Origin: an uncultured Candidatus Saccharibacteria bacterium
Lineage (GTDB): Bacteria > Patescibacteriota > Saccharimonadia > Saccharimonadales > CAYUUR01
DNA length: 64,000 nt
NCBI GenBank assembly: GCA_964448075.1
Contig: CAYUUR010000001.1
Span: 247,371-311,370 of the forward strand
Direction of reading: 5' to 3'
In this document: positions 1 through 64,000 of the stretch, in pieces
How the letters are laid out: each line of letters opens with the position of its first letter
How positions within the stretch are numbered: the first letter of the stretch is position 1
Program-made: the position numbers and the translations under genes
Notes under the pieces: generated by a model
Database searches by the model: none
What the model was told of the DNA's origin: nothing
The model's input: only the letters and a program-made list of their open reading frames with translations

Positions 1-340
1 CGTAAAGCAACCGCAAATAATCATAAATTTCTGTAACGGTCGCTACAGTTGAGCGCGGATTTCGACTGGTTGATTTTTGATCGATTGAAATAGCGGGGCT
101 TAAGCCATCAATCTGATCGACATCAGGCTTCTCCATTAAGCCCAAGAATTGCCGAGCGTACGAACTAAGACTCTCGACATAACGACGCTGGCCTTCTGCG
201 TAAATAGTATCGAACGCCAAGCTTGATTTACCCGATCCGCTCAAGCCCGTAATCACCACAAGTTTATTACGCGGAATCGTTACATCCACGTCTTTGAGAT
301 TATGTTCTCGGGCTCCTTTTACGACAATCGCATCACTCAT
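1..340 (-). CDS. uvrA: Excinuclease ABC subunit UvrA, N-terminal fragment (gene continues past window start)
   Basis: Minus-strand translation from the ATG at 338-340 reads [67 protein letters not shown]... This is the canonical UvrA N-terminus with the first Walker A (GLSGSGKSS). The frame stays open to position 1, and it is absent from the ORF track because it is truncated. Confidence 0.85.
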
Positions 341-376
341 AAGCCCAAATATTCTACCAAAAAACAGAGATAAAAG

Positions 377-1021
377 CTATCGTTCGGCGTCACTTACTTG
401 TAGTGGGCCCATCGTAAACTCATGAGCATGATGTATGAATAAGGCGTCTTCAACAGCGCCAGCAACGTACTTTCGTTCTTGTTCCGTAAACACCGGTTGC
501 TCAAGATGAGCCAAAACAATTACAGGTGAAGGTGGAGTGCGATGTTCTTTTTTATTAAAGCCTCTCAGCCCCGCATCGCCAAGCGTCTGGTACAGAGCTT
601 TTCGCTCCTTCCTTAGCTCACTAGATTCAATATAAGCCGCTACTATTTTTCGCCCATGATTCTTTGGTCCCAATAATACTACTTTGCCAATTCTGCCGAA
701 AATCTGGTCTGGATCTTCTTCTGTATGACTTTCTATACGCCGTTTGGCGCGACCAAAATCATATCCTGCTTGAAATCCGCTATTAAATTCTCGTCGTACT
801 ATTCGTGGGTCAAGGACAAAAATTTTGTGCCTGCCTGGTACGTCACTAAATCGCGGAAAGTTCTCATCATCAGAAGGAACGTTCCTTACTACCCCAGAAA
901 TGCCAAGAGAGCTATCCTCTTCAACCATGCGGAAAGCCTTAAGCACTTTGCCGCGTTTTTCCTGATCTGGACTTCGTCCACGCTGTTGTTTTGTGCGTCT
1001 GATAATGTTTTTTCTTCCCAT
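377..1021 (-). CDS. Hypothetical protein, basic N-terminus
   Basis: Track ORF of 214 aa with no family recognised. It fills the uvrA-pheA gap. The competing 725..1033 (+) frame is antisense and has no motifs. Confidence 0.5.
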   Translation of the reverse strand: MGRKNIIRRTKQQRGRSPDQEKRGKVLKAFRMVEEDSSLGISGVVRNVPSDDENFPRFSDVPGRHKIFVLDPRIVRREFNSGFQAGYDFGRAKRRIESHTEEDPDQIFGRIGKVVLLGPKNHGRKIVAAYIESSELRKERKALYQTLGDAGLRGFNKKEHRTPPSPVIVLAHLEQPVFTEQERKYVAGAVEDALFIHHAHEFTMGPLQVSDAER

Positions 1022-1087
1022 GCCTACTTCTAATAAAATAATATCACCTTTTTAGCGAAGAAAGAAACATATGCTAGGATAGTTGTT

Positions 1088-1936
1088 GTGATAAAAGTAG
1101 CTATACAAGGGCAGCAAGCCTCATTCCACGATATTGCCGCCAGACAATTCTTCGCAGGCGAGATAAAGACAATTAACTGCGACCTGCCGTTTCGTCTGGT
1201 CTTTGATGCACTCCAGCGTCAAGAAGCCGATTATGTAGTGGTCGCTATAGAAAATTCGCTCTACGGTTCTATCAATGAGGTATATGATCTGCTGCTTGAA
1301 TCAAACGCTCAAATCATAGGCGAAGTCTACTTGCAGATTTCTCAGTGCCTGATTGGTTTTCCTGACACCAAGATAAGCGACGTTAAGGAAGTGCATTCCC
1401 ACCCTGTGGCACTTTCACAGTGTGAAACCTATCTTGATACCAAGCTCGCGCACTCGGAACGTTTTGAACACCACGATACCGCGGGCAGTGTGGCAGACAT
1501 CAAACAATGGGGTGATCCAAGCCGAGCAGCCATTGCTTCACGCGCGGCAGCAGAACTTCATGGCATGGCGGTACTTGACGAAAACATTGAAACTAACAGA
1601 CAAAATTACACACGGTTTGTAGTGCTTCAGACCAAACCACACGCCGTTACTGCGGCCAACAAGACTTCACTCGTATTAACCACACCGGCAGACACTAAGC
1701 CAGGTGCTCTTCACCGGGCACTTGGAGCATTTGCGGATCGATCTCTCAACCTATTAATGCTGCAATCACGGCCAATTATCGGTAAGGCTTGGCACTACAT
1801 GTTTTATCTGGATATTGCCGCTGGGCAGAACGATGAACTTTTTACTGCAGCAATACATGAGCTTCAGCAACAAGGCTGCGAAGTACAGTTACTGGGTAGT
1901 TATAAAAACGCCCAAAACACGCCAATTAAAGCTTAA
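1088..1936 (+). CDS. pheA: Prephenate dehydratase (PDT domain + C-terminal ACT domain)
   Basis: 282 aa with a GTG start. The PDT-type N-terminal part has IAIQG..ASFHDIAARQFF and ENSLYGSINEVYDLL. TRFVVL is followed by an ACT-like tail (KTSLVLTT..KPGALHRALGAFADRSLNLLMLQSRP). Confidence 0.85.
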   Translation: MIKVAIQGQQASFHDIAARQFFAGEIKTINCDLPFRLVFDALQRQEADYVVVAIENSLYGSINEVYDLLLESNAQIIGEVYLQISQCLIGFPDTKISDVKEVHSHPVALSQCETYLDTKLAHSERFEHHDTAGSVADIKQWGDPSRAAIASRAAAELHGMAVLDENIETNRQNYTRFVVLQTKPHAVTAANKTSLVLTTPADTKPGALHRALGAFADRSLNLLMLQSRPIIGKAWHYMFYLDIAAGQNDELFTAAIHELQQQGCEVQLLGSYKNAQNTPIKA

Positions 1937-1950
1937 GGTTTACAATATTA

Positions 1951-1978
1951 TTGACTTGTGTGCAATAAGGTATATAAT
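1951..1978 (+). promoter_or_regulatory. Near-consensus sigma70-type promoter TTGACT-16-TATAAT
   Basis: TTGACT lies at 1951-1956 and TATAAT at 1973-1978, about 27 nt upstream of the ATG at 2005. Confidence 0.5.
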
Positions 1979-2004
1979 TGGCCTTAATTAATCGGGTTGG
2001 CGTC

Positions 2005-2298
2005 ATGCTAGAGTTCATCGTCCTGGGTATTGTTCCGGGCACACATATCAACATTACACTATCTTGGGTGCTCGCAGCAGCAGCCATATTTCTCATTGTT
2101 CTAGAACTTCGATATCACAAAAATTATGCACTGAAGGTTCAGACAGCAACTGTTAACGCGCAAGTCGTCACACCAACAAAACCGCGCGCACGTACAAAAA
2201 CGGCCAGCAAAGCCACTGCTCACACAAAGTCGAGGGTAAAGAAAACTACGCGCAAGCAAGCTACAAAGAGAACAAAGTCTACTCGGGCAAAGGCATAA
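2005..2298 (+). CDS. Small membrane protein with Lys/Thr/Arg-rich tail
   Basis: The track ORF is 1978..2298; I prefer the internal ATG at 2005 (MLEFIVLGIVPG...). It has two hydrophobic segments followed by a highly basic tail (TKPRARTKTASKATAHTKSRVKKTTRKQATKRTKSTRAKA). A strong promoter lies just upstream. Its 3' end overlaps convergent sbcB by 20 nt. Confidence 0.4.
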   Translation: MLEFIVLGIVPGTHINITLSWVLAAAAIFLIVLELRYHKNYALKVQTATVNAQVVTPTKPRARTKTASKATAHTKSRVKKTTRKQATKRTKSTRAKA

Positions 2299-3715
2299 TA
2301 CTCTCGGCGTAGAGCTGAAGTTCTTCTAGTAAAAATCGCTTCTCTGCGCTGAGGCGAGGACTCTGTGCAAGCTCCGCCAAGCGACGCAAGTAGCGCTGCA
2401 AACGACTATTGCCGCCACCGCCAACAAGTCGACGAGTTCTAAATTCTTCCCAAACAGCACGCTCCTCGTCAGTGAGTGCTGATGGGAAATTACGAGCCTT
2501 ATATAGCGGCAGTAAAGATTGCAGCCTCTTGTCTTGCAGCTTATCGGCAAATTCACTCAACTGTGTGGGTTCGGCGGCACGAACTGCGCGCATAGTTGTT
2601 TTGTCTGCATCCGGTATAAACCTGTCATACAATTGCGCGTCCACTTCTATATCACTGCTTACCAGTCGGGTTTGTTGTTCCTTATTCATAATCTCTAACG
2701 CTGCTAGGAGCTTCTGATAAAACTGCTCAGCGCCACGCAGGATTGCGAGGTGTTTTTGCATAATGCCTAGATCAAGTCCTATGCGTTTCTGACTGGCTGC
2801 ATCAAGTACGCCCAGTGGTGCGACCGCCGGACAACGATTAAACTGCAGCGTCTTTACGGGCAAGGGTAGGTCGGTACGGTCTTTCTTCCAGCGCCAAGCT
2901 TCCACGAGTTGCTCAGTGGTCATTTTCAAGAATGGGGTCGGATCATGCCGCAGATCATACACTAGAACACCTTGCTTTTTGGGGTTTTCACCCAATTCGT
3001 AAGCAATTGTTGTCTTCTCAAACTCGCTGGCATACTTGCCGGAACTGTATACAAAAGGCTGCCCGGTTGAGACAACATCATGAACGGCTTTTTTGCCACG
3101 GATTGAAAGCAAATAATCAAACAATTTGGCTTGCTTGTCGCGCAGTAACTGCGCAGCGGCTATCGTTGCCCAAACATCGCTCAAAGCATCATGCGCATCT
3201 TTATGATCAAGTTTATTAATGCTGGTAAACATTTCTAGACGATTAGTTGGCTTTCCTTCACTATCAACGGGCCACTGAATACCTTCTGGTCGTAATGCAC
3301 GCGTCATGCGCATGACATCCAGTAGGTCCCAGCGGCTACGCTTGTCTTGCCACTGCCATTCATACGGATCGTAGAAATTCCGATAATGGAGGTAACGCAT
3401 AAACTCATCATCAAAGCGCACACTATTAAACCCGGCGAAGATCGTTCCTGGTGTTGCTATTTCATTGGTAAATATCTGCATGAATTCGGCTTCTGTCACA
3501 CCGTCAGCCCGCGTCTGTTGAGGAGTAATGCCAGTAATCATTATGGCATCGGGCTCAGGCAAGGTGTCCTCGGTCAGCTTAATGAAGATGTTATACGGCT
3601 CACCCATTGGTTTAAGCTCGAGGTCAGTCCGTTGACCAGCAAACTGCATAATCCGCCCATCGCGTGGATTAACGCCGGTCGTTTCAAGGTCATAAAAAAA
3701 GAAGGTTTCGTTCAT
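2279..3715 (-). CDS. sbcB: Exodeoxyribonuclease I
   Basis: 478 aa. It carries the DEDDh exonuclease motifs FFFYDLETTGVNP, GFNSVRFDDEF and HDALSDV. Length and C-terminal region are typical of exonuclease I. Confidence 0.85.
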   Translation of the reverse strand: MNETFFFYDLETTGVNPRDGRIMQFAGQRTDLELKPMGEPYNIFIKLTEDTLPEPDAIMITGITPQQTRADGVTEAEFMQIFTNEIATPGTIFAGFNSVRFDDEFMRYLHYRNFYDPYEWQWQDKRSRWDLLDVMRMTRALRPEGIQWPVDSEGKPTNRLEMFTSINKLDHKDAHDALSDVWATIAAAQLLRDKQAKLFDYLLSIRGKKAVHDVVSTGQPFVYSSGKYASEFEKTTIAYELGENPKKQGVLVYDLRHDPTPFLKMTTEQLVEAWRWKKDRTDLPLPVKTLQFNRCPAVAPLGVLDAASQKRIGLDLGIMQKHLAILRGAEQFYQKLLAALEIMNKEQQTRLVSSDIEVDAQLYDRFIPDADKTTMRAVRAAEPTQLSEFADKLQDKRLQSLLPLYKARNFPSALTDEERAVWEEFRTRRLVGGGGNSRLQRYLRRLAELAQSPRLSAEKRFLLEELQLYAESIMPLPE

Positions 3716-3730
3716 GCCCCAAGTGTAGCA

Positions 3731-6389
<2,659 letters not shown>

Positions 6390-6412
6390 TCAGGGTCTAG
6401 TGCGAAAAGAAA

Positions 6413-7435
6413 TTAATAGATATACGAGTAAGCGGCCGCTTGCGAAGGACTCAAGATTTTTGTGCTCTTGACCGCCCAACCTGCCGTGTTCATTTCAGAG
6501 ATCATTACGCGACCGTCAGGGTATACTTTCTCTACAAAACCAACGTGCCCGTAGTAATCACGCGGCGGTGTCCAGATGACCGCACCAGTGGCCGGTCGGT
6601 TACCGACGCCAAGCCCAGCAGATGCCGCCAAGGCTTTCCAGGTACTCGCGTTACCAAGGTTGCTTGGGATAGGTCGACCAATCTGAGAACGACGAACAGC
6701 TGCCCACCACGTACAGTAGCCATAATCGTAACCGCTACCACCATACACTGGCGATTGACCGCCCCATGCAAAGCTGGCGGTGTTAGATGCCGGTGCTGCA
6801 GCCACGACAGTGGCTGTGGTGGCAACCGGAGAGCCGCCAGGAATAACAATCAGTTCGCCTGCTCGCAAACCACCGATTTCTGCGTCATTAAAAGCTACTA
6901 TCTTGTCTTTGCTTGCGTTAAATCTAAGCGCCAAACTCTGTGGCGTGTCACTTGCCGTTACGCGATGTACGATGCCGTTCACTGGCGAAATAACCAAACG
7001 CTTGCCCTTTGGCAGAGCGTTGCCTTCAAGATCATTCGACCAACGTATAGTGTCTGACGTTACACCAAACTTCTTGGCAACTTTGGTCACTGTATCGCCC
7101 TTAACAGTCGTATAGAATATGATGTCATATTTTGACTTGAGACCTTCAGTGACAACTTGTGGCTTAGAGATGACCTTGGCGTCTGAACCCGTGACAGACA
7201 ACTGAGCATTCACCGTATCTGCCTTGTTTGCAACTGCAGTCCTCTGATCCATGCGGGTGACTTGCGCAATCTGCACGGCAATATCCGCAGAAGACAGCTG
7301 ATCAAGCGGGTTAACTTCGTCTTCATTGCTTACAGAGAACACCGCTGCTTGAGTTGAGTTTGATGATTCAGCACGGTTTGAGTACACCAAAAAGCCCGTG
7401 ACTCCAATGAGCACGGCGATATTTGCTGCAACCAA
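6413..7435 (-). CDS. LysM + CHAP domain peptidoglycan hydrolase (N-terminus uncertain)
   Basis: 340 aa from a TTG start. It has an N-terminal TM segment, a LysM repeat (YTTVKGDTVTKVAKKFGVTSDTIRWSN) and a second LysM-like repeat. The C-terminal CHAP domain has CTWWAAVRR and GHVGFVEKV. The frame stays open for a further 168 nt upstream without ATG/GTG/TTG. Confidence 0.8.
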   Translation of the reverse strand: MVAANIAVLIGVTGFLVYSNRAESSNSTQAAVFSVSNEDEVNPLDQLSSADIAVQIAQVTRMDQRTAVANKADTVNAQLSVTGSDAKVISKPQVVTEGLKSKYDIIFYTTVKGDTVTKVAKKFGVTSDTIRWSNDLEGNALPKGKRLVISPVNGIVHRVTASDTPQSLALRFNASKDKIVAFNDAEIGGLRAGELIVIPGGSPVATTATVVAAAPASNTASFAWGGQSPVYGGSGYDYGYCTWWAAVRRSQIGRPIPSNLGNASTWKALAASAGLGVGNRPATGAVIWTPPRDYYGHVGFVEKVYPDGRVMISEMNTAGWAVKSTKILSPSQAAAYSYIY

Positions 7436-7714
7436 GCCATAACGAACAACCCTACGTCGTGAACGGCCAGAAAGTCGACCATACGCTCGATGGAGTGATT
7501 TTTTAGGGGTAAGCGAACCTACCTTAGTTGAAAATTCTTCGGAAACAGTTTGCGAAATAGTACGAATACTAGTTCTCCCGGCGCTTGCGCCGCATTGATT
7601 GAGTCAGGTCTTAATTATGTTTTGCAGCGTTCGACCGTGCTGCGTTATGTATGAACGTTAGACTCAACCGCAATCTGTTGTGATAGGACTGAAATACAAC
7701 AAATTGCAGGTGTC

Positions 7715-7742
7715 AGTATAACAAAAGTGCATAAATAATCAA
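7715..7742 (-). promoter_or_regulatory. Promoter TTGATT-16-(TGt)TATACT for the LysM/CHAP gene
   Basis: On the minus strand TTGATT lies at 7742-7737. An extended -10 TGTTATACT lies at 7723-7715. The predicted TSS is near 7708. Confidence 0.45.
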
Positions 7743-7832
7743 GGCGGTTTAACAGAGGTGGCCCCTGTTGCGACTGCAAGCATAAGAAAATCTGTCATTT
7801 ACTGGCGTTTTCTACTACACTAGCAAGTAACC

Positions 7833-8540
7833 ATGCCGCCTGATGTACAACAACCACAGCCACCAAAGCAAGAGGAAGAAGTCGATGAAACTGAAGATAT
7901 TCGACCAAGTAATTTGCCGCTTCAAACTGTTCGATCTGACGTCTACGTGCCGATTGCACCTGATACCAACGCCACTAAACGTAAAGCGCTTTCTGTCACA
8001 AGTAAACTAGCGATTTTGGGTGGCGTACTAGCCTGTGTTGCCGCCTGGAACCTATGGGTCATGCAGCCATTCTTTGTTGACGGAGAAAGCATGTCTCCGA
8101 CGCTCAGTACTAAAGACACTTTGTTGGTCAGCAAACTACCCCAGACTTGGGCACAGCTAACAAATGGCAAATACATCCCTAAGCGCTACGATGTCGTTGT
8201 GGTGCATAATCCTCAAGATACCAGCGAGAAGTTCGTTAAGCGTATTATTGGCTTGCCAGGCGAACGACTCGTCCTAAAAGACGGTAAGATAACTGTCTAT
8301 AACCAGACCAACCCTCGTGGAGAAGACGTCACCACACCTCCTTGCTGCACTAACCTTGCCGAAACCTCAGGTTCAGTAGACACAGTCATTCGTGAAGGTC
8401 ATGTGTTTGTTGTCGGTGATAATCGAGAGGCGGGCGGGTCAATCGATTCCCGCTCAAGTCTAGGGCAAATACCTGCTGATGAAATCATTGGTCAAGCTGT
8501 CATACGGATCACCCCAGTCACCAAAATTACCCTCTTATAA
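7833..8540 (+). CDS. lepB: Signal peptidase I
   Basis: 235 aa with an N-terminal TM anchor. It has the catalytic Ser box GESMSPTL, the Lys box KRIIGLPGERL and GDNREAGGSIDSRS. Confidence 0.9.
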   Translation: MPPDVQQPQPPKQEEEVDETEDIRPSNLPLQTVRSDVYVPIAPDTNATKRKALSVTSKLAILGGVLACVAAWNLWVMQPFFVDGESMSPTLSTKDTLLVSKLPQTWAQLTNGKYIPKRYDVVVVHNPQDTSEKFVKRIIGLPGERLVLKDGKITVYNQTNPRGEDVTTPPCCTNLAETSGSVDTVIREGHVFVVGDNREAGGSIDSRSSLGQIPADEIIGQAVIRITPVTKITLL

Positions 8541-8547
8541 CCAGACG

Positions 8548-9495
8548 TTACCTTTGGTCGTGATGGGTTTGTAGATATGTCTCAATACCGTGCCCATTAC
8601 GATACGTTCGCCAGGCATGCAAACGTCGAACTCCATATACCAAAAGGGCTACCAGCAAGCCTACACCAACTGCAACCAATATGACTTTCGTCTGGCCGCT
8701 CAAACGATAAAAGGAGCTTTTGATGTACTGAGAATAGAGCGGGTCTGACGGCATGGCTACCCGCTCAGTAGCCGTAAACTTGCGATTATTCCCTAGATAG
8801 GCAACCTTTTTGATAGTTCTGTCGCCACCGCGCAGATAATTCTGGTTTACGGCAGAGAGTTTGTTGCTAGTGTACAAAAAATCACCGCCATCAAAATACT
8901 CTACCCTTTCGATTTTCTCACCTGAAATATCAGTGACGGTTTGGACCGTTACAAGCTCTCCCGAGCCGCTAATTGTCTCAGGCTCTATGGCCACGTCTAC
9001 GCCCTCGTACTGGACGTCACAGGCTATTTTTGGCTGACAAAGGTCTTTTGGTGCAAAAAGTACCGTTGCCACGCTTGCATAGGCGTCAGCACCTAGGTAC
9101 GGACTCGCAAGAACAATGTTACGTTGTCCACTACGCTCGGCATTCGGCACACTACCAACTCGCGCCCAGGCCTTGTCCGTTGCATTCACGGTACCTATCT
9201 TCTTACATGTGCCATCATTTACCGATTCAATAAATACAGATATCTTTGTTCTCAGCCCCGCGGCATTTGTTCTAACATATATGTCGCCATCTGGCAGAGC
9301 CTCTAGGCTCACGCTAAACAGCGTAGCCGTGTTGCCGCCACACTGATCAACAATAGAAGCCGCGGTACTGAATTGATCAATGCTCTGTGCACCCACATTA
9401 CGATGGAGCAAAGTAGCCATAATCAACGAAACTATCAGAACAGAAAAGAGTGATTTCCCGCAAGTAAATAATGTTTGTTTGACAATCATAAGCAA
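8548..9495 (-). CDS. Hypothetical secreted/surface protein (N-terminal signal-like segment, C-terminal TM anchor)
   Basis: 315 aa. The hydrophobic N-terminus is SLFSVLIVSLIMATLL and the C-terminal TM is VILVAVGVGLLVALLVYGV followed by a basic tail. No family recognised. Confidence 0.5.
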   Translation of the reverse strand: MLMIVKQTLFTCGKSLFSVLIVSLIMATLLHRNVGAQSIDQFSTAASIVDQCGGNTATLFSVSLEALPDGDIYVRTNAAGLRTKISVFIESVNDGTCKKIGTVNATDKAWARVGSVPNAERSGQRNIVLASPYLGADAYASVATVLFAPKDLCQPKIACDVQYEGVDVAIEPETISGSGELVTVQTVTDISGEKIERVEYFDGGDFLYTSNKLSAVNQNYLRGGDRTIKKVAYLGNNRKFTATERVAMPSDPLYSQYIKSSFYRLSGQTKVILVAVGVGLLVALLVYGVRRLHAWRTYRNGHGIETYLQTHHDQR

Positions 9496-9540
9496 TTACC
9501 GATATTATAGCTTTGTAAGTTACAAAAGAAAAGGATCGTC

Positions 9541-10092
9541 ATGCCGCGAAAATCATCCGGCTCGAAAACAAAAGTTAACGGTTCAGTGAACAAGAAGACA
9601 TCATCTCGCCTGGGACAGCTTCCATTCGGTGTGAAAATGGTTTTGTTTGCGAGCCTCGTGTTGCTCATTACTGCTATTGGAACCTACGGCTACGCCAAAT
9701 GGGAAACGTCAAAGAAGGAATCTACGCTGCGCGCATCAGCAAGCCAGTGGACGCTGATACAGAACAATCCAAGCACTGTGTCCGTGTATGCATGCAATAA
9801 AGAACGTACCAGTGACTATATGTATCTGCGGCTATTGTTTGTGCGCAACAAGCTCTACGAAAATGACGCCAACGGCAGACAGCAAGCCTGGTTGCCAACT
9901 ACAAAGATGGAAATCATTGATGACCGCAACAATATTGGCGCCGAAAAGGCGACTGGCGAACAACTTGCTTGGTACCAAACCGTATCAATGATGGCAGCCT
10001 ATATTCCGCCCAAAGGAGGCTTCAAAACAAATTTCAACAATAACTACGAATCGCCAGAAAAATTACAAGCGTGCCCAAATGGCGTTAATTAA
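9541..10092 (+). CDS. Membrane-anchored hypothetical protein, paralog A
   Basis: 183 aa with a basic N-terminus, one TM segment and an extracytoplasmic domain with 2 Cys. It shares W..C, LFV, QLAWYQ.VSMM and a C-terminal CPNG with the next gene. Confidence 0.5.
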   Translation: MPRKSSGSKTKVNGSVNKKTSSRLGQLPFGVKMVLFASLVLLITAIGTYGYAKWETSKKESTLRASASQWTLIQNNPSTVSVYACNKERTSDYMYLRLLFVRNKLYENDANGRQQAWLPTTKMEIIDDRNNIGAEKATGEQLAWYQTVSMMAAYIPPKGGFKTNFNNNYESPEKLQACPNGVN

Positions 10093-10111
10093 CAAACAAC
10101 AGGAGTAACAC

Positions 10112-10642
10112 ATGGCTAACAAATCGAGTAAAACAAGAAGCAAGCAAGCAAAGAAAAATCCGAGTATAGTCGACTCATTTAATGGTCTGTCAACGCCACT
10201 AAAAGCACTCATTGTGGGAGCTATTGCCCTTGTGGTGATTGTAGCTGGTTCGTTCATATATTTTCAGAAGCAGAAAAATGACTTCATAGCACAAGCAGAC
10301 GGTTGGACACAATTAGGACCAAAACAGAATGGTATTGCAGCGTGGGGCTGCAAAAACGGCGGTTTTGGTGTTTACACCTGGAAGGTTATATTCGTGAAAG
10401 ACGTCCCTGGCATACCAAAAACGTCTGTTATGGTTGGCGATAATAACCGTGCAGAGCAGATAGCTTGGTATGGATTCGTATCAGCAATGGACGGCGCAGC
10501 AATTGGGGGAGAAACAGCGATACGCGCTGGAGCAGACAACAACCCGTATGATAATGCGCCGGGCGTGGCTCTTGGCAGCGGAAAAGTCCAAGACCTCAAC
10601 GATTGCCCAGCAAACGGCGGATTACGACAGTCACCTAGATAG
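10112..10642 (+). CDS. Membrane-anchored hypothetical protein, paralog B
   Basis: 176 aa with the same architecture as 9541..10092. The shared motifs here read IFV, QIAWYGFVSAM and CPANG. Confidence 0.5.
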   Translation: MANKSSKTRSKQAKKNPSIVDSFNGLSTPLKALIVGAIALVVIVAGSFIYFQKQKNDFIAQADGWTQLGPKQNGIAAWGCKNGGFGVYTWKVIFVKDVPGIPKTSVMVGDNNRAEQIAWYGFVSAMDGAAIGGETAIRAGADNNPYDNAPGVALGSGKVQDLNDCPANGGLRQSPR

Positions 10643-10666
10643 TATCCGGAATCCGTGCCTCTCAAC

Positions 10667-10706
10667 AAACACGCTAGCAATCAGCAATGATCTAGCGTGT
10701 TTTTGT
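10667..10706. terminator. Hairpin terminator between convergent genes
   Basis: AAACACGCTAG (10667-77) pairs with CTAGCGTGTTT (10692-702) around a 14-nt loop. It is followed by a T-rich tract on the plus strand. It lies between the stop at 10642 (+) and the mltG stop at 10721 (-). Confidence 0.5.
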
Positions 10707-10720
10707 GAGTAAGCTTAGGG

Positions 10721-11755
10721 TTAACGGCCGCAGAGTTTGATGCAGTATTTGTCTACAAGCGCTTCGTGTTCTGCTTGGGTCTTTGAGAAGTACGTGTTGC
10801 CATTGTCGCCGGCTACAAAGTACAGATAGTCAGTATTGGCAGGGCGCGCCACCGCTTGCAATGACGTCGTGCTAACATTACTGATCGGGCCTACAGGCAA
10901 AGCATCAACAAAGTATGTGTTATACGGAGACTTGTAATCAACAGATGGCGGCTGTTTGTCAATAATTGCTCCATAGAAACCTGTAACGTCAGATTGTAGC
11001 TTCATGCCACGATCAAGACGCGTCAAGAACACTTGTGCAACTTTCTGGCGATCTTCTGGGCGTGATACTTCCTGTTCGACCATAGACGCCAACACAATAC
11101 CTTCGTGGACAGTCAAACCCTGCCTCGTAATCTGGGCGCGTAGCTCGGGAGTAAGCACTTTGTGCATTTGATCCAGCGACTGGCCAATTATCGTGGTCGC
11201 ACTGGTTTCAGCCGTTTTCTGGAATGATTCAGGATACAAATACCCCTCAAGATTTGCCTTGGTGGGCTTGTCGACGAGTGCGGGGTGATCGACGTATTGT
11301 GCGGGGTTCAGCGCTTCGGCTACCTCTTCCTTTGAATATCCAGCGTCAAGTAATGATTGTTTAATCTGATCAATGCGCTGACCGGGCAAGATAGTAAAGA
11401 GGTCTTTGCGTACTGCACCGTGCGTTAGCACTGTCACAACCTCTTCCACTGAATAACTCGGCCTTAGAGCGTAGGTACCGGCTTTGAGCTGTTCTTGAGC
11501 GCCCTTATTACGGACGTACTGAGAAAAGACCTGTGCGTTACGGATAACACCTTGTTCCTGTAGTAACTCGCTAATTTGCTGCACCGTTGAGCCTTGCTCA
11601 ATCGTGACGGTTACTTCGCGCTGGCTGGCGCTCACAGGCTTAAGGTTTTCATAATAATAGTTGCGAGCAAGGTAAATACCGCCAATGCCGAGCACTAGCA
11701 AGACTGCGCCTACAATCAGCAATATACGTGTGAGTTTGGGTGAAATACGTGACAT
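10721..11755 (-). CDS. mltG: Endolytic murein transglycosylase MltG (YceG-like)
   Basis: 344 aa with an N-terminal TM segment. YceG motifs are present: LASMVEQEV, SPYNTYFVDALPVGPISN and YLYFVAGDNG. Confidence 0.9.
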   Translation of the reverse strand: MSRISPKLTRILLIVGAVLLVLGIGGIYLARNYYYENLKPVSASQREVTVTIEQGSTVQQISELLQEQGVIRNAQVFSQYVRNKGAQEQLKAGTYALRPSYSVEEVVTVLTHGAVRKDLFTILPGQRIDQIKQSLLDAGYSKEEVAEALNPAQYVDHPALVDKPTKANLEGYLYPESFQKTAETSATTIIGQSLDQMHKVLTPELRAQITRQGLTVHEGIVLASMVEQEVSRPEDRQKVAQVFLTRLDRGMKLQSDVTGFYGAIIDKQPPSVDYKSPYNTYFVDALPVGPISNVSTTSLQAVARPANTDYLYFVAGDNGNTYFSKTQAEHEALVDKYCIKLCGR

Positions 11756-12165
11756 TATACTTCTCCTGACGTCGCCAGATAGTCTTCTAAAATGAATGTG
11801 GCAGCCAATGCGTCGACGTCTGATTTATTATACCCTTTTTTGCGTTGGTCGAGGATTTCTTCTGCTTTGACAGACGTAAGTGACTCATCTTGGAAATGAA
11901 CTGGCACGTCACAGATCTGCTGCAGTTCATTAACAAACGCTCTGACTTGAGCCGTCTGGGCTGTCTCGCCGCCATGAACGTCACGTGGCAAACCCACCAC
12001 AATCTCTGCGGCATCGTGCTGACGAATGACGTCGACGATATCTTGGTATATTGTTGGGCTGACCAGCAGGGTACTCACCGGCTCTGGCAAACGGGCAATC
12101 GTGTTTGCCCGCGCTACACCGATACGTTTCGTACCAACGTCTAGGGCAATTATTGTGTTACTCAT
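11755..12165 (-). CDS. ruvX: Putative pre-16S rRNA nuclease / Holliday junction resolvase-like RuvX (YqgF)
   Basis: The track ORF extends to 12243, but MSNTIIALDVGTKRIGVA begins at 12165. That ATG overlaps the upstream stop (AATGAGTAA). The protein has the YqgF fold motifs. Confidence 0.85.
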   Translation of the reverse strand: MSNTIIALDVGTKRIGVARANTIARLPEPVSTLLVSPTIYQDIVDVIRQHDAAEIVVGLPRDVHGGETAQTAQVRAFVNELQQICDVPVHFQDESLTSVKAEEILDQRKKGYNKSDVDALAATFILEDYLATSGEV

Positions 12166-13771
12166 TTGTTGCGTCTTCAAATACAATCTGAATTTTTGAA
12201 GTTTTCTTTGGCGTGTTACTGACCCAGAATGGGCTGTAGTCAACGCGGACTTCTTTTACACCAGGATTTGCTTGGATAATAGCCTCAACCTGACTACGTT
12301 TTTTGCCAGCTATCTCTGCAGTTGTGGCAGCCACGTCGATCTTTGGCCCGGCAGTTGCAATGGTCGTAATTGTTATCTGGTCGCCTTCTATTTCAAAGGT
12401 TGCTTCATCAAGACCCGTGCCTACAATCTGCTGTTTGCTGGTGTCTATGTCTTTCTGGGCGGTTTCGCTAACCAACTTATCAAGGTCGTCTTTGTTTACG
12501 CCCGTCATGGTGTAGGTTGTAGTAGCGGTGACAGTAGCCTCGCTGGCCTCGCTGCCGACGGTCGGGCTACTACTGACAGCTGGCTTGCTTTTTTTGAACG
12601 ATTCATCAATGACCATATAGCCGGCATCTTCAAGTTCTTTTTTAAGCTTGGTCTTGGCCGCTTCTTCGCCCTCACCTGAAAGATTCTTGGCAGCACCATC
12701 GACATCCGCTTGACTGAGAATTTTGATTGTTTTGCTTGTACCGCCTGTCATTGTGCTTCCACTTGCCGATAGCTCAGGATATCCTGAAACTGTATAGGAC
12801 GTAGCGGCCAGATTATACTGATCGCCATTTTTTTCGGCAGATACTTGCGTACTACCCCCAAAACAACCGCCATTTTCAAAATAACCCGACATAGTCACGG
12901 TAGAATTAGTAATAAAAGTTAGTCCATTAGCGCTTACTTCGGTTCCAGCAGGGACAGAAGGGGGAGGACCGCTGACATTGTCACATTTGATATAAATAAT
13001 CATTGTCCCGCTCGCCTTGGTACCCACATCCTTGGTGCCGGTTGCGGCTATCTTTTCACTATCGACGTCTTTGACTTCAGCTGTTTTGGCTGGAACAATT
13101 TTGTCCTCCGTGTTCAGCGCGGTTGCCTCAGTGTTAGCGGTAAAGGCAACTTCTGTGTTGACTGTGGCAGTGTCAGTAACAACCGTTATCTTGGCACTCG
13201 GCGCCATAAAGAACGCCCAATATAAGAAGATGAATAGTCCGACCACCCCTGCAATTACCAGGAATAACCTGCCGCGAAACTTCTCAAAGTTCGGTATTTT
13301 GAATTTGCTGTCACTCTTTGGTTTCTTGGCAGCTTTGGCTGGTTTATTGGGCTTCGTTGCAGCTGCACTGACAGCTGTTATGCCCGCGAGTTCGCCAACT
13401 GACTTAGCCCGGTCAACACTATCGCCGTTATCAAGTTCGCCTTCATCAATGATGGCCTCGCTGTTAACAACTGCCAGGTCAGGACCATCTGGGATCTCGG
13501 GCTTAGATTGCAGGTTCTTGGCCACATACACGCCAACGGCACCTGCCAGTGGTAGTAAGCCTGTTTCAGAAGTAATCAGCACCACTTTTTTCTTGGCAGT
13601 TGTTGCTGAACGATGCAGTAGTTTCATATTTACAATGCTCTGCAGCACTGTGGCACGTTTTGGCAAGACCAAGGCCACGATCTTTTCTGGGCTGGCTTTG
13701 ACCTTTTCGATGATGTTGGTTATTTCATCGTCAACGTCTATGTAGATGGTGTCTTTGGTTGCGTCTGCCAT
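12158..13771 (-). CDS. Hypothetical bitopic membrane protein (cytoplasmic N-domain, one TM, large Thr/Ser/Ala-rich ectodomain)
   Basis: 537 aa. The N-domain reads TIYIDVDDEITNIIEKVKASPEKIVALVLPKRATVLQSIVNMKLL. A Lys/Ala-rich linker follows, then the TM LFLVIAGVVGLFIFLYWAFF. It starts 3 nt after the ftsA-like stop. No family recognised. Confidence 0.6.
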   Translation of the reverse strand: MADATKDTIYIDVDDEITNIIEKVKASPEKIVALVLPKRATVLQSIVNMKLLHRSATTAKKKVVLITSETGLLPLAGAVGVYVAKNLQSKPEIPDGPDLAVVNSEAIIDEGELDNGDSVDRAKSVGELAGITAVSAAATKPNKPAKAAKKPKSDSKFKIPNFEKFRGRLFLVIAGVVGLFIFLYWAFFMAPSAKITVVTDTATVNTEVAFTANTEATALNTEDKIVPAKTAEVKDVDSEKIAATGTKDVGTKASGTMIIYIKCDNVSGPPPSVPAGTEVSANGLTFITNSTVTMSGYFENGGCFGGSTQVSAEKNGDQYNLAATSYTVSGYPELSASGSTMTGGTSKTIKILSQADVDGAAKNLSGEGEEAAKTKLKKELEDAGYMVIDESFKKSKPAVSSSPTVGSEASEATVTATTTYTMTGVNKDDLDKLVSETAQKDIDTSKQQIVGTGLDEATFEIEGDQITITTIATAGPKIDVAATTAEIAGKKRSQVEAIIQANPGVKEVRVDYSPFWVSNTPKKTSKIQIVFEDATNE

Positions 13772-13774
13772 AAA

Positions 13775-15052
13775 TTATACTCTGAGCATTCTATCAATTT
13801 TTTCCTTAAATGACCCACTGCCTGAACTGCCGGTTTCTTGCTGAAGCGTGTCCATACCAACACGTAGTAAGCCCATTGCGGTAATGAATGTATGATCGGT
13901 AACATCGCCTGTTTTGTCAACAATGCCGACGACTTGCTCTGGCTGAATATGCTGCACGATTGGCTTCTTGGTGAACGGCAGATTTTTGTGCCATTCGCTG
14001 CCATGAAGTGCATCCATGAGCATATCAAGGCTCGAGCCGCCACCACAGAGCAGGATTTTGTGCGGCAAGTGATCAATCGTATCAAATTCGTCCAAGGCCA
14101 GATCTACACCGTTAATCCAGACATCGAGTGTCTTTTGTAAAGACTGTGCAACCTTAGTCTTCTGTGTATCGCTGAGCTTATTACCATCAAGTGACAACTT
14201 TAGTTCTTCAGCCTGCGGGAAGCTAACGGCAAAGTCTTTTTCTATGGCACGAGTATAGGCGCGACCACCAATTCCGAACATCTTGGTCCCCTGTACGCCA
14301 CCATCATTAACGAGTGCAATATCAGTCGTACCACCGCCAACGTCCATCAGTATGGCACTCATACTAGCATCAGGGTCATCGCCAACCACCGAGCGTGCTA
14401 CGGCGAATGGTTCTGCTGCAACGGCCAGTAGATCAAGGTCGAGCTGCTGGGCAGTCCGCTCTAAAGCACCAATGTGGATAAGCGGCGCGAAGGCCGTATA
14501 AAGCTGCACAACGACTTCTTTGCCCTGAAAGCCAACGGGGTTGGTGACTTTGTAGCCATCAATTTCAATGCCAACAAGTGCGCTGTTAACCAGCCGCACA
14601 TCAATCTCTTTGCCGCCAAGTTCCCAGGCAAGCTGTTGGCGGGCTTTTTCCTCGGCGCGCTCTTGCACAAGGGCAATTATCTGTTCGACTTCTGGGACGT
14701 CTAACGCCTTGCTGCCGTCTTTACGCGCACAGCGTACAGTGGTTGTGGTGCCTTTGACGAGTTCCCCAGCAATTCCAAGGATTGCTGAACGGACACTGAC
14801 GCCTGCTTGCTGCTCTGCTTGCTCCAATGCTTCATTACAGTTAGCTACGACACTGGCGATGTCGGCAATTGCCCCGGCCTGCATATCGTTCAGTGACTGA
14901 TGCTTGCGGCCCACACCGACGATTTCTATCTGTTGATCGGTAATCTTGCCAATGAGTACTTTTACAAACTCCGTACCGACATCAACACCCACAAGATACT
15001 GCTGTTTTGGCGTGGGCGTTCTGTCTCGTAAGCTTTTTATTTTATCAAGCAT
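13775..15052 (-). CDS. ftsA: Actin-like ATPase, FtsA-like cell division protein
   Basis: 425 aa. It has the ASKHA phosphate-1 motif VGVDVGTEFVKV, LMDVGGGTTDIALV and LCGGGS. A C-terminal amphipathic tail (SFKEKIDRMLRV) resembles the FtsA membrane-targeting helix. Confidence 0.75.
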   Translation of the reverse strand: MLDKIKSLRDRTPTPKQQYLVGVDVGTEFVKVLIGKITDQQIEIVGVGRKHQSLNDMQAGAIADIASVVANCNEALEQAEQQAGVSVRSAILGIAGELVKGTTTTVRCARKDGSKALDVPEVEQIIALVQERAEEKARQQLAWELGGKEIDVRLVNSALVGIEIDGYKVTNPVGFQGKEVVVQLYTAFAPLIHIGALERTAQQLDLDLLAVAAEPFAVARSVVGDDPDASMSAILMDVGGGTTDIALVNDGGVQGTKMFGIGGRAYTRAIEKDFAVSFPQAEELKLSLDGNKLSDTQKTKVAQSLQKTLDVWINGVDLALDEFDTIDHLPHKILLCGGGSSLDMLMDALHGSEWHKNLPFTKKPIVQHIQPEQVVGIVDKTGDVTDHTFITAMGLLRVGMDTLQQETGSSGSGSFKEKIDRMLRV

Positions 15053-15152
15053 AATCGCTATCTATTCTAACACGTTCGCCAATCTGTTTGTAGTCTAATC
15101 AGTCATCATGCAGCAGACTCGAAAACTGATAGAATCGTTGTGTTGGATGCTT

Positions 15153-17042
15153 TTACTGTAGGACTGCCTTGATGCGGCGGATGCCAGCACTTGAAGCTTC
15201 TTCTTTGAGGATTTTGAACTTTTTGCCTTCTTCAAACAGCTGCAGGGTATGGTCAACATGCGGGCCACCACAGATTTCAAAGCTAAATGGCTTCTCCGCA
15301 TTATCTGCAATCATCTTGTACACCTTGACTGTATCTCCGTATCGATCGCCGAACTGGCCGAGTGCACCGAGTTTGCCGGTGGCTTCAGTAGTTGGGTATT
15401 CTGCCCAGGAGACTTTAAGGTCTTGGCCAATCTGCTCATTCACAATTTTTTCTACTTCATCGAGCTGTTCACGGGTGACTTTTTCTGGGTGGCTAAAGTC
15501 AAAACGCAGGCGCTCTTCGGTAATGTTACTACCTCGCTGAATGACGTGATCGCCCAGTACATCTCGCAAGGCCTGGTACATCAGGTGGGTGGCGGTGTGG
15601 TACTTCTTGTGCTGCAAGGTCTGACCGCCTAGGCCACCTTTGAAGGTTCCCTTAGCTGCTGTCTGCGAACGCTCACGCTGCTCTTTCATCTTGGCATCAA
15701 ATTCTTTCTGCCAATGCTCGCTTACTTCCACATTTTTCATGAAGGCATCTTCCACGCTCAGCTCAGCCGGGAAGCCATAGGTGTCATACAAGGTAAAGAT
15801 ATGCTCACCAGTTAACTTGCCGCTGGCCGCCATTTTTTCTAGTTCTCGTACGCCTTTGCGCAAAGTTTGGCGGAAGACTTTTTCTTCTCGCGCCAGAGTT
15901 TCAATCACTTCGTCGCGCTTCTCAGCCACATCTGGGAAGTCATCATGGTAAAGGTCGGCAATGACCGGCACAATCTCTTGCATAAAGTTTTGCTCTACAC
16001 CAAGCTCAAAAGCAAAGCGAACCGCCCGGCGCATCAATCGGCGCATCACATACCCTTGCTCTTTGTTACTCGGCTTAACGCCATCAACTGCCAGGAAGGT
16101 CGCACCACGCAAGTGATCGGCAATCACCCGCATTGCATTGGTGTGGCTATCATACTTTTTGCCAGATATTTGTTCTAGCTTTTCAACAATCGGCCACAGC
16201 ACGCTGATTTTGAACACGTCAGGGCTATCAATTGAAGCTGCTGCAATCCGCTCCAAACCACCGCCATAATCGACATTCTGTTTAGGGAGTTTTTCGATTC
16301 CTTTATCGGTCTTAACATATGCCATGAAAACGGAGTTACCAAGCTCAATATAACGACCACAGTCGCAGTTAGGATGGCAATGTTTTCCATATGCTGTGTC
16401 GTGCTTAACACTCGGGAAAAGATAGAACATCTCGGTTGTTGGGCCACCTGGCTCTCCAGCAGGCATTTGTGCTGGGGTTCCAGCACGTGACCACCAGTTT
16501 TTCTTATTGTCATAGAAGAAAATCCGGCCGTCTTGCTCGCCCTTCTCGCCGCCATCTGCTTCAGAACCAATGTCAACTTGCTTTGCATCAACACCTTTTT
16601 CTTTGAATAGACGATCCCATATCTCGGCAGCTTCGCTATCTTTTGGTACGCCTGCTTCCTTATCGCCAATAAAACAAGTCACAAAGATTCGATTAGGGTC
16701 AAGCTTAATAACGTCAGTTAGAAACTCCCAAAACCATGGGATTTGTTCTTCTTTAAAGTAATCTCCGAGAGACCAGTTACCGAGCATTTCAAAGAAAGTC
16801 GTATGACGATTGTCGCCCACCTCTTCGATATCTTGAGCGCGCAAACAAGTTTGGCTATCAACTAAGCGTGTGCCCTTCGGGTGTTCTTCGCCAAGTAAAT
16901 ATGGTACCAACGGCTGCATACCAGAACCCGTGAACAATGTAGTTGGGTCGTTGTATGGCACTAAGAGTGCACGCGGGATAACAACGTGCTGCCGTTTTTG
17001 AAAAAACTCTAAGTAGGCTTTGCGAATTTCTTGTGCTGTCAT
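15153..17042 (-). CDS. alaS: Alanine--tRNA ligase, short form without C-Ala domain
   Basis: 629 aa. The N-terminus is EIRKAYLEFFQKRQHVVIPRALLVPYNDPTTLFTGSGMQPLVPY. The editing-domain motifs HTATHLMYQALRDVLGDHV and CGGPHV are present. The protein ends shortly after the editing domain. Confidence 0.9.
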   Translation of the reverse strand: MTAQEIRKAYLEFFQKRQHVVIPRALLVPYNDPTTLFTGSGMQPLVPYLLGEEHPKGTRLVDSQTCLRAQDIEEVGDNRHTTFFEMLGNWSLGDYFKEEQIPWFWEFLTDVIKLDPNRIFVTCFIGDKEAGVPKDSEAAEIWDRLFKEKGVDAKQVDIGSEADGGEKGEQDGRIFFYDNKKNWWSRAGTPAQMPAGEPGGPTTEMFYLFPSVKHDTAYGKHCHPNCDCGRYIELGNSVFMAYVKTDKGIEKLPKQNVDYGGGLERIAAASIDSPDVFKISVLWPIVEKLEQISGKKYDSHTNAMRVIADHLRGATFLAVDGVKPSNKEQGYVMRRLMRRAVRFAFELGVEQNFMQEIVPVIADLYHDDFPDVAEKRDEVIETLAREEKVFRQTLRKGVRELEKMAASGKLTGEHIFTLYDTYGFPAELSVEDAFMKNVEVSEHWQKEFDAKMKEQRERSQTAAKGTFKGGLGGQTLQHKKYHTATHLMYQALRDVLGDHVIQRGSNITEERLRFDFSHPEKVTREQLDEVEKIVNEQIGQDLKVSWAEYPTTEATGKLGALGQFGDRYGDTVKVYKMIADNAEKPFSFEICGGPHVDHTLQLFEEGKKFKILKEEASSAGIRRIKAVLQ

Positions 17043-17051
17043 ATCTGTTAA

Positions 17052-17477
17052 TTATACCATATTGTGAATGAGTTGGTAGTCCTCTTCACCGAGCCGGTGG
17101 ACGTTTCCCTGAAAAGCCAATGTCCAGTTTTTGGCCGGCCAGCGCTTGGCGTATTCGTACTGTTCAATAAAATCTGCTACCGGCAAGTATTGGCCTTTCT
17201 CCCGCGCCTTAACAAGTTCTATCGGAAAACGGTGCGGATAAACCTCGCCAGGCTTGGTGCTTTCCCATATCGCTGTGTCATCTTCGAAGGCATCACCAAC
17301 CACACGCGCTTCACCGCCGATCGCCTTAACACCAGTCAGATAAAAGAAGACCGTGTCGCCAGGGCGAACCTCACCTGCGGCCTTGCGCCAGCGCGACTTC
17401 ATGCCGGCAATGTCAAAGCCACGACCCCGTGATGTTTCAAAATTATCAACAGAACTTACCAGTAACCAATGCGTCAT
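17052..17477 (-). CDS. EVE/PUA-like domain protein
   Basis: 141 aa. MTHWLLVSSVDNFE...GDTVFFYLTGVKAIGGEARVVG...YPHRFPIE resembles EVE-domain (PUA-like beta-barrel) proteins. It lies 9 nt upstream of alaS. Confidence 0.55.
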   Translation of the reverse strand: MTHWLLVSSVDNFETSRGRGFDIAGMKSRWRKAAGEVRPGDTVFFYLTGVKAIGGEARVVGDAFEDDTAIWESTKPGEVYPHRFPIELVKAREKGQYLPVADFIEQYEYAKRWPAKNWTLAFQGNVHRLGEEDYQLIHNMV

Positions 17478-17564
17478 ATGGCATTAGTCTAGCAAACTAT
17501 TTGCTCTAGAACGATGCATTTGCTATGCTTTTACTCATTAACAATTCAAAAATATAAAGAGACG

Positions 17565-17785
17565 GGGAGAGTTCTAGCTCAGTGAACCGTCAGCAACCTG
17601 CATATTGATACTTCTTGAGCTCGGGAAGAGCAGCCCGACAAAATCTCACACGATTTTGCCGGCGCGATGAGAAACCCTGAAGGGGTGTCTCATAAGCGAA
17701 GCGAACGCAAGGTGCTCCATCTAGCCTGCTCGCAGGAAAGATATCACGGTTTATTCGTCCTTTCTGCCAGCAGAAAGGATTTTTT
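17565..17785 (+). promoter_or_regulatory. Unclassified riboswitch-like structured leader (promoter TTTACT-17-TATAAA at 17530-17558)
   Basis: Nested helices include GACGG/CCGTC, CGGG/CCCG, CAAAATC/GATTTTG, ATGAGA/TCTCAT with an inner CCC-TGAA-GGG, and GAGC/GCTC closing a junction. The leader ends in a terminator whose 3' arm carries the SD. Confidence 0.45.
17759..17785 (+). terminator. Intrinsic terminator / SD-sequestering hairpin
   Basis: CCTTTCTGC-CAG-CAGAAAGG is followed by T6 and then directly by the ATG at 17786. AAAGGA in the 3' arm is the only SD-like element. Confidence 0.6.
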
Positions 17786-18307
17786 ATGTCCGAACAATTG
17801 CCTAGATACAGCGGCACAAACGCACTAATCAAAACGGTCGAACAGATCGTAGCTTTTTGTATTGACGACGAACTCATTACGCGACAGCGCAACGTTAGTC
17901 TGTATCAACCCGAATATGCGCCTATTGAAGAAGGTGTCGAAATTACGCTTGAGACGGTGGCCGCTTCAGACGGGAGCATGCAAAACACCCGCGTAGGGAA
18001 TGTGCATCATATCCGCAATAAAAGCATAATCGGTGCTGGTGCAATAATCGGTAATCATTGCATTATCGGCGCGCGCGTTAGCTTGCAGGAACTTTGTGAA
18101 ATCGACGACTATGCACGCATGGATCATAGTAGTACTGCCTGTCGAGAATCCCGCGTTGAACGAGGCGGCATAGTACTCGTCAACGGCAGACTCGGGGCAG
18201 GATCAATTGTCGGAGAACAGGCCGAACTTGGCTACGACATGGACCTGCCTCCAGAATCAAAGGTTTTGCCGGGTAGTGTCATAACTACTATCGACCAGCA
18301 TCTTTAA
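17786..18307 (+). CDS. Hexapeptide-repeat (left-handed beta-helix-like) protein, function unknown
   Basis: 173 aa. Imperfect hexapeptide periodicity is visible in VGNVHHIRNKSIIGAGAIIGNHCIIGARVS and GGIVLVNGRLGAGSIVGEQAELG. Confidence 0.55.
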   Translation: MSEQLPRYSGTNALIKTVEQIVAFCIDDELITRQRNVSLYQPEYAPIEEGVEITLETVAASDGSMQNTRVGNVHHIRNKSIIGAGAIIGNHCIIGARVSLQELCEIDDYARMDHSSTACRESRVERGGIVLVNGRLGAGSIVGEQAELGYDMDLPPESKVLPGSVITTIDQHL

Positions 18308-18362
18308 AGTAGCCTGAGTAAAACTGCTATGCTACTATTAAGCATAAGTAGGAAATACAAAA

Positions 18363-19460
18363 ATGGAACCCCAAATCCCCCCACAAAACCCCACACCTCT
18401 CCCACAACCACAGCAACCTGTTAGTCAGCCTATTGATCAAGTGCCTGTTCAGCAGAATCCGTATCCAACCGCACCAACGGCATACCAGCAGCCCGCACAA
18501 CCAATTCAGCAAGTGCAGCCTGTGGCACCGGTAGCGCCGGCCGCTGCATATGCGCAGCCTCTGCCGCCAGAGCCAGTGCCGCAATTTAATGCCGACCCTA
18601 CGCAAATCCCACAGTCACCACTGACGCCATCTGCACAGCTACCAATTATTGATACACAAAGTCTTTTCCAGTCTGACGCTCCCGCAGGCTACGAAACCCC
18701 TAGCGAACCATTGCCAGTAAAACCAAAGCGCCACGTATTACTCGCTTTATCTGTATTTATTACTGTTGGTCTGGCGGCAGGGCTGGGTTTCTTTATATAT
18801 AATCGAAATGCTCCTACAGAGAGCGCAGCAGAGTATGCATTCAACGCTGACGGATTTAGCGATGCTAACTCAGCCGTGCTAGAAACGGAGCAAACAGAGA
18901 CCTCAATAGACGCTGACGAGACGAGTTCTGACAGTTCAGATGCAGCCACAGAAGATGGATCATCAAACAGCTCCAAACCATCGAGCTCAGACAGCTCGTC
19001 TACTAATTCAAAGAAGAGCTCTTCAAGTGCACCGCAAAAGAGTACCGCAAAAGCAAAAAGTACTGCGATTGCAAAAGTTACCTGCACTGCCGACGCGCGA
19101 TTTCCTATGAAAGATATTTCGCCAACTGCGGTCAAACAAGTTGAGGCATCCATTAATGCTGCACTCGCCGCCAAGAGCAAAGAGCTCACCAGCTGGCTCG
19201 GGAATAAGGCAGAGAAAAGCAAAGTGACAGATCCAGCAAGCGTAGACACATCACTGCGAAAAGTCCGACCGCAAAGCTGCAAAACAATCCCTGCCATCGT
19301 TCGTGACAAAAATGCTTACAGCAGTAAAGGTGTGTCATTTTTTGTCCTGTTTGATAAAAACGCCTTGGGTACTAAATACGCGAATGCCGTAAACGTCTCG
19401 CTGGTTGGGAATCAATGGAAAACCGACCGCATTACTATTGCCACACCCAACAAGAACTAA
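18363..19460 (+). CDS. Hypothetical membrane protein (Pro/Gln-rich N-terminus, TM, Ser/Asp-rich linker, globular C-domain)
   Basis: 365 aa. The TM is VLLALSVFITVGLAAGLGFFIY, with a low-complexity SSDSS tract. The antisense 206-aa ORF is rejected. Confidence 0.5.
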   Translation: MEPQIPPQNPTPLPQPQQPVSQPIDQVPVQQNPYPTAPTAYQQPAQPIQQVQPVAPVAPAAAYAQPLPPEPVPQFNADPTQIPQSPLTPSAQLPIIDTQSLFQSDAPAGYETPSEPLPVKPKRHVLLALSVFITVGLAAGLGFFIYNRNAPTESAAEYAFNADGFSDANSAVLETEQTETSIDADETSSDSSDAATEDGSSNSSKPSSSDSSSTNSKKSSSSAPQKSTAKAKSTAIAKVTCTADARFPMKDISPTAVKQVEASINAALAAKSKELTSWLGNKAEKSKVTDPASVDTSLRKVRPQSCKTIPAIVRDKNAYSSKGVSFFVLFDKNALGTKYANAVNVSLVGNQWKTDRITIATPNKN

Positions 19461-20497
19461 ATAAGTATCCCACCGCCAAGACAAACGTCTTCCGAGTAAA
19501 TTACTGCTGACTGGCCGGGAGTTGTGGCACGGACTTCGTCGTCGAGTTGCAATACAACAACCCCATCTTCATCGTGGTACTTAGCCGGAACAAGTGGCGC
19601 ACGGTGTCGCGTTCGCGCCATGACCTTCTGGCCGTTTTTTGGAGCATTGGCGATCCAATGAACATCAACTAATCGCAACTTATCATTCCAAAGTCGTCGG
19701 TCAGCGAGGTCTGTTGTTACGTACACTTCGTTCTTAACCATATCTTTGCCAACAACGTAGTATGGCAAGCCGCCGCCAACACCTAATCCCTGTCGCTGCC
19801 CAATGGTGTAATAGATAGCGCCGTCGTGCTGGCCAACCGTAACGCCGTTTTGTTCCTTGATATCGCCGGGTTGAGTCGTAACGTACTGACTGAGGAATTC
19901 CTTGATCCCAACCTTGCCGACAAAACAAATTCCCATACTCTCTTTTTTCGTAGCTGTGACTAAGCCGAACTTATCAGCAAGCTTACGGACTTCTGGCTTA
20001 GTGTAATCACCGAGGGGGAAAAGTGTCTTGCGAAGCGCCTGCTTTGTTACTCTATACAAAAAGTACGTCTGGTCTTTGTTATCATCCTTTGCCATAAGTA
20101 ATTGACCATCCTGTGTGCGTGCGTAGTGACCAGTTGCGATCATATCTGCGCCGTCTTCAAGAGCCGTTTCCAAGAATAGTTTAAACTTAACTTCTTGGTT
20201 GCACATAATGTCTGGATTTGGCGTGTGCCCAGCTTTGTATTCTGCAAGCATATAGTCAACAACTTTTTGCTTGTATTGAGTTTCAAAATCATACATTTTG
20301 AATGGTATGTCGAGCTGCACCGCGACACGTTTTGCATCCTGGTAATCTTCTTTCCAAGGGCAATCAAAACCAGGCAAGTCCTTACTCCAGTTTTTCATAT
20401 ATACCCCTGTGACGTCGTAGCCCTGCGCCTTGAGCAACGCCGCTGTTACAGAGCTATCAACACCACCAGAAAGACCAACATAAACTTTTTTTGACAT
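19457..20497 (-). CDS. mnmA: tRNA 2-thiouridine(34) synthase MnmA
   Basis: 346 aa with the PP-loop VGLSGGVDSSV, YMKNW and the catalytic Cys context GICFVG. Confidence 0.95.
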   Translation of the reverse strand: MSKKVYVGLSGGVDSSVTAALLKAQGYDVTGVYMKNWSKDLPGFDCPWKEDYQDAKRVAVQLDIPFKMYDFETQYKQKVVDYMLAEYKAGHTPNPDIMCNQEVKFKLFLETALEDGADMIATGHYARTQDGQLLMAKDDNKDQTYFLYRVTKQALRKTLFPLGDYTKPEVRKLADKFGLVTATKKESMGICFVGKVGIKEFLSQYVTTQPGDIKEQNGVTVGQHDGAIYYTIGQRQGLGVGGGLPYYVVGKDMVKNEVYVTTDLADRRLWNDKLRLVDVHWIANAPKNGQKVMARTRHRAPLVPAKYHDEDGVVVLQLDDEVRATTPGQSAVIYSEDVCLGGGILI

Positions 20498-20538
20498 AGT
20501 AAGCTTATTTTAGCAAATCTACCTCTGTAAATCTAGTC

Positions 20539-20843
20539 CTATACATCTAGGAACACGGTTACCGCATCCTGTTTTACGTGCATAATTCCTCGCAAAATTC
20601 GAATACGTTGATCGGTCTCGTCCTGCTTGATAAGTATTTCACACGGACTCAGCAAGCACAGGAAATTGTGATGCCCACGTAATATGTCGAATGGCCCGCT
20701 CTCATTAACTGCCGATATACTGAGCGCCTTATCATTAAAGTAGACACGGTATGGAGAATACACCTTTACTTTGATGTGTTGCGCATCAATCGGCGCGGCA
20801 ATGCTCTGACCTTTACCTACATCCTTAACTTGACGCTGCCCCA

Positions 20844-20844
<1 letters not shown>
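20539..20844 (-). CDS. atpC: F-type ATPase epsilon subunit, beta-sandwich domain only
   Basis: 101 aa. It sits immediately after atpD, with stop and start sharing 1 nt. SGPFDILRGHHNFLCLL resembles the epsilon G.FGILPGH motif. There is no C-terminal helical hairpin. Confidence 0.7.
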
Positions 20845-22998
<2,154 letters not shown>

Positions 22999-23002
<4 letters not shown>

Positions 23003-24429
23003 CGCTTTAGCTCCATCATGCTTTTGGCCTTCAATAAGTCACGTGCCTGTAGATACGACTCATCGGAATCTATTGCCATACTTGCTTCTACAGCCATACG
23101 CTTCATGCCTTGGATGTCAACCACCTCATTCTCGCTCACAAGCAATAAAGTGTCTATCAGTAACTGCTGGGCGAGTAACGTGTATGTTTCGCCGGGTATT
23201 TGACTCAACAAATCAATCAGACGCTGTCCAACAATAAGTTCCTTGCGTGAGGCGAGGGCAAGCTCAGATCCAAACTGAGCAAACTCTTTTGCCTTGCGAA
23301 AATCTGCTAATGCTTTCATCACCTGATTGTTAAGCTGTTTCTGCCGATCATTGTGACCTCGCCCACCAACGCGTGTCACGCTCAAGCCAGTGTTAAGCGC
23401 CGGCCGCAAGCCACTACGGAATACGTCCATATCAAGCACCCACTGACCGTCAGTTATTGACATAACGTTCGTCGGCAAATAGGCGGTAATGTCACCTGCT
23501 GCTGCTAGGACTATCGGTAATGCGGTAAGTGTTTTGTGATTGCTCTTAATTTTACCAGCTCGCTCCAACAAACTGGAGTGTGCGTAAAACATGTCGCCTG
23601 GATATGAGTCCCTGCCAGGACTGACGCCTGCAAGCAAAGAAATCTCACGATACGCTTGAGCATGTGCTGTCAAATCATCGTAGACTATCAAAACGTCTTG
23701 GTCACATTTTTGCCACAAATATTCGGCAATAGAACACCCAACATATGGCGCAAGATAGTTCATGACCAACGAGTCAAACATTGTTGCCACGACAACCACT
23801 GTATGCTCAAGAGCACCGTTATCTTTTAGCCGCGATATAAGCGTGTCAACATCACTACGACGTTTTGCAATGAGCACATAGACAACCGTAAGATCAGTAT
23901 TCTTCTGATTGATCGCGAGTTGTGTTGCAAGCGTTGACTTACCTGATTTACTGTCCCCTAACAACGCTATGCGCTGACCGCGCACTAAAGGAAACAGTGC
24001 GTCAATTGAAATAACGCCACTTTCGAGTTGTGTGTCGAGCTGTTCGCGATCGCGCAAGGCAGAAGCTTGGTTAAAAACTGGCCAGACTTCATCGGCGGCA
24101 ATTGGGCCTTTCCCGTCTAGCGGTTCGCCACTGACGGAAACGACTCTCCCAAGAAAGTCTTTGCCAACTTTAGAGACCAGCTCGTTATGCTGCAAAACGA
24201 CAACGCTACCAACCCGAACGTCAGAAGAACCCATGTGCATAATGGTCACGTACTCTTCAAAGGTATGATGTACAAACCCTTTGCTTCCGTCATCAAAGAG
24301 AACAAGCGCCCACTGATTAACTGGTTGAAGGCCAGAAACTTTTATAAAAAACCTATCGACAGCTATAACTTCGCCAACTGGCTGTCCGGCGGCAACCAAC
24401 TGATCAAAGTGTTTGCTACGCTTGCTCAC
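22999..24429 (-). CDS. atpA: F-type ATPase alpha subunit (divergent P-loop GDSKSGKST)
   Basis: 476 aa with an N-terminal beta-barrel. The P-loop is [35 protein letters not shown] and ITDGQWVLD are alpha-type motifs. Confidence 0.9.
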
Positions 24430-24901
24430 GACTACCCCGTAATTGTTCTACCAACACAGAACGCTTTTCGCTAAAACGTTTGCGCATCGTCAGATCAAAA
24501 TACTTGCTCGGAGTACGAATAACACACCCAGCGGCAATACTTGGCTGCAAGCCAATCTGCAACAAGATATAGGAGTTAACCTCTTTCCGAAACCAGCCAA
24601 CTATACGCTCTAAGAATTCTGGCGAGGGATTTGCTGCAAAACTCAAGTGAACCACTGGCGCCTTTTGATAAACGCTCGTCAGAGCCTGTTTGAGACTTTG
24701 TAATGTTGGCGGACCGTCATCGCCAACATTTGCGTCAGAAACCATCTGGAGCAAACGGCTCATCTGTTGACCGGTCTTTCCTGGTCTGAGCTTATCTCCA
24801 CGTTCACTGGCGATCATATCTTCGACTTCTCTCACAAGCCGAGAAACATCGGCCCGCGTATACAGGCTTTCTGGCAGAACGAAACTCCTGCTACGCGCCA
24901 T
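24416..24901 (-). CDS. atpH: F-type ATPase delta (OSCP-like) subunit, divergent
   Basis: The track ORF runs to 24961; I prefer the ATG at 24901 (MARSRSF...), which overlaps the atpF stop by 11 nt. The call rests on position between atpF and atpA and on a C-terminal [22 protein letters not shown] that resembles the delta C-terminus. Confidence 0.6.
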
Positions 24902-25571
24902 GGTTAACGTCCTCAATAATCGCCTGTTTGTTGCGCTCCAGTTCTTGCAGGATGTACTCAAGCTGATCCGTCAGATCTATCTCGTCACCGATCGCTTCGA
25001 TCACATAGTGATTAATTATGTCAGCCATGTGCTCCTCAAAACGTGCAATGACGCGTTCTTTTTCAAAAGCTAATTGCTTCTGGAGTTCATCGCTTAATAT
25101 CTGCCGTTGGTGTTCAATTGCTTCTTGCGTTTTACTGATAGACTTAAGTGCATCCTGTTTGGCATCAGAGATTGACTGTTCATAGTTGGATAGTTCCTGT
25201 TGAAGCGATCGACTAATCTCCTGTTTCATGTGATCATTCAGCTGCGAGGCTGTCAGACGCAAATCTTGCTGCAAAAACATGGCATTTTCACCAATAATCT
25301 TCTCAAAGTGTAGTTTTCCTCTATTGCGAAGTTCCTGCCTGAACTTATCATCAAAGATATGCTCCACGTCTTTGTCGACATTATCGAGCAGTGCGGTGTT
25401 AGCGCCAGGATCTTGCATAACGCGTAATCGCCAGCCAATCCACACAAAGGCACAGCCAACGGCTAGTAGCGTACCGAGAAGCAATCCGTATAGCCAAATT
25501 TCCACGTCTTTTCTTGTCCCACCTGCTTTAGTGTCTGTATTAGATATAACTATACCGTAAAACACAAGCAC
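24891..25571 (-). CDS. atpF: F-type ATPase b subunit-like (one TM + long coiled coil)
   Basis: 226 aa. The TM is IWLYGLLLGTLLAVGCAFVWIGW, followed by about 170 aa of heptad-rich helix. The assignment rests on operon position and architecture. Confidence 0.55.
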   Translation of the reverse strand: MLVFYGIVISNTDTKAGGTRKDVEIWLYGLLLGTLLAVGCAFVWIGWRLRVMQDPGANTALLDNVDKDVEHIFDDKFRQELRNRGKLHFEKIIGENAMFLQQDLRLTASQLNDHMKQEISRSLQQELSNYEQSISDAKQDALKSISKTQEAIEHQRQILSDELQKQLAFEKERVIARFEEHMADIINHYVIEAIGDEIDLTDQLEYILQELERNKQAIIEDVNHGA

Positions 25572-25587
25572 AATAAAGCAGGAAATA

Positions 25588-26730
25588 TCAACCTAGAACA
25601 TCGGTCAAAGCCTGCAAGGCATAGTCAATGTCATCTGCGGTGGTACTGCGCCCCATCGTGAAGCGCACAGAAGCCTGTGCTGAAGCATCGTCAAGACCGA
25701 TGGCAGACAGCACATGGGAAGGTTCATCACTACTGGCGCTACAGGCTGAGCCAACCGCACACTGTATGCCCCGCTCATCAAGTTCCATGACAAGCCGTTC
25801 GCTATCTTGGCCGGGGAACGTCACATGTATAAAGTTCACCAGGCAGTCCCGCCCATTTATGACGGCGTGCGCATCAATCTGCTGAATGCCGTCTATAAAG
25901 TGCCTTTGTAATGAGCTAAGACGTTTTACTTCATGGCGACTCTTTGCTTGTGACATCTCTAGTGCCTCTGCAATGCCAACAATTGCTGCGACGTTCTCCG
26001 TGCCACTCCGCAAGCCACGCTCTTGTCCGCCGCCAACAACAAGCGGTTGTAGCTGTATGCCGTGGCGCACAAACAATACCGCGCTCTGTTTTGGGCCATA
26101 GATCTTACCGCCGTTAATTGTCAGTAAATCAACACCAAGTTTATGTGGCTGAATCGTCAAGTAATTTGCGCTCTGTGAAGCATCAACATGCAGATACAGC
26201 GGCGTGTCATTGCCGGCTTGCTGTCGCTTGGCTAAAATCTGTGCGATAACCTCGGCGATCGCCTTGATGGGCTGGATGGTCCCTAGTTCGTTATTGGCGT
26301 GCATAATGCTCACCAGTACAGTTTGGTCATCAATTTGTTTAGATAGTACGTCAGCCAGAACAACACCATGCTCATTTGGTAGCACCGTGTGGTTCGCGTA
26401 CTCAGCAGCTGGGCGCAGCACAGAATCGTGCTCAATTGCACTTACCACGACATTGCCAGTAGGATATTGCGCCATTACACCATGAATCGCTATGTTGTTT
26501 GCCTCGGTTCCGCCAGCACAAAAAGTGATTTCTGTCGGACGCACGCCCAACAACTGAGCAACCCGACCCCGTGCATCGTCCACGTCTTGTTTCACCTGTT
26601 TAGAGGCAAGGTACAGCGCCGAAGGGTTATAAAAACGTTCTGTCCAATATGGTTGCATTGCCGCCAAAACACGCCGGTCTACTGGAGTAGCCGCAGCATG
26701 ATCGAGGTAAACCTGTCGTGTGTTTTTCAT
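25588..26730 (-). CDS. Cysteine desulfurase (class V aminotransferase, NifS/IscS-like)
   Basis: 380 aa. It has HVDASQS, the PLP-Lys region (INGGKIYGPK), SGTENVAAIVG and the catalytic loop GSACSA. Confidence 0.9.
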   Translation of the reverse strand: MKNTRQVYLDHAAATPVDRRVLAAMQPYWTERFYNPSALYLASKQVKQDVDDARGRVAQLLGVRPTEITFCAGGTEANNIAIHGVMAQYPTGNVVVSAIEHDSVLRPAAEYANHTVLPNEHGVVLADVLSKQIDDQTVLVSIMHANNELGTIQPIKAIAEVIAQILAKRQQAGNDTPLYLHVDASQSANYLTIQPHKLGVDLLTINGGKIYGPKQSAVLFVRHGIQLQPLVVGGGQERGLRSGTENVAAIVGIAEALEMSQAKSRHEVKRLSSLQRHFIDGIQQIDAHAVINGRDCLVNFIHVTFPGQDSERLVMELDERGIQCAVGSACSASSDEPSHVLSAIGLDDASAQASVRFTMGRSTTADDIDYALQALTDVLG

Positions 26731-26779
26731 AATTACAGCTTACTGTGAATGCTAGCGTTGCTCAAATCAACCTGCCTGC

Positions 26780-27148
26780 TTAGGCAAAGGTGTAGATCTC
26801 TTTTTTCACGCGCTCGAGATATAAATTAACGGCGTCACGCAGGTGCTGCGCTTCTTGCTCGTTTACGTAACGGTACGGCTGGCCGTCTTGAGCTTTGAGT
26901 ACACCTTGTGGACGAACATCATAACGAGTGGTACGGATCTGTTTTTTGCCAGTGGCGTCGATCCATTCTTCGTGCCAGATCCAGGTGTGTTCATCAAGGC
27001 AGAAAAATTCGCGGCGATGACCCTTTGGAATAGGACCAAACAGCTTACCGCCAATTTGCGCCTCGTGACGCATCAAGTTGCGATATAACTCGGCGTCACG
27101 CGCCTGTTGACGCTGGCCGAGAAGTGCGCTAGTCAGCTTTTTGAGCAT
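26780..27148 (-). CDS. Hypothetical protein
   Basis: 122 aa, co-oriented and tightly packed in the tatD-to-atp gene string. No family recognised. Confidence 0.45.
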   Translation of the reverse strand: MLKKLTSALLGQRQQARDAELYRNLMRHEAQIGGKLFGPIPKGHRREFFCLDEHTWIWHEEWIDATGKKQIRTTRYDVRPQGVLKAQDGQPYRYVNEQEAQHLRDAVNLYLERVKKEIYTFA

Positions 27149-27443
27149 ATAGCTCCTCTACGAGCTGACGACTGGCTGCTACATCAAGATTCTTCTCGGA
27201 TATCTCTGCTGCCGACGGTACAAGACGTTCTTCGACAGGCTGAGTTGGTATAAATGGCACCGTTTGATCAAGCGCTACGTTGGCAATAGTCTCTTCAACG
27301 CGTGACCCTACTTCAGCAGATTTTGCAACAATAGCCCGGTTAATAGCGTGGCCTGCAGCAAGCAAAACCTCCCAGCGTACCCGAGCTTGCTCAGGGACGT
27401 TTGGGCTTTCGGCGCGTGCTAATAGGGGCTGTTGTGGGTTCAT
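27129..27443 (-). CDS. Hypothetical protein
   Basis: 104 aa, overlapping the next gene by 20 nt. No family recognised. Confidence 0.4.
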   Translation of the reverse strand: MNPQQPLLARAESPNVPEQARVRWEVLLAAGHAINRAIVAKSAEVGSRVEETIANVALDQTVPFIPTQPVEERLVPSAAEISEKNLDVAASRQLVEELYAQKAD

Positions 27444-27458
27444 TGCTTCTTTCTTTGG

Positions 27459-28226
27459 TTAACGTAGTGTAAATAAATTGCGGGCGTTTGCGGTAGTTGC
27501 TGCTGCCAGTTGGCCGAGCGATTCCCCGCGTAAACTGCTCAAGAATTCCGCCGTCACACATACATGTTTAGGCTGGCAGATTGTACCACGAAACGGGGAT
27601 GGAGTCAAGAAGGGGGCGTCAGTTTCTAGCAGTAATCGGTTGAGTGGCACTGCCTTAGCTGCTGCCAGCTGATCGTGGTCTTTGGTAAACGTCATAATGC
27701 CGTTTAGTCCGACGTACAAATCTCGTCGCAAAATCTGCTGTAGTTCATCAGTCCCCGCCGAGAAGCTATGAATCACCCCCGGCAGCTTGAACTCGTCGTA
27801 GATCGGCCAAAAATCAGCAAAGGCATCACGTACATGGAAGATAACTGGTAGTTTTTGCGCCTGAGCCACAGTCAATTGGAACCGCAAGAGCTCAATCTGG
27901 TCGCTTTTTTCGGAATGATTATAGTAGTAGTCGAGGCCAATTTCGCCTATTGCCACCACCTTGGGTTGCGCGGCAAGATCACGGAACTGCTGCAAGGCAT
28001 GGTCGTCATTCACGTACTCCTTAGCCTCGTGCGGATGCAAACCAACACTGGCCCAGACACCTTCGTGACGCTCGGCAAACTCCACCCCCGCTTGGCTATC
28101 AACCAAGGTACAGCCAACGCATAGGAGCTGCGTTACTCCGTCTGCACGTGCTGCTGCAAGTACCTCCAGAGGGTCAAGAGCGTAATCGGCAAAATGAATA
28201 TGACAATGCGTATCAACAAACTGCAT
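27459..28226 (-). CDS. tatD: TatD family metal-dependent hydrolase/DNase
   Basis: 255 aa with MQFVDTHCHIHF, GEIGLDYYY, HVRDA, HSFSG and ETDAPFL. Confidence 0.9.
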   Translation of the reverse strand: MQFVDTHCHIHFADYALDPLEVLAAARADGVTQLLCVGCTLVDSQAGVEFAERHEGVWASVGLHPHEAKEYVNDDHALQQFRDLAAQPKVVAIGEIGLDYYYNHSEKSDQIELLRFQLTVAQAQKLPVIFHVRDAFADFWPIYDEFKLPGVIHSFSAGTDELQQILRRDLYVGLNGIMTFTKDHDQLAAAKAVPLNRLLLETDAPFLTPSPFRGTICQPKHVCVTAEFLSSLRGESLGQLAAATTANARNLFTLR

Positions 28227-28234
28227 ACCAATGA

Positions 28235-28819
28235 TTATACGCGGTACAAAGCATGCTCACACATGTATTGCAGAATCTCCGGTGCAATTAAGCCCTTTGG
28301 GAGGTCATCTCCTTTCGCCATTGCCTGGCGTATCATTGTTGATGAAATACCTTGAACTCCTGAAGGTGCTCTAATCTGCCGAATCCGCTCATTTTCGGCG
28401 GGCAATTCGGAACCATCACGAGCCACCACCAACATCCTTAGGTTTTCCTTGAGGTACTGACCGCGTTCCCAAGAGTCCATACTGCCGTAGGCATCAGCTC
28501 CCCATACAAACCAAAAGTTATTACCGCTGTACATTTCTTGGAGTGATGCAACGGTTCGCCACGTTTCAGTTGGTGCAGGTAGGCCAAATTCAAAGTCAGA
28601 CGGGATTACAGGTTCATCATTAAAGTATGTATTGATTAATAACTTAACCATTGCCATCCGTACTTGATCCGGTAGCATGCCTCTTTTATCAACTCTGCAA
28701 CGGGAGGGCATCACCCAAACTTCGTCAATCAAAGGATGGTCATTGCACGCCTCGATGATTGCTTGATGTGCGATTGTTGGCGGGTCAAATGTTCCACCAA
28801 ATACTGCGATTTCTGCCAT
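28235..28819 (-). CDS. nadD: Nicotinate/nicotinamide mononucleotide adenylyltransferase
   Basis: 194 aa with GGTFDPPTIAHQ (the nucleotidyltransferase (H/T)xGH motif) and a C-terminal ISSTMIR. Confidence 0.85.
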   Translation of the reverse strand: MAEIAVFGGTFDPPTIAHQAIIEACNDHPLIDEVWVMPSRCRVDKRGMLPDQVRMAMVKLLINTYFNDEPVIPSDFEFGLPAPTETWRTVASLQEMYSGNNFWFVWGADAYGSMDSWERGQYLKENLRMLVVARDGSELPAENERIRQIRAPSGVQGISSTMIRQAMAKGDDLPKGLIAPEILQYMCEHALYRV

Positions 28820-28833
28820 GATTACCCCTTTCG

Positions 28834-28860
28834 TATAAAGTGTACTATTGACACTTAGTA
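28834..28860. promoter_or_regulatory. Predicted NrtR operator 1 (TATAAAGTGT-actattg-ACACTTAGTA), overlaps nadE -35
   Basis: 27-bp imperfect palindrome with 8/10 arm symmetry. The TTGACA -35 of the nadE promoter (28848-53; -10 TATGCT at 28871-76) lies inside it. Confidence 0.55.
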
Positions 28861-28882
28861 CATGGCACTATATGCTGGTAGT

Positions 28883-28909
28883 TAGTTAATGTCAATAGCA
28901 CACTAAGTA
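28883..28909. promoter_or_regulatory. Predicted NrtR operator 2 (TAGTTAATGT-caatagc-ACACTAAGTA), overlaps nadD -35
   Basis: Same motif with 8/10 arm symmetry. The minus-strand TTGACA (28895-90) with -10 TATAGT (28872-67) forms the nadD promoter. The two -10 boxes overlap face to face. Confidence 0.55.
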
Positions 28910-28925
28910 CAGAAGGGAAGACCAT

Positions 28926-30857
28926 ATGACAGAACTACTCATGGAACCACAATTCGAAAAACCAACCGCTGACTACTTTCGCGTTATGACGGCGAGTCCA
29001 GAAGTTGCCGTTGCTGACCCAGCCGTTAACACCGCAACAATCCTTACCCACTATGCTGAAGCAAAAGTCGCCGAAGCTGAGCTACTAGCCCTGCCCGAAC
29101 TGTGCGTTACGGGGTACACCACCGCTGACATGTTCTTTAACAAGCATGTTCGTAACCGTACCGAGGAGGCACTAACCTGCCTTGCAGAAGCCACACTCGA
29201 TGGCCCAGCAATGGTCGTGGGCGCACCGCTCGTAAAAGATGGCCTGCTATACAACTGTGCAGTCATGCTTGCAAAGGGCGAGATTGCCGGCGTGGTGCCA
29301 AAAACCTTCCTCCCTAACTACAATGAGTTCTATGAAAAACGCTGGTTTACAAGTGGCCGAAACGTCAAGGACACGCATATCAAAATTGGCCAGAATTACG
29401 CGCCATTTGGGACTGATCTTCTCTTTGACGTCAACGGTACTAATGTAGGCGTAGAGGTCTGCGAAGACGCCTTTGCGCCAATCCCACCCAGTGCAGAGCT
29501 AGCCCTGGCAAAGGCGGAAGTTATCATTAACCCTTCTGCCAGCAACGAACTCATCGGCAAAGAAGACTTCCGTCGCCGCCTCATTACCGGTCACGCCGCA
29601 AACTTCGTTTGTGCCTATGTCTATACCTCTGCAGGTAAGGGCGAATCAAATGCTGACGTCGTCTATGGTGGTCACCAAATGGTGGCGGAGCTCGGCAAGA
29701 TGCTGGACGAAGTCACACCGTTTGCTACTGACACAACGATTGTCGATATCGACACGACCTATATCGAACACGACCGCCTCAAAAATAAGACCTACGCCGA
29801 CCAAGCCGCTGAGTTTCGGCAAAGCCACGCATACCGAACCATTAGTGTTGACGTACCAACACCAACTGACGATACGCTTAAGCGTACTATTTCTAACGAA
29901 GCCTTCAAACCACAAAACCAAGCCGAGCTGGATCGACGCTGTGAAACACTGTTTAACCTCATGGCGTACCCACTAGCACAAAGACTGCTCGACGGTGCGT
30001 CAGACGGCATTGTAATCGGACTGTCTGGCGGGCTCGATTCTACGCTAGCACTCCTGACAGCACAGTATGCCTGCCAGATAATGGGCAAGCCGAACAGCTT
30101 CATCCACACCATTACCATGCCTAGCGAAGCCAGTAGCGTACGCACCCAAAGCAACGCCAGCAAACTGGCCGAATCAATGGGCACCACACACCATATCATG
30201 CCGATTGCCGACCTTGCGCATGAAGCACTCGATACTATTGGACACGATACAGTAACAGAAGACATAACATACGAAAACACTCAGGCCCGTATGCGCACAT
30301 TGCTGCTCATGAACTACGCCAACATGGTACATGGCATGGTCGGGGGCACCGGCGATATGAGCGAGATTGCCCAAGGTTGGTGCACGTTTAATGGTGACCA
30401 CATGAGCATGTTTAACCCTAACGCCAGTGTTCCAAAAACCATGGTTCGTGACCTCGTAGCCTGGTATGCGGAGAATCGATGCACACCAGAATCTGCTGAG
30501 ATTCTGGCTGATATCATCGACACGCCTGTCTCTCCAGAACTTGTCGGCAAAGGCGACCTCAGCCAAGAAACTGAATCATTGATAGGGCCCTACAAGCTCC
30601 ATGACTTCTTCCTCACAGAAGAAATACGCCGCGGCAGCACCCCACAAAAGATTGGCTACCTGGCAACTCTGGCCTTTGATCGTGAGTTCAGTCAGGAAGA
30701 TATCGCCTACTGGCTCGATGCCTACCACAATCGCTTTACGAAGAATCAGTGGAAGCGCGAATCCGTGCCAAACGGCCCGAAGATTGGTACTGTCAGCCTG
30801 AGTCCGCGTGGCGATTGGCGCATGGCACCTAATACCAGCCCAACTTGGTTCAATTAG
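28926..30857 (+). CDS. nadE: Glutamine-dependent NAD+ synthetase (CN-hydrolase domain + NAD synthetase domain)
   Basis: 643 aa. The N-terminal nitrilase-like domain has LPEL and VEVCED. The C-terminal domain has the PP-loop GLSGGLDSTLALL. Confidence 0.95.
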   Translation: MTELLMEPQFEKPTADYFRVMTASPEVAVADPAVNTATILTHYAEAKVAEAELLALPELCVTGYTTADMFFNKHVRNRTEEALTCLAEATLDGPAMVVGAPLVKDGLLYNCAVMLAKGEIAGVVPKTFLPNYNEFYEKRWFTSGRNVKDTHIKIGQNYAPFGTDLLFDVNGTNVGVEVCEDAFAPIPPSAELALAKAEVIINPSASNELIGKEDFRRRLITGHAANFVCAYVYTSAGKGESNADVVYGGHQMVAELGKMLDEVTPFATDTTIVDIDTTYIEHDRLKNKTYADQAAEFRQSHAYRTISVDVPTPTDDTLKRTISNEAFKPQNQAELDRRCETLFNLMAYPLAQRLLDGASDGIVIGLSGGLDSTLALLTAQYACQIMGKPNSFIHTITMPSEASSVRTQSNASKLAESMGTTHHIMPIADLAHEALDTIGHDTVTEDITYENTQARMRTLLLMNYANMVHGMVGGTGDMSEIAQGWCTFNGDHMSMFNPNASVPKTMVRDLVAWYAENRCTPESAEILADIIDTPVSPELVGKGDLSQETESLIGPYKLHDFFLTEEIRRGSTPQKIGYLATLAFDREFSQEDIAYWLDAYHNRFTKNQWKRESVPNGPKIGTVSLSPRGDWRMAPNTSPTWFN

Positions 30858-30874
30858 CGGTATACTATTAAGTA

Positions 30875-31555
30875 ATGAAAAGATCCGACACCTATACACC
30901 ACCAATCCTGACCGTTGATAACGTCGTGTTGACTCTGGTTGACGGTGTCCTGTCGGTACTGCTGATTAAACGACGCAATGAACCTTTTAAAGATCATTGG
31001 GCTTTGCCTGGTGGCTACAATGCCGCTGGCGAAACAACTACCCAAGCCATGAGCCGTATTTTGCATGACAAAGCCGGCCTAAAAGCTAGTTCTCTACAGC
31101 TGGTTGAGCAACTCTACACATTTGACACCGTGGCTCGGGACCCCCGCGGTCATGCTGTGTCGGTGACCTATCTTGGACTTGGCAGAACGGTTACTCCTCA
31201 GCCCAGCAAATCCACCCAAGAACCGCAGTTCTTCCCGCTTAAACAACTGCCACCCCTCGCCTATGACCACGCCGATATCATTGCCTATGCACTAGAACGT
31301 TTGCGATCAAAACTCACCTACACCAACGCTATCTTTGCGCTGTTACCAGAGAAATTCACCCTCACCGAACTACAATCTGCCTACGAAGCTGTCTTAGGGA
31401 GGCCACTCGATAAACGTAACTTCCGCAAAAAATTCCTGAGCCTTGACCTGATCCACGAAACAAACGAAACCGTCCGTCACGGCGCACACCGGCCAGCCCG
31501 TTTGCATACTTTTAATAGTCAAAGGCTGGAGAGTTTATCCCGAAGCTTTGACTAG
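30875..31555 (+). CDS. nrtR: NrtR-type regulator (degenerate Nudix domain + C-terminal winged helix)
   Basis: 226 aa. The Nudix fold has a decayed Nudix box (GGYNAAGETTTQAMSRILHDKAGL, catalytic Glu residues missing). The C-terminal part (AYDHADIIAYALERLRSKLTYTNAIFALLPEKFTLTELQSAYEAVLGRPLDKRNFRKKF) is typical of the NrtR wHTH domain. Confidence 0.8.
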   Translation: MKRSDTYTPPILTVDNVVLTLVDGVLSVLLIKRRNEPFKDHWALPGGYNAAGETTTQAMSRILHDKAGLKASSLQLVEQLYTFDTVARDPRGHAVSVTYLGLGRTVTPQPSKSTQEPQFFPLKQLPPLAYDHADIIAYALERLRSKLTYTNAIFALLPEKFTLTELQSAYEAVLGRPLDKRNFRKKFLSLDLIHETNETVRHGAHRPARLHTFNSQRLESLSRSFD

Positions 31556-32406
31556 TTGCGTGTTTCTATGGTGTCATAGAACGTCTGGTCAAAAATCCGC
31601 GGAACCTGATGCACTGTGTCAAGCAGCTGCTGACCACTAAACCTGCGTTTTCCGGGCAGCTCAACCCATTCGCCTCCAAACGGTGAGAGTGATTCGTCCC
31701 ACGGGCAGACAATCTTACGCCAGCGCATGTTTGGCGCAATGTCTGTAGGATCTTCTGGGTTGGCGCGCGTATACATCAGTAGTGAGGCGTTATAAAGTCT
31801 CTGTGCTTTGTCGGCGTGTGCGGCTTCCCATTCTTCTGGCAACATCCCTTCAATCACGTAGCGAACCATCCACATGAATTCGCCGTGCGTTACAGCAATA
31901 ACCCGCTTGTCTGCTTGCTCGAGGTTCAGCGTGTTCCGCAGATTTTGAACCCGTAGAAGCACCCCACTGGTCAACGACTCACCCCCATCAGGCGTCCAGC
32001 GCAATCGTGAAACCTCACGCATTCGCTCAGTATGGGGGAAGTGCTTTTCTCGCTCACCAGGGTGCACCATGTTATATATACCCCAGTCGCGCTCAGCGAG
32101 TCGGTCGTCAATAACCCACTGACAGGCCAAGCCCCCGACGTATGCTGCTGTTTCGCGTGGGCGGATGTATGGAGAGACAAGATGCTCGTCAAAGTATTCT
32201 GCTGGATCGCCGTAGGCATTTACGAGATACCGGTTTACAGCCTCAGCTTGGGCAACGCCTTTTGGAGACAGCCGGTATTGCCAGTCATGAACCTTCATAA
32301 AATCTTCTGGTACGTCCATGGTTCTGCCATCTTCAAAGGTACGGCTTATAATATTCCACTCTGATTCACCATGCCGTACAAAAACCAATGTTTCTGGTGC
32401 TGCCAT
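31552..32406 (-). CDS. Histidine phosphatase family protein (phosphoglycerate mutase-like)
   Basis: 284 aa with the RHG motif LVFVRHGESEWN and a second His in VTHGEFM. Confidence 0.8.
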   Translation of the reverse strand: MAAPETLVFVRHGESEWNIISRTFEDGRTMDVPEDFMKVHDWQYRLSPKGVAQAEAVNRYLVNAYGDPAEYFDEHLVSPYIRPRETAAYVGGLACQWVIDDRLAERDWGIYNMVHPGEREKHFPHTERMREVSRLRWTPDGGESLTSGVLLRVQNLRNTLNLEQADKRVIAVTHGEFMWMVRYVIEGMLPEEWEAAHADKAQRLYNASLLMYTRANPEDPTDIAPNMRWRKIVCPWDESLSPFGGEWVELPGKRRFSGQQLLDTVHQVPRIFDQTFYDTIETRN

Positions 32407-32408
32407 GG

Positions 32409-33479
32409 CTATGTTCCTTCTTTGAGTGCAACTTGCGTTAAAGCAGTAGAAACTTCACGCAAGCGATCGCCAGCAAAGATATGTTCCTCGTCAGCAGGGC
32501 GCGGTACATCCCCCCACAAACAGACAGCCATACTGCCCACGATACTGGCAATGCTGTCAGTATCGCCACCAAGCTCAACCGCACGATAGACACATTCTGG
32601 GTAATGAGGTTCACGCAAGAACGACCCGTACGCCATCATCAGTGTTTCTGGCGCAAAAAAGCCTCCGCCTTTTTCGCCACTGACACTGTCAAGAATAGTT
32701 GCGCGATCAAGCTCCGCCGGTTCTCCAAGGTTCAAGCTATCTCTTAATCTTCTTAACCATTCCGAGGTTGCTGTGGCATTTGGGAGATATCCTTCAAATG
32801 CGTCGGCTAGGTAGGTTGCGTCATAGTAGAATCCTAGCAGATATTTCAATGCATCTGGGTCGTTCGGATCAATACTCATAAGCTGCGTCAGCATGACACG
32901 ATGTATCTGACTACTCACCACCGCATCATCAGAATCGTGTGTCATACGGGTAAATTGCTCAACCTGCCGGAACGCAGCATCCGGGTCAGTATCACGTGCA
33001 TACTGATAATAGACCAACGGTGCCAGCTTCATAAGCACTCCGTTACCTGCCCCGCCAGCTTCACCAGATTCTGTTGGGTGCATGCCCTCTTGAAGCCGCT
33101 CAACACTGCGCATGGTTGATCTGCCGTAGCCATTTCGGCGGGATTCCGTCACGATTGGCGGCACCAGCTCAGCTAATTCATCTGAACCTCGAACATGCTC
33201 AATAGCCTGGATATGTGCCAGAGCTTGGTCTTCAAGATCAAAACCGCCATAGCGTATCAAACTCAGTACAGAAGCAAGTGACAAGTGCGTATCATCACTC
33301 CATACACCACGAGCATCTTTGAGTTCCGCAGGTACATCGAGGAAAGGATTACTCGTCAGAGGAGGGAGTTCAGTCACGCTACCTTCGGTTTGATGTGGCT
33401 TGGTCTCGTAAGGTAAGCCTGCCGCGTCTCCGTAAGCAATTGCACCCAGTAAATTTTCTCCTACTGCTTGTATTTTCAT
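32409..33479 (-). CDS. ADP-ribosylglycohydrolase family protein
   Basis: The track ORF runs to 33554. I prefer the ATG at 33479, preceded by AAAGGAGGTCGT. GAIAYGDAAGLPYE and GGDTDSIASIVG are the two metal-binding motifs of the ARH/DraG family. Confidence 0.85.
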   Translation of the reverse strand: MKIQAVGENLLGAIAYGDAAGLPYETKPHQTEGSVTELPPLTSNPFLDVPAELKDARGVWSDDTHLSLASVLSLIRYGGFDLEDQALAHIQAIEHVRGSDELAELVPPIVTESRRNGYGRSTMRSVERLQEGMHPTESGEAGGAGNGVLMKLAPLVYYQYARDTDPDAAFRQVEQFTRMTHDSDDAVVSSQIHRVMLTQLMSIDPNDPDALKYLLGFYYDATYLADAFEGYLPNATATSEWLRRLRDSLNLGEPAELDRATILDSVSGEKGGGFFAPETLMMAYGSFLREPHYPECVYRAVELGGDTDSIASIVGSMAVCLWGDVPRPADEEHIFAGDRLREVSTALTQVALKEGT

Positions 33480-33533
33480 ACGACCTCCTTTTTTTGTATA
33501 CCAATCAAAGTTCTGCTCGAAGCATATCATATA

Positions 33534-33560
33534 TAAAAAGTGTTGACAATACACTAACTA
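33534..33560. promoter_or_regulatory. Predicted NrtR operator 3 (TAAAAAGTGT-tgacaat-ACACTAACTA), overlaps pncA and ARH -35 boxes
   Basis: Same 27-bp motif. The plus-strand TTGACA (33543-48) with -10 TAAGCT (33566-71) serves pncA. The minus-strand TTGTCA (33549-44) with -10 TATGCT (33526-21) serves the ARH operon. Confidence 0.5.
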
Positions 33561-33580
33561 ACGCGTAAGCTACTTGTAAC

Positions 33581-33607
33581 TACTTAGTGTAGTAAACACA
33601 ATAACTA
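33581..33607. promoter_or_regulatory. Predicted NrtR operator 4 (TACTTAGTGT-agtaaac-ACAATAACTA), between pncA promoter and SD
   Basis: Same motif with 8/10 arm symmetry. It ends 16 nt upstream of the pncA ATG. Confidence 0.5.
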
Positions 33608-33623
33608 GTTAAGGAGGCCAATT

Positions 33624-34316
33624 ATGGAAAACCAAATAGCACTCGGCATCATCGATGCACAACGCGGCTTTATGCCGGCACTAGAAGGCGAAAGGCTCGG
33701 AGTTCCAGGCTTTGGTGAACTGCCAGTTACTGGTGGCGAGCTTATCGTCCCTAACCTCAACAATCTCACCCACGCTTTTCGTAGCCACATGGCGCCGATA
33801 GCCACCACACAAGACTGGCACCCAGAGGAAACCGCACACTTTGCAACCGAACCAAACTTTGTAAATACCTGGCCAAAGCATTGTCGTGCAGACACCCCTG
33901 GCGCCGAACTACACCCTGAACTGTATGTCGCACATATCAATTCCCTACTGCCCCACTTCAAAAAAGGCATGGAGGCAGCCGTAACCCCAGATGACGACAC
34001 CAGCTACACCGGCGTACTCGCCTACGACCTTAAGACCAAAGAGACCTTCCCTGAGTGGCTCGAGGCTCACAAGGTAACCACTGTCGTCTTAGGCGGTCTA
34101 GCGCTGGGTGACGGCAAAGAGAACCCACTCTGCGTCGACTCTACTGCTATCGACCTACGTCGCATGGGTTACGAAGTCGTGGTCACTACCGACGCTGTAG
34201 AAGCAGTCATGCCAGAAAACCGCGAACTCTGTTTTAAGAATCTCGGAGAAATCGGTGTAAAGCTGATGACTACAAATCAAGTACTAGCAGAAGTAGCTAA
34301 AGTTTACGGAGACTAA
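33624..34316 (+). CDS. pncA: Nicotinamidase/pyrazinamidase (isochorismatase family)
   Basis: 230 aa with GIIDAQRGFMP and a catalytic Cys context (NPLCVDSTAIDL). A strong SD (TAAGGAGG) is present. Confidence 0.85.
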   Translation: MENQIALGIIDAQRGFMPALEGERLGVPGFGELPVTGGELIVPNLNNLTHAFRSHMAPIATTQDWHPEETAHFATEPNFVNTWPKHCRADTPGAELHPELYVAHINSLLPHFKKGMEAAVTPDDDTSYTGVLAYDLKTKETFPEWLEAHKVTTVVLGGLALGDGKENPLCVDSTAIDLRRMGYEVVVTTDAVEAVMPENRELCFKNLGEIGVKLMTTNQVLAEVAKVYGD

Positions 34317-34318
34317 CT

Positions 34319-35575
34319 ATGAACCAATCACCTGTTCCATACGGACCATTACGCGAAGAGACCATGCTGACGGCTGGGCTTGACTACTACAAACCCACCA
34401 TGAGTCAGCAAGCCTACAACTTGCACCCAGAAGCAGAAGTCACCTTCACCTTCAAAAACCGCGGCCAAGAACGCTTGCTTGACTACATTGACGCAACAGA
34501 ACTACAGGCACGGTTTGACCGCATCACAGACCAAGGTTTCAGCGAATATGAACGTGATTACCTTGGTAGCCTATCTGACAGTAATGGTGAGCCAGTCTTT
34601 TCTGCCGAATACCTGACCTATCTTAAAACAGCAGAACTACCACGAGTTACCATCGGCGTTGAAGATGATGACTTAGCGTTTGAAACAACTGGACGATGGG
34701 ATATGGTGACGTTTTGGGAAACGATAGTGATGAGTCAGGTCAACGAAGCCTACTTTGAGGGCTTGGTGCAAAAAGAAGGTTTAGATCTTATGGAGATATA
34801 CGACGAAGGCCAGCGACGACTGGACGAAAAGATCGCTACCCTACAGGCCAACCCAGGCATCAAGTTTGCCGACTTTGGCACACGACGACACTTCAGCTTA
34901 CGCTGGCAAGATCACGTTGTAAACCAACTGCTAACCCGCTGCCCAGACAACATCATCGGCACCAGCAATGTTGCCCTTGCACAAAAGTACGGCGTCAAAC
35001 CAATCGGTACTTTTGCTCACGAAATGCCTATGACCTACGCCGGAATGGCAGAGGCCTTAGGGCAAGACGTCCGCGGTTCACACAACCAGATGTTAACTGA
35101 TTGGTACGAAACCTACGGCGATGACCTATCGATCGCCTTGACCGACACCTTTGGCAGTGACTTTTTCTTCAGCGACTTCACGCCAGAACAAGCAGAAGCA
35201 TGGCGTGGCCTACGACATGATTCTGGTGACCCAACCGAGTTTGGCGAGAAGGCAATCGCCTTCTACGAAGCCAACGGCATCGACCCAGCAAGCAAAACCA
35301 TCGTGTTTAGTGACGGGCTCGACATAGACCGCATTGTTGAATTGTACGAATACTTCAACGGAAAAGTGAATGTCGTGTTCGGCTGGGGAACAACCTTAAC
35401 CAATGATCTCGGACCGAAAGCGTTGAATATCGTCATGAAGGCAACGCATGTACGCTTACCTGACGGAAAGGAGGCCGACCAAGTGAAACTCAGCGACAAC
35501 CCAGGCAAATATACTGGACCGGAAGATACAATTGCCGACTATAAGCAAATATTCGCAGTACCGGTCCCTGCTTAA
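34319..35575 (+). CDS. pncB: Nicotinate phosphoribosyltransferase
   Basis: 418 aa with DFGTRRH, GTFAHEMPM, RHDSGDP and FSDGLD. Confidence 0.9.
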   Translation: MNQSPVPYGPLREETMLTAGLDYYKPTMSQQAYNLHPEAEVTFTFKNRGQERLLDYIDATELQARFDRITDQGFSEYERDYLGSLSDSNGEPVFSAEYLTYLKTAELPRVTIGVEDDDLAFETTGRWDMVTFWETIVMSQVNEAYFEGLVQKEGLDLMEIYDEGQRRLDEKIATLQANPGIKFADFGTRRHFSLRWQDHVVNQLLTRCPDNIIGTSNVALAQKYGVKPIGTFAHEMPMTYAGMAEALGQDVRGSHNQMLTDWYETYGDDLSIALTDTFGSDFFFSDFTPEQAEAWRGLRHDSGDPTEFGEKAIAFYEANGIDPASKTIVFSDGLDIDRIVELYEYFNGKVNVVFGWGTTLTNDLGPKALNIVMKATHVRLPDGKEADQVKLSDNPGKYTGPEDTIADYKQIFAVPVPA

Positions 35576-35589
35576 GCAAGGAGACCGTC

Positions 35590-36294
35590 ATGAACGACTT
35601 ACTCAATTTACTAAACGTTAACAACACATTCTTCACCATTTTTGGCTACGACATGAGTTATGTAGAGTTCTTTGGAACCTTACTCAACCTTGCCTGCGTC
35701 TACTTGGTGGCAAAGAAAAACATCTGGAACTGGCCAATTGGCATTGTTGGTGTAGCCGTCTTTGCTGCATTGTTCTACCAGCTCAACCTCTATGCCGACC
35801 TCATGGAACAAGGTTTCTACTTTGTAACCGGAATCATCGGCTGGATTGCGTGGACACGAGCCAAGAAACCTCAAGACAAAACAGAATCTATAGAAGTTAC
35901 ACGCAACACATTCACAGTAAACGCAGCCTGGTTGATTGGCATCGCCATCTTCACTGGCCTCGGTGCTTGGGCAATGGCCCGCGTGCACGTGTGGTTACCC
36001 GCACTGTTCCCAGAGCCTGCCGCGCTCCCAATGCTTGACGTACTAACCACCATCATGAGCTTTGCAGCTCAGATCATGCTCATCCAGAAACGGCTCGAAA
36101 ACTGGATACTCTGGATAATAGTGGACGTCATCGCGGTCGGACTGTACTGGTACAAAGGCGTGGCGCTGGTGGCAGCACTGTACGCTGTGTTCCTCGTCAT
36201 CGCCACTATGGGCTTCTTTACATGGCTTAACACATATAGGAGGGAACGTCATGAAACGCGGACTGGTAGTCGGGAAGTTCTACCCACCACATAA
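35590..36294 (+). CDS. pnuC: Nicotinamide riboside transporter PnuC
   Basis: 234 aa, polytopic. It has the NIWNWPIGIVG motif and repeated W-containing helices typical of PnuC. Confidence 0.85.
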   Translation: MNDLLNLLNVNNTFFTIFGYDMSYVEFFGTLLNLACVYLVAKKNIWNWPIGIVGVAVFAALFYQLNLYADLMEQGFYFVTGIIGWIAWTRAKKPQDKTESIEVTRNTFTVNAAWLIGIAIFTGLGAWAMARVHVWLPALFPEPAALPMLDVLTTIMSFAAQIMLIQKRLENWILWIIVDVIAVGLYWYKGVALVAALYAVFLVIATMGFFTWLNTYRRERHETRTGSREVLPTT

Positions 36295-37222
36295 CGGACA
36301 CCACTTCTTAATCGACACAGCGCTGGAGCATGCCGAACATGTAGACGTACTGGTTTGCGACAACCCTGCATACACTATAGACGCCCAGCTCCGTGCCTCA
36401 TGGCTCAGACGTCGACATCCACATGCTCACGTCAGGGTCATACGTGACATCGGCAAAGACAATGATTCACAAGCCTGGGCAGAACACACAATAGACTTCT
36501 TGGGATATGCGCCAGATGTAGTGTTCAGCTCAGAAGACTATGGTCTCACCTATGCGGGGTTCATGGGTGCGGCGCACCACATGGTTGATCGGCAACGTGT
36601 CACTATTCCAATAGCAGCCACAAAGATAAGGTCAAATGTTTTCGCCTGCTGGGAATACTTGCATCCAATTGTTCGACAATACCTGTCTGCCCGCGTTTGC
36701 ATACTCGGCGCCGAGTCAACCGGTACAACTACGCTCAGCCGTGCATTAGCCCAGAAGTACCACACGGCTTGGGTGCCTGAGTACGGACGATACTATACGG
36801 AGGCGCTCAATGACCGTGATCACCAGTGGCTTAGTCAAGAATTTACGCACATCGCACAGATACAGCAGGCAATGGAAAACCAGTTAGCTGGCCATTCCAG
36901 CGGACTGCTTATCTGCGACACCAACGCCTTCGCGACCCGCCTCTGGCATAAGCGCTACATGGACGACTGGTCAGATGAAGTAGACGAAATCGCTCAAGCC
37001 GACCGCCCGGATCTGTACATTCTGACAGGCGACGAAATTCCCTTTGTGCAAGACGGCATTCGGGACGGAGAAGCGGTGCGCCACGATATGCACAAAGACT
37101 TCATTGAACAATTAAACGCCAGAGAAACACCCTATATCGAACTGCGCGGCGACTTGCAAACACGAATCAGTGCCGCCACTAAAGCTATTGACCACTTACT
37201 AACACGAAAGGCTCACATATGA
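36251..37222 (+). CDS. nadR: NMN adenylyltransferase / ribosylnicotinamide kinase NadR (no HTH domain)
   Basis: 323 aa. The NMNAT part has GKFYPPHNGHHFLID. The kinase P-loop is ILGAESTGTTTL. An SD (AGGAGGG) precedes the ATG, which lies inside the pnuC 3' end. Confidence 0.85.
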   Translation: MKRGLVVGKFYPPHNGHHFLIDTALEHAEHVDVLVCDNPAYTIDAQLRASWLRRRHPHAHVRVIRDIGKDNDSQAWAEHTIDFLGYAPDVVFSSEDYGLTYAGFMGAAHHMVDRQRVTIPIAATKIRSNVFACWEYLHPIVRQYLSARVCILGAESTGTTTLSRALAQKYHTAWVPEYGRYYTEALNDRDHQWLSQEFTHIAQIQQAMENQLAGHSSGLLICDTNAFATRLWHKRYMDDWSDEVDEIAQADRPDLYILTGDEIPFVQDGIRDGEAVRHDMHKDFIEQLNARETPYIELRGDLQTRISAATKAIDHLLTRKAHI

Positions 37223-38001
37223 TCAACGTTGAACAAGCACCCGAACAGACAAACAATTTCAAGACACAAAGTCTACACGCCTTACGAGAACAACTTGTAT
37301 CACGACCGTACCCTGGCTATCCCGACCGAAAAGATCGCCTGTATGCCCAAGGGGGCTCGATCAAGCCCGTCGCCTTGCCGCTTGGCCCTTGGGAGACGTC
37401 TGAAGGCACAGTACCGTCCATCTCTGAGCAAGATTGCTTTATCGATGCTGGACTGGAAACTGACGCCTATGGTCGCCCGCTCCACCCGTGGTTCTGGCAA
37501 ATGTATGAAGACCCTGACGTCGGAGTCGTAACTGGCAAAGGCTTTTACTGGAACTGGGGGCCAAACTACACTGCTGACGCTGTGGTTGTTCGACAGAACA
37601 ATGACACACCGGAAATTCTGCTCATACAACGCGGCGATACGGGCGCTTGGGCGCTACCCGGTGGCTTTATTGACCTTGAACAAGCAGAACCGCCAGAAGT
37701 TGCCGCTCGGCGTGAAGCAGAAGAAGAAACTGGCATCCGCATCCCGCCCGAAGCATCTGCAGGAAAGCTCGTCTATCAAGGTCCGTTGGCCGACGTTCGC
37801 GTTACGGCACATGCTTGGCCACATACCTACGCCTACTTGTATGATGTCAGCGGACTTGACCTAAGCACGCCATGCGGAGATGATGATGCAGTGGACGCAC
37901 GTTGGCTGCCCATTGACGCCTGCGACCAAACGCTCCACGGATCACATGGTTTAATCATTCAACATGCCCTGGAGCACTACTATGGAACACATGCCAGCTA
38001 A
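37219..38001 (+). CDS. Nudix hydrolase, NUDT9-like (probable ADP-ribose pyrophosphatase)
   Basis: 260 aa. The intact Nudix box GGFIDLEQAEPPEVAARREAEEETGI is preceded by an N-terminal extension, as in the NUDT9-type ADPR pyrophosphatases. Confidence 0.7.
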   Translation: MINVEQAPEQTNNFKTQSLHALREQLVSRPYPGYPDRKDRLYAQGGSIKPVALPLGPWETSEGTVPSISEQDCFIDAGLETDAYGRPLHPWFWQMYEDPDVGVVTGKGFYWNWGPNYTADAVVVRQNNDTPEILLIQRGDTGAWALPGGFIDLEQAEPPEVAARREAEEETGIRIPPEASAGKLVYQGPLADVRVTAHAWPHTYAYLYDVSGLDLSTPCGDDDAVDARWLPIDACDQTLHGSHGLIIQHALEHYYGTHAS

Positions 38002-38941
38002 GCAAATACCATCAGCCGAGGCACTGGCTAGTGCCGAAAACAAAACGCCAATCAACGCCGGTCACATGATGTACGACAAAAGCATTGTCACGACTGCCGA
38101 CGCTAACTGGTTTGTTAAAAGTAACAATGGGCAACTTTTTAGCGATGAAACAGAAGCCGCACGAACATGGGAATACCTCATTAAGGAAGCTGCCGTCTAT
38201 GACATTGTGCAGCGTAATGGTTATCTGTTTGTGCCGGCGGCTTATTTTCATGAGGAGTCACTCATTATGCCTGCGCACCTCCCCGAGGACGGCTGGCACT
38301 GGGAAGCGCCTGCTGAGTCAGTAGACGCATATGCCCAGGACGTCTTATCGGCACTTGAATCACTTGAGGAAACAAGTGGTTTGGACGAACTTGTCTTGTT
38401 TGAAAGAGAGAACACTATTGACCTTTTCTTGAACAAAGGCTGGCAAGCAATTAATACAGAAACTATTCCTGAGATTATGGCTAAAATCGAACTGCTAAGG
38501 CCAGCATTTCACCAGCATGTCAGTGATGGCGTGCGTGATGTCTTGGATATGCTTGCGACTGGTAAGCATATTGAGTCCGCCTGCCATTTGCAAAGGAACT
38601 ACCTGACCCGTCCTGACTTTGTTTTTGCTCACCTGGACGCCCGTCAGACAAACATCACGTGGCACCCAGATCACGGTGCTCGCTTGGTTGACTGGAGCTG
38701 GGCTTCGGCTGCACCACGCAGAGCCGACCGCACGATGTTCCTAATAGACTTACATAAAAGTGACCATGACGTAACGGCATACATGGCTGAGCACTTTGAC
38801 CCTGATTACGCCTTACTCATCATTGGGTATTGGTTAGCTCGGAGTATTTTGCCGAGTGCGCCTGGTGACGAAACAGTGCGTTTTCACCAGTTGGCATCAG
38901 CAGTTTCTGCAGCGGATTTACTGCTTCGTAACCGGAGCTGA
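37964..38941 (+). CDS. Kinase-fold protein (aminoglycoside/choline kinase-like phosphotransferase), function unknown
   Basis: 325 aa. The Brenner-type catalytic motif is FAHLDARQTNITW, followed by RLVDWSWA (a DxD-like Mg site). The start is uncertain, with alternative ATGs at 37982 and 37991. Confidence 0.5.
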   Translation: MPWSTTMEHMPAKQIPSAEALASAENKTPINAGHMMYDKSIVTTADANWFVKSNNGQLFSDETEAARTWEYLIKEAAVYDIVQRNGYLFVPAAYFHEESLIMPAHLPEDGWHWEAPAESVDAYAQDVLSALESLEETSGLDELVLFERENTIDLFLNKGWQAINTETIPEIMAKIELLRPAFHQHVSDGVRDVLDMLATGKHIESACHLQRNYLTRPDFVFAHLDARQTNITWHPDHGARLVDWSWASAAPRRADRTMFLIDLHKSDHDVTAYMAEHFDPDYALLIIGYWLARSILPSAPGDETVRFHQLASAVSAADLLLRNRS

Positions 38942-40375
38942 TTCCAAACGAGGGAATAATGTACCCTCTATTGGCCGAACGACCCCATCCTCAAAAACGT
39001 AGCGGATCTTGGCGGCGGTATCTGGCAAAAACGGCTCGAGTAACTCAGCAATCTCGAGCAGGCAGCTAGCTTGGTATGCTAATACCTCACGCAAATGATC
39101 GGCATCATTTGACTTGGCGATGGCCCATGGCTTCTGTTCTTCAATATATTGGTTGAGGCCGCGAACTTGATCCCAGACTTCGTCGAGTGCTCGGTCAAAC
39201 TTGCAGTCTTCAAGCGCAGCACGGTATTTGGCTGTGTCATGCTCAGCCGCTGGGATATCGCCAACAATTCCATTCAAGTACTTGCTAATCATCGCCGTGG
39301 TTCGCTGTACAGCGTTGCCGAGTTCGTTTGCCAGTTCGTTATTGTAGGCCTGTTCTAAGCGGTCCCAGCTGAAGTCACCGTCATCGTATGATGGAATGTG
39401 CCGCAAAAAGTAGTATCGGAACGTATCGACATTGTACTTGTCGATAATTTCTTGTGGCGCGATTGAATTACCAAGTGACTTGCTCATCTTTTTGCCATCG
39501 ACGCTAATAAAACCGTGGACGTACAGCGTCTCAGGCAAAGGCTGACCAAGCGCCAGTAGCATGCCCGGCCATATGGCCGCATGAAAGCGCAAAATGTCTT
39601 TGCCGATAACCTGCACATTTGCTGGCCAAAACTTCTTAAAATCGTCGTGCTCAGGATAACCAAGAACGGTAATATAGTTCATGAGCGCCTCAAACCACAC
39701 ATACATGACCTGCGTGTCGTCACCAGGTACAGCAATCCCCCAGGCAATCTTTTCTTTTGGACGTGAAATACTAATATCATCCAACCCGTCATTAATGACA
39801 TTCATAATCTCGTGCTTCTTGGTCTCGGGGATTATTCTAAACTTTCCAGATTCAATTGCTTGCTTAATCTTAGGTGCATAGGCTGAAAGTTTAAAAAAGT
39901 AGTTTTCTTCTTGAAGTTTTTCGTACGGCCTGTTGTGGTGCGGGCAAGTGCCGTTGTTTTGTTTAGCAACAGCCTCGGTTACAAAAGCCTCGCAACCCGT
40001 ACAGTACAATCCTTCGTAGCTCTTTTTATAGATATCTTTGGCGATTGCAGACCAAATAAGCTGAGCGCGTTGTTCATGCCCTTGGTCAGTCGTACGTATA
40101 AATCGGTCGTTACTGATGTTAAGCGCCTTTTGCAGGTCACGAAATGACTGACTCACTTGATCAGTGAAGGCCTTAGGATCGAGCTTAAGCTCAGCTGCCT
40201 TCTCGGCAATCTTTCCGCCATGCTCATCTGTACCAGTGCTAAATATAACTGGTTTTCCGTCTTTGCGCGCAGCACGTGCCAAAACGTCAGCATACAAAAA
40301 CTCTAAAGCATGCCCCAGGTGTGGGACATCATTTACGTAAGGGATTGAGGTAGTGACAAAATAATTCATACTCAT
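38918..40375 (-). CDS. metG: Methionine--tRNA ligase (short form)
   Basis: 485 aa with the HIGH region PYVNDVPHLGHALE, a zinc knuckle CTGCEAF...CPHH and KMSKSLGN. Confidence 0.95.
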   Translation of the reverse strand: MSMNYFVTTSIPYVNDVPHLGHALEFLYADVLARAARKDGKPVIFSTGTDEHGGKIAEKAAELKLDPKAFTDQVSQSFRDLQKALNISNDRFIRTTDQGHEQRAQLIWSAIAKDIYKKSYEGLYCTGCEAFVTEAVAKQNNGTCPHHNRPYEKLQEENYFFKLSAYAPKIKQAIESGKFRIIPETKKHEIMNVINDGLDDISISRPKEKIAWGIAVPGDDTQVMYVWFEALMNYITVLGYPEHDDFKKFWPANVQVIGKDILRFHAAIWPGMLLALGQPLPETLYVHGFISVDGKKMSKSLGNSIAPQEIIDKYNVDTFRYYFLRHIPSYDDGDFSWDRLEQAYNNELANELGNAVQRTTAMISKYLNGIVGDIPAAEHDTAKYRAALEDCKFDRALDEVWDQVRGLNQYIEEQKPWAIAKSNDADHLREVLAYQASCLLEIAELLEPFLPDTAAKIRYVFEDGVVRPIEGTLFPRLESAPVTKQ

Positions 40376-40470
40376 ACAGTCTACCTGTTATCGGCACTTT
40401 ATTAAAGGTCAGTCCACTCTGTAATACATCGCTGTTGCGTAAATCATAAAACGATAGTATAATATGCGCC

Positions 40471-41112
40471 ATGTTTAATCGTCGTTTGCGACTTTCACGG
40501 CCACAATCTATCGAGAGTGAAGTCAGTCAGAGCTATCAATTAGTGTCTGATGGTTTTCAACACATACCGACATATAGTCAGAGTCGACAGGCCTACATAG
40601 AGCAGCTTGTTAGCAGTAGTATGGAATCATGTAGTTATACGGTCAATCTCAACACAAGAACCCGCTATATTCGTTCTGTGACACACCTAGCCAGCGTTGT
40701 CTGTGACGGTGTCATGCAACGTCGCGCCGAGCTGCGAGAACCTATTCACGGCAGCGGCCTAGCAATTGCACGATCAATTGGCGAAACGGTCTTACTGCAT
40801 GAAACCCAAACCCGTCTAATGCTGCTTGAGGATATCTTCAGCGACGCCACAAACGGCAGCGAGTCTTTCCTCATACAACTCAGTCTTGGCTTTCGACGGG
40901 AACAAGTTGTTGATGTAGTCCAAGCGCATGCACAAGAAGGGATCGACCACGGCAAAGCCTTTGCTGGAAACTACTTACCACTTACAAGTGAAACAGCCGT
41001 GCAAGAAGCCACGGTTGGCATAACAGAACAGGGCCTTGATTACGCGCTCAATATGGAAGAAACACTGCTCAGTGCGCAAGCGATGTCTTTCCGTATCCAA
41101 TCTGAAAACTAA
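40471..41112 (+). CDS. Hypothetical protein
   Basis: 213 aa with no family recognised. A TATAAT box (40458-63) lies only 7 nt before the ATG, suggesting a leaderless mRNA. Confidence 0.45.
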   Translation: MFNRRLRLSRPQSIESEVSQSYQLVSDGFQHIPTYSQSRQAYIEQLVSSSMESCSYTVNLNTRTRYIRSVTHLASVVCDGVMQRRAELREPIHGSGLAIARSIGETVLLHETQTRLMLLEDIFSDATNGSESFLIQLSLGFRREQVVDVVQAHAQEGIDHGKAFAGNYLPLTSETAVQEATVGITEQGLDYALNMEETLLSAQAMSFRIQSEN

Positions 41113-41276
41113 TCATCAAAGTTTGTGGCCAAATGCCACAAACCACAATGTCGGCATTTATAACTCCGGTATTTTGTGTCGTAACGATGACGTAAACTCA
41201 CTGACATAGCGTCCGCTTCTACTTTGCTATCAAAGCGTAGCTTATCTTCACAGGGCAAGGCTTCTATCTCGCTCAT
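41109..41276 (-). CDS. Small zinc-ribbon-like protein (55 aa), not in ORF track
   Basis: It reads MSEIEALPCEDKLRFDSKVEADAMSVSLRHRYDTKYRSYKCRHCGLWHLATNFDD. Its ATG overlaps the trehalase stop (GCATGAGC). The C-terminal YxCxxCxxWHL motif recurs in small bacterial proteins I recall from actinobacteria and their phages. Confidence 0.5.
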   Translation of the reverse strand: MSEIEALPCEDKLRFDSKVEADAMSVSLRHRYDTKYRSYKCRHCGLWHLATNFDD

Positions 41277-42547
41277 GCTCTATCGATGTACTCCTGACAT
41301 AAACGCTCAAACACTGCGTTGGTCCAGCCAAAGCCTGTTTGCGAAGGATACACCCCCTTAACCGGCGGTTTTTCTGGCGAGACAACGTTATACTTTTCTA
41401 GGAAAACGCCATGCGCATTGAACCAATCAAGGTTAGTCCTGAGCCACTTTTGGGCTATACGCTCCGCGTCTTCATAGTAGCCGTAGCGACGCAGGCCTTC
41501 AATCACAATTAAATGCAGTGGCGCCCAGCCGTTTGGGTAAGCCCATTGTGTCGGCATGCTACCTGGTAGTGTTCCAGGCAAACGTTGATTGAACTGCTGG
41601 TCGGTGGTGGTGAGTCCGCCTTTTTGCTCAAACCGCTTCAGCGCCTTTACTAACTGCGCGGCCTGCCATTCATCAACCATCCCCGCCCACATTGGATAAA
41701 AGCCAGCAAGAGATGTAACGTTACCGCGCCGTTGCTTGGTGTAGTTATAATCGTAAAAGAAATTGCGCGAAGAGCTCCACATCAGTTCATTCATAGTTTT
41801 CTTGCGCTTAGCTGCCTTACGGTGCCATTCGCGGGCACCCAGCTCGTCATCCAAGATTGCTGCCGCACGAGCAAAATCTGTTTCATACTTGTATAGTAAT
41901 GCATTCAAATCGACTGGCAAATAATGCATAGCTTTGCGACTAAAGCGCGGTGTCATATCCCAGCCGCTCTCTGCCTCTGCTAGATCATGCAAATAATTGA
42001 TGTCGTAATAACGGCTCAACCCCTCGTAAACTTTCCGTTCATTCGGTTTAGCCGTCCCCATCCAAACAAGCTCATACTCTTTTTGAGCCACAGCGATCTT
42101 CTGGGCAAGCCATTTCTTATCCATTTTGTATGCTTCATATATTTCAAAGATAAAGCTCGACAAAAAAGGCGGTTGCGAGCGACCCATCAGATATGTACGT
42201 GAAGCGTTGGGGATAATTTTGAAGCGCTCTTGCATGCTGACCAAATTGTCCAAAATGCCGACAACCAACTTCCTGTGCTTTTTGTCATACATACCCTGAA
42301 CCATAAAGTAGCTATCCCAGTAATACATCTCATTAAAGTCAAAACTGTGACCTTCTTCGTATGCGGGTACGAGGTACTTGTGTGGCAGACCAATTAACGT
42401 TTGATCGTCTTTAGGATGATAGCGCTCCAGATGACGCCAGTACTTTGCAATATACTGACGTGCATCAGCAACATCATCTTTTCGCAAGTAATGACCGCTC
42501 GAACCGAAGATGATTTTACTGGTTATCTGTTTTGCACGATGTAACAT
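41273..42547 (-). CDS. Trehalase (glycoside hydrolase family 37), apparently cytoplasmic
   Basis: 424 aa with the GH37 signatures MYYWDSYF, GRSQPPFLS, AESGWDMTPRF and GFGWTNAVF. No signal peptide is seen. Confidence 0.85.
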   Translation of the reverse strand: MLHRAKQITSKIIFGSSGHYLRKDDVADARQYIAKYWRHLERYHPKDDQTLIGLPHKYLVPAYEEGHSFDFNEMYYWDSYFMVQGMYDKKHRKLVVGILDNLVSMQERFKIIPNASRTYLMGRSQPPFLSSFIFEIYEAYKMDKKWLAQKIAVAQKEYELVWMGTAKPNERKVYEGLSRYYDINYLHDLAEAESGWDMTPRFSRKAMHYLPVDLNALLYKYETDFARAAAILDDELGAREWHRKAAKRKKTMNELMWSSSRNFFYDYNYTKQRRGNVTSLAGFYPMWAGMVDEWQAAQLVKALKRFEQKGGLTTTDQQFNQRLPGTLPGSMPTQWAYPNGWAPLHLIVIEGLRRYGYYEDAERIAQKWLRTNLDWFNAHGVFLEKYNVVSPEKPPVKGVYPSQTGFGWTNAVFERLCQEYIDRA

Positions 42548-42618
42548 GGTACTCCCAGCCTATGCCAGCTCAGTGGTCGCGTCAAGGTCAGAATACATAA
42601 GCAACTTGGTCGCTCTTA

Positions 42619-43833
42619 CTAATTAACAAACGTCAGAGCGTAGCCAACTCGGCCAGCACGGCCAGCACGGCCGATACGGTGAACGTAATCGTCATATGAC
42701 TTTGGCGTTGTGTAGTTGATAACGTGTGTGATGTCAGCCACATCAATACCGCGCGCAGCGACATCGGTTGCAACCAGAATCTTTACTTCGTTCTGCTTGA
42801 ATCGCTTCAATGCACGCTGTCTTTGGCTCTGATTCTTTCCACCATGAATAGCGTCAGCTCGAAAACCACGCGCAATGAGCTCATTACTAAGTTTCTCTAC
42901 ATCACGTTGTCGCTCATCAAATACTATGACTTTGTCGACTTCAGTTTTGTTCAGTATCTCGTGAAGCCGTTCGATCTTCTCATTTGGTGAGCGATACCGA
43001 ACAACGTCTTGGTGAACGTTTTCACTGGTAGCACCAGATTTGATTGAGACAGTAACTGGGTCATTTGCAAATGTCTCAATAAGCGGACGGACATTACCTT
43101 CGAGTGTCGCCGAGAAAAAAAATGACTGACGCACTGGCGCGAGAGAATCAAGAATAAAACGTACGTCGTTGATGAAACCCATATCCAGCATGCGGTCAAC
43201 TTCGTCTAGAACAACCATGGTAAATTCTTGCAGACGTAGGCTGCCGCGTTCGATATGATCTTTGATGCGTCCAGGTGTACCGATAACAATGCTCGGCTTG
43301 TTGCGCAAGTCACGCAGCTGTGGCGGCATTGGTGAACCACCAATCAAAAGCGCGCCAGTGATACCACTACCGCGTGCAATACTGCGGCATTCTTGTTCGA
43401 TCTGCTGAGCAAGTTCACGCGTAGGTGCAATTACTAAAGCCTTCTGGCCAATACCATTCATAATCTTATGTAAGATTGGCACTGCAAAAGCTGCTGTTTT
43501 ACCCGTTCCTGTGTTGGCAATACCAATAATATCGCGACCTTCTAGGCCGAGTGGGATTGTCTGGTCTTGAATAGGTGAAGGGTCAACGTAGCCTTTCGCA
43601 GCCAGGTTATCCTTGATGCGTTGGTCAGCCTGAAAGTCCGCGAAACTGTGCGTTGATTCATAAACAGTTTCTTCAACTGGGCGAGCTGCTTTTACAAAGC
43701 GCGTTGGGTCAATATACTGTTTGTTTGGTCCGCGATTACTACGTCCGCCAGAACGTCCACCGCTGCTGCGGCCGGGACTAGCGTGATAGGCGCGTTGCCG
43801 CGTCGAATGTGATTTGTAAGAATATGAAGCCAT
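42619..43833 (-). CDS. DEAD-box ATP-dependent RNA helicase
   Basis: 404 aa with a Q motif, ANTGTGKTAAF, PTRELA, VLDEVDRML (DEVD), SAT and HRIGRAGRAGR. The N-terminus is Gly/Arg/Ser-rich. Confidence 0.9.
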   Translation of the reverse strand: MASYSYKSHSTRQRAYHASPGRSSGGRSGGRSNRGPNKQYIDPTRFVKAARPVEETVYESTHSFADFQADQRIKDNLAAKGYVDPSPIQDQTIPLGLEGRDIIGIANTGTGKTAAFAVPILHKIMNGIGQKALVIAPTRELAQQIEQECRSIARGSGITGALLIGGSPMPPQLRDLRNKPSIVIGTPGRIKDHIERGSLRLQEFTMVVLDEVDRMLDMGFINDVRFILDSLAPVRQSFFFSATLEGNVRPLIETFANDPVTVSIKSGATSENVHQDVVRYRSPNEKIERLHEILNKTEVDKVIVFDERQRDVEKLSNELIARGFRADAIHGGKNQSQRQRALKRFKQNEVKILVATDVAARGIDVADITHVINYTTPKSYDDYVHRIGRAGRAGRVGYALTFVN

Positions 43834-43978
43834 AAAAAAAGAATCCTTTGTCTTGTTAGTTAGTACTTACTCGTGGCGACTGTCGCTAATGAAATCGAGT
43901 AATATACTTCTCTAAAAGACCCGGATTCATCAATAACAATATGTTGATTCTACTACAACAAAGGCTGATTGTCAACGC

Positions 43979-44239
43979 TTATGTCAGCTTAGAGACTATG
44001 ATCCAGATGAGTACGGCAAGCCCAAGCGCCCGTCTAAAGACGTTCACACCAGAGAACAACTCAAGCCATCCCCACGTAAATAACGCGCCGAAAGCAATCA
44101 AAGCAGCAATAAAGTTAAGCTGACCATACGGCAATATCTTTGCCAGTATGCTCGCAAGCAGCCCTACAACAAGAGGCAAGTTTGGTGTCTGAAACAACAC
44201 AAAATTTTGCTTAGGCTGAGTGGGTGGCTTGGTCTCCAT
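43979..44239 (-). CDS. Small membrane protein
   Basis: 86 aa with three hydrophobic helices. No family recognised. Confidence 0.4.
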   Translation of the reverse strand: METKPPTQPKQNFVLFQTPNLPLVVGLLASILAKILPYGQLNFIAALIAFGALFTWGWLELFSGVNVFRRALGLAVLIWIIVSKLT

Positions 44240-44253
44240 GTGGGCAGTATACG

Positions 44254-44784
44254 CTATTCAGTCGGTGTCAGCATGCCCGGTTCGTATGGAATTGCACCAG
44301 CGTATTCGACGTAGGGACTGAGCATTTGTGCACTTCTGATTTGCTTCATGATTTCACTATGTCCTACAAAAATAATTGACCGTTGATAGTCAGGCGTTGT
44401 GCCGAGTTTACTGCATGCCTCAAGCGTAATTCGCCCTAGCTCTTTATCAATACCAGCTTCTGCATAGCGTTCTGGTCGCATGCTAAGACGAAAGTAGTCT
44501 TCACTTACAAATACCGGTAGTTCATTGCCGGCAATAATACGTGCCGTTTCTTGAGCGCGTAGTCGTGCACTTGCGATTACGATTGAAGGCACGCTCAAGC
44601 CTTGGCGTCGCAAGGCAGACGCCCGTAGCCAGGCGCTATCTTCACCAAAGTTTGTCAGATGATCGCCACGCATGTCATCTGACTCAGCGTGTCGAACAAG
44701 CCATATATTCTTGCCTTTTAAGGCACTTATTTCAGCCGAAATGGGTTCGGAGGAATTCTTTGGTGAGCGATGCCAAAATGCCAT
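44254..44784 (-). CDS. Histidine phosphatase family protein
   Basis: It has the RHG-type motif IWLVRHAESD and a later GHSE. The start was moved to the internal ATG (MAFWHR...), so the start is uncertain. Confidence 0.65.
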   Translation of the reverse strand: MAFWHRSPKNSSEPISAEISALKGKNIWLVRHAESDDMRGDHLTNFGEDSAWLRASALRRQGLSVPSIVIASARLRAQETARIIAGNELPVFVSEDYFRLSMRPERYAEAGIDKELGRITLEACSKLGTTPDYQRSIIFVGHSEIMKQIRSAQMLSPYVEYAGAIPYEPGMLTPTE

Positions 44785-44860
44785 AATGAAGTATATTATA
44801 CACTCTAAACGATTATTAAGCAATATCCCCTTGTGCTATACTTTGTTCGTGACAAAGAAA

Positions 44861-45325
44861 ATGATAGTCATAAGCTTTCTGCTCATAATCATCGTATTTG
44901 CATTTGCTTATCTGCTGGTATTTAAAGAGGACGTCGCTGCACCCACAACCGACAGCGTTGCCACAAAAGAAACCAAAATCACAGAGCGGACGAGCTCTCA
45001 AGCGTCTTCTAATAGCCCAGATGGAGCCTACGTTACCTACAGCAGTTCGGTTATCGCCAATACCGATGGCACAAAAGTACTGTTCTTTCATGCGCCGTGG
45101 TGCCCACAGTGTAGGGCTATCGAGGCAGATATCATCCCAGAGAACATCCCAGCCAATACAACAATTATTAAAGTTGACTACGACAGCAACCAAACACTCC
45201 GCCAGAAGTATGGCGTCACATTACAAACGACCTTTGTACGTGTTGATGACGATGGCAACCTTGTAGCCAAATACGTGGCCTATGACGAACCGACTTTTGC
45301 ATCAGTAAAAGAAAACATCCTCTAA
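44861..45325 (+). CDS. Membrane-anchored thioredoxin-like protein (CPQC)
   Basis: The track ORF starts at 44672 inside the divergent gene; I prefer MIVISFLLIIIVFAFAYLLVF at 44861. The thioredoxin active site is FHAPWCPQC. Its stop overlaps the ccdA ATG (TAATG). Confidence 0.75.
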   Translation: MIVISFLLIIIVFAFAYLLVFKEDVAAPTTDSVATKETKITERTSSQASSNSPDGAYVTYSSSVIANTDGTKVLFFHAPWCPQCRAIEADIIPENIPANTTIIKVDYDSNQTLRQKYGVTLQTTFVRVDDDGNLVAKYVAYDEPTFASVKENIL

Positions 45326-46053
45326 TGACACTGTTGCTTGTTGCTTTTCTTGCTGGCGTGCTGACGGTTGCGGCTCCTTGTATTTTGCCGCTTCTACCAG
45401 TTGTAGTGGGCGGAGGGATTGTAAGCGGTGGCAAAAAAGCCGAGTGGTATCGCCCGTTTATCATTGCTGCCAGCCTGGCTGCATCGGTTATCGTCTTTAC
45501 ACTCCTGCTCAAAGCGACGACGAGCCTCCTTGACGTGCCACAAATGATCTGGCAGTTTTTGTCAGCCTTCATAATTATCTTGCTTGGGCTCAATTTTTTG
45601 TTCCCCGAATTTTGGGACAAAATATCACTCAAAACAGGCCTACATATTGGATCGAACAAGCTCCTTGGTCGCAGCAGCCAAAAGCAAGGGATATCTGGCG
45701 ATATCTTAATGGGTGCGGCGCTTGGCCCTGTGTTTAGTAGTTGCAGTCCAACGTATGCGCTTATCGTCGCCACGGTATTGCCAGCTTCTTTTGCAAAGGG
45801 CTTTACCTACTTGCTTGCATATGCAATTGGCTTGGCGGCTGCACTGCTGTTAATCGCTTTTGCTGGGCAGGGCCTGGTACGCCGGCTTGGCTGGCTGGCC
45901 AACCCGCATGGCACCTTCCGCAAAGTAATCGGCGTGCTGTTTATCCTCGTCGGCCTACTGGTACTCTTTGGCATCGACAAAGACATCCAAACCTTCGTCC
46001 TCGAACAAGGCTGGTACGACCCAATCTCCAGTCTCGAGCAATCACTAAAATAA
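45325..46053 (+). CDS. ccdA: CcdA/DsbD-family transmembrane thiol-disulfide electron transporter
   Basis: 242 aa with 6 predicted TM segments. The conserved Cys residues sit in LTVAAPCILPLLP and GPVFSSCSPTY. Confidence 0.85.
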   Translation: MTLLLVAFLAGVLTVAAPCILPLLPVVVGGGIVSGGKKAEWYRPFIIAASLAASVIVFTLLLKATTSLLDVPQMIWQFLSAFIIILLGLNFLFPEFWDKISLKTGLHIGSNKLLGRSSQKQGISGDILMGAALGPVFSSCSPTYALIVATVLPASFAKGFTYLLAYAIGLAAALLLIAFAGQGLVRRLGWLANPHGTFRKVIGVLFILVGLLVLFGIDKDIQTFVLEQGWYDPISSLEQSLK

Positions 46054-46106
46054 ATCTCCAGAAAGTACGCATTGTATATTTAAAAGAAACACAAAGCGGC
46101 GGAACT

Positions 46107-46137
46107 AAAAAAACTCGAACTGAGTTCAAGTTTTTTT
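46107..46137. terminator. Bidirectional intrinsic terminator (A7-hairpin-T7) shared by ccdA and ssrA
   Basis: The sequence is AAAAAAACTCGAACTGAGTTCAAGTTTTTTT. The stem is CTCGAAC/GTTCAAG with one wobble. It abuts the tmRNA 3' CCA end. Confidence 0.6.
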
Positions 46138-46517
46138 GGTGGAGCTGCCGGAGAACCGCCCTCCGGGTCCGCAAGTTTATCTTTGTTAGTCGTCTACAGG
46201 CATAGTCTGTTTAGTGTCTTAGGCGCATGTCTGAAAGCAGACAAAATAACACACGCAGCAGCTCGTAAATCTTAAGAACAATTACGAGTCATCACTGTTC
46301 AGCAACCCTGGAAAATAGCGCATCGTATAGCTACCAAGGTATCGCTATAGATACGGCTGTCTAACTAATTAGGCAGCGAGTGCTAGACGATTGCCGAGAA
46401 CTCGGTCAACCGCGTCGCTAATAGAAGTTTTTGCATCTATTGTGATTGTCTATACGCTGACAAGCGACCTGCTGATCTAACTGATAAAGTCCTACGTCGA
46501 GCTTAAAATTCAGCCCC
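46137..46517 (-). ncRNA. ssrA: tmRNA (SsrA)
   Basis: On the minus strand the 5' end is GGGGCTGAATTTTAAGCTCGACGTAGG and the 3' end is GCGGACCCGGAGGGCGGTTCTCCGGCAGCTCCACCA. The acceptor stem GGGGCUG/CAGCUCC and a terminal CCA are present. An internal tag frame (46434-46369) follows AAUAGAU. It reads GCA AAA ACT ... CTA GCA CTC GCT GCC TAA, giving AKTSISDAVDRVLGNRLALAA*. Confidence 0.9.
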
Positions 46518-46643
46518 TCGTTGTTTCCACAAAAGTGGTAAGCATATTATACCATAAGCAAAGCGATTTTCTAACAAATAGTCCGCCTGCATAAGCCCCC
46601 TTCTTTTGAAACTAATCTATCTTTGTGGTATAAGATAGTTACT

Positions 46644-47201
46644 ATGGCCGAGCAGTATCCTAATCAAAACGTAGCCCATCCTAACTTTGCTGACCGCGAA
46701 GACAAGTACCAGTTTGAGGCAGCTGAAGGTCAACTGGCAGAGGTCAAACAATTCCCTACATGGCGAAGATTCGACAATACTGCAGATCACGCACGCCTCT
46801 TTGGGTTTGAGCCTTTCCAAGACGCCTTTAAAACCTGGGAAAGTATTGCTCGTTCCAGTAGGATAAACAGCTTGTATTTTGCATATTTTGATCAACGTTC
46901 TCGCGCCCGCATAGAACCCGATGAACAAACACGGGCTTTTGCTATCGCTCATGCTCCTGGCATACTCGTGCCCGTCCGTTCTAATCTTGGGCGTAACCCG
47001 GATATTATTCTCGGTAAACTTAACGAAACAGCAAGCTATGTGAGTTTGTTATTGGGCAGCACTGTTACTATTGGACGCTGTGCAGAGGGCGAACTCGTCC
47101 CCGTTAATGGCTTCGATATAACGCATGCTAAGATTGCCGTCCAGGCGCAACTTGAGCTCCGCGCGGCGGGGTTTGATATCGTGCAGCCTTCTACACACTA
47201 G
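46644..47201 (+). CDS. Hypothetical protein
   Basis: The track ORF starts at a TTG at 46623; I prefer the ATG at 46644 (MAEQYPNQ...). An extended -10 TGGTATAAG (46626-34) lies 9 nt upstream, suggesting a leaderless mRNA. No family recognised. Confidence 0.45.
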   Translation: MAEQYPNQNVAHPNFADREDKYQFEAAEGQLAEVKQFPTWRRFDNTADHARLFGFEPFQDAFKTWESIARSSRINSLYFAYFDQRSRARIEPDEQTRAFAIAHAPGILVPVRSNLGRNPDIILGKLNETASYVSLLLGSTVTIGRCAEGELVPVNGFDITHAKIAVQAQLELRAAGFDIVQPSTH

Positions 47202-48490
47202 AGATTTTCGTGCAATTGATGTTTGGCGGGTTTATATAGAATCCAGAACAATACTCCAGCACTCACCATGACACTTGCGCCGATAATGACGGGCATACTC
47301 ACTCCAATTGTGGCCAGGTAACCGCTAATAATTGCGGGTATGGCTTGGGCCAATGCTTGCACTGATGCATTTATGCCAAGCACCTCGCCTTGTATTTCGT
47401 CGCCGACTGACTTACTAACTAACGCTGTGTTATTGGCTATTGTCAGGCCGTTGAATATTGCAAACAGCGGGGTGAAGAGTAAGAGTTCTTTCGTCGTATC
47501 CGCAAAAAGCATCGTCAAAAGCGCTATACCAGTCATGGCCATACTGATACGAACTACTTGGTAGTTTTTGAATCGCTTTGCCGCCCATGGCGTAACGGTA
47601 ACCTGCGCAATCGCTATCCAGATACCAATATATGCAAAGTAATCACCGACGTTATTCTGCGTGAAGCCGAGCTTGTTAATCAGGAAGACCTGGAAGAACG
47701 TGGTGAAGAACGTGAATCCGGCAAAGTAGAGGAAGACGGATGGGAAAATAACGCGTAGCCCGGGATACGTAGCTGCCTTGACGATATTATGAACCGATTG
47801 GTTTAATTTGAGCTTTAAATGTTTTTGGATGTTTTTATTAGTTTCAGGCAAGAGTGCGAGAATGAGAATGACATTAATTGTACTTAAAATCGCCGTAAAC
47901 CAGAATGGAGTCGCCGCATTAAACCATGATGGAGTCGTAAATAACCCAAAAAATTCTATACCAGGACTCGCCAGCTTTGCGCCGATGTAAGGACCTAGCA
48001 CAAACCCCATACCAAATGTTGCACCAATCATACCGAAGCGTTTGGTACGATCTTTGAGTGGTGTAATATCGGCAACTACTGCCTGCGCAACGCTGATGTT
48101 ACCACCGGTAATTCCGTCCAAGGCACGCGAGGCAAACAATAGCGGGATGTTCTTGGTGAGAATACCGATTGCAAAAAGTGCGTAGCCAACGGCCGTTCCG
48201 GTCAAGCTGATAGCTAGTACCTTTTTGCGACCAAATCTATCAGATAACTGACCTAAGATTGGCGTAGCGAAGAATTGCATCAGCGGATAAATAGCGGTGA
48301 GCCACCCAAGCAGAATCAGGCCTTGATTATAGCTCCAGCCCGCTGGCAATAGATACTCTGTCGAGCGTGGATCAGCTAGGAGAAGCGGTATGACAGGTAT
48401 AAGAATTCCTATGCCCAGCACATCGAGGAAGATAGTGAAGAATACGGCTGGTAAAGCTCGGTTTGTTTTGGGTTTCTGTCGCGATTTCAA
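47198..48490 (-). CDS. MFS transporter (drug/H+ antiporter-like)
   Basis: 430 aa with about 12 TM segments and MFS motif A (GQLSDRFGRKKVL). Confidence 0.85.
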   Translation of the reverse strand: MKSRQKPKTNRALPAVFFTIFLDVLGIGILIPVIPLLLADPRSTEYLLPAGWSYNQGLILLGWLTAIYPLMQFFATPILGQLSDRFGRKKVLAISLTGTAVGYALFAIGILTKNIPLLFASRALDGITGGNISVAQAVVADITPLKDRTKRFGMIGATFGMGFVLGPYIGAKLASPGIEFFGLFTTPSWFNAATPFWFTAILSTINVILILALLPETNKNIQKHLKLKLNQSVHNIVKAATYPGLRVIFPSVFLYFAGFTFFTTFFQVFLINKLGFTQNNVGDYFAYIGIWIAIAQVTVTPWAAKRFKNYQVVRISMAMTGIALLTMLFADTTKELLLFTPLFAIFNGLTIANNTALVSKSVGDEIQGEVLGINASVQALAQAIPAIISGYLATIGVSMPVIIGASVMVSAGVLFWILYKPAKHQLHENL

Positions 48491-48507
48491 TTAAGACCTT
48501 TCTATAC

Positions 48508-48954
48508 TTAATGACAGGTACTGCTGCTATCGTTGCATGTAATGTTGTGCATTTTTTGTAAGGTTGCTTGTAGTGCTTGCTGTTCGCTTTGGGTGAGTTG
48601 ATCAAACATCGGTTGGTAGTGTCCGTTCAGGACCGTCATAGCCTGACTTGAATACCGTTCGCCTTTTGGTGTCAGAGTTGTGATGTGTTCACGCTTGTTT
48701 TCTGGCCGAACAGTTGTAGTTAACAACCCTTGCTCATGCATAAGCTTTACTTGGCGACTAACACTGGCCTCTGTTTGACCCAGCATTGCAGCGATCTGCT
48801 TTTGTCGTAAATAGGGAGTTGCCTCTACTACTCGCAGTATCTTGAACTGTGAGAAGCCGATACCAAGCACGTCTTGCAGCAGCTGATCCGATTGACGCAT
48901 CAGCGAAAACGCAAGGTGATGAAGCAAAAACCCAATGTTATCTGAAGGATGCAT
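48508..48954 (-). CDS. MarR family transcriptional regulator
   Basis: 148 aa. The winged-helix core is LRQKQIAAMLGQTEASVSRQVKLMHEQGLLTTTVRPENKREHITTLTPKG. It lies directly upstream of the MFS gene. Confidence 0.85.
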   Translation of the reverse strand: MHPSDNIGFLLHHLAFSLMRQSDQLLQDVLGIGFSQFKILRVVEATPYLRQKQIAAMLGQTEASVSRQVKLMHEQGLLTTTVRPENKREHITTLTPKGERYSSQAMTVLNGHYQPMFDQLTQSEQQALQATLQKMHNITCNDSSSTCH

Positions 48955-49005
48955 GCGTGTCCTTTCAAAGACATAATATCGCAGGCAAACTTAACACGTC
49001 AAGTA

Positions 49006-49809
49006 TTAATTGAGGGTGGATCCGCCACTACTCACTACCGCCACATAGAGACGATGCCAATCCGCAAGTGACAACTCTTGCGGGCGAGTACGAGGATCGA
49101 TTTTGGCTTGATCAAGGAGGTCGCTAATCGCTGCCTTCGGCATACGCAGCCCTGCTGAAAGGCTATTGTGCAGAGTCTTACGTCGCGCACTAAAGCCGGC
49201 CTTCACGAGGCGGAAGAATGCAGCCGTGTCGACCTCAGGAAACAGAGGTTCCGCTCGTCGAACCAACTGGATTATCTGAGAATCGACTTTTGGTGGAGGC
49301 GTAAACAACCTTGCTGGCACGACCTCTTGTAATGTAGCTGCAAAATACCACTGAACGCTCACACTGAGAAGTGACATATCACCTGGTTGTGCCGCTACCC
49401 TTTCCGCAACCTCTTTTTGAACCAACAACGCAACAGCCGCCGGTGGATTTGAAGATTCACTCAGTACGCGCAGTAATTTGCTGGTGAGATAATATGGAAT
49501 GTTCGCCACCACCTTGTAGTTGGCCGGCAGCGAAGTAAGATCAAACTTCAATATATCACAATAGGTGACGGTTAAGTTCTCTGCCTTGACGCGCTTCGGC
49601 AGGCCCCGTGCAAGCTTCTCATCAAACTCAACTGCCACTACCTTTTCAGCCTGTTCAACAAGCAGTTTAGTCAGGGTGCCCAACCCTGGTCCAATCTCAA
49701 GCACAGTGTCTTCTGACTTCACGTTAGCGGCATTGCACATAGCCTGCAGCGCAAATTCATCTGTGAGCCAGTGTTGTCCGAGTGACTTATTAGTTGCGGG
49801 TAAATCCAT
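49006..49809 (-). CDS. rsmA: 16S rRNA (adenine1518/1519-N6)-dimethyltransferase RsmA/KsgA
   Basis: 267 aa with LGQHWLTDE, the SAM motif VLEIGPGLGTLT and ANIPYYLTS. Confidence 0.9.
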   Translation of the reverse strand: MDLPATNKSLGQHWLTDEFALQAMCNAANVKSEDTVLEIGPGLGTLTKLLVEQAEKVVAVEFDEKLARGLPKRVKAENLTVTYCDILKFDLTSLPANYKVVANIPYYLTSKLLRVLSESSNPPAAVALLVQKEVAERVAAQPGDMSLLSVSVQWYFAATLQEVVPARLFTPPPKVDSQIIQLVRRAEPLFPEVDTAAFFRLVKAGFSARRKTLHNSLSAGLRMPKAAISDLLDQAKIDPRTRPQELSLADWHRLYVAVVSSGGSTLN

Positions 49810-49830
49810 ACTGTTAGTGTACGCTATCAG

Positions 49831-50385
49831 CTAGGCTGCGTCGTCATGTTGCGGGGGCAAGCCGCGAGCGATTTGATCAACCACACAACCATTAGTGTTA
49901 GCAGGCTGCAATATTACTGGCTTATTCTTAACTGTCCGCCGCGCCAGAGAAACACCCAGGATACCAATAGCTATGAATATTGACGAACCAAGTGCCGCGA
50001 GACCAGCCTCATGCACATCAGCTTGTTTTTCATCCTGTACTGCTTCTAGTGCAAACTGCGCTTCCGCCTGCATTTCGGCCAGTGGTGCAAGTTCTTGGGC
50101 TTCAATAGTCTGCTGTGTCAGCACACCATCAGTGTTAACAAAGACATGTGTTACCTCTTTTTCATCATCTGCATATTCTGCTCGTAGATTTTCAAGATCA
50201 CATGTCGTCGAGACATCAGCTGAAGAGCCCTCAGCAGGGGCCTGCGCCAAACACTCCACTGCATTCTCAGCAGGAGCAAGCGTATTGTTATCATAGTTCC
50301 ATTCGCCCAGCATTTGACCGACTTGATACACGCCAAAAGGCGCTAACGCTGCACCAGCAAACAATATCTTTTGTGACGTTTCCAT
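49831..50385 (-). CDS. Hypothetical acidic membrane protein
   Basis: 184 aa with an N-terminal hydrophobic segment and a C-proximal TM (SIFIAIGILGVSLA). No family recognised. Confidence 0.45.
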   Translation of the reverse strand: METSQKILFAGAALAPFGVYQVGQMLGEWNYDNNTLAPAENAVECLAQAPAEGSSADVSTTCDLENLRAEYADDEKEVTHVFVNTDGVLTQQTIEAQELAPLAEMQAEAQFALEAVQDEKQADVHEAGLAALGSSIFIAIGILGVSLARRTVKNKPVILQPANTNGCVVDQIARGLPPQHDDAA

Positions 50386-50440
50386 ACTAACTCCTACAAA
50401 CCACCCTTAATAAGCTAAACGCAGTGTACGCCCTCGATGT

Positions 50441-50863
50441 TTAGACGTCTAGTAGATTCAGACCAACTTCTGCAACCCTGCGCCGCACAAGACTTGCAGA
50501 TACAGTATTAATTCTAAGTTCACAGGTGCCACCAACCGCAAGATCTTTAACATGACCACCGACACCGCTCATATCAGATCTACTAAAGCTACCGTGTAAA
50601 TGTATGGCCGGCACCCCTGCATCATCTATGGCAATATTGCCCTGCAGACTGGTTATTTCCATGACTTCATCAAACCTTTTCCAATGATATTCTTGTTTTT
50701 CTAGATCATAGAAACCCAGTTCTGCCCAAGCTGCCCCACCTAAACCGTCCACCCAAGCTGCGGTGATTTGTTCATGATCAATCAGATCATTCAGCTGCTC
50801 CATCAAAAGCTCGCCTTTTTTTAATCGAACAATGTACTGCGTATCATCTTTGAGGTATTTCAT
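50441..50863 (-). CDS. PPC/DUF296 domain protein
   Basis: I prefer the ATG at 50863 (MKYLKDD...). IVRLKKGE, ITSLQGNI and HLHGSFSRSDMSGVGGHV resemble the DUF296 (PPC) fold. A -10 TACAAT (50875-70) lies 6 nt before the ATG. Confidence 0.65.
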   Translation of the reverse strand: MKYLKDDTQYIVRLKKGELLMEQLNDLIDHEQITAAWVDGLGGAAWAELGFYDLEKQEYHWKRFDEVMEITSLQGNIAIDDAGVPAIHLHGSFSRSDMSGVGGHVKDLAVGGTCELRINTVSASLVRRRVAEVGLNLLDV

Positions 50864-50899
50864 GGCCTCATTGTACAGCAAATTATTGGTCCCATCTTC

Positions 50900-51440
50900 T
50901 TACCAGCTAAAGCTGGCAGCCATGTTACTTTTGGTCCGCCAAAAGTAACCAAAAGCTCCCGGCAGAACAATAACAGGCCTGATCTGTTGATATTGCTCAC
51001 AAAGGCACGGCCAACTTGTCCGCTGAAGCAGACTTCAAACACGACCGTGCCATTTTGTTGTGAAACAATACAACATCTCAATCGCGTTATTGTTCTCTAT
51101 GCCGGCTTCCACGCCCGGACGCGAACAGCACTGGTGTTATTCTTCAGCTACAGGCGTCCGGGCGTAAGATCACGCTCTGAAACACCGGTGGCTGAGAGTG
51201 CTGGATGGTCGAGTCCAGCTGCAGCCCTGTTTTGGTTCCGTAACTAGAGAGTTAACCAAAACCGCCCTGCAAGGGCGATGCTGCAGCGCGACCAGCCAGT
51301 GCTTTCAGCATCCGTGTGGCTTCAGCCGCGTGTCTGTTTTTGGCCTACCTTTTTGCTGACACAAAAAGGTAGGTGGCTCGCTCGGCAAGGCCGAGCAGAC
51401 ATATTGAGTTATTGGTTGTTGATTGGAAAAGAGTAAGTTG
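50900..51440. ncRNA. Candidate large structured ncRNA, family unknown, strand undetermined
   Basis: There is no credible ORF. At least 12 helices are present, including perfect stems 50924-34/50939-49, 50964-74/51086-96, 51111-22/51154-65 and 51344-55/51362-73. They are organised as three multi-branch domains. Confidence 0.5.
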
Positions 51441-51447
51441 GTGGACG

Positions 51448-52689
51448 CTACCACCACCCTTGAATTTGCCAAGCCTGATAAGCACCTGACCAGCTACCAT
51501 AGCGTCCATTTGCATAGCCAGTAAAGAATTGGATCTGACAGATTGCATCTGTCTGCCAAGCAGGACACGCCGCAACAAGTTTACTACCCGGGCACGCCTG
51601 ACCAAGGCCCAGACAACCGCCGGCATTCTGGGCGTTAAGCCTCCAACCTGATTCGTGCGCCAGTATAAAGTCCGCGGCAAAATGCTGCGAAGCGGGCACG
51701 CCAGCTGCTGCCAGAATCTCAGCCTTATTCCCACCTATCGCAACTGTCGGGACTTTTGTGCCGCGCAGGATTACGCGTGTTTCTGGCTTAACTGAAACTA
51801 CTTTCTGTAGAATCTTCTTTTTATATACCTTGCCGTTACGTAACTCGAGTTCGTAGGTAACAAGTCGCTCGCCAGGCTTGCCTGGTTCCTTTACTTGATC
51901 AGTGCCGATGGCTAAGGTGCTGTCATTAATAATCTTTTCTGGGGCAGCAATCTTTTCTTTTTTGGTTTCGATTTTTTTGCCGGTACGAATTACAAATACC
52001 TGAGCGTTTGGTGTAATTGGTGTGTCAGGTGCAGGCGAAACTTGATCGCCTGTTTGGGCAACAATATTCTTTTCTTTGAGTAATGCACCGACGGTTTTGA
52101 CATGTGTGCGTACGGGTATTTTAGTACCGTACAAATTTACATAGGTTAGTGTTGCTCGGTCCACGACAACCCGCTCATCAAGCCCATCCTCAAACAAATC
52201 CTCTGGCGGGGTAAGCGTTGCTCGGTCTTCAGGATAAAGTTCCAGGCCCGCTTGTTTAGCAACGTCCTTTGGTTCTTGATGGGCGCTTACCGTAGAAAGC
52301 TCTTCGTTGTTTTCTGTGTCGACTACGGTTATCGTACGAGCTTTGTAGACATTAACTGTAAAGTTCTCACTGTCGATGGGCGTACTCACGGCGGGTTCAA
52401 TAATGTCTTGTTCGCTCGTTTTAATCCCAGAGGCATCTAAAAGTTCCTGAACATTCTGTGCGCGGGTAGGCACCGTCTGTAGCTCGCCATCTACATAGAG
52501 CTGTACAACGCGTTTGTCGCTGGGGCCAATTGTCTGAGAACCCATTAAAACAAATGCGACGGCGGTAACAAAAAACAAACCCAAAAAAGTAACGACCGGT
52601 ACTACGAATGGATGCTTCGCCAAAGGGCGCTTGGTAGTTTCCGGCTGGTGGTTGCCAGACGATTTAGTATCAGTTGGTGGTTTTTTCAT
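51448..52689 (-). CDS. DUF348-repeat + G5 domain cell-wall protein with C-terminal transglycosylase-like domain (RpfB/YabE-like)
   Basis: 413 aa with an N-terminal TM. DUF348-type repeats are present (VQLYVDGELQTVPTRAQNVQELL). The G5 domain reads EPGKPGERLVTYELELRNGKV...ETRVILRGTK. The Cys-rich C-terminal domain is ILAHESGWRLNAQNAGGCLGLGQ. Confidence 0.8.
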   Translation of the reverse strand: MKKPPTDTKSSGNHQPETTKRPLAKHPFVVPVVTFLGLFFVTAVAFVLMGSQTIGPSDKRVVQLYVDGELQTVPTRAQNVQELLDASGIKTSEQDIIEPAVSTPIDSENFTVNVYKARTITVVDTENNEELSTVSAHQEPKDVAKQAGLELYPEDRATLTPPEDLFEDGLDERVVVDRATLTYVNLYGTKIPVRTHVKTVGALLKEKNIVAQTGDQVSPAPDTPITPNAQVFVIRTGKKIETKKEKIAAPEKIINDSTLAIGTDQVKEPGKPGERLVTYELELRNGKVYKKKILQKVVSVKPETRVILRGTKVPTVAIGGNKAEILAAAGVPASQHFAADFILAHESGWRLNAQNAGGCLGLGQACPGSKLVAACPAWQTDAICQIQFFTGYANGRYGSWSGAYQAWQIQGWW

Positions 52690-52765
52690 GAAAGAAAGCT
52701 ACGATTGGGTATACGATTTGTGACGGTCGTACTCCAAAAATAGCTACCTAATAGTATAACAAAGC

Positions 52766-53233
52766 CTAGTGGTCGAACCAAGCGAGCACATGCTTCCGCG
52801 CCACCGACCCAGTCCGTTTGTCTGCAAGCAACTGCTGATATGGCACCCATTGCAAGTCCCGCAGTTCTGATTTCTGACGAGTAATAGCAGGTTTACTTCT
52901 CAGCTCAAGCGTAAAATATTCGTAGCTATAACGATGTTTCTCATCATTAGTTGTCTTAAGTCTGCCTTTGTAATGAAGTTCGGACGGCTTAACGATTACG
53001 CCCGTTTCTTCCCTGAGTTCACGTACTGCCCCATCAACAGCTGACTCTCGTAGATGTATGCCGCCACCCGGCAAGGACCACCGCCCTGGCCCAATTAGAT
53101 CCATGACTACCAGAACTTCTTTTTTGCACACAACCAATATGCGTGTGCGCGGTTGCAAGCGTACGCTAATATGGATAATTGGCCATGCCAGCCAAAATAG
53201 AACAGTCCCGATCTTATGAAAAAGTGTCATCAC
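52766..53233 (-). CDS. Nudix hydrolase
   Basis: 155 aa with an intact Nudix box (GGGIHLRESAVDGAVRELREETGV). It overlaps pcrA by 4 nt. Confidence 0.75.
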   Translation of the reverse strand: MMTLFHKIGTVLFWLAWPIIHISVRLQPRTRILVVCKKEVLVVMDLIGPGRWSLPGGGIHLRESAVDGAVRELREETGVIVKPSELHYKGRLKTTNDEKHRYSYEYFTLELRSKPAITRQKSELRDLQWVPYQQLLADKRTGSVARKHVLAWFDH

Positions 53234-55410
53234 TCAATTTTCTCCAAAGGAGCGAACGCTACATTCAACTTCTTAGTACCCTTGCCTTTGAAATAAATCG
53301 TTGCCGTGTCACCATCCATTTCTAGAACGGTACCCATGCCAAATAACTGATGCTTTACGCCATCGCCTTCATTAATATCCGGTACATAGCGTGGCTCAGT
53401 AGTCATAACATTGCTAGGGGACGCTGGTGCTGCATTTGAGTTATCGCCAAACATCGAACCAACATTGGAACGGAAGTCCTGCAAAAAGCTTGGGCCAGCA
53501 GTTTCAGCATCAATTTCACTCAAAAAACGCGAAGGTGGGTTGTGTTGCATGCCACCGTATAACATGCGGCTACTCGCGTACGTTAGATACAGTTCTTCTC
53601 GCGCCCGAGTCATGCCAACATAACAAAGTCGTCGTTCTTCTTCCATCTCTGACTGGTCATAGAGCGCGCGAGAATGTGGAAATATCGTCTCTTCCATGCC
53701 AATCATAAAGACAACGGGAAACTCCAGACCTTTTGCTGCGTGCAGGGTCATTAGTGTCACGGCCTTGCCATCTTGATCCCAGCTATCGATATCGCTAATG
53801 AGCGAGACTTCTTCTAAGAAACCGCTCAGACCTTGCTCTTCATAGTTTTTGGCGACTCCAACCAGTTCCTGAACGTTTTCCTTGCGCGATTCGCCCTGTG
53901 CTGTTCCGTCATCAAGATAATTCAAATAGTCAATTCGGCGCAGTAAGGTGTCGAGTAATCCTGGTAAACTTGTTTCTTCAACCAAATTACGCAGACTGTT
54001 CAGCATATCAGCAAGCTCAGAAAAAGCCGCCCGTGCCTTTGACGTAAGCTCATTACAGGTGTCAACTTGCGTGACTGCAGCAGATAAAGTTAACCCAGAT
54101 TGAACCTGCCACGCAAAAAAATTCTGTAGAGATTTTGCACCAATGCCACGCGCCGGCACATTCACTACACGCTCAAAACTCACTCTATCATCTGGTTGAT
54201 ATATCATCCGCAAGTACGCAATGATATCCTTGATCTCCTTGCGATCATAGAACCGTTGACCACCAACGATTCGATACGGAATACCATAGTGGATGAATGA
54301 CTCTTCTATAGAACGACTCTGCGCGTTTGTTCGATACAGCACCGCAAAATCACGAAAACCACGCGAACCAACGTCAATAGAAGTGCGGATACGGCGAATA
54401 ATTGCCTCGCCTTCGGCACGATCATTGCCCACAGGAATTATCTGTATCGGTGCACCGTCACCAGCTTCGGTCCATAGTTCTTTTTCTGAACGTTGACTGT
54501 TCTTAGTGATAACTGCGTGCGCGGCATCAAGAATGCGTTTTGTGCTGCGGTAGTTTTGCTCGAGTTTGATGACGGTACAATTTTTATAATCGCTTTCAAA
54601 CTTCAGAATATTACGAAAATCTGCCCCACGCCATGAGTAGATTGACTGCCAGTCATCGCCAACCACAGCAATGTTGTTGTCTGCGTTCGTAAGTAACTTT
54701 ACTAATTTGTACTGGGCGGTGTTAGTATCCTGATATTCGTCAATCATGACGTACTTGAACTGCTGCTGCCATTTCTTGCGAACTTCTGGCTGAGATTCGA
54801 GCATATGGACGGTTTTGGCAATTAGATCGTCAAAGTCGAGACCGCCGGCTTCTTTGAGCGCCTTTTCGTAACGAGGAAAGACCTGTGCCGCAGTACGCTG
54901 CGCTGGCGTGCTGGCTATCCCTTCATAATGACTCGCACCCATCAGTTCATTCTTAGCGCTACTAATCAGCCCAGAAAGCACTTTGGCCGGGAAAGTTTTT
55001 TCATCAATGTGTAATTGTTTGCTAGCCTGCTTGATTGCGCTAACACGATCTGACTCGTCAAAGATGACAAAGTTGCGTGGCACCCCTATGTGTTCGCCAT
55101 CTTGGCGCAAGATGCGCACGCATATTGAGTGGAAGGTACCCATGTACGGCATAAATGAACGGTTGTCAGAATGTTCACCAAGTAGCTGTGCCACACGCTC
55201 ACGCATCTCTGCGGCAGCTTTATTAGTAAAAGTCACGGCCAGTATGTTGTATGGCGTGGCCTTATTTTGCGCAATGATATAAGCGATGCGGTGAGTTAAG
55301 GTTTTTGTTTTGCCACTTCCCGCCCCGGCCTGAATAAGCAGGGGGCCTTCTGTCGTTTCGACTGCCCGCCGTTGTTCTGGGTTTAAACCGGTTAAAAGAT
55401 GTTCAGACAC
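53230..55410 (-). CDS. pcrA: ATP-dependent DNA helicase PcrA/UvrD
   Basis: 726 aa with the SF1 motifs AGAGSGKTKTLTHR, DEYQDTN, VGDDWQSIYSWRGA, TLHAAKGLEF and YVGMTRA. Confidence 0.95.
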   Translation of the reverse strand: MSEHLLTGLNPEQRRAVETTEGPLLIQAGAGSGKTKTLTHRIAYIIAQNKATPYNILAVTFTNKAAAEMRERVAQLLGEHSDNRSFMPYMGTFHSICVRILRQDGEHIGVPRNFVIFDESDRVSAIKQASKQLHIDEKTFPAKVLSGLISSAKNELMGASHYEGIASTPAQRTAAQVFPRYEKALKEAGGLDFDDLIAKTVHMLESQPEVRKKWQQQFKYVMIDEYQDTNTAQYKLVKLLTNADNNIAVVGDDWQSIYSWRGADFRNILKFESDYKNCTVIKLEQNYRSTKRILDAAHAVITKNSQRSEKELWTEAGDGAPIQIIPVGNDRAEGEAIIRRIRTSIDVGSRGFRDFAVLYRTNAQSRSIEESFIHYGIPYRIVGGQRFYDRKEIKDIIAYLRMIYQPDDRVSFERVVNVPARGIGAKSLQNFFAWQVQSGLTLSAAVTQVDTCNELTSKARAAFSELADMLNSLRNLVEETSLPGLLDTLLRRIDYLNYLDDGTAQGESRKENVQELVGVAKNYEEQGLSGFLEEVSLISDIDSWDQDGKAVTLMTLHAAKGLEFPVVFMIGMEETIFPHSRALYDQSEMEEERRLCYVGMTRAREELYLTYASSRMLYGGMQHNPPSRFLSEIDAETAGPSFLQDFRSNVGSMFGDNSNAAPASPSNVMTTEPRYVPDINEGDGVKHQLFGMGTVLEMDGDTATIYFKGKGTKKLNVAFAPLEKIE

Positions 55411-55440
55411 GTGTCATCTATTGTAGCAAGGAAAACATGG

Positions 55441-56178
55441 TTACTTGAATATGTTTTCGTTAACCTCAGTGAAATCACTTACAAAGCTCTTAAGCGTATT
55501 GAGTTGCTCTGTGCTGCGCTCGGAGCACTCTTCCTGAGTTGATTCACCTTGATAGCATTTGCCATCATCTCGCATGTTTGAAATTTTTACAAAGTATTTA
55601 TTGTCTTTTGTAGGCGCGGCATACGACATAATAGTGCGGGCTTCGTATGCTGTAGAAAGATTGTTGAACTCAATTGTATTGAAAACGTCTTTCTTATTAA
55701 ACTTCTCACAGGCATTACTAGCTATGCCGTTAAATGATTTTGCCTTATTAAGAGTAAATGCACTGGATTCTACATCATAGTTACACACCCATGGGGCTCC
55801 GATGCCCATTTGCAGCTGAAGATCGGCAGCGGTGTACATCACGATATCATAGTCGTTAAGCTCAACAGCAGAAACCGCATTTGCAGACGCTTTTTTATAG
55901 ACAGCTGTAACGTCTTTTGCGGGCTGTTGTGTTTTGGGGTAATAAAACGTCAAGCCATTATTGCTATATTCAATGTATCCGTCGGGAACTGACGACGTTG
56001 TGACCTCATCTTTTGTAGTATCATTTTTTACCGGTTCGTTTGAGACGACTTTGTTATTATCAATCGCTTTGTTTGCTTCCATGACACGCCAACCGGTGAA
56101 ACCAACAATAATAAGGATCAGAACGAACCCAATGATTGTTGTAGTGGTCATGCCTTTTTGATTGAGTTTGACGTGCAT
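55441..56178 (-). CDS. Hypothetical membrane-anchored protein
   Basis: The track ORF runs to 56265 into the upstream gene; I prefer MHVKLNQKG...IIGFVLILIIVGF at 56178. It has an ectodomain with several Cys. No family recognised. Confidence 0.45.
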   Translation of the reverse strand: MHVKLNQKGMTTTTIIGFVLILIIVGFTGWRVMEANKAIDNNKVVSNEPVKNDTTKDEVTTSSVPDGYIEYSNNGLTFYYPKTQQPAKDVTAVYKKASANAVSAVELNDYDIVMYTAADLQLQMGIGAPWVCNYDVESSAFTLNKAKSFNGIASNACEKFNKKDVFNTIEFNNLSTAYEARTIMSYAAPTKDNKYFVKISNMRDDGKCYQGESTQEECSERSTEQLNTLKSFVSDFTEVNENIFK

Positions 56179-56191
56179 AGTTACTCCTGAG

Positions 56192-56929
56192 CTATTGGTT
56201 TTGTATAAGATCAAAGGGTAGTTGGAAATCCGTTTCGACAAGGCCCGCGTCAATAGCAAGCACACCAGCTAGTAAGCTAAGCAAGACAACAAACAGGATC
56301 ACCATAAACACCTTACCGCCGGCACTTGACGAGACGCTATGATCGACTGACACAAAGTAAGTCTTGTCGGCTATCAACTTCTCGTATTTTTCAGCCGCTG
56401 CTCGTTCGGCAGCTTCTTCGGCTTCTTGTTGTTTTTTCTTTTCGTCTTGTTTATCGACCGGTTCAGCTTCCGGGTCGTTTGTTGCAGGTTCATCCGCTGC
56501 AGGCTTCTTTTCTTCTGCTTCTTTGGCCGGAATAGTTTGGTCTGCGGTTTTGGCTGGCTCAGCAGTCTTGGTATCAGTAGCTTCTGGTTCTGCTTCTTTA
56601 TTTTTAATTGTAGTTGGCTCTGCTTTTGCCTCATCCACTGAAGGTTCAGCCTCAGCCGCTTGATTGCTCGGCTCATCTGCTTTTGGTTTTGCTGTAGATT
56701 TTGATGGTTCTTGTGAACGAGAGCCAAGTGGCTGAATAGTTTTACCTCTGGAGTTCAATGGTGGTGCAGAAGGCGTTGTTGTAGATGAGCGCTTAGCCAT
56801 CATTGGGTCGTCCATCATTGGCTTGTGCGAAACAATCACCGGACGACTACTAGCATCGGGTGCTGCCTTACCAGGAGCGTTGACGTCCATGACTTTCTTG
56901 TCATCTTCAGCTTTTTTACTCGTCGCCAT
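56192..56929 (-). CDS. Hypothetical low-complexity (Ala/Glu/Lys/Pro-rich) protein with C-terminal TM anchor
   Basis: 245 aa. It has a repetitive acidic/basic tract and the C-terminal TM VFMVILFVVLLSLLAGVLAI. The ORFs in other frames across the repeat are rejected. Confidence 0.45.
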   Translation of the reverse strand: MATSKKAEDDKKVMDVNAPGKAAPDASSRPVIVSHKPMMDDPMMAKRSSTTTPSAPPLNSRGKTIQPLGSRSQEPSKSTAKPKADEPSNQAAEAEPSVDEAKAEPTTIKNKEAEPEATDTKTAEPAKTADQTIPAKEAEEKKPAADEPATNDPEAEPVDKQDEKKKQQEAEEAAERAAAEKYEKLIADKTYFVSVDHSVSSSAGGKVFMVILFVVLLSLLAGVLAIDAGLVETDFQLPFDLIQNQ

Positions 56930-57707
56930 CGGGTGTCCTTTGCAGTCGGTAGGCAGTATTCACAATACCGGCAAACTTGTGATAATTCAGACTGGCGTTA
57001 CCGACAAGCACGCCATCGCAATCAGGAACTTCCAAATAGCCACCTACAATCTGCTCATCAACACTTCCGCCATAGAGGATCCTTACATTCTTGGCGGCTT
57101 TTGGACCATAGAGCGCACGTACCTGTTCACGAATGAATGCCATAGCTTCCTCAGCCTGACGTGGCTTGGCCAGCTCTCCGCCAAACGTACTGATAGCCCA
57201 TACTGGCTCATATGCTATGACGATATCTTGAACTTCACGGCTCGTTAGATTACTTAGTGCTGTTACCACTTGGTCGTGAAGTACTTGTCTTGTTTCGCCA
57301 GCGCGCCGTTCGGTCTTTGTTTCGCCAACACAAAGAATTGGCGTAATGTCATTCCTTACTGCAGCCGATACTTTGTCGCGAATCAACGTGTTGGGCTCAT
57401 GAAAATGAATACGCCGTTCTGAGTGCCCAATAATTACGTAGTGCACCAATTCACGCAACATAGTCATTGCAACTTCACCCGTATAGGCACCTTCATCTAC
57501 AGGGTGAGCGTTTTGAGCAGCTAGGCGAAACTTGCGACGATCTATTTGCAAGCTTAACGGCTGCAAAACAAGCATGCTCGGAGCAAGTACGACTTCAACA
57601 TCACGATGAATCCTGATCCGTTCATGTAAACGATGCAGTAACAGACTCGCCTGAGCTGTATTCAGATGCATTTTCCAGTTAGCAACAACTAATGTTCTTT
57701 TGTTCAT
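56916..57707 (-). CDS. tpiA: Triosephosphate isomerase
   Basis: 263 aa with VVANWKMH, IIGHSERR, AYEPVWAI and YGGSV. Confidence 0.95.
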   Translation of the reverse strand: MNKRTLVVANWKMHLNTAQASLLLHRLHERIRIHRDVEVVLAPSMLVLQPLSLQIDRRKFRLAAQNAHPVDEGAYTGEVAMTMLRELVHYVIIGHSERRIHFHEPNTLIRDKVSAAVRNDITPILCVGETKTERRAGETRQVLHDQVVTALSNLTSREVQDIVIAYEPVWAISTFGGELAKPRQAEEAMAFIREQVRALYGPKAAKNVRILYGGSVDEQIVGGYLEVPDCDGVLVGNASLNYHKFAGIVNTAYRLQRTPDGDE

Positions 57708-57841
57708 ATCTTTACAAATAGTTTACCACAAGCGGTATCGTTACTTCCTAAAACAACAAATATCAGCACTTTTCTACATTCGCCTACAAAAGTAACCAAA
57801 CTCAAACTCCTCCATGTCTGCTTCGGCCCGGGGGTTTTGCT

Positions 57842-57864
57842 CCACTTTTGCCATTCAAAAGTGG
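57842..57864 (-). terminator. Hairpin between pgk and tpiA (possible attenuator/processing site; no U-tract)
   Basis: CCACTTTTG pairs with CAAAAGTGG (9 bp, 5-nt loop). It lies about 30 nt downstream of the pgk stop, inside a 187-nt gap. Confidence 0.3.
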
Positions 57865-57894
57865 AATCCAGTTTGGTTCTTTGGAAAAGAATGG

Positions 57895-59208
57895 TTAGAG
57901 ATCTTGGAGGATTTCGACGCCTGGAAGCTTCTTGCCACTCATCAGGTCAAGCGTCGCACCCCCGCCCGTAGAAACGTGATTAAAATGATCAGTTAGACCT
58001 CGCTGCTGCACATATGAAACAGTGTCACCACCACCAACCAAACTAAAAGGCTTGTGCCCATATGCACCGGTAATAGCATCAACAATTAGCTCAGTACCGT
58101 GTGCAAATGGACCAACCGGACCTTGACCATTAACTGGCTCTACCTCTGTCACGCCCATACTACCATTCCATATAACCGTCTGGGCGAGCTGCAAACCACC
58201 AGCGATAAACGCACCAGAAAACGGACCAATGTCCAATATTATCTCGTCAGCGGCAATCTGGCTAGCCTGACGTGGTGGTCGCTTAGGGTAATTCTCGACG
58301 TCGGCTATGATGTGCGCGTCCCAGTCGACGATCCGCGTGGTTGCGTGCGGGTCAATCTTCTTGGCAACAACACCATCCTGCGGAATGTAGAAACAAAATT
58401 GCTGCTTGGCCGACTTAGCACGTGCAAGCGCTATGATATCTTTGGCCAGCGGAATGTCATCTGGTTCTACCAAACTCTTACCAGTCCTTATACCCTCTGC
58501 AAGCAAAAAGGTATTACACATTGCTCCACCAATCGCTACAAAATCAGCAATCTTAATGAGCCGTTTGAGTACTTCAATCTTGTCACTTATCTTTGCGCCC
58601 CCAACAATAGCAGCCAGTGGTCGTTCCGGACTCTCGACAGCGCGCATGATAGTGCTAACCTCTTTAGCCAATAACAATCCTGCGACGCTTGGTAGCAACT
58701 TTGCCACACCATAGGTAGAGGCGTCAGCACGGTGTACCACGCCAAAACCGTCCTGAACAAAGATGTCGCCAAGCGCTGCTAACTGTTGTGCAAATACGTC
58801 ATCGTTTGTTTTTTCACCCGGGTTAAAGCGCACGTTTTCCAACAGAAGAATGCTACCTTTTTTCAGTTTTTTCACAGCCTGTTCAACCTCAGGCCCAACT
58901 GTGTCAGTAGCAAAAGCAACCTTGTGCTTTAAAAGTTCTGATAAATGCTCAGCAACGGGCTCTAAGCTACAATGTTTATCGCGCTTACCTTCCGGCCGCC
59001 CCATATGAGAGATGATGATTATTTTGCATTGTTGATCCAATAAATACGATATTGTCGGTAATGAAGCACGAATACGGAAGTCGTCAGCGATCTTGCCATT
59101 CGCCAGTAAAGGAACATTAAAATCCGCACGTAGCAACACGCGTTTACCCTTGAGTTTGATATCCCGAACAGTTTTTTTGCTAAAAGGTCGTTCGCTGGTT
59201 CGGCTCAT
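57895..59208 (-). CDS. pgk: Phosphoglycerate kinase
   Basis: 437 aa with RADFNVP, SHMGRP, GGAKISDKI and STGGGA. Confidence 0.95.
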   Translation of the reverse strand: MSRTSERPFSKKTVRDIKLKGKRVLLRADFNVPLLANGKIADDFRIRASLPTISYLLDQQCKIIIISHMGRPEGKRDKHCSLEPVAEHLSELLKHKVAFATDTVGPEVEQAVKKLKKGSILLLENVRFNPGEKTNDDVFAQQLAALGDIFVQDGFGVVHRADASTYGVAKLLPSVAGLLLAKEVSTIMRAVESPERPLAAIVGGAKISDKIEVLKRLIKIADFVAIGGAMCNTFLLAEGIRTGKSLVEPDDIPLAKDIIALARAKSAKQQFCFYIPQDGVVAKKIDPHATTRIVDWDAHIIADVENYPKRPPRQASQIAADEIILDIGPFSGAFIAGGLQLAQTVIWNGSMGVTEVEPVNGQGPVGPFAHGTELIVDAITGAYGHKPFSLVGGGDTVSYVQQRGLTDHFNHVSTGGGATLDLMSGKKLPGVEILQDL

Positions 59209-60638
59209 AACACCCGAACCTTAATCGTATCTGTTGCACCGACAACCCCAGGATATTGTCCAGAAGCCGTAACAACAATGTCACCCTTTTTTAGCACTTT
59301 TTGCGATTGCAGCCAGTTAGTAAGCTTCGTTGCAGCCAATTTATCAACTGGGCGAACGTATGTTTTGATGCCGTATACGAGCGCAAGCTGTTGTGCAACA
59401 CGCTCGTCAGGGCTAACAGCAATTATCGGCATGCGCGGTCTGTGAGAAGATATTTCAACGGCCGTAGCACCTGATTTCGTTTCTGCGATTACCGCTCTGG
59501 CACCAATGCGTGATGCTAAATCAATCACTGCCGAGCTAATCGCAGCCTGTCGAGAATACTGACTTCTTGTGCCAAATGTTACCGTTAACGGGTTATTAGC
59601 CTCAGTATATTTAACGACGCGATGCATAACCTTAGCCGCTTCAATCGGATACCTACCGTTAGCAGTTTCATCACTCAACATGACGCAATCAGCACCAATA
59701 ATAACAGCCGTTGCCACGTCGGATACCTCAGCACGTGTTGGTTCTGGAACTTCTGTCATACTCGCCAGCATTTGGGTTGCGACAATACTCGGCTTGCCAT
59801 ACTGAATGCCAAGACCGACAATTCGCCGTTGCAATATCGGTACTGATTCTGGTTGCGTTTCGATTGCTAGATCACCCCGCGCCACCATGACAGCATCTGC
59901 CGCCTGCATAATTGGCTCCAAATTATCAACCGCTGCCCTAGTCTCAATCTTGGCAATAATCTTTGCGGTGCTGCCGAGGTTCTTGAGCATAGTGCGGAGT
60001 TTTACAATATCGCGATCATGCTGTACAAAGCTTAACGCAACATAATCAATATCGTTCACACTACCAAAAGCAATGTCCTCACGATCTTTTTTGGTCAAAA
60101 TATCACCAGCAAAGTCCGTATCGGGCAGATTAAGCCCCTTCCGCTTTATCAAGATTCCATCATTCTCGGCTCGAGCGTGTATAACACCCTCTGTCACTGA
60201 AGTTACCATGGCACGAACCCTGCCATCGTACAGGAACATTTGCTCACCACGTTTCATTTTTTTTGACAGATCATATTGCACGGGAATAATACCGTCTTTT
60301 TCATAGTCCGCCTGGTAAGCAAACCGAAGCTGCTGGCCTAATTGAACATTAATTACACCGTCAAAGTCACCGAGTCGAATTTTTGGCCCTTGCAAATCCT
60401 GAATAATGGCAACCTGCTTATACAGCTCTTTACTTGCCTTACGAATCCAGGCTATCTGCTCGACTCGTTCTTGATGCGTCCCATGACTAAAATTTAGCCG
60501 GAAACCACTGGCACCCGACTCAATAAGCTGACAAATGCCTTCGTAGCTATTTGTAGCCGGACCAATCGTAACGATTATCTTGGTGTGTATATGATGGTCC
60601 ATGCTGTGGTGATCGGAAAGTGGTGTGCGTGCTGTCAT
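59205..60638 (-). CDS. pyk: Pyruvate kinase
   Basis: 477 aa with TKIIVTIGPA, NFSHG, IAKIE, MVARGDL and a C-terminal regulatory domain. An ATGA overlap joins it to pgk. Confidence 0.95.
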   Translation of the reverse strand: MTARTPLSDHHSMDHHIHTKIIVTIGPATNSYEGICQLIESGASGFRLNFSHGTHQERVEQIAWIRKASKELYKQVAIIQDLQGPKIRLGDFDGVINVQLGQQLRFAYQADYEKDGIIPVQYDLSKKMKRGEQMFLYDGRVRAMVTSVTEGVIHARAENDGILIKRKGLNLPDTDFAGDILTKKDREDIAFGSVNDIDYVALSFVQHDRDIVKLRTMLKNLGSTAKIIAKIETRAAVDNLEPIMQAADAVMVARGDLAIETQPESVPILQRRIVGLGIQYGKPSIVATQMLASMTEVPEPTRAEVSDVATAVIIGADCVMLSDETANGRYPIEAAKVMHRVVKYTEANNPLTVTFGTRSQYSRQAAISSAVIDLASRIGARAVIAETKSGATAVEISSHRPRMPIIAVSPDERVAQQLALVYGIKTYVRPVDKLAATKLTNWLQSQKVLKKGDIVVTASGQYPGVVGATDTIKVRVL

Positions 60639-60689
60639 ACGAATATAAGTGTACCTGTCTGGGTTAAACTTTTCTAGAAGAACTTATGC

Positions 60690-63056
60690 TTACTTGCGGG
60701 CTAGCTTGGCTTCGGTAGCCACAATATCTAACGTTGTCTTCACTACCGTGTCAGGGGCGAGCGACATACTATCAATGCCTATCTCAACCAAAAAGCGGGC
60801 GAATTCTGGGTAGTCGGATGGTGCCTGTCCACATAGGCCGATCTTAGTCTTGGTCTTCTTAGCAACCTTTACCACATGTCTTATTAGTTCTTTTACTGCT
60901 TCATTATTCTCGTTGTAAACATGCGCGACGGTTGAATTATCCCTGTCGACTCCAAGTGTTAACTGAGTTAAATCATTTGACCCGATCGAAAATCCGTCAA
61001 ACAACTCAGCAAACTGCTCAGCCAAGATGACATTAGAAGGAATTTCAATCATGACATAGACTTCAAAGTCGTTTACCCCGCGCTTTAGGCCCGCCTTCTC
61101 CATGATCGATAGGACATTCTTGGCTTCGGTTAGATCACGGCAAAACGGCACCATCGCTTTAACATTAGTCAGGCCCATTTCGTCCCGAACTTTTTTGAAC
61201 GCTTTACATTCCAACTCAAATGCAGCACGGTATTCTGGTGAGTAGTAACGACTGGCGCCTCGCCATCCAATCATCGGGTTATTCTCGACTGGCTCAAATT
61301 GTGTGCCACCAATCAGACCAGCATATTCATTTGTCTTAAAGTCACTAAAGCGAATAATCACATCATTGGGGTGAAAAGCTGCAGCGATAATCGATATACC
61401 TTCGGCAAGCTTGTCGACAAAATACTCAGATTTATCTTTGTATCCCTTAGTAATCTCTTCGATCTTCCGACGAGTCGCCGCGTCAGTAACTTTGTCAAAG
61501 TGCAATAATGCCAGCGGGTGGACCTTGATATGTGAATCAATGATAAATTCTTCACGCGCCAACCCAACCCCATCGTTAGGAATCATAGAGTACGCAAAGG
61601 CGTGGTCAGGCGAACCAATATTCATCATCATCTTGGTCTTTGGCCGCTGTAAGTTCTTTACATCGGTACGATTAACCTTGTAGGCCAATTCACCCTCGTA
61701 AACATAGCCGTCATCACCCTCAGCACAGCTGACAGTTATCATTTGTTTGTTGGCAATTTTGCGAGTTGCATCGCCCGCCCCTACGACACACGGAATCCCC
61801 AGCTCTCTAGAAACAATCGCTGCATGGCACGTACGACCACCTTTATCGGTCACAATCGCGCTCGCTTGCTTCATGATTGGCACCCAATCAGGGTCGGTCA
61901 TAGTAGTTACCAGCACGTCACCCGTTTTGAAGGTGGCAATATCATCAAGGCTCATGATCTTACTAGCCCGACCAACGCCAATTCGACTACCTACACTGGT
62001 GCCTTGCGTCAGCACCTTGCTCTTGGATTCTAGTTTGTATTCCTCAACAACATTTAGATCTTTACGCGACTGAACAGTCTCTGAACGCGCTTGTACGATA
62101 TATAGTTTGCCGTCTTCTTCGTCCAGCGCCCACTCAATGTCCATTGGCTTGCCGTAATGATTTTCGATTTCAAGTGCCCACTTAGCAAGTGTTTTTACTT
62201 GCTCGTCAGTGATTGAATATCGCTCTTGGTCAGCCTTCGACACCGATACATTTCGCGTTCGGCTTAGGGACTGCGGTACCATCTTTTCTTTTTTGGTACC
62301 AACGCGTTTCTTGAGGATCGCTAGTGTCGGCTTGAACACCACAAACTCATCCGGACTCACGCGGCCTTGTACAATATTCTCGCCAATTCCATAAATCGAG
62401 GTGATGACAACCGCATTACGAAAGCCCGTCTCGGTGTCAATCGTAAACATAACGCCAGCAGCTTCGCTTTTGACGGCCACCATCTGCTGAATCCCAACTG
62501 ACAAAGCTACCTTCATATGCTCAAACTTATTCTCAACCCGATATACGATCGCACGATCAGTGAACAATGACGCAATACAGGACTTGGTTGCCTTAAGTAC
62601 CTGTCTCTCACCACTTATATTTAGGTACGTTTCTTGTTGTCCGGCAAAAGAAGCGTTTGGTAGATCCTCGGCAGTAGCAGAAGAACGGACAGCTACAGTT
62701 ACATTCTTACGTCCACACTGTCGGCTAAGTTCTCTATAGCCTTGCTTGATCTCCTCGGCAAAATCATCTGGTAGTTTGGCCTTGGTGATAATTTTGCGGA
62801 TTTTGGCACCGCGCTTTTTTAGATCCTTAAGGTTGTGGATGTCTAAGTCTCGTAAGACTTTTTCGATCTCAGCGCGTATTCCTGCTTGTTCAAGAAAGTA
62901 ATAGTAGCTTTGGGATGTGGTAGCAAAGCCATTTGGCAAATTAATACCCTTTGGCGCAAGGTGCTTGTACATTTCGCCCAAAGAGGCGTTCTTTCCCCCA
63001 ACCTCAGGGATATCTTCAATAGCAATGTCTTTGAAAAATTTTGTGTATTTGTTCAT
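60690..63056 (-). CDS. ppsA: Phosphoenolpyruvate synthase (pyruvate, water dikinase)
   Basis: 788 aa. It has the ATP-grasp N-domain (VGGKNASLGEM), the phospho-His domain (GGRTCHAAIVSRELGIPCVVG) and a PEP-utilising TIM barrel (GSNDLTQ). Confidence 0.95.
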   Translation of the reverse strand: MNKYTKFFKDIAIEDIPEVGGKNASLGEMYKHLAPKGINLPNGFATTSQSYYYFLEQAGIRAEIEKVLRDLDIHNLKDLKKRGAKIRKIITKAKLPDDFAEEIKQGYRELSRQCGRKNVTVAVRSSATAEDLPNASFAGQQETYLNISGERQVLKATKSCIASLFTDRAIVYRVENKFEHMKVALSVGIQQMVAVKSEAAGVMFTIDTETGFRNAVVITSIYGIGENIVQGRVSPDEFVVFKPTLAILKKRVGTKKEKMVPQSLSRTRNVSVSKADQERYSITDEQVKTLAKWALEIENHYGKPMDIEWALDEEDGKLYIVQARSETVQSRKDLNVVEEYKLESKSKVLTQGTSVGSRIGVGRASKIMSLDDIATFKTGDVLVTTMTDPDWVPIMKQASAIVTDKGGRTCHAAIVSRELGIPCVVGAGDATRKIANKQMITVSCAEGDDGYVYEGELAYKVNRTDVKNLQRPKTKMMMNIGSPDHAFAYSMIPNDGVGLAREEFIIDSHIKVHPLALLHFDKVTDAATRRKIEEITKGYKDKSEYFVDKLAEGISIIAAAFHPNDVIIRFSDFKTNEYAGLIGGTQFEPVENNPMIGWRGASRYYSPEYRAAFELECKAFKKVRDEMGLTNVKAMVPFCRDLTEAKNVLSIMEKAGLKRGVNDFEVYVMIEIPSNVILAEQFAELFDGFSIGSNDLTQLTLGVDRDNSTVAHVYNENNEAVKELIRHVVKVAKKTKTKIGLCGQAPSDYPEFARFLVEIGIDSMSLAPDTVVKTTLDIVATEAKLARK

Positions 63057-63092
63057 GGCAACCTTAGTTAATGTTTATGGTTACATTATACA

Positions 63093-63998
63093 TCAGCTGT
63101 TACGAATATGTATGGCCCGCTCTGAGCGATCGCACAGTAACGGCAACATCGCCAGCCACAGTATCATTTCTACTTGCACGTTTATATTGTTTCCAAGCAC
63201 ATACATGACACTCACAAGCAATACACTGACCTGCAAGTTTGACTCACGGTTTTTCACTAAATACGCGGAGCGAAAAGCCAGCAGTAGTATTATCAACAGC
63301 AACAGCGTAACGATAATGCCGCGCTCCACCAGCGTATCAATGAGATAATTATGGCTACTCTCAAATCTCCAACCTTCCGCAAAAGATGCCGCCAGCAACG
63401 GAGAGGAGTCTGAGTTATGCGTTATAGCGGCCTCTACTGCACCCATTCCTCCGCCAAACAGTACTGCTGGCAAAATCGAAGGCATTGCAGCAACCACTAA
63501 ACTTTTGCGGAAGCTAATACTCTCTGTCAGATAATCGTTATTCATAACACGATTACTAGTGAGTACGGCCAGCATACTGCAGACTACAAGGCCTACTACA
63601 ACGCCAAGCAGCATTGCGCGTTTGTTCCTGTGGGCGAACACTAGATAGATCACTGATGCAAGTAAGGCGAGAACGATTGTCAGACGCGTACCAGACAGGA
63701 TAACGCAGCATGTCAGGAAGATCTGACAGCCAACTATCAACCGCTTACGCGCCTTAAATTCATGAAAAAGCCACCAGCCAATCACGATACCAACCAGCCA
63801 CAAAAACGAAGCATAGTGCACTTGAACACCCAAAGCGCCCAGTCGCTCACTTGAACTCTGCAGCAACAAGTTAAGCAGGCCCCACAAAGTAATCAGGCCG
63901 TATGCAACCACCAGAATCAGTCTCTTGTTCTGCTCTTGTAACCAAAATAACCCACAGGCCACGCTTGCCCATAATGAAAGTATGCTTGGATGTAGCAA
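63093..63998 (-). CDS. O-antigen ligase/polymerase-like polytopic membrane protein (5' end probably beyond window)
   Basis: It is over 300 aa with about 9 TM segments. SHNYLIDTLVERGII resembles the Wzy_C/O-antigen ligase loop motif. The frame is still open at the window edge. Confidence 0.6.
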   Translation of the reverse strand: MLHPSILSLWASVACGLFWLQEQNKRLILVVAYGLITLWGLLNLLLQSSSERLGALGVQVHYASFLWLVGIVIGWWLFHEFKARKRLIVGCQIFLTCCVILSGTRLTIVLALLASVIYLVFAHRNKRAMLLGVVVGLVVCSMLAVLTSNRVMNNDYLTESISFRKSLVVAAMPSILPAVLFGGGMGAVEAAITHNSDSSPLLAASFAEGWRFESSHNYLIDTLVERGIIVTLLLLIILLLAFRSAYLVKNRESNLQVSVLLVSVMYVLGNNINVQVEMILWLAMLPLLCDRSERAIHIRNS

Positions 63999-64000
63999 AG

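Follow-up and report, generated by a model that had tools for sequence, protein, structure and literature searches.

We propose that the four 27-bp palindromes of the NAD cluster serve as operators, each bound by a dimer of the cluster's own NrtR repressor, and that derepression comes about through ADP-ribose. We consider this explanation, taken as a whole, very probable; we infer the binding, the repression and the role of ADP-ribose as effector from the sites, their conservation, the protein family and the contact residues. NrtR-type regulation has been known since 2008, and the cluster in the window (the whole 64-kb stretch of DNA that was analysed, in all likelihood of Saccharibacteria origin) makes a well-supported but ordinary new example. 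The features are collected in Table 1.

Table 1. Predicted operators, predicted promoters and genes of the NAD cluster (window coordinates).
Feature	Position	Strand	Sequence or elements	Score or remark
Operator O1 (site 1), predicted	28834..28860	.	TATAAAGTGT-actattg-ACACTTAGTA	27.9 bits, held-out 17.6
Operator O2 (site 2), predicted	28883..28909	.	TAGTTAATGT-caatagc-ACACTAAGTA	29.3 bits, held-out 20.1
Operator O3 (site 3), predicted	33534..33560	.	TAAAAAGTGT-tgacaat-ACACTAACTA	26.6 bits
Operator O4 (site 4), predicted	33581..33607	.	TACTTAGTGT-agtaaac-ACAATAACTA	30.3 bits
nadE promoter, predicted	28848..28876	+	TTGACA (28848-53), 17 nt, TATGCT (28871-76)	10/12
nadD promoter, predicted	28867..28895	-	TTGACA (28895-90), 17 nt, TATAGT (28872-67)	11/12
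pncA promoter, predicted	33543..33571	+	TTGACA (33543-48), 17 nt, TAAGCT (33566-71)	-10 matches 3/6
ADP-ribosylglycohydrolase promoter, predicted	33521..33549	-	TTGTCA (33549-44), 17 nt, TATGCT (33526-21)	9/12, TG precedes -10
tatD	27459-28226	-		after nadD on same strand
nadD (nicotinate-nucleotide adenylyltransferase)	28235..28819	-		
nadE (glutamine-dependent NAD synthetase)	28926..30857	+		NF002730, 689.9 bits
nrtR, 226 aa	30875..31555	+		second gene of nadE-nrtR unit; Pfam, PDB matches, residue mapping
Histidine-phosphatase-family gene	31552-32406	-		PF00300 1.7e-22; 2 bp from ADP-ribosylglycohydrolase gene; shares its O3 promoter
ADP-ribosylglycohydrolase	32409-33479	-		PF03747 3.5e-48; transcribed from O3 promoter
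pncA, pncB, pnuC, nadR-like, Nudix hydrolase, uncharacterised ORF	33624..38941	+		tightly packed or overlapping
Nudix hydrolase	37219-38001	+		catalytic box intact; within pncA operon
ORF without assigned function	37964-38941	+		last of pncA run

The palindromes lie in the window at the positions and with the sequences given in a preliminary description of this DNA, and the symmetry of 7-8 of 10 arm positions claimed there agrees with the measured 8, 8, 7 and 8 for O1, O2, O3 and O4. Positions 8-10 (T8-G9-T10) and 18-20 (A18-C19-A20) of the 27-mer are invariant in all eight half-sites, and G7 is kept in six of the eight. By definition an NrtR operator is a palindrome, roughly 21 bp long, built around GT-N7-AC (PMC2330246), and this core is present in the window palindromes. 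In known cases the operator either overlaps the promoter or is situated between it and the start codon, tandem copies being found in some, and the bound protein is released by ADP-ribose (PMC2330246); the window sites occupy the same kinds of position at NAD genes near nrtR.

Within the window, a search with the 12-base core and up to two mismatches is not significant (4 matches against 2.33 expected, with 23 of 100 shuffles reaching 4), and it is the full 27-bp matrix that sets the four sites apart, at 26.6-30.3 bits, from everything else in the window, at 11.3 bits or less. A matrix built from one intergenic region recovers both sites of the other; the held-out scores are 17.0-21.6 bits, and shuffled sequence peaks at about 13 on average. 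The lower held-out score is reached anywhere in 64 kb by only 3 and 13 of 200 shuffles. All four sites are confined to 250 bp, or 0.4% of the window. The scan of the source genome covered 64 kb, and through the DNA examined the motif is not evenly spread.

The next question is whether the palindrome accompanies the same genes elsewhere. A matrix trained on the window sites only was run over 197 kb of DNA from 14 Saccharibacteria relatives, where it finds 38 sites of at least 20 bits; shuffled sequence gives 0-1. The genes adjoining these sites are nadD, nadE, pncA-pncB, pnuC-nadR, nrtR, a Sir2 gene (with two sites ahead of it in L009) and small ORFs that neighbour nrtR. Selection by the core only yields 43 sites in the relatives against 5.8 expected. 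The information in these sites is 0.86-1.04 bits at positions 1, 2, 4 and 5 of the 27-mer and about 0 outside it, so the extent of 27 bp is real. O1 and O2 have orthologous sites in alignment A3, and AGTGTTGAC..ACA of O3 is invariant across 12 aligned upstream regions. The inner 19-mer of O3 with one base changed (TAGTGTTGACAATACACTA) has 68 exact matches, spread over 67 metagenomic contigs, and in at least 51 cases the match precedes pncA, pnuC, nrtR, nadE or pncB. The operator reading had been made to depend on orthologous clusters carrying the palindrome and on its restriction to NAD genes; the clusters do carry it, and conserved sites stand ahead of NAD genes and nrtR. As far as sequence can decide, this comparative evidence is decisive for the operator reading.

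Could the conservation reflect promoter elements only (a -35 with a UP-like flank), or the binding of some other transcription factor? Three of the four sites do contain TTGACA, a strongly conserved hexamer. However, second operators of the O4 type, which are without a -35, keep AGTGT-N7-ACA nevertheless, and the arms have a two-fold symmetry that a promoter does not need. Moreover, the lone nrtR genes of five relatives (L010, L012, L013, L014 and L016) have sites directly upstream, in 26 of 63 loci from other phyla the AGTGT-N7-ACA core occurs together with the DKRNFRK recognition helix, and the core equals that of the operator crystallised with the NrtR-family protein BtAraR. We therefore hold this explanation to be highly unlikely. 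Still less credible is that the palindromes act as RNA hairpins in the 5' leaders, in the manner of an attenuator or a riboswitch. Three of the four (O1, O2 and O4) do fall in predicted leaders, each with 10-nt arms and a 7-nt loop, but such hairpins have little stability (-1.3 to -4.0 kcal/mol), sites of the O3 type are upstream of the transcription start, and no Rfam family matches positions 28000-37500 even at E<=1. In a set of 47 sites we count 97 arm deviations that destroy complementarity against only 5 that are compensatory; the half-sites are constrained to the consensus and not to pairing with their partners. The conserved ACAAT variant of the second operator retains its mismatch.

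The 226-aa protein was put forward earlier as a regulator combining a Nudix domain that has lost its catalytic glutamates with a winged helix, and each part of this description stands. The NrtR-type winged helix (PF21906, residues 154-213) is matched at 1.5e-26 and 92.8 bits against a cut-off of 27, and the Nudix domain (PF00293, residues 19-137) at 1.7e-13. The Nudix box is degenerate, with GX5EX7-RILHDKAGL in place of REUxEExGU and the three glutamates replaced by I, D and K. Such a degenerate signature is typical of the NrtR family, though not universal. The best NCBIfam match, NF050029 (ADPR-responsive repressor, equivalog), reaches 146.1 bits against a cut-off of 400, so the protein is a member of the family and not an ortholog of the NF050029 members. 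Nearly full-length PDB matches are found to 5bs6 (1.2e-33) and 3gz5 (1.2e-28). By sequence the protein is an NrtR-family regulator, and the GT-N7-AC core together with the conserved sites before NAD genes and nrtR supports it as the candidate binder. From the two-fold symmetric sites and the BtAraR and SoNrtR structures we infer that a homodimer would occupy one palindrome.

The best PDB match, BtAraR (Bacteroides thetaiotaomicron BT0354; PDB accession codes: 5BS6, 5DD4, 5DDG, 5DEQ), gives a template for the contacts. It was crystallised on GCAAAAGTGTTACTTTTACACCCATGC, of which the dimer covers 25 bp; Lys179 contacts G7, Asn181 A18 and Lys184 T10, Arg180 intercalates at C19/A20, and the wing residues Lys204 and Arg205 touch outer operator positions (PMC4666351). 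Five of these six residues are identical in the window protein (K180, R181, N182, K185, R206), with H205 replacing Lys204. The two operators have the core AGTGT-N7-ACAC in common, identically placed within a 27-bp duplex, and tandem sites occur. BtAraR differs in that it regulates arabinose genes, not NAD genes, and senses L-arabinose in a cleft filled by Phe36, Leu67, Gly89 and Tyr5, whereas the pocket of the window protein is open and SoNrtR-like. Membership in the AraR branch of the Bacteroidetes was considered and rejected: the closed L-arabinose pocket (Phe36, Leu67, Gly89) is absent, N35, K66 and R91 being found instead, the neighbours are all NAD genes, and the residues shared with that branch are only those that read DNA.

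SoNrtR (Shewanella oneidensis SO1979; PDB accession codes: 3GZ5, 3GZ6, 3GZ8; 1.2e-28) has the same Nudix-like domain with a degenerate box, a winged helix and tandem operators on a NAD-gene promoter. Its ADP-ribose contacts Arg41, Asn43, Lys76 and Arg98 are kept as R33, N35, K66 and R91 in the window protein; the BtAraR counterparts are R, F, L and G. The recognition helices differ (QGKSFRR in SoNrtR, DKRNFRK here), and because of this the operator sequences differ as well; the predicted SoNrtR regulon is one operon, prs-nadV, against four units in the window cluster. The closest parallels in gene content are the regulons predicted by Rodionov et al. 2008 (e.g., Clostridium acetobutylicum pncAB and nadDE; Cyanobacteria, Chloroflexi, Pirellula), which join nicotinamide salvage with the universal nadD and nadE and have GT-N7-AC palindromes overlapping promoters. 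They do not cover Saccharibacteria or Patescibacteria, and our literature search found no paper linking these groups with NrtR. Conservation extends over 27 bp in Saccharibacteria against 21 in those regulons, and the usual Saccharibacteria layout, unlike theirs, places a first operator over the -35 and a second some 48 bp further downstream. MsNrtR (Mycobacterium smegmatis MSMEG_3198) is likewise a catalytically inactive auto-repressor of NAD genes, released by ADP-ribose from a palindrome with N7 spacing, but its operator is GTTTTCGA-N7-TCGAAAAC and it controls de novo nadABC, which the window cluster lacks. The enterobacterial NadR and NiaR also repress NAD genes, with unrelated DNA-binding domains and operators. 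The nadR-like product of the window is an NMN adenylyltransferase/kinase whose alignment is limited to positions 65-409 of the 411 of NF005988, hence without the N-terminal HTH; it is, on this alignment, an enzyme and not a regulator.

How are the operators placed on the promoters? Four promoters with 17-nt spacers and -35 hexamers in the first three sites had been described. For nadD, nadE and the glycohydrolase this holds; the -10 of pncA is weak by consensus, which is why a promoter scanner misses it. It does fit TAnnnT, conserved exactly 17 nt away in 41 of 62 independent instances, and the TAnnnT of the pncA-type promoter is conserved in alignment A2 also. The -10 boxes of nadD and nadE overlap at 28867-76, with each -35 inside the 5' leader of the other gene, and "overlapping divergent promoters" describes them better than the earlier "face to face". 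O1 covers the nadE -35 plus about +1 to +27 of the nadD leader, and O2 the nadD -35 plus about +1 to +27 of the nadE leader. The spacer of O3 contains the -35 hexamers of pncA and, on the opposite strand, of the glycohydrolase; for the glycohydrolase and histidine-phosphatase genes, public gene calls concur. O4 follows closely on the predicted start site of pncA, past the -10 and ahead of the SD (AAGGAGG, 33611-17), as had been stated. Across conserved instances the second operator follows the first by 34-51 bp (mode 48).

According to our model, each winged-helix domain would read one TAsTwAGTGT half-site. Since the -35 hexamer is inside the 7-bp operator spacer, we propose that a bound dimer bars RNA polymerase from the promoter, and that the second operator, about 48 bp off and covering the start site and early leader, blocks initiation or escape. 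The nadD and nadE promoters would interpenetrate, O1 serving as the -35 operator of nadE and the leader operator of nadD and O2 the reverse, and O3 would act on both the pncA gene and the glycohydrolase operon. Jointly, the four sites may control four transcription units, covering NAD salvage, uptake, the final synthesis steps, enzymes that release or degrade ADP-ribose, and nrtR itself. The placement of an operator on each -35 and a second on the transcription start points to repression relieved by ADP-ribose: NAD consumption would raise ADP-ribose, which would bind the catalytically dead Nudix domain and take the repressor off the DNA, the cluster would be expressed, and the signal would in turn be cleared by the active Nudix hydrolase that the pncA operon encodes at its end.

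The sites may be NrtR operators and the effector something other than free ADP-ribose, for example NAD as co-repressor (the role reported for NdnR), O-acetyl-ADP-ribose, phospho-ADP-ribose or NaAD; this we regard as unlikely. The Sir2 reaction yields O-acetyl-ADP-ribose, and one relative has a Sir2 gene in its regulon. In the pocket, the conserved residues contact phosphates and ribose, groups common to NAD and other nucleotides containing ADP-ribose, and so do not single out ADP-ribose. SoNrtR is also released in vitro by NaAD, NADH, NADP and phospho-ADP-ribose at 100 uM (PMC2330246), and the family member NdnR of Corynebacterium responds to NAD, as far as a citation in PMC4666351 tells. On the other side, NAD left the SoNrtR-DNA complex intact in EMSA, and those NAD-regulon members that have been studied experimentally (Shewanella, Synechocystis, M. 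smegmatis) respond to ADP-ribose. Two enzymes of the regulon, a glycohydrolase that releases ADP-ribose and a Nudix hydrolase of ADP-ribose type that appears to be active, also agree with ADP-ribose being the signal.

A wider reading, which we offer as doubtful speculation, is that NrtR of Saccharibacteria may sense NAD consumption in general and not only regulate NAD enzymes, since operators are found as well before a Sir2 deacetylase, an ADP-ribosylglycohydrolase-phosphatase pair, a DUF7736 protein and pairs of small ORFs, and since nrtR persists between tatD and metG where the NAD island is lost. If true, ADP-ribose signalling in these reduced epibionts would be tied to host dependence or to a depletion of NAD induced by phage. 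Equally speculative is that two dimers might bind cooperatively, which the regular 48-bp spacing of the operator pair could reflect. The DUF7736 protein has phage-family relatives, and the small ORFs are uncharacterised. In the genomes without the whole NAD island, the nrtR retained between tatD and metG is predicted to be autoregulated.

The NAD cluster lies entirely between tatD and the convergent metG (window positions 27459-40375). The gene identities listed below are taken from Pfam and NCBIfam, and publicly available gene predictions for this DNA concur with them.

Genes, predicted operators and predicted promoters of the NAD cluster (window positions)
Feature	Position	Strand	Remark
tatD	27459-28226	-	
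nadD	28235-28819	-	
nadE	28926-30857	+	
nrtR	30875-31555	+	
histidine-phosphatase family	31552-32406	-	
ADP-ribosylglycohydrolase	32409-33479	-	
pncA	33624-34316	+	
pncB	34319-35575	+	
pnuC	35590-36294	+	
nadR-like enzyme	36251-37222	+	without HTH
second Nudix protein	37219-38001	+	260 aa, intact box REAEEETGI
unknown ORF	37964-38941	+	325 aa, last of pncA operon
metG	38918-40375	-	convergent
operator O1	28834-60		arm symmetry 8 of 10
operator O2	28883-909		arm symmetry 8 of 10
operator O3	33534-60		arm symmetry 7 of 10
operator O4	33581-607		arm symmetry 8 of 10
nadD promoter		-	TTGACA-17-TATAGT, 11/12 match
nadE promoter		+	TTGACA-17-TATGCT, 10/12 match
glycohydrolase promoter		-	TTGTCA-17-TATGCT, 9/12 match

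The second Nudix protein, encoded late in the pncA operon, is most like the Nudix half of NadM-type enzymes. Its sequence makes an active ADP-ribose pyrophosphatase probable, and such an enzyme would degrade the presumed NrtR effector. The 325-aa ORF has no match in Pfam, NCBIfam or PHROGs. Within 31469-31555, the nrtR and histidine-phosphatase genes converge with a 4-bp overlap, and the sole terminator-like hairpin that could serve the minus-strand operon (31483-31469) falls within the 3' end of nrtR. Outside the cluster, Rfam places a full-length tmRNA at 46137-46517 on the minus strand (68.5 bits); ARAGORN reports neither tmRNA nor tRNA anywhere in the 64-kb window.

The preliminary description had placed four copies of a 27-bp palindrome (O1-O4), predicted NrtR operators, in two intergenic regions of the cluster, with an arm symmetry of 7-8 of 10. 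Their coordinates, sequences and symmetry are recovered as described, and T1, A2, A6, T8, G9 and T10 are common to all eight half-sites. The core TAGTGT-N7-ACACTA by itself is not enriched in the window, where 27 matches are found against 24 expected at up to three mismatches, and 4 against 2.33 at up to two, a count equalled in 23 of 100 shuffles. The core-only count was therefore abandoned for full-length, held-out and cross-genome tests. With a symmetric 27-bp matrix the four sites score 26.6-30.3 bits, and everything else in the 64 kb at most 11.3. A matrix built from the pair of sites in either intergenic region ranks the other pair first in the window (17.0-21.6 bits); shuffle maxima are about 13 on average, and the lower held-out score is attained anywhere in 3 of 200 and 13 of 200 shuffles. 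All four sites fall within 250 bp, or 0.4% of the window. The operator signal resides in the full-length arms and the placement of the sites, not in the core count.

As to placement, a consensus scanner calls three promoters (nadD, nadE and glycohydrolase). A -35 with a 17-nt spacer to a reasonable -10 had been proposed for these and for pncA; this stands for the three, and for pncA the -10 (TAAGCT) is weak by consensus, matching at only three of six positions, and is for that reason missed by the scanner. Other genomes and metagenomes supply 62 non-identical TTGACA-containing operators; 41 of them have TAnnnT at exactly 17 nt, and only 0-4 have it at any other spacing within 13-21 nt, which supports reading the TTGACA inside the operator as a genuine -35. 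The nadD and nadE -10 boxes do overlap (28867-76), and the two promoters interpenetrate, with the -35 of each inside the other gene's leader, so that each of O1 and O2 covers the -35 of one gene and at the same time lies in the leader of the other. O4, for its part, lies between the pncA start site, predicted a few bases before it, and the SD, where it had been located. The predicted transcription starts of the two regions lie near 28860, 28883, 33514 and 33579. In relatives and metagenomes the second operator comes 34-51 bp after the first, most commonly 48. Known NrtR operators are found on or just downstream of promoters, sometimes in tandem (PMC2330246).

Among genomes, the nearest relatives of the regulator (55-71% identity) come from Candidatus Saccharibacteria MAGs with the same synteny, which makes this phylum the probable origin of the window. 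Using a matrix built from the window sites only, we scan 196.7 kb from 14 Saccharibacteria loci and find 38 sites of at least 20 bits, against 0-1 in shuffles. All are intergenic and, in line with the operator assignment, they adjoin nadD, nadE, pncA-pncB, pnuC-nadR, nrtR, a Sir2 gene (locus L009) and small ORFs beside nrtR. In orthologous upstream alignments AGTGTTGAC..ACA is invariant, followed by the -10 and then AGTGT..AC, and the surrounding DNA has diverged. Sites chosen by the core alone in the relatives number 43 (5.8 expected); they carry information at positions 1, 2, 4 and 5 of the 27-mer and none outside it, and the 27-bp extent is therefore correct. On 67 metagenomic contigs there are 68 exact copies of the 19-mer TAGTGTTGACAATACACTA, with pncA (22), nrtR (12), pnuC (9), nadE (1) or pncB (1) downstream; 6 further copies map to pnuC-nadR, several others are neighbours of nrtR, and for about five no connection to NAD is visible. 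The palindromes could alternatively be read as RNA hairpins. This reading is disfavoured by the lack of any Rfam match to the cluster with either the gathering threshold or E<=1 as the limit, by weak folds, and by 97 symmetry-breaking deviations against 5 compensatory ones; it was dropped for its weak energy and missing compensation.

We turn to the protein. The 226-aa regulator is, as first described, a Nudix domain joined to an NrtR-type winged helix, and its catalytic glutamates are lost (Nudix box RILHDK in place of REUxEE). Against the PDB it matches BtAraR, an L-arabinose-sensing relative from Bacteroides thetaiotaomicron (1.2e-33), and SoNrtR, the Shewanella oneidensis NrtR (1.2e-28). 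NrtR operators are 21-bp palindromes with a GT-N7-AC core (Rodionov et al. 2008, PMC2330246). In the BtAraR crystal, which contains the DNA GCAAAAGTGTTACTTTTACACCCATGC, Lys179 contacts G7, Arg180 intercalates at C19/A20, Asn181 contacts A18, Lys184 contacts T10, and Lys204 and Arg205, in the wing, extend to the outer positions; the dimer footprint is 25 bp (PMC4666351). The equivalents in the window protein are K180, R181, N182, K185 and R206, the sole change being H205 for Lys204. In the window sites T8, G9, T10, A18, C19 and A20 are invariant, with G7 in six of the eight half-sites. The BtAraR-like contact residues and the matching invariant bases thus explain the core and the long footprint. 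That the conservation reflects the promoter only, or that a different factor binds, is disfavoured on the same correspondence with the crystal structure, and also because second operators that have no -35 are still conserved and sites stand directly upstream of solitary nrtR genes.

Of 63 loci from other phyla, 26 pair the DKRNFRK recognition helix with the same core ahead of nrtR or NAD genes, and the motif is therefore a property of the subfamily, not a Saccharibacteria invention. Where two sites lie upstream of nrtR in other phyla (L030, L033, L059, L062, L069, L078, L079), the distance from one start to the next is usually 22-24 bp, as for the adjacent dimers of BtAraR; the Saccharibacteria mode, 48 bp, is about twice this.

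According to PMC4666351, SoNrtR holds ADP-ribose with Arg41, Asn43, Lys76 and Arg98, and Arg34, Phe36, Leu67 and Gly89 at these positions close the cleft of BtAraR. The window protein has R33, N35, K66 and R91, the SoNrtR pattern and unlike BtAraR, which supports a ligand of the ADP-ribose type. The effector may instead be NAD or another nucleotide that contains this moiety. ADP-ribose frees NrtR from DNA in vitro (PMC2330246).

Most likely, NrtR dimers would occupy one operator per -35 and one per start region, and four units would be repressed. ADP-ribose from NAD consumption would free the dimers from the operators, a signal that the glycohydrolase operon would feed and the apparently active Nudix hydrolase would drain.

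In Saccharibacteria, as in other Patescibacteria, genomes are tiny, regulators few and, to our knowledge, experimentally defined regulons almost absent. The cluster offers a concrete, cheaply testable predicted pair of transcription factor and operator in Patescibacteria, and predicts that at least some of these lineages actively regulate how they scavenge nicotinamide and nicotinamide riboside, for which the host is the presumed source. Since residues correspond to bases as in the BtAraR crystal structure, it also illustrates cleanly that the family is modular, with one DNA-reading head and a different effector pocket. Family, motif core, site placement and effector logic are all already published, and the existing knowledge of how NrtR works is unchanged. 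Our literature search found no paper linking NrtR to Saccharibacteria or Patescibacteria, and the cluster is a well-supported new case of the NrtR type.

Operators also precede other genes; by tblastn the window has no Sir2, DUF7736 or PP2C-like protein and none of the small ORFs. In three relatives the tatD...metG interval (L004 7241-9600, L013 2092-5541, L014 5406-8843) holds only an autoregulated nrtR and two small ORFs of unknown function, the first of 73-88 aa and the second of 58-90 aa with a conserved RWVIFRALR, neither matching PHROGs; one site precedes them in L013 and a pair in L004 and L014. On five metagenome contigs (L089, L099, L118, L127, L143) a strong operator pair stands ahead of the gene for a DUF7736 protein (PF24875, 1.1e-22) about 155-170 aa long. 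The gene adjoins nrtR where mapped, and in PHROGs the protein matches only phage families of unknown function (phrog_15963, 7e-16). In L009 (15366-16185) two sites (24.2 and 26.1 bits) stand ahead of the gene for a Sir2-family NAD-dependent deacetylase, which an ADP-ribosylglycohydrolase gene adjoins. Two MAGs labelled Candidatus Woesearchaeota (archaea; L023 7960, L026 7981) have an NrtR homolog of 44-46% identity, preceded at 75-93 bp by a core site that matches; this NrtR may be genuinely archaeal, horizontally acquired or a product of mis-binning. Three loci labelled Chloroflexota or Bacteriovoracaceae (L007, L011, L015) encode an NrtR 52-66% identical to the window protein in a Saccharibacteria-like gene order (nadE-nrtR-pncA-pncB), which suggests mis-binning or transfer.

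Follow-up and report, generated by a model that had tools for sequence, protein, structure and literature searches.

The 584-nt gap between two minus-strand genes, one encoding a G5/DUF348 protein and the other a PPC/DUF296 protein, is best explained as holding one copy of an undescribed family of large (∼520–600 nt) structured non-coding RNA genes that is narrowly distributed in a small clade of Saccharibacteria and is rare, multi-copy and recombining. Confidence in this reading is evenly balanced between right and wrong; the function is unknown and expression data are lacking. The original prediction, made from the letters of this gap, was of a large multi-branched, non-coding, structured RNA of unknown family between two minus-strand genes, and it is upheld by the absence of an Rfam match, the lack of a conserved reading frame, and compensatory changes between homologues. 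To our knowledge, large and intricately folded bacterial RNAs of unknown function are few, namely OLE, GOLLD, ROOL, raiA, and HEARO. Patescibacteria are ultra-small symbionts with compact genomes and little spare DNA, and a ∼520-nt element that selection has preserved in one of these genomes, within a tight and conserved gene cluster, is likely to do something.

Across the window, which is the whole 64,000-nt stretch of DNA analyzed here, no other non-coding sequence comes close to positions 50895–51411 in degree of structure. Folding of the 584 nt, judged against dinucleotide shuffles, gives z = −8.8 for the plus and −10.5 for the minus strand, and none of 100 shuffles folds equally well. When every window gap of at least 120 nt is scored, this one has z ∼ −10 on both strands and the others −0.4 to −4.0. 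The tmRNA had been placed elsewhere in the window, where cmscan of the entire window indeed finds it, in a distinct gap (z −2.7).

Three full-length copies of the element (window, L001, and L062) and two partial copies (L061 and L055) were compared. L001 is a homologue at the same locus in a related MAG lineage, and L055 is a contig-end fragment of the same locus from a second related lineage. L061, which is truncated, and L062 are two contigs of GCA_018001115.1 with unrelated contexts (next to nrdR; between pth and dprA), and were found through a protein search with the L001 ORF as query. The conserved part is a little less than the whole gap, and its ends read CTCA(T)nnATGTCTGC ... GCTGGTAAGAAG; the spacer between the G5 stop codon and the element holds CTTTTCCAATC, which is also present in L062. 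Window and L001 are 85–90% identical over the element, 76–85% over the flanking genes, and 45–62% over the adjacent spacers, and the alignments demonstrate purifying selection on the element. Identity to the window over the junction domain C (Table 1) is 98% for L001, 96% for L061, and 64% for L062, and the invariant 21–22-mers are identical even in copies that are only 64% identical over the rest of this domain.

Of 178 predicted pairs, 37 differ at both partners among the three full-length copies and remain paired, compared with 12.9 ± 2.8 in shuffles (0 of 500 reach 37) and 5–12 in slid controls, and 92% of cells are paired, compared with ∼40% in slid controls. The homologues thus compensate the helices, and the fold is demonstrably maintained by compensatory change within the limits of three full-length and two partial sequences. 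These pair counts nevertheless overstate the number of independent compensatory events, since each hairpin is inherited as a complete allele.

All complementary segments listed in the original prediction are present where it had placed them, and most of the helices survive the comparison. The helices 50903-07/50912-16, 50924-34/50939-49, the base of the 50964-74/51086-96 rod, 51111-22/51154-65, 51218-25/51280-87, 51230-37/51254-61, 51263-68/51272-77, 51344-55/51362-73, and 51381-86/51390-95 are kept in homologues, many of them with double substitutions, but 51201-05/51214-18 and 51331-36/51396-401 are lost in the divergent copy and give way to a long-range helix of 51289–51332 with 51171–51211. 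The multi-branched character of the fold is retained, but another layout suits the element better than three consecutive domains: in minus-strand order, two hairpins at the 5′ end, then a 162-nt junction domain with an invariant bulged closing helix, a 65-nt hairpin, a variable rod of ∼150–200 nt, and two 3′ hairpins.

Table 1. Positions of the element, its helices, and its neighbors in the window copy; pairs "changed on both sides" differ between copies at both partners.
Feature	Coordinates	Strand	Remarks
PPC/DUF296 gene	50441-50863	-	One side of the gap
Spacer with DUF296 extended -10 box TGCTGTACAAT (50880-50870)	50864..50894	-	Spacer identity 45%
Whole conserved element	50895..51411 (~517 nt)	Functional strand unresolved	Limits from profile nhmmer and alignment against L001, L062, L061
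Hairpin H11 (GCCAGCTTTAGCTGG)	50902..50917		Conserved in window, L001, L062; absent in L055
Hairpin H10, 11 bp perfect	50924..50949		Different hairpin at this position in L062 and L055
Variable domain E, long irregular rod with internal hairpin	50959..51105		Helices 10-17: 13 pairs with double changes
Hairpin H8	51106..51170		Invariant internal/loop sequence GTAGCTGAAGAATA at 51138-51151, minus strand
Domain C, junction domain	51171..51332		H3 and H4 enclose H5, H6, H7
Helix H3, bulged, long-range	51312-51332 with 51171-51188		Both strands 100% identical in 4/4 copies
Helix H4	51289-51309 with 51191-51211		5 pairs changed on both sides
Helix H5	51280-87/51218-25		6/8 pairs changed on both sides
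Helix H6	51263-77		Within domain C
Helix H7	51229-62		Within domain C
Linker, A-rich on minus, U-rich on plus	51333..51343		Kept in all copies (alignment)
Hairpin H2, 12-13 bp stem	51344..51373		From repeat search; four pairs with double changes
Hairpin H1	51376..51400		Three pairs changed on both sides, still paired
26-codon ORF	51322..51402	-	Open in 4/4 copies; ATG at 5′ edge, TGA inside invariant GGCTGAAGCC
Spacer, G5 stop codon to element	51412..51447		Poorly conserved, 62% identity to L001
G5/DUF348 gene	51448-52689	-	Other side of the gap

The short ORFs of the gap had been called motif-free, and this description holds: no Pfam match is obtained for any of them, and the frames are broken by 1-nt indels between copies, in line with the demonstration, by sequence comparison, that the element is non-coding. 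The idea that a small protein is encoded, either by the 26-codon ORF at 51402–51322 on the minus strand or by a decayed plus-strand ORF of 124–127 aa seen in L001 and L062, is hardly credible. It draws on the presence of the 26-codon frame, with its ATG and TGA, in all four copies and on the ORFs P0121 and P0122 called by annotators on the L061 and L062 copies. Against this, the amino-acid replacements are radical and track the hairpin alleles, no Shine-Dalgarno sequence or ribosome-binding site is visible for the 26-codon ORF, which is probably incidental, and the long ORF is shifted by 1-nt indels in the window and L061 (two of four copies). A profile search of 1.84 billion representative proteins returned just P0121 and P0122, which are spurious ORFs on element copies, and P0123, which was rejected as a relative, being a spurious tandem-repeat protein. 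A chimeric six-frame 'protein' query designed for mis-called ORFs on other copies scored 0 of 8000 candidates.

The strand had been left unresolved, and it remains so with homologues in hand. Mismatches in helix interiors comprise 28 G·U and 25 A·C and show no strand bias, and the MFE prefers different strands in different copies; an RNA made from one strand is expected to show more G·U than A·C. A scan recognized no promoter or terminator on either strand, including no U-tract terminator at the minus-strand 3′ end; the linker between H2 and domain C, which on the plus strand follows a weak hairpin, was flagged as terminator-like. The minus strand is slightly preferred, with the RNA arising by read-through from the co-oriented upstream gene, since no promoter is visible and the element begins 26–38 nt past the stop codon of a co-oriented gene in all three independent contexts (on the minus strand in the window). 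No expression data bear on this preference.

A G5 homologue lies upstream of PPC/DUF296 in 31 other Saccharibacteria loci, with a gap of 0–40 nt in 18 of them, and most Saccharibacteria relatives lack the element at this junction. These comparisons demonstrate a lineage-specific insertion into an otherwise tight, conserved gene pair (G5 then PPC/DUF296). The extended −10 box of DUF296, 6 nt before its ATG, is kept in L001, L051, and L055, with or without the element, in agreement with the earlier argument that the region is not the DUF296 leader. A riboswitch or 5′ leader of DUF296 was accordingly rejected, as DUF296 keeps its own −10 box, other copies of the element precede unrelated sequence, and most relatives are without it.

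The constant position behind co-oriented genes also invites a cis-acting role, in which the element would be a 3′-UTR or intercistronic hairpin block that stabilizes the mRNA of the gene upstream, ends or insulates transcription, or guides processing, in the manner of REP/BIME or BOX elements. The failure to detect a promoter of its own, the mosaic composition, and the promoter that DUF296 retains immediately downstream would all suit such a part of the operon. However, the long-range covarying helices and 20-nt invariant tracts far exceed what blocking an exonuclease needs, and the minus-strand 3′ end lacks a U-tract terminator. The upstream genes, moreover, are unrelated across contexts (encoding a G5 protein, Pth, and a glycosyltransferase-like protein), and most Saccharibacteria lack the element at this junction, leaving a cis-acting role unlikely.

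The copies differ from one another by whole hairpins. H1 exists as two alleles, CTCGGCCTTGCCGAG in the window and L061 and CCAAGCrwAGCTTGG in L001 and L062, and H2 likewise as two, a window/L001 type and an L062/L061 type. The grouping of the copies changes according to whether H1, H2, domain C, or H8 is considered: H1 is 100% identical between the window and L061, H2 is 100% identical between L062 and L061, and H8 of L001 is 92% identical to that of L062 and only 75% identical to that of the window. At the same locus as the window, the 3′ module of L055 is of the L062 type, unlike that of the window. The rod E is ∼50 nt longer in L062 and is missing from the truncated L061 copy, and the loop of H7 reads CU(C/U)UAG(C/U)UAC, with the palindrome UAGCUA in three of four copies. 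Sequence comparison demonstrates that the copies swap whole hairpins by recombination, giving a mosaic of reshuffled discrete alleles, and that the family is multi-copy per genome in unrelated contexts, the latter on the evidence of one MAG with two copies.

A family present in several copies in varied contexts and exchanging hairpin cassettes makes a mobile or selfish element a serious rival. The element would then be non-autonomous, its folded single strand (RNA or ssDNA) being recognized by mobility machinery and its structure conserved for transposition rather than for the host; an IS200/IS605-type palindrome-associated element with a guide-RNA-like scaffold or an ORF-less retroelement mobilized in trans would be examples. 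This main rival is considered possible but doubtful. It accounts for the presence or absence of the element at a conserved gene junction, for the pair of copies, one truncated, that a single MAG carries in unrelated contexts, for the cassette-like mosaicism across genomes, including the different 3′ module of L055, and for the lack of strand asymmetry between G·U and A·C. The window copy is also flanked by an 8-bp direct repeat (ACCAATAA / TTATTGGT at 50883–50890 and 51409–51416), and inserts that are rich in hairpins but unrelated to the element occupy this junction in other Saccharibacteria (L039, z −3.1; L028, z −4.3). Nevertheless, the direct repeat is missing from the corresponding site in L001, the flanks seen encode no transposase, TnpB/IscB, or reverse transcriptase, and there are no significant terminal inverted repeats. 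Neither HEARO nor group II intron models of Rfam match at E ≤ 10. The 64-kb window contains a single copy and no stray modules: blastn-short, profile nhmmer, and a covariance model with filters off reveal no second copy of any module. Finally, the L001 copy at the same locus is better conserved than coding genes while the adjacent spacers have decayed, which points to host-level selection or continual gene conversion. A classic MITE was rejected for want of terminal inverted repeats, the best inverted match between the 5′ and 3′ ends being at shuffle level in the window (131 of 300) and weak in L001 (21 of 300).

A further possibility is a new kind of mobile, self-folding nucleic acid, with selection acting on the fold of both strands. 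One example would be a parasite of Saccharibacteria that resembles an integrated RNA or ssDNA replicon or a retroelement and that spreads and diversifies by trading whole hairpin cassettes among copies and across genomes. Such a two-strand parasite is compatible with G·U and A·C mismatches being equally frequent, with the long-range covarying helices, with the mosaicism, and with the insertion behavior, and a plain one-strand housekeeping RNA explains none of these; the proposal is nonetheless quite unlikely.

The predicted status as an unknown family is supported by searches for known RNAs. At gathering scores, cmscan of the whole window against Rfam 15 reports the tmRNA alone, and a permissive cmscan (E ≤ 10) of positions 50700–51600 and of L062 3300–4400 gives only noise (miRNA, CRISPR-DR, and DicF fragments). 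The covariance models of ROOL, GOLLD, OLE, raiA, and HEARO likewise find no match in the window or the L062 copy at E ≤ 10. The size and multi-domain fold would also allow a known class (group I or II intron, RNase P, 6S, or SRP RNA), represented here by a member so divergent that Rfam models miss it in Patescibacteria; models based largely on other phyla might overlook divergent sequences from this one. This explanation is very improbable, however: the permissive search yields noise only, and the element has no GGAAAGUCC, GUGYG 5′ end, or domain-V-like hairpin. Its intergenic position leaves nothing to splice, and a multi-copy state with a truncated copy, together with absence from most relatives at the locus, is incompatible with an essential single-copy RNA. 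Among individual candidates, group I and II introns were rejected because the element lies between complete genes and RF00028, RF00029, and D1–D4 do not match at E ≤ 10. RNase P RNA was rejected because two copies, one truncated, occur in one MAG and RF00010 and RF00011 find no match, the absence of GGAAAGUCC having already been pointed out in the original prediction. Two CUGAAG motifs resembling hammerhead-like CUGANGA cores lack the other core elements and an Rfam match.

The wider distribution of the preferred RNA family is limited. A covariance model (R1) of domain C scores 153–197 bits on four copies only and picks up no additional copy when run on 62 loci or, with filters off, on the window. 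A 'distant' blastn against phage and plasmid collections gives no match, exact scans of JGI metagenomes and IMG/VR for the invariant 21–25-mers give no hits, and a degenerate peptide-pattern scan of IMG/VR finds nothing. A weak nhmmer match in L020 (1935–2054) proved to be merely terminator hairpins after uvrD. Nothing relevant on large non-coding RNAs or MITEs of Saccharibacteria or CPR was found in the literature, and no large RNA of this sort from Patescibacteria was found there or in Rfam 15. As judged from these searches, the family is very rare and confined to a small clade of Saccharibacteria.

Large 'ornate' bacterial RNAs of unknown function include ROOL (∼580 nt), OLE (∼600 nt), and GOLLD (∼800 nt). 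The element resembles these and raiA in its size range, many-helix multi-junction fold, conserved tracts between covarying helices, and lack of coding capacity, as well as in the occasional presence of more than one copy or a mobile context. Unlike them, it matches none of their covariance models, occurs in a different host phylum (Saccharibacteria) with an extremely narrow distribution, exchanges hairpin cassettes, and shows no bias of G·U over A·C. Like BIMEs of E. coli, NIMEs/Correia elements of Neisseria, pneumococcal BOX elements, and MITEs, it is non-coding, lies just after genes, contains recombined alternative hairpin modules, and varies in presence among relatives. What sets it apart is a single copy in 64 kb without TIRs, together with covarying long-range helices and invariant tracts of 20 nt; the others consist of short modules that occur tens to hundreds of times, with TIRs or REP units and without a long-range tertiary-type fold. 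Guide-RNA scaffolds borne by transposons (the HEARO/IscB omega RNA and TnpB reRNA), with their non-autonomous derivatives, also combine a large structured covarying RNA with a small mobile insertion in which the protein gene is dispensable, but here no HEARO model matches, no IscB, TnpB, or TnpA occurs in any flank seen, nor is a flanking target motif conserved. ORF-less group II (class C) introns are similar in size (∼600 nt), multi-domain structure, and insertion just downstream of genes or terminators in the direction of transcription; the element differs from them in lacking an Rfam group II match, a GUGYG 5′ end, and domains V/VI.

If the element is an RNA gene, its folded product is inferred to work in trans, by serving as a scaffold for proteins or by assembling with itself. 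The functional center is likewise inferred to lie in the parts that never vary, namely helix H3, formed by CACGCGGCUGAAGCCACACGG and CCGGUGUUUCAGAGCGUG, the sequence GUAGCUGAAGAAUA in H8, and the loop of H7. Self-association is described for ROOL, GOLLD, and OLE (10.1101/2024.12.08.627333), and by analogy it is pure conjecture that the palindromic loop UAGCUA could mediate something similar here. The multi-copy state, the exchange of cassettes around an invariant 20-bp bulged helix, and the absence of a wobble strand bias may show how new structured RNAs arise and spread. For mapping the transcript, pulling down proteins, and determining the structure, the 162-nt domain with the invariant helix offers a defined target. 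A selfish nature would instead make the element an unusual kind of mobile DNA, one that folds like an RNA and lacks inverted ends. H1, H2, H5, H10, and the rod E would, under the RNA reading, be replaceable struts. At H10 (50924–50949), short-read assemblies of the same and of a sister lineage break.

Relative to dinucleotide-preserving shuffles, the 584-nt gap between the G5 and PPC/DUF296 genes (50864-51447) has folding z-scores of -8.8 (plus strand) and -10.5 (minus strand), and none of 100 shuffles folds equally well. Among gaps of at least 120 nt across the window this gap has z near -10 on both strands, and the rest range from -0.4 to -4.0, the tmRNA gap included. The highly structured region of the original prediction is confirmed, and all of the complementary segments it listed are present at their positions. 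Two of the helices it proposed, 51201-05/51214-18 and 51331-36/51396-401, are not retained in L062, a divergent homologous copy. Next in degree of structure comes the gap at 43834-44253 (z -4.0 on the plus strand); judging from an 86-aa hydrophobic ORF within it (43979-44239, minus strand), it is probably the gene of a small membrane protein and not of an RNA.

Modules of the element, flanking genes and copies on other contigs (window positions unless a locus is named; modules in minus-strand order)
Feature	Position	Strand	Description
G5/DUF348-domain gene	51448-52689	minus	flanks element
H1	51376-51400		5' hairpin
H2	51344-51373		5' hairpin
A-rich linker	51333-51343		present in every copy
Domain C	51171-51332		H3, an irregular bulged long-range helix, closes it; H4-H7 inside
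H8	51106-51170		65-nt hairpin
Rod E	50959-51105		variable
H10	50924-50949		3' hairpin
H11	50902-50917		3' hairpin
PPC/DUF296 gene	50441-50863	minus	flanks element, other side
L062 copy	3744-4316 of L062	minus	full-length, divergent; between pth and dprA
L061 copy	3954-4247 of L061	minus	first ~300 nt only; abuts end of nrdR

RNAalifold, applied to three full-length copies in both orientations, predicts 178 pairs in the minus orientation and 173 in the plus, and in each orientation 37 pairs are changed on both sides yet remain paired. The corresponding count is 12.9 ± 2.8 in shuffles, of which 0 of 500 reach 37, and 5-12 in slid controls; 92% of cells are paired, compared with 85.0 ± 0.9% in shuffles and ∼40% in slid controls. 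For example, H5 changes from GCTGCAGC/GCTGCAGC to ACCAAAAG/CTTTTGGT in L062, altering 6 of 8 pairs on both sides, and H1 from CTCGGC/GCCGAG to CCAAGC/GCTTGG. On the evidence of these alignments the fold is kept by compensatory change. Given the mosaicism of the modules, the changes are inherited as whole-hairpin alleles, and the independent events are therefore fewer than the pair counts. H3 shows 100% identity among the four copies on both its strands, CACGCGGCTGAAGCCACACGG and CCGGTGTTTCAGAGCGTG, although for the remainder of domain C the window and L062 share only 64% identity; the H8 sequence GTAGCTGAAGAATA and the H7 loop are also conserved. In three of four copies this 16-nt loop carries the palindrome UAGCUA, which in the window reads UAGUUA (51240-51246, minus strand). 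The loop can also pair with the invariant GUAGCU of H8, and a kissing dimer or a pseudoknot would be possible.

The window belongs to a Saccharibacteria (TM7) genome; nearly all relatives of the PPC/DUF296 protein carry that annotation. In 31 fetched loci DUF296 is preceded, on the same strand, by a G5 homologue, and in 18 of these the two genes are 0-40 nt apart. In L056 and L057 the gap is 16 nt and the gene order, uvrD-NUDIX-G5-DUF296-rsmA-marR, is that of the window. A spacer of ∼570 nt with element sequence occurs only in the window and in L001 (JBPOIH01; DUF296 84% identical), and a fragment occurs in L055 (JAHZTO01), whose contig is truncated there. Comparison of these loci indicates that the element is an insertion into a conserved G5-DUF296 gene pair. 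Unrelated hairpin-rich non-coding inserts occupy the same junction in other Saccharibacteria, namely in L039 (3733-4000, 268 nt, z -3.1) and L028 (3815-4000, 186 nt, z -4.3, with repeated TGTAAC/GTTACA and TGTCAC/GTGACA motifs), and the junction may be a recurrent landing site for such inserts. In the window, the G5 stop codon lies in a hairpin loop (TGGTGG-TAGCGT-CCACCA, then a T-rich tail; 51439-51456, minus strand) that takes half of its stem from sequence past the gene and is absent in the element-free relative L056. An extended -10 box, TGCTGTACAAT (50870-50880, minus strand), ends 6 nt before the DUF296 ATG and is kept with and without the element (L001 ∼3985-3995, L051 ∼1340-1352, L055 ∼112-122), which suggests a leaderless or near-leaderless DUF296 mRNA.

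A search of the protein collection with the ORF running through the L001 copy returned two mis-called proteins, P0121 and P0122, annotated on the L061 and L062 copies, which lie on different contigs of one other MAG (GCA_018001115.1); the family is therefore multi-copy and present in unrelated contexts. It is rare as well. Exact searches of the JGI metagenome collection and IMG/VR found none of the invariant 21-25-mers, a profile of the mis-called ORFs found no further genuine relatives among 1.84 billion representative proteins, and a covariance model of the core found no copies beyond the known ones in the window (filters off) or in 62 loci. The 1106-aa tandem-repeat protein P0123 matched the spurious-ORF profile in 13 stretches and was rejected as a false positive driven by its repeats. 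Short-read assemblies of this and sister lineages break at the element's perfect hairpins (L059 1-30, L060 1-25, L055 1-125), and metagenome assemblies probably under-represent the element as a result; at its start the L055 contig has an artificial fold-back of 120 nt, with one hairpin at the centre.

Between the window and L001, identity is 89.7% across H1-H8, 85.2% in rod E and 90.2% across H10-H11, compared with 76-85% for five flanking protein genes and 62% and 45% for the two short spacers adjoining the element. For domain C alone the figures are 98% with L001 and 96% with the L061 copy from the other MAG. These identities imply either purifying selection or continual homogenisation from other copies. 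Each module groups the copies differently: in H1 the window equals L061 (100%) and L001 resembles L062 (93%); in H2 the window resembles L001 (94%) and L062 equals L061 (100%); domain C sets the window, L001 and L061 against L062; and in H8 L001 resembles L062 (92%) and not the window (75%). L055, a third lineage at the same locus, has a 3' module of L062 type and lacks H11. Because the modules form a four-gamete pattern, recombination between variants, within and between genomes, is required.

As far as sequence comparison can establish, the element is conserved, covarying, non-coding, multi-copy, recombining, lineage-restricted and of no known family, and we rate it as a new family of large structured non-coding elements. 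We hold with no more than even confidence that it is a large structured ncRNA that would act in trans, with the invariant H3/H8/H7-loop region as its putative functional centre and the exchangeable hairpins as scaffolding. The main rival, possible if on the unlikely side, is a selfish mobile element that depends on its folded strand to propagate; insertion behaviour, one truncated copy, mosaicism and absent strand bias speak for it, as does an 8-bp direct repeat (TTATTGGT, plus strand; 50883-50890 and 51409-51416) just outside both element ends. The repeat flanks the window copy only, is absent from that locus in L001, and may be chance or an old target duplication. Terminal inverted repeats were not found, however, no flank seen encodes a partner enzyme, there is a single copy in 64 kb, and conservation exceeds that of the neighbouring genes. 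We regard it as very improbable that the element belongs to another category altogether, that of a mobile nucleic acid under structural selection on both strands.

The strand, which the original prediction left unresolved, remains so with homologues. Over the union of pairs predicted on either strand, G.U/A.C counts are 16/7 in the window, 13/9 in L001 and 14/19 in L062, and symmetric mismatches inside helices total 28 G.U, 25 A.C and 28 other. Minus-strand G.U pairs fall in H1, H3, the base of the window's H8 and rod E; plus-strand ones fall in H4 (3-4, with wobble-to-wobble swaps in L062) and in the middle of H8 in three of four copies. By minimum free energy the minus strand is preferred in the window and L062, the plus strand in L001 and L061. 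No convincing promoter was found on either strand, and the sole terminator-like site common to all copies is a weak hairpin on the plus strand, built from the invariant 21-mer, with the U-rich linker after it. In three of three independent contexts a co-oriented gene (G5, pth or a 530-aa glycosyltransferase-like gene) has its stop codon 26-38 nt before the start of the element, as read on the window's minus strand. On such signals, without transcript evidence, we lean slightly towards a minus-strand RNA made by read-through. A cis-acting 3'-UTR or intercistronic block is a lesser rival that we find doubtful.

Known families do not account for the element. Rfam 15 with permissive filters (E ≤ 10) gave only noise in the region, in agreement with the unknown family originally proposed, and likewise on the L062 copy; at gathering scores L001, L061 and L062 gave no match to the element. 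A divergent known ribozyme is a scarcely tenable alternative. ROOL, OLE and GOLLD, the "ornate" RNAs, are alike in size and style, but the element fails every covariance-model test for them; the mosaic intergenic elements BIME, NIME and BOX are alike in modularity and unlike in copy number and fold. No similarity was found in phage and plasmid records, and literature searches turned up no account of an element of this kind from Saccharibacteria or CPR bacteria. The only Rfam 15 match in the whole window at gathering scores is the tmRNA, correctly placed elsewhere by the original prediction (46137-46517, minus strand; full-length, 68.5 bits); ARAGORN found no tRNA or tmRNA gene anywhere in the 64 kb.

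The short ORFs, originally noted as motif-free, have no Pfam match. The longest frame, on the plus strand, spans 127 aa in L001 and 124 aa in L062 (annotated as P0122); in the window and in L061 it is split by 1-nt indels, a different one in each. A 26-codon ORF (51322-51402, minus strand) begins with an ATG at the conserved 5' edge of the element and stops at a TGA within the invariant GGCTGAAGCC; all four copies keep it open at equal length, and its amino-acid changes follow the hairpin alleles. A micro-ORF is the reading to which we give the least credence. Adjoining the L062 copy is a moderately structured non-coding stretch of ∼240 nt (3490-3745; z -2.9 and -4.2) without an Rfam match. 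On the plus strand of the locus this stretch finishes with a clear terminator (GAGCCTCCGG...CCGGAGGCTC, then TTTTTT), and it may be a separate small RNA gene.
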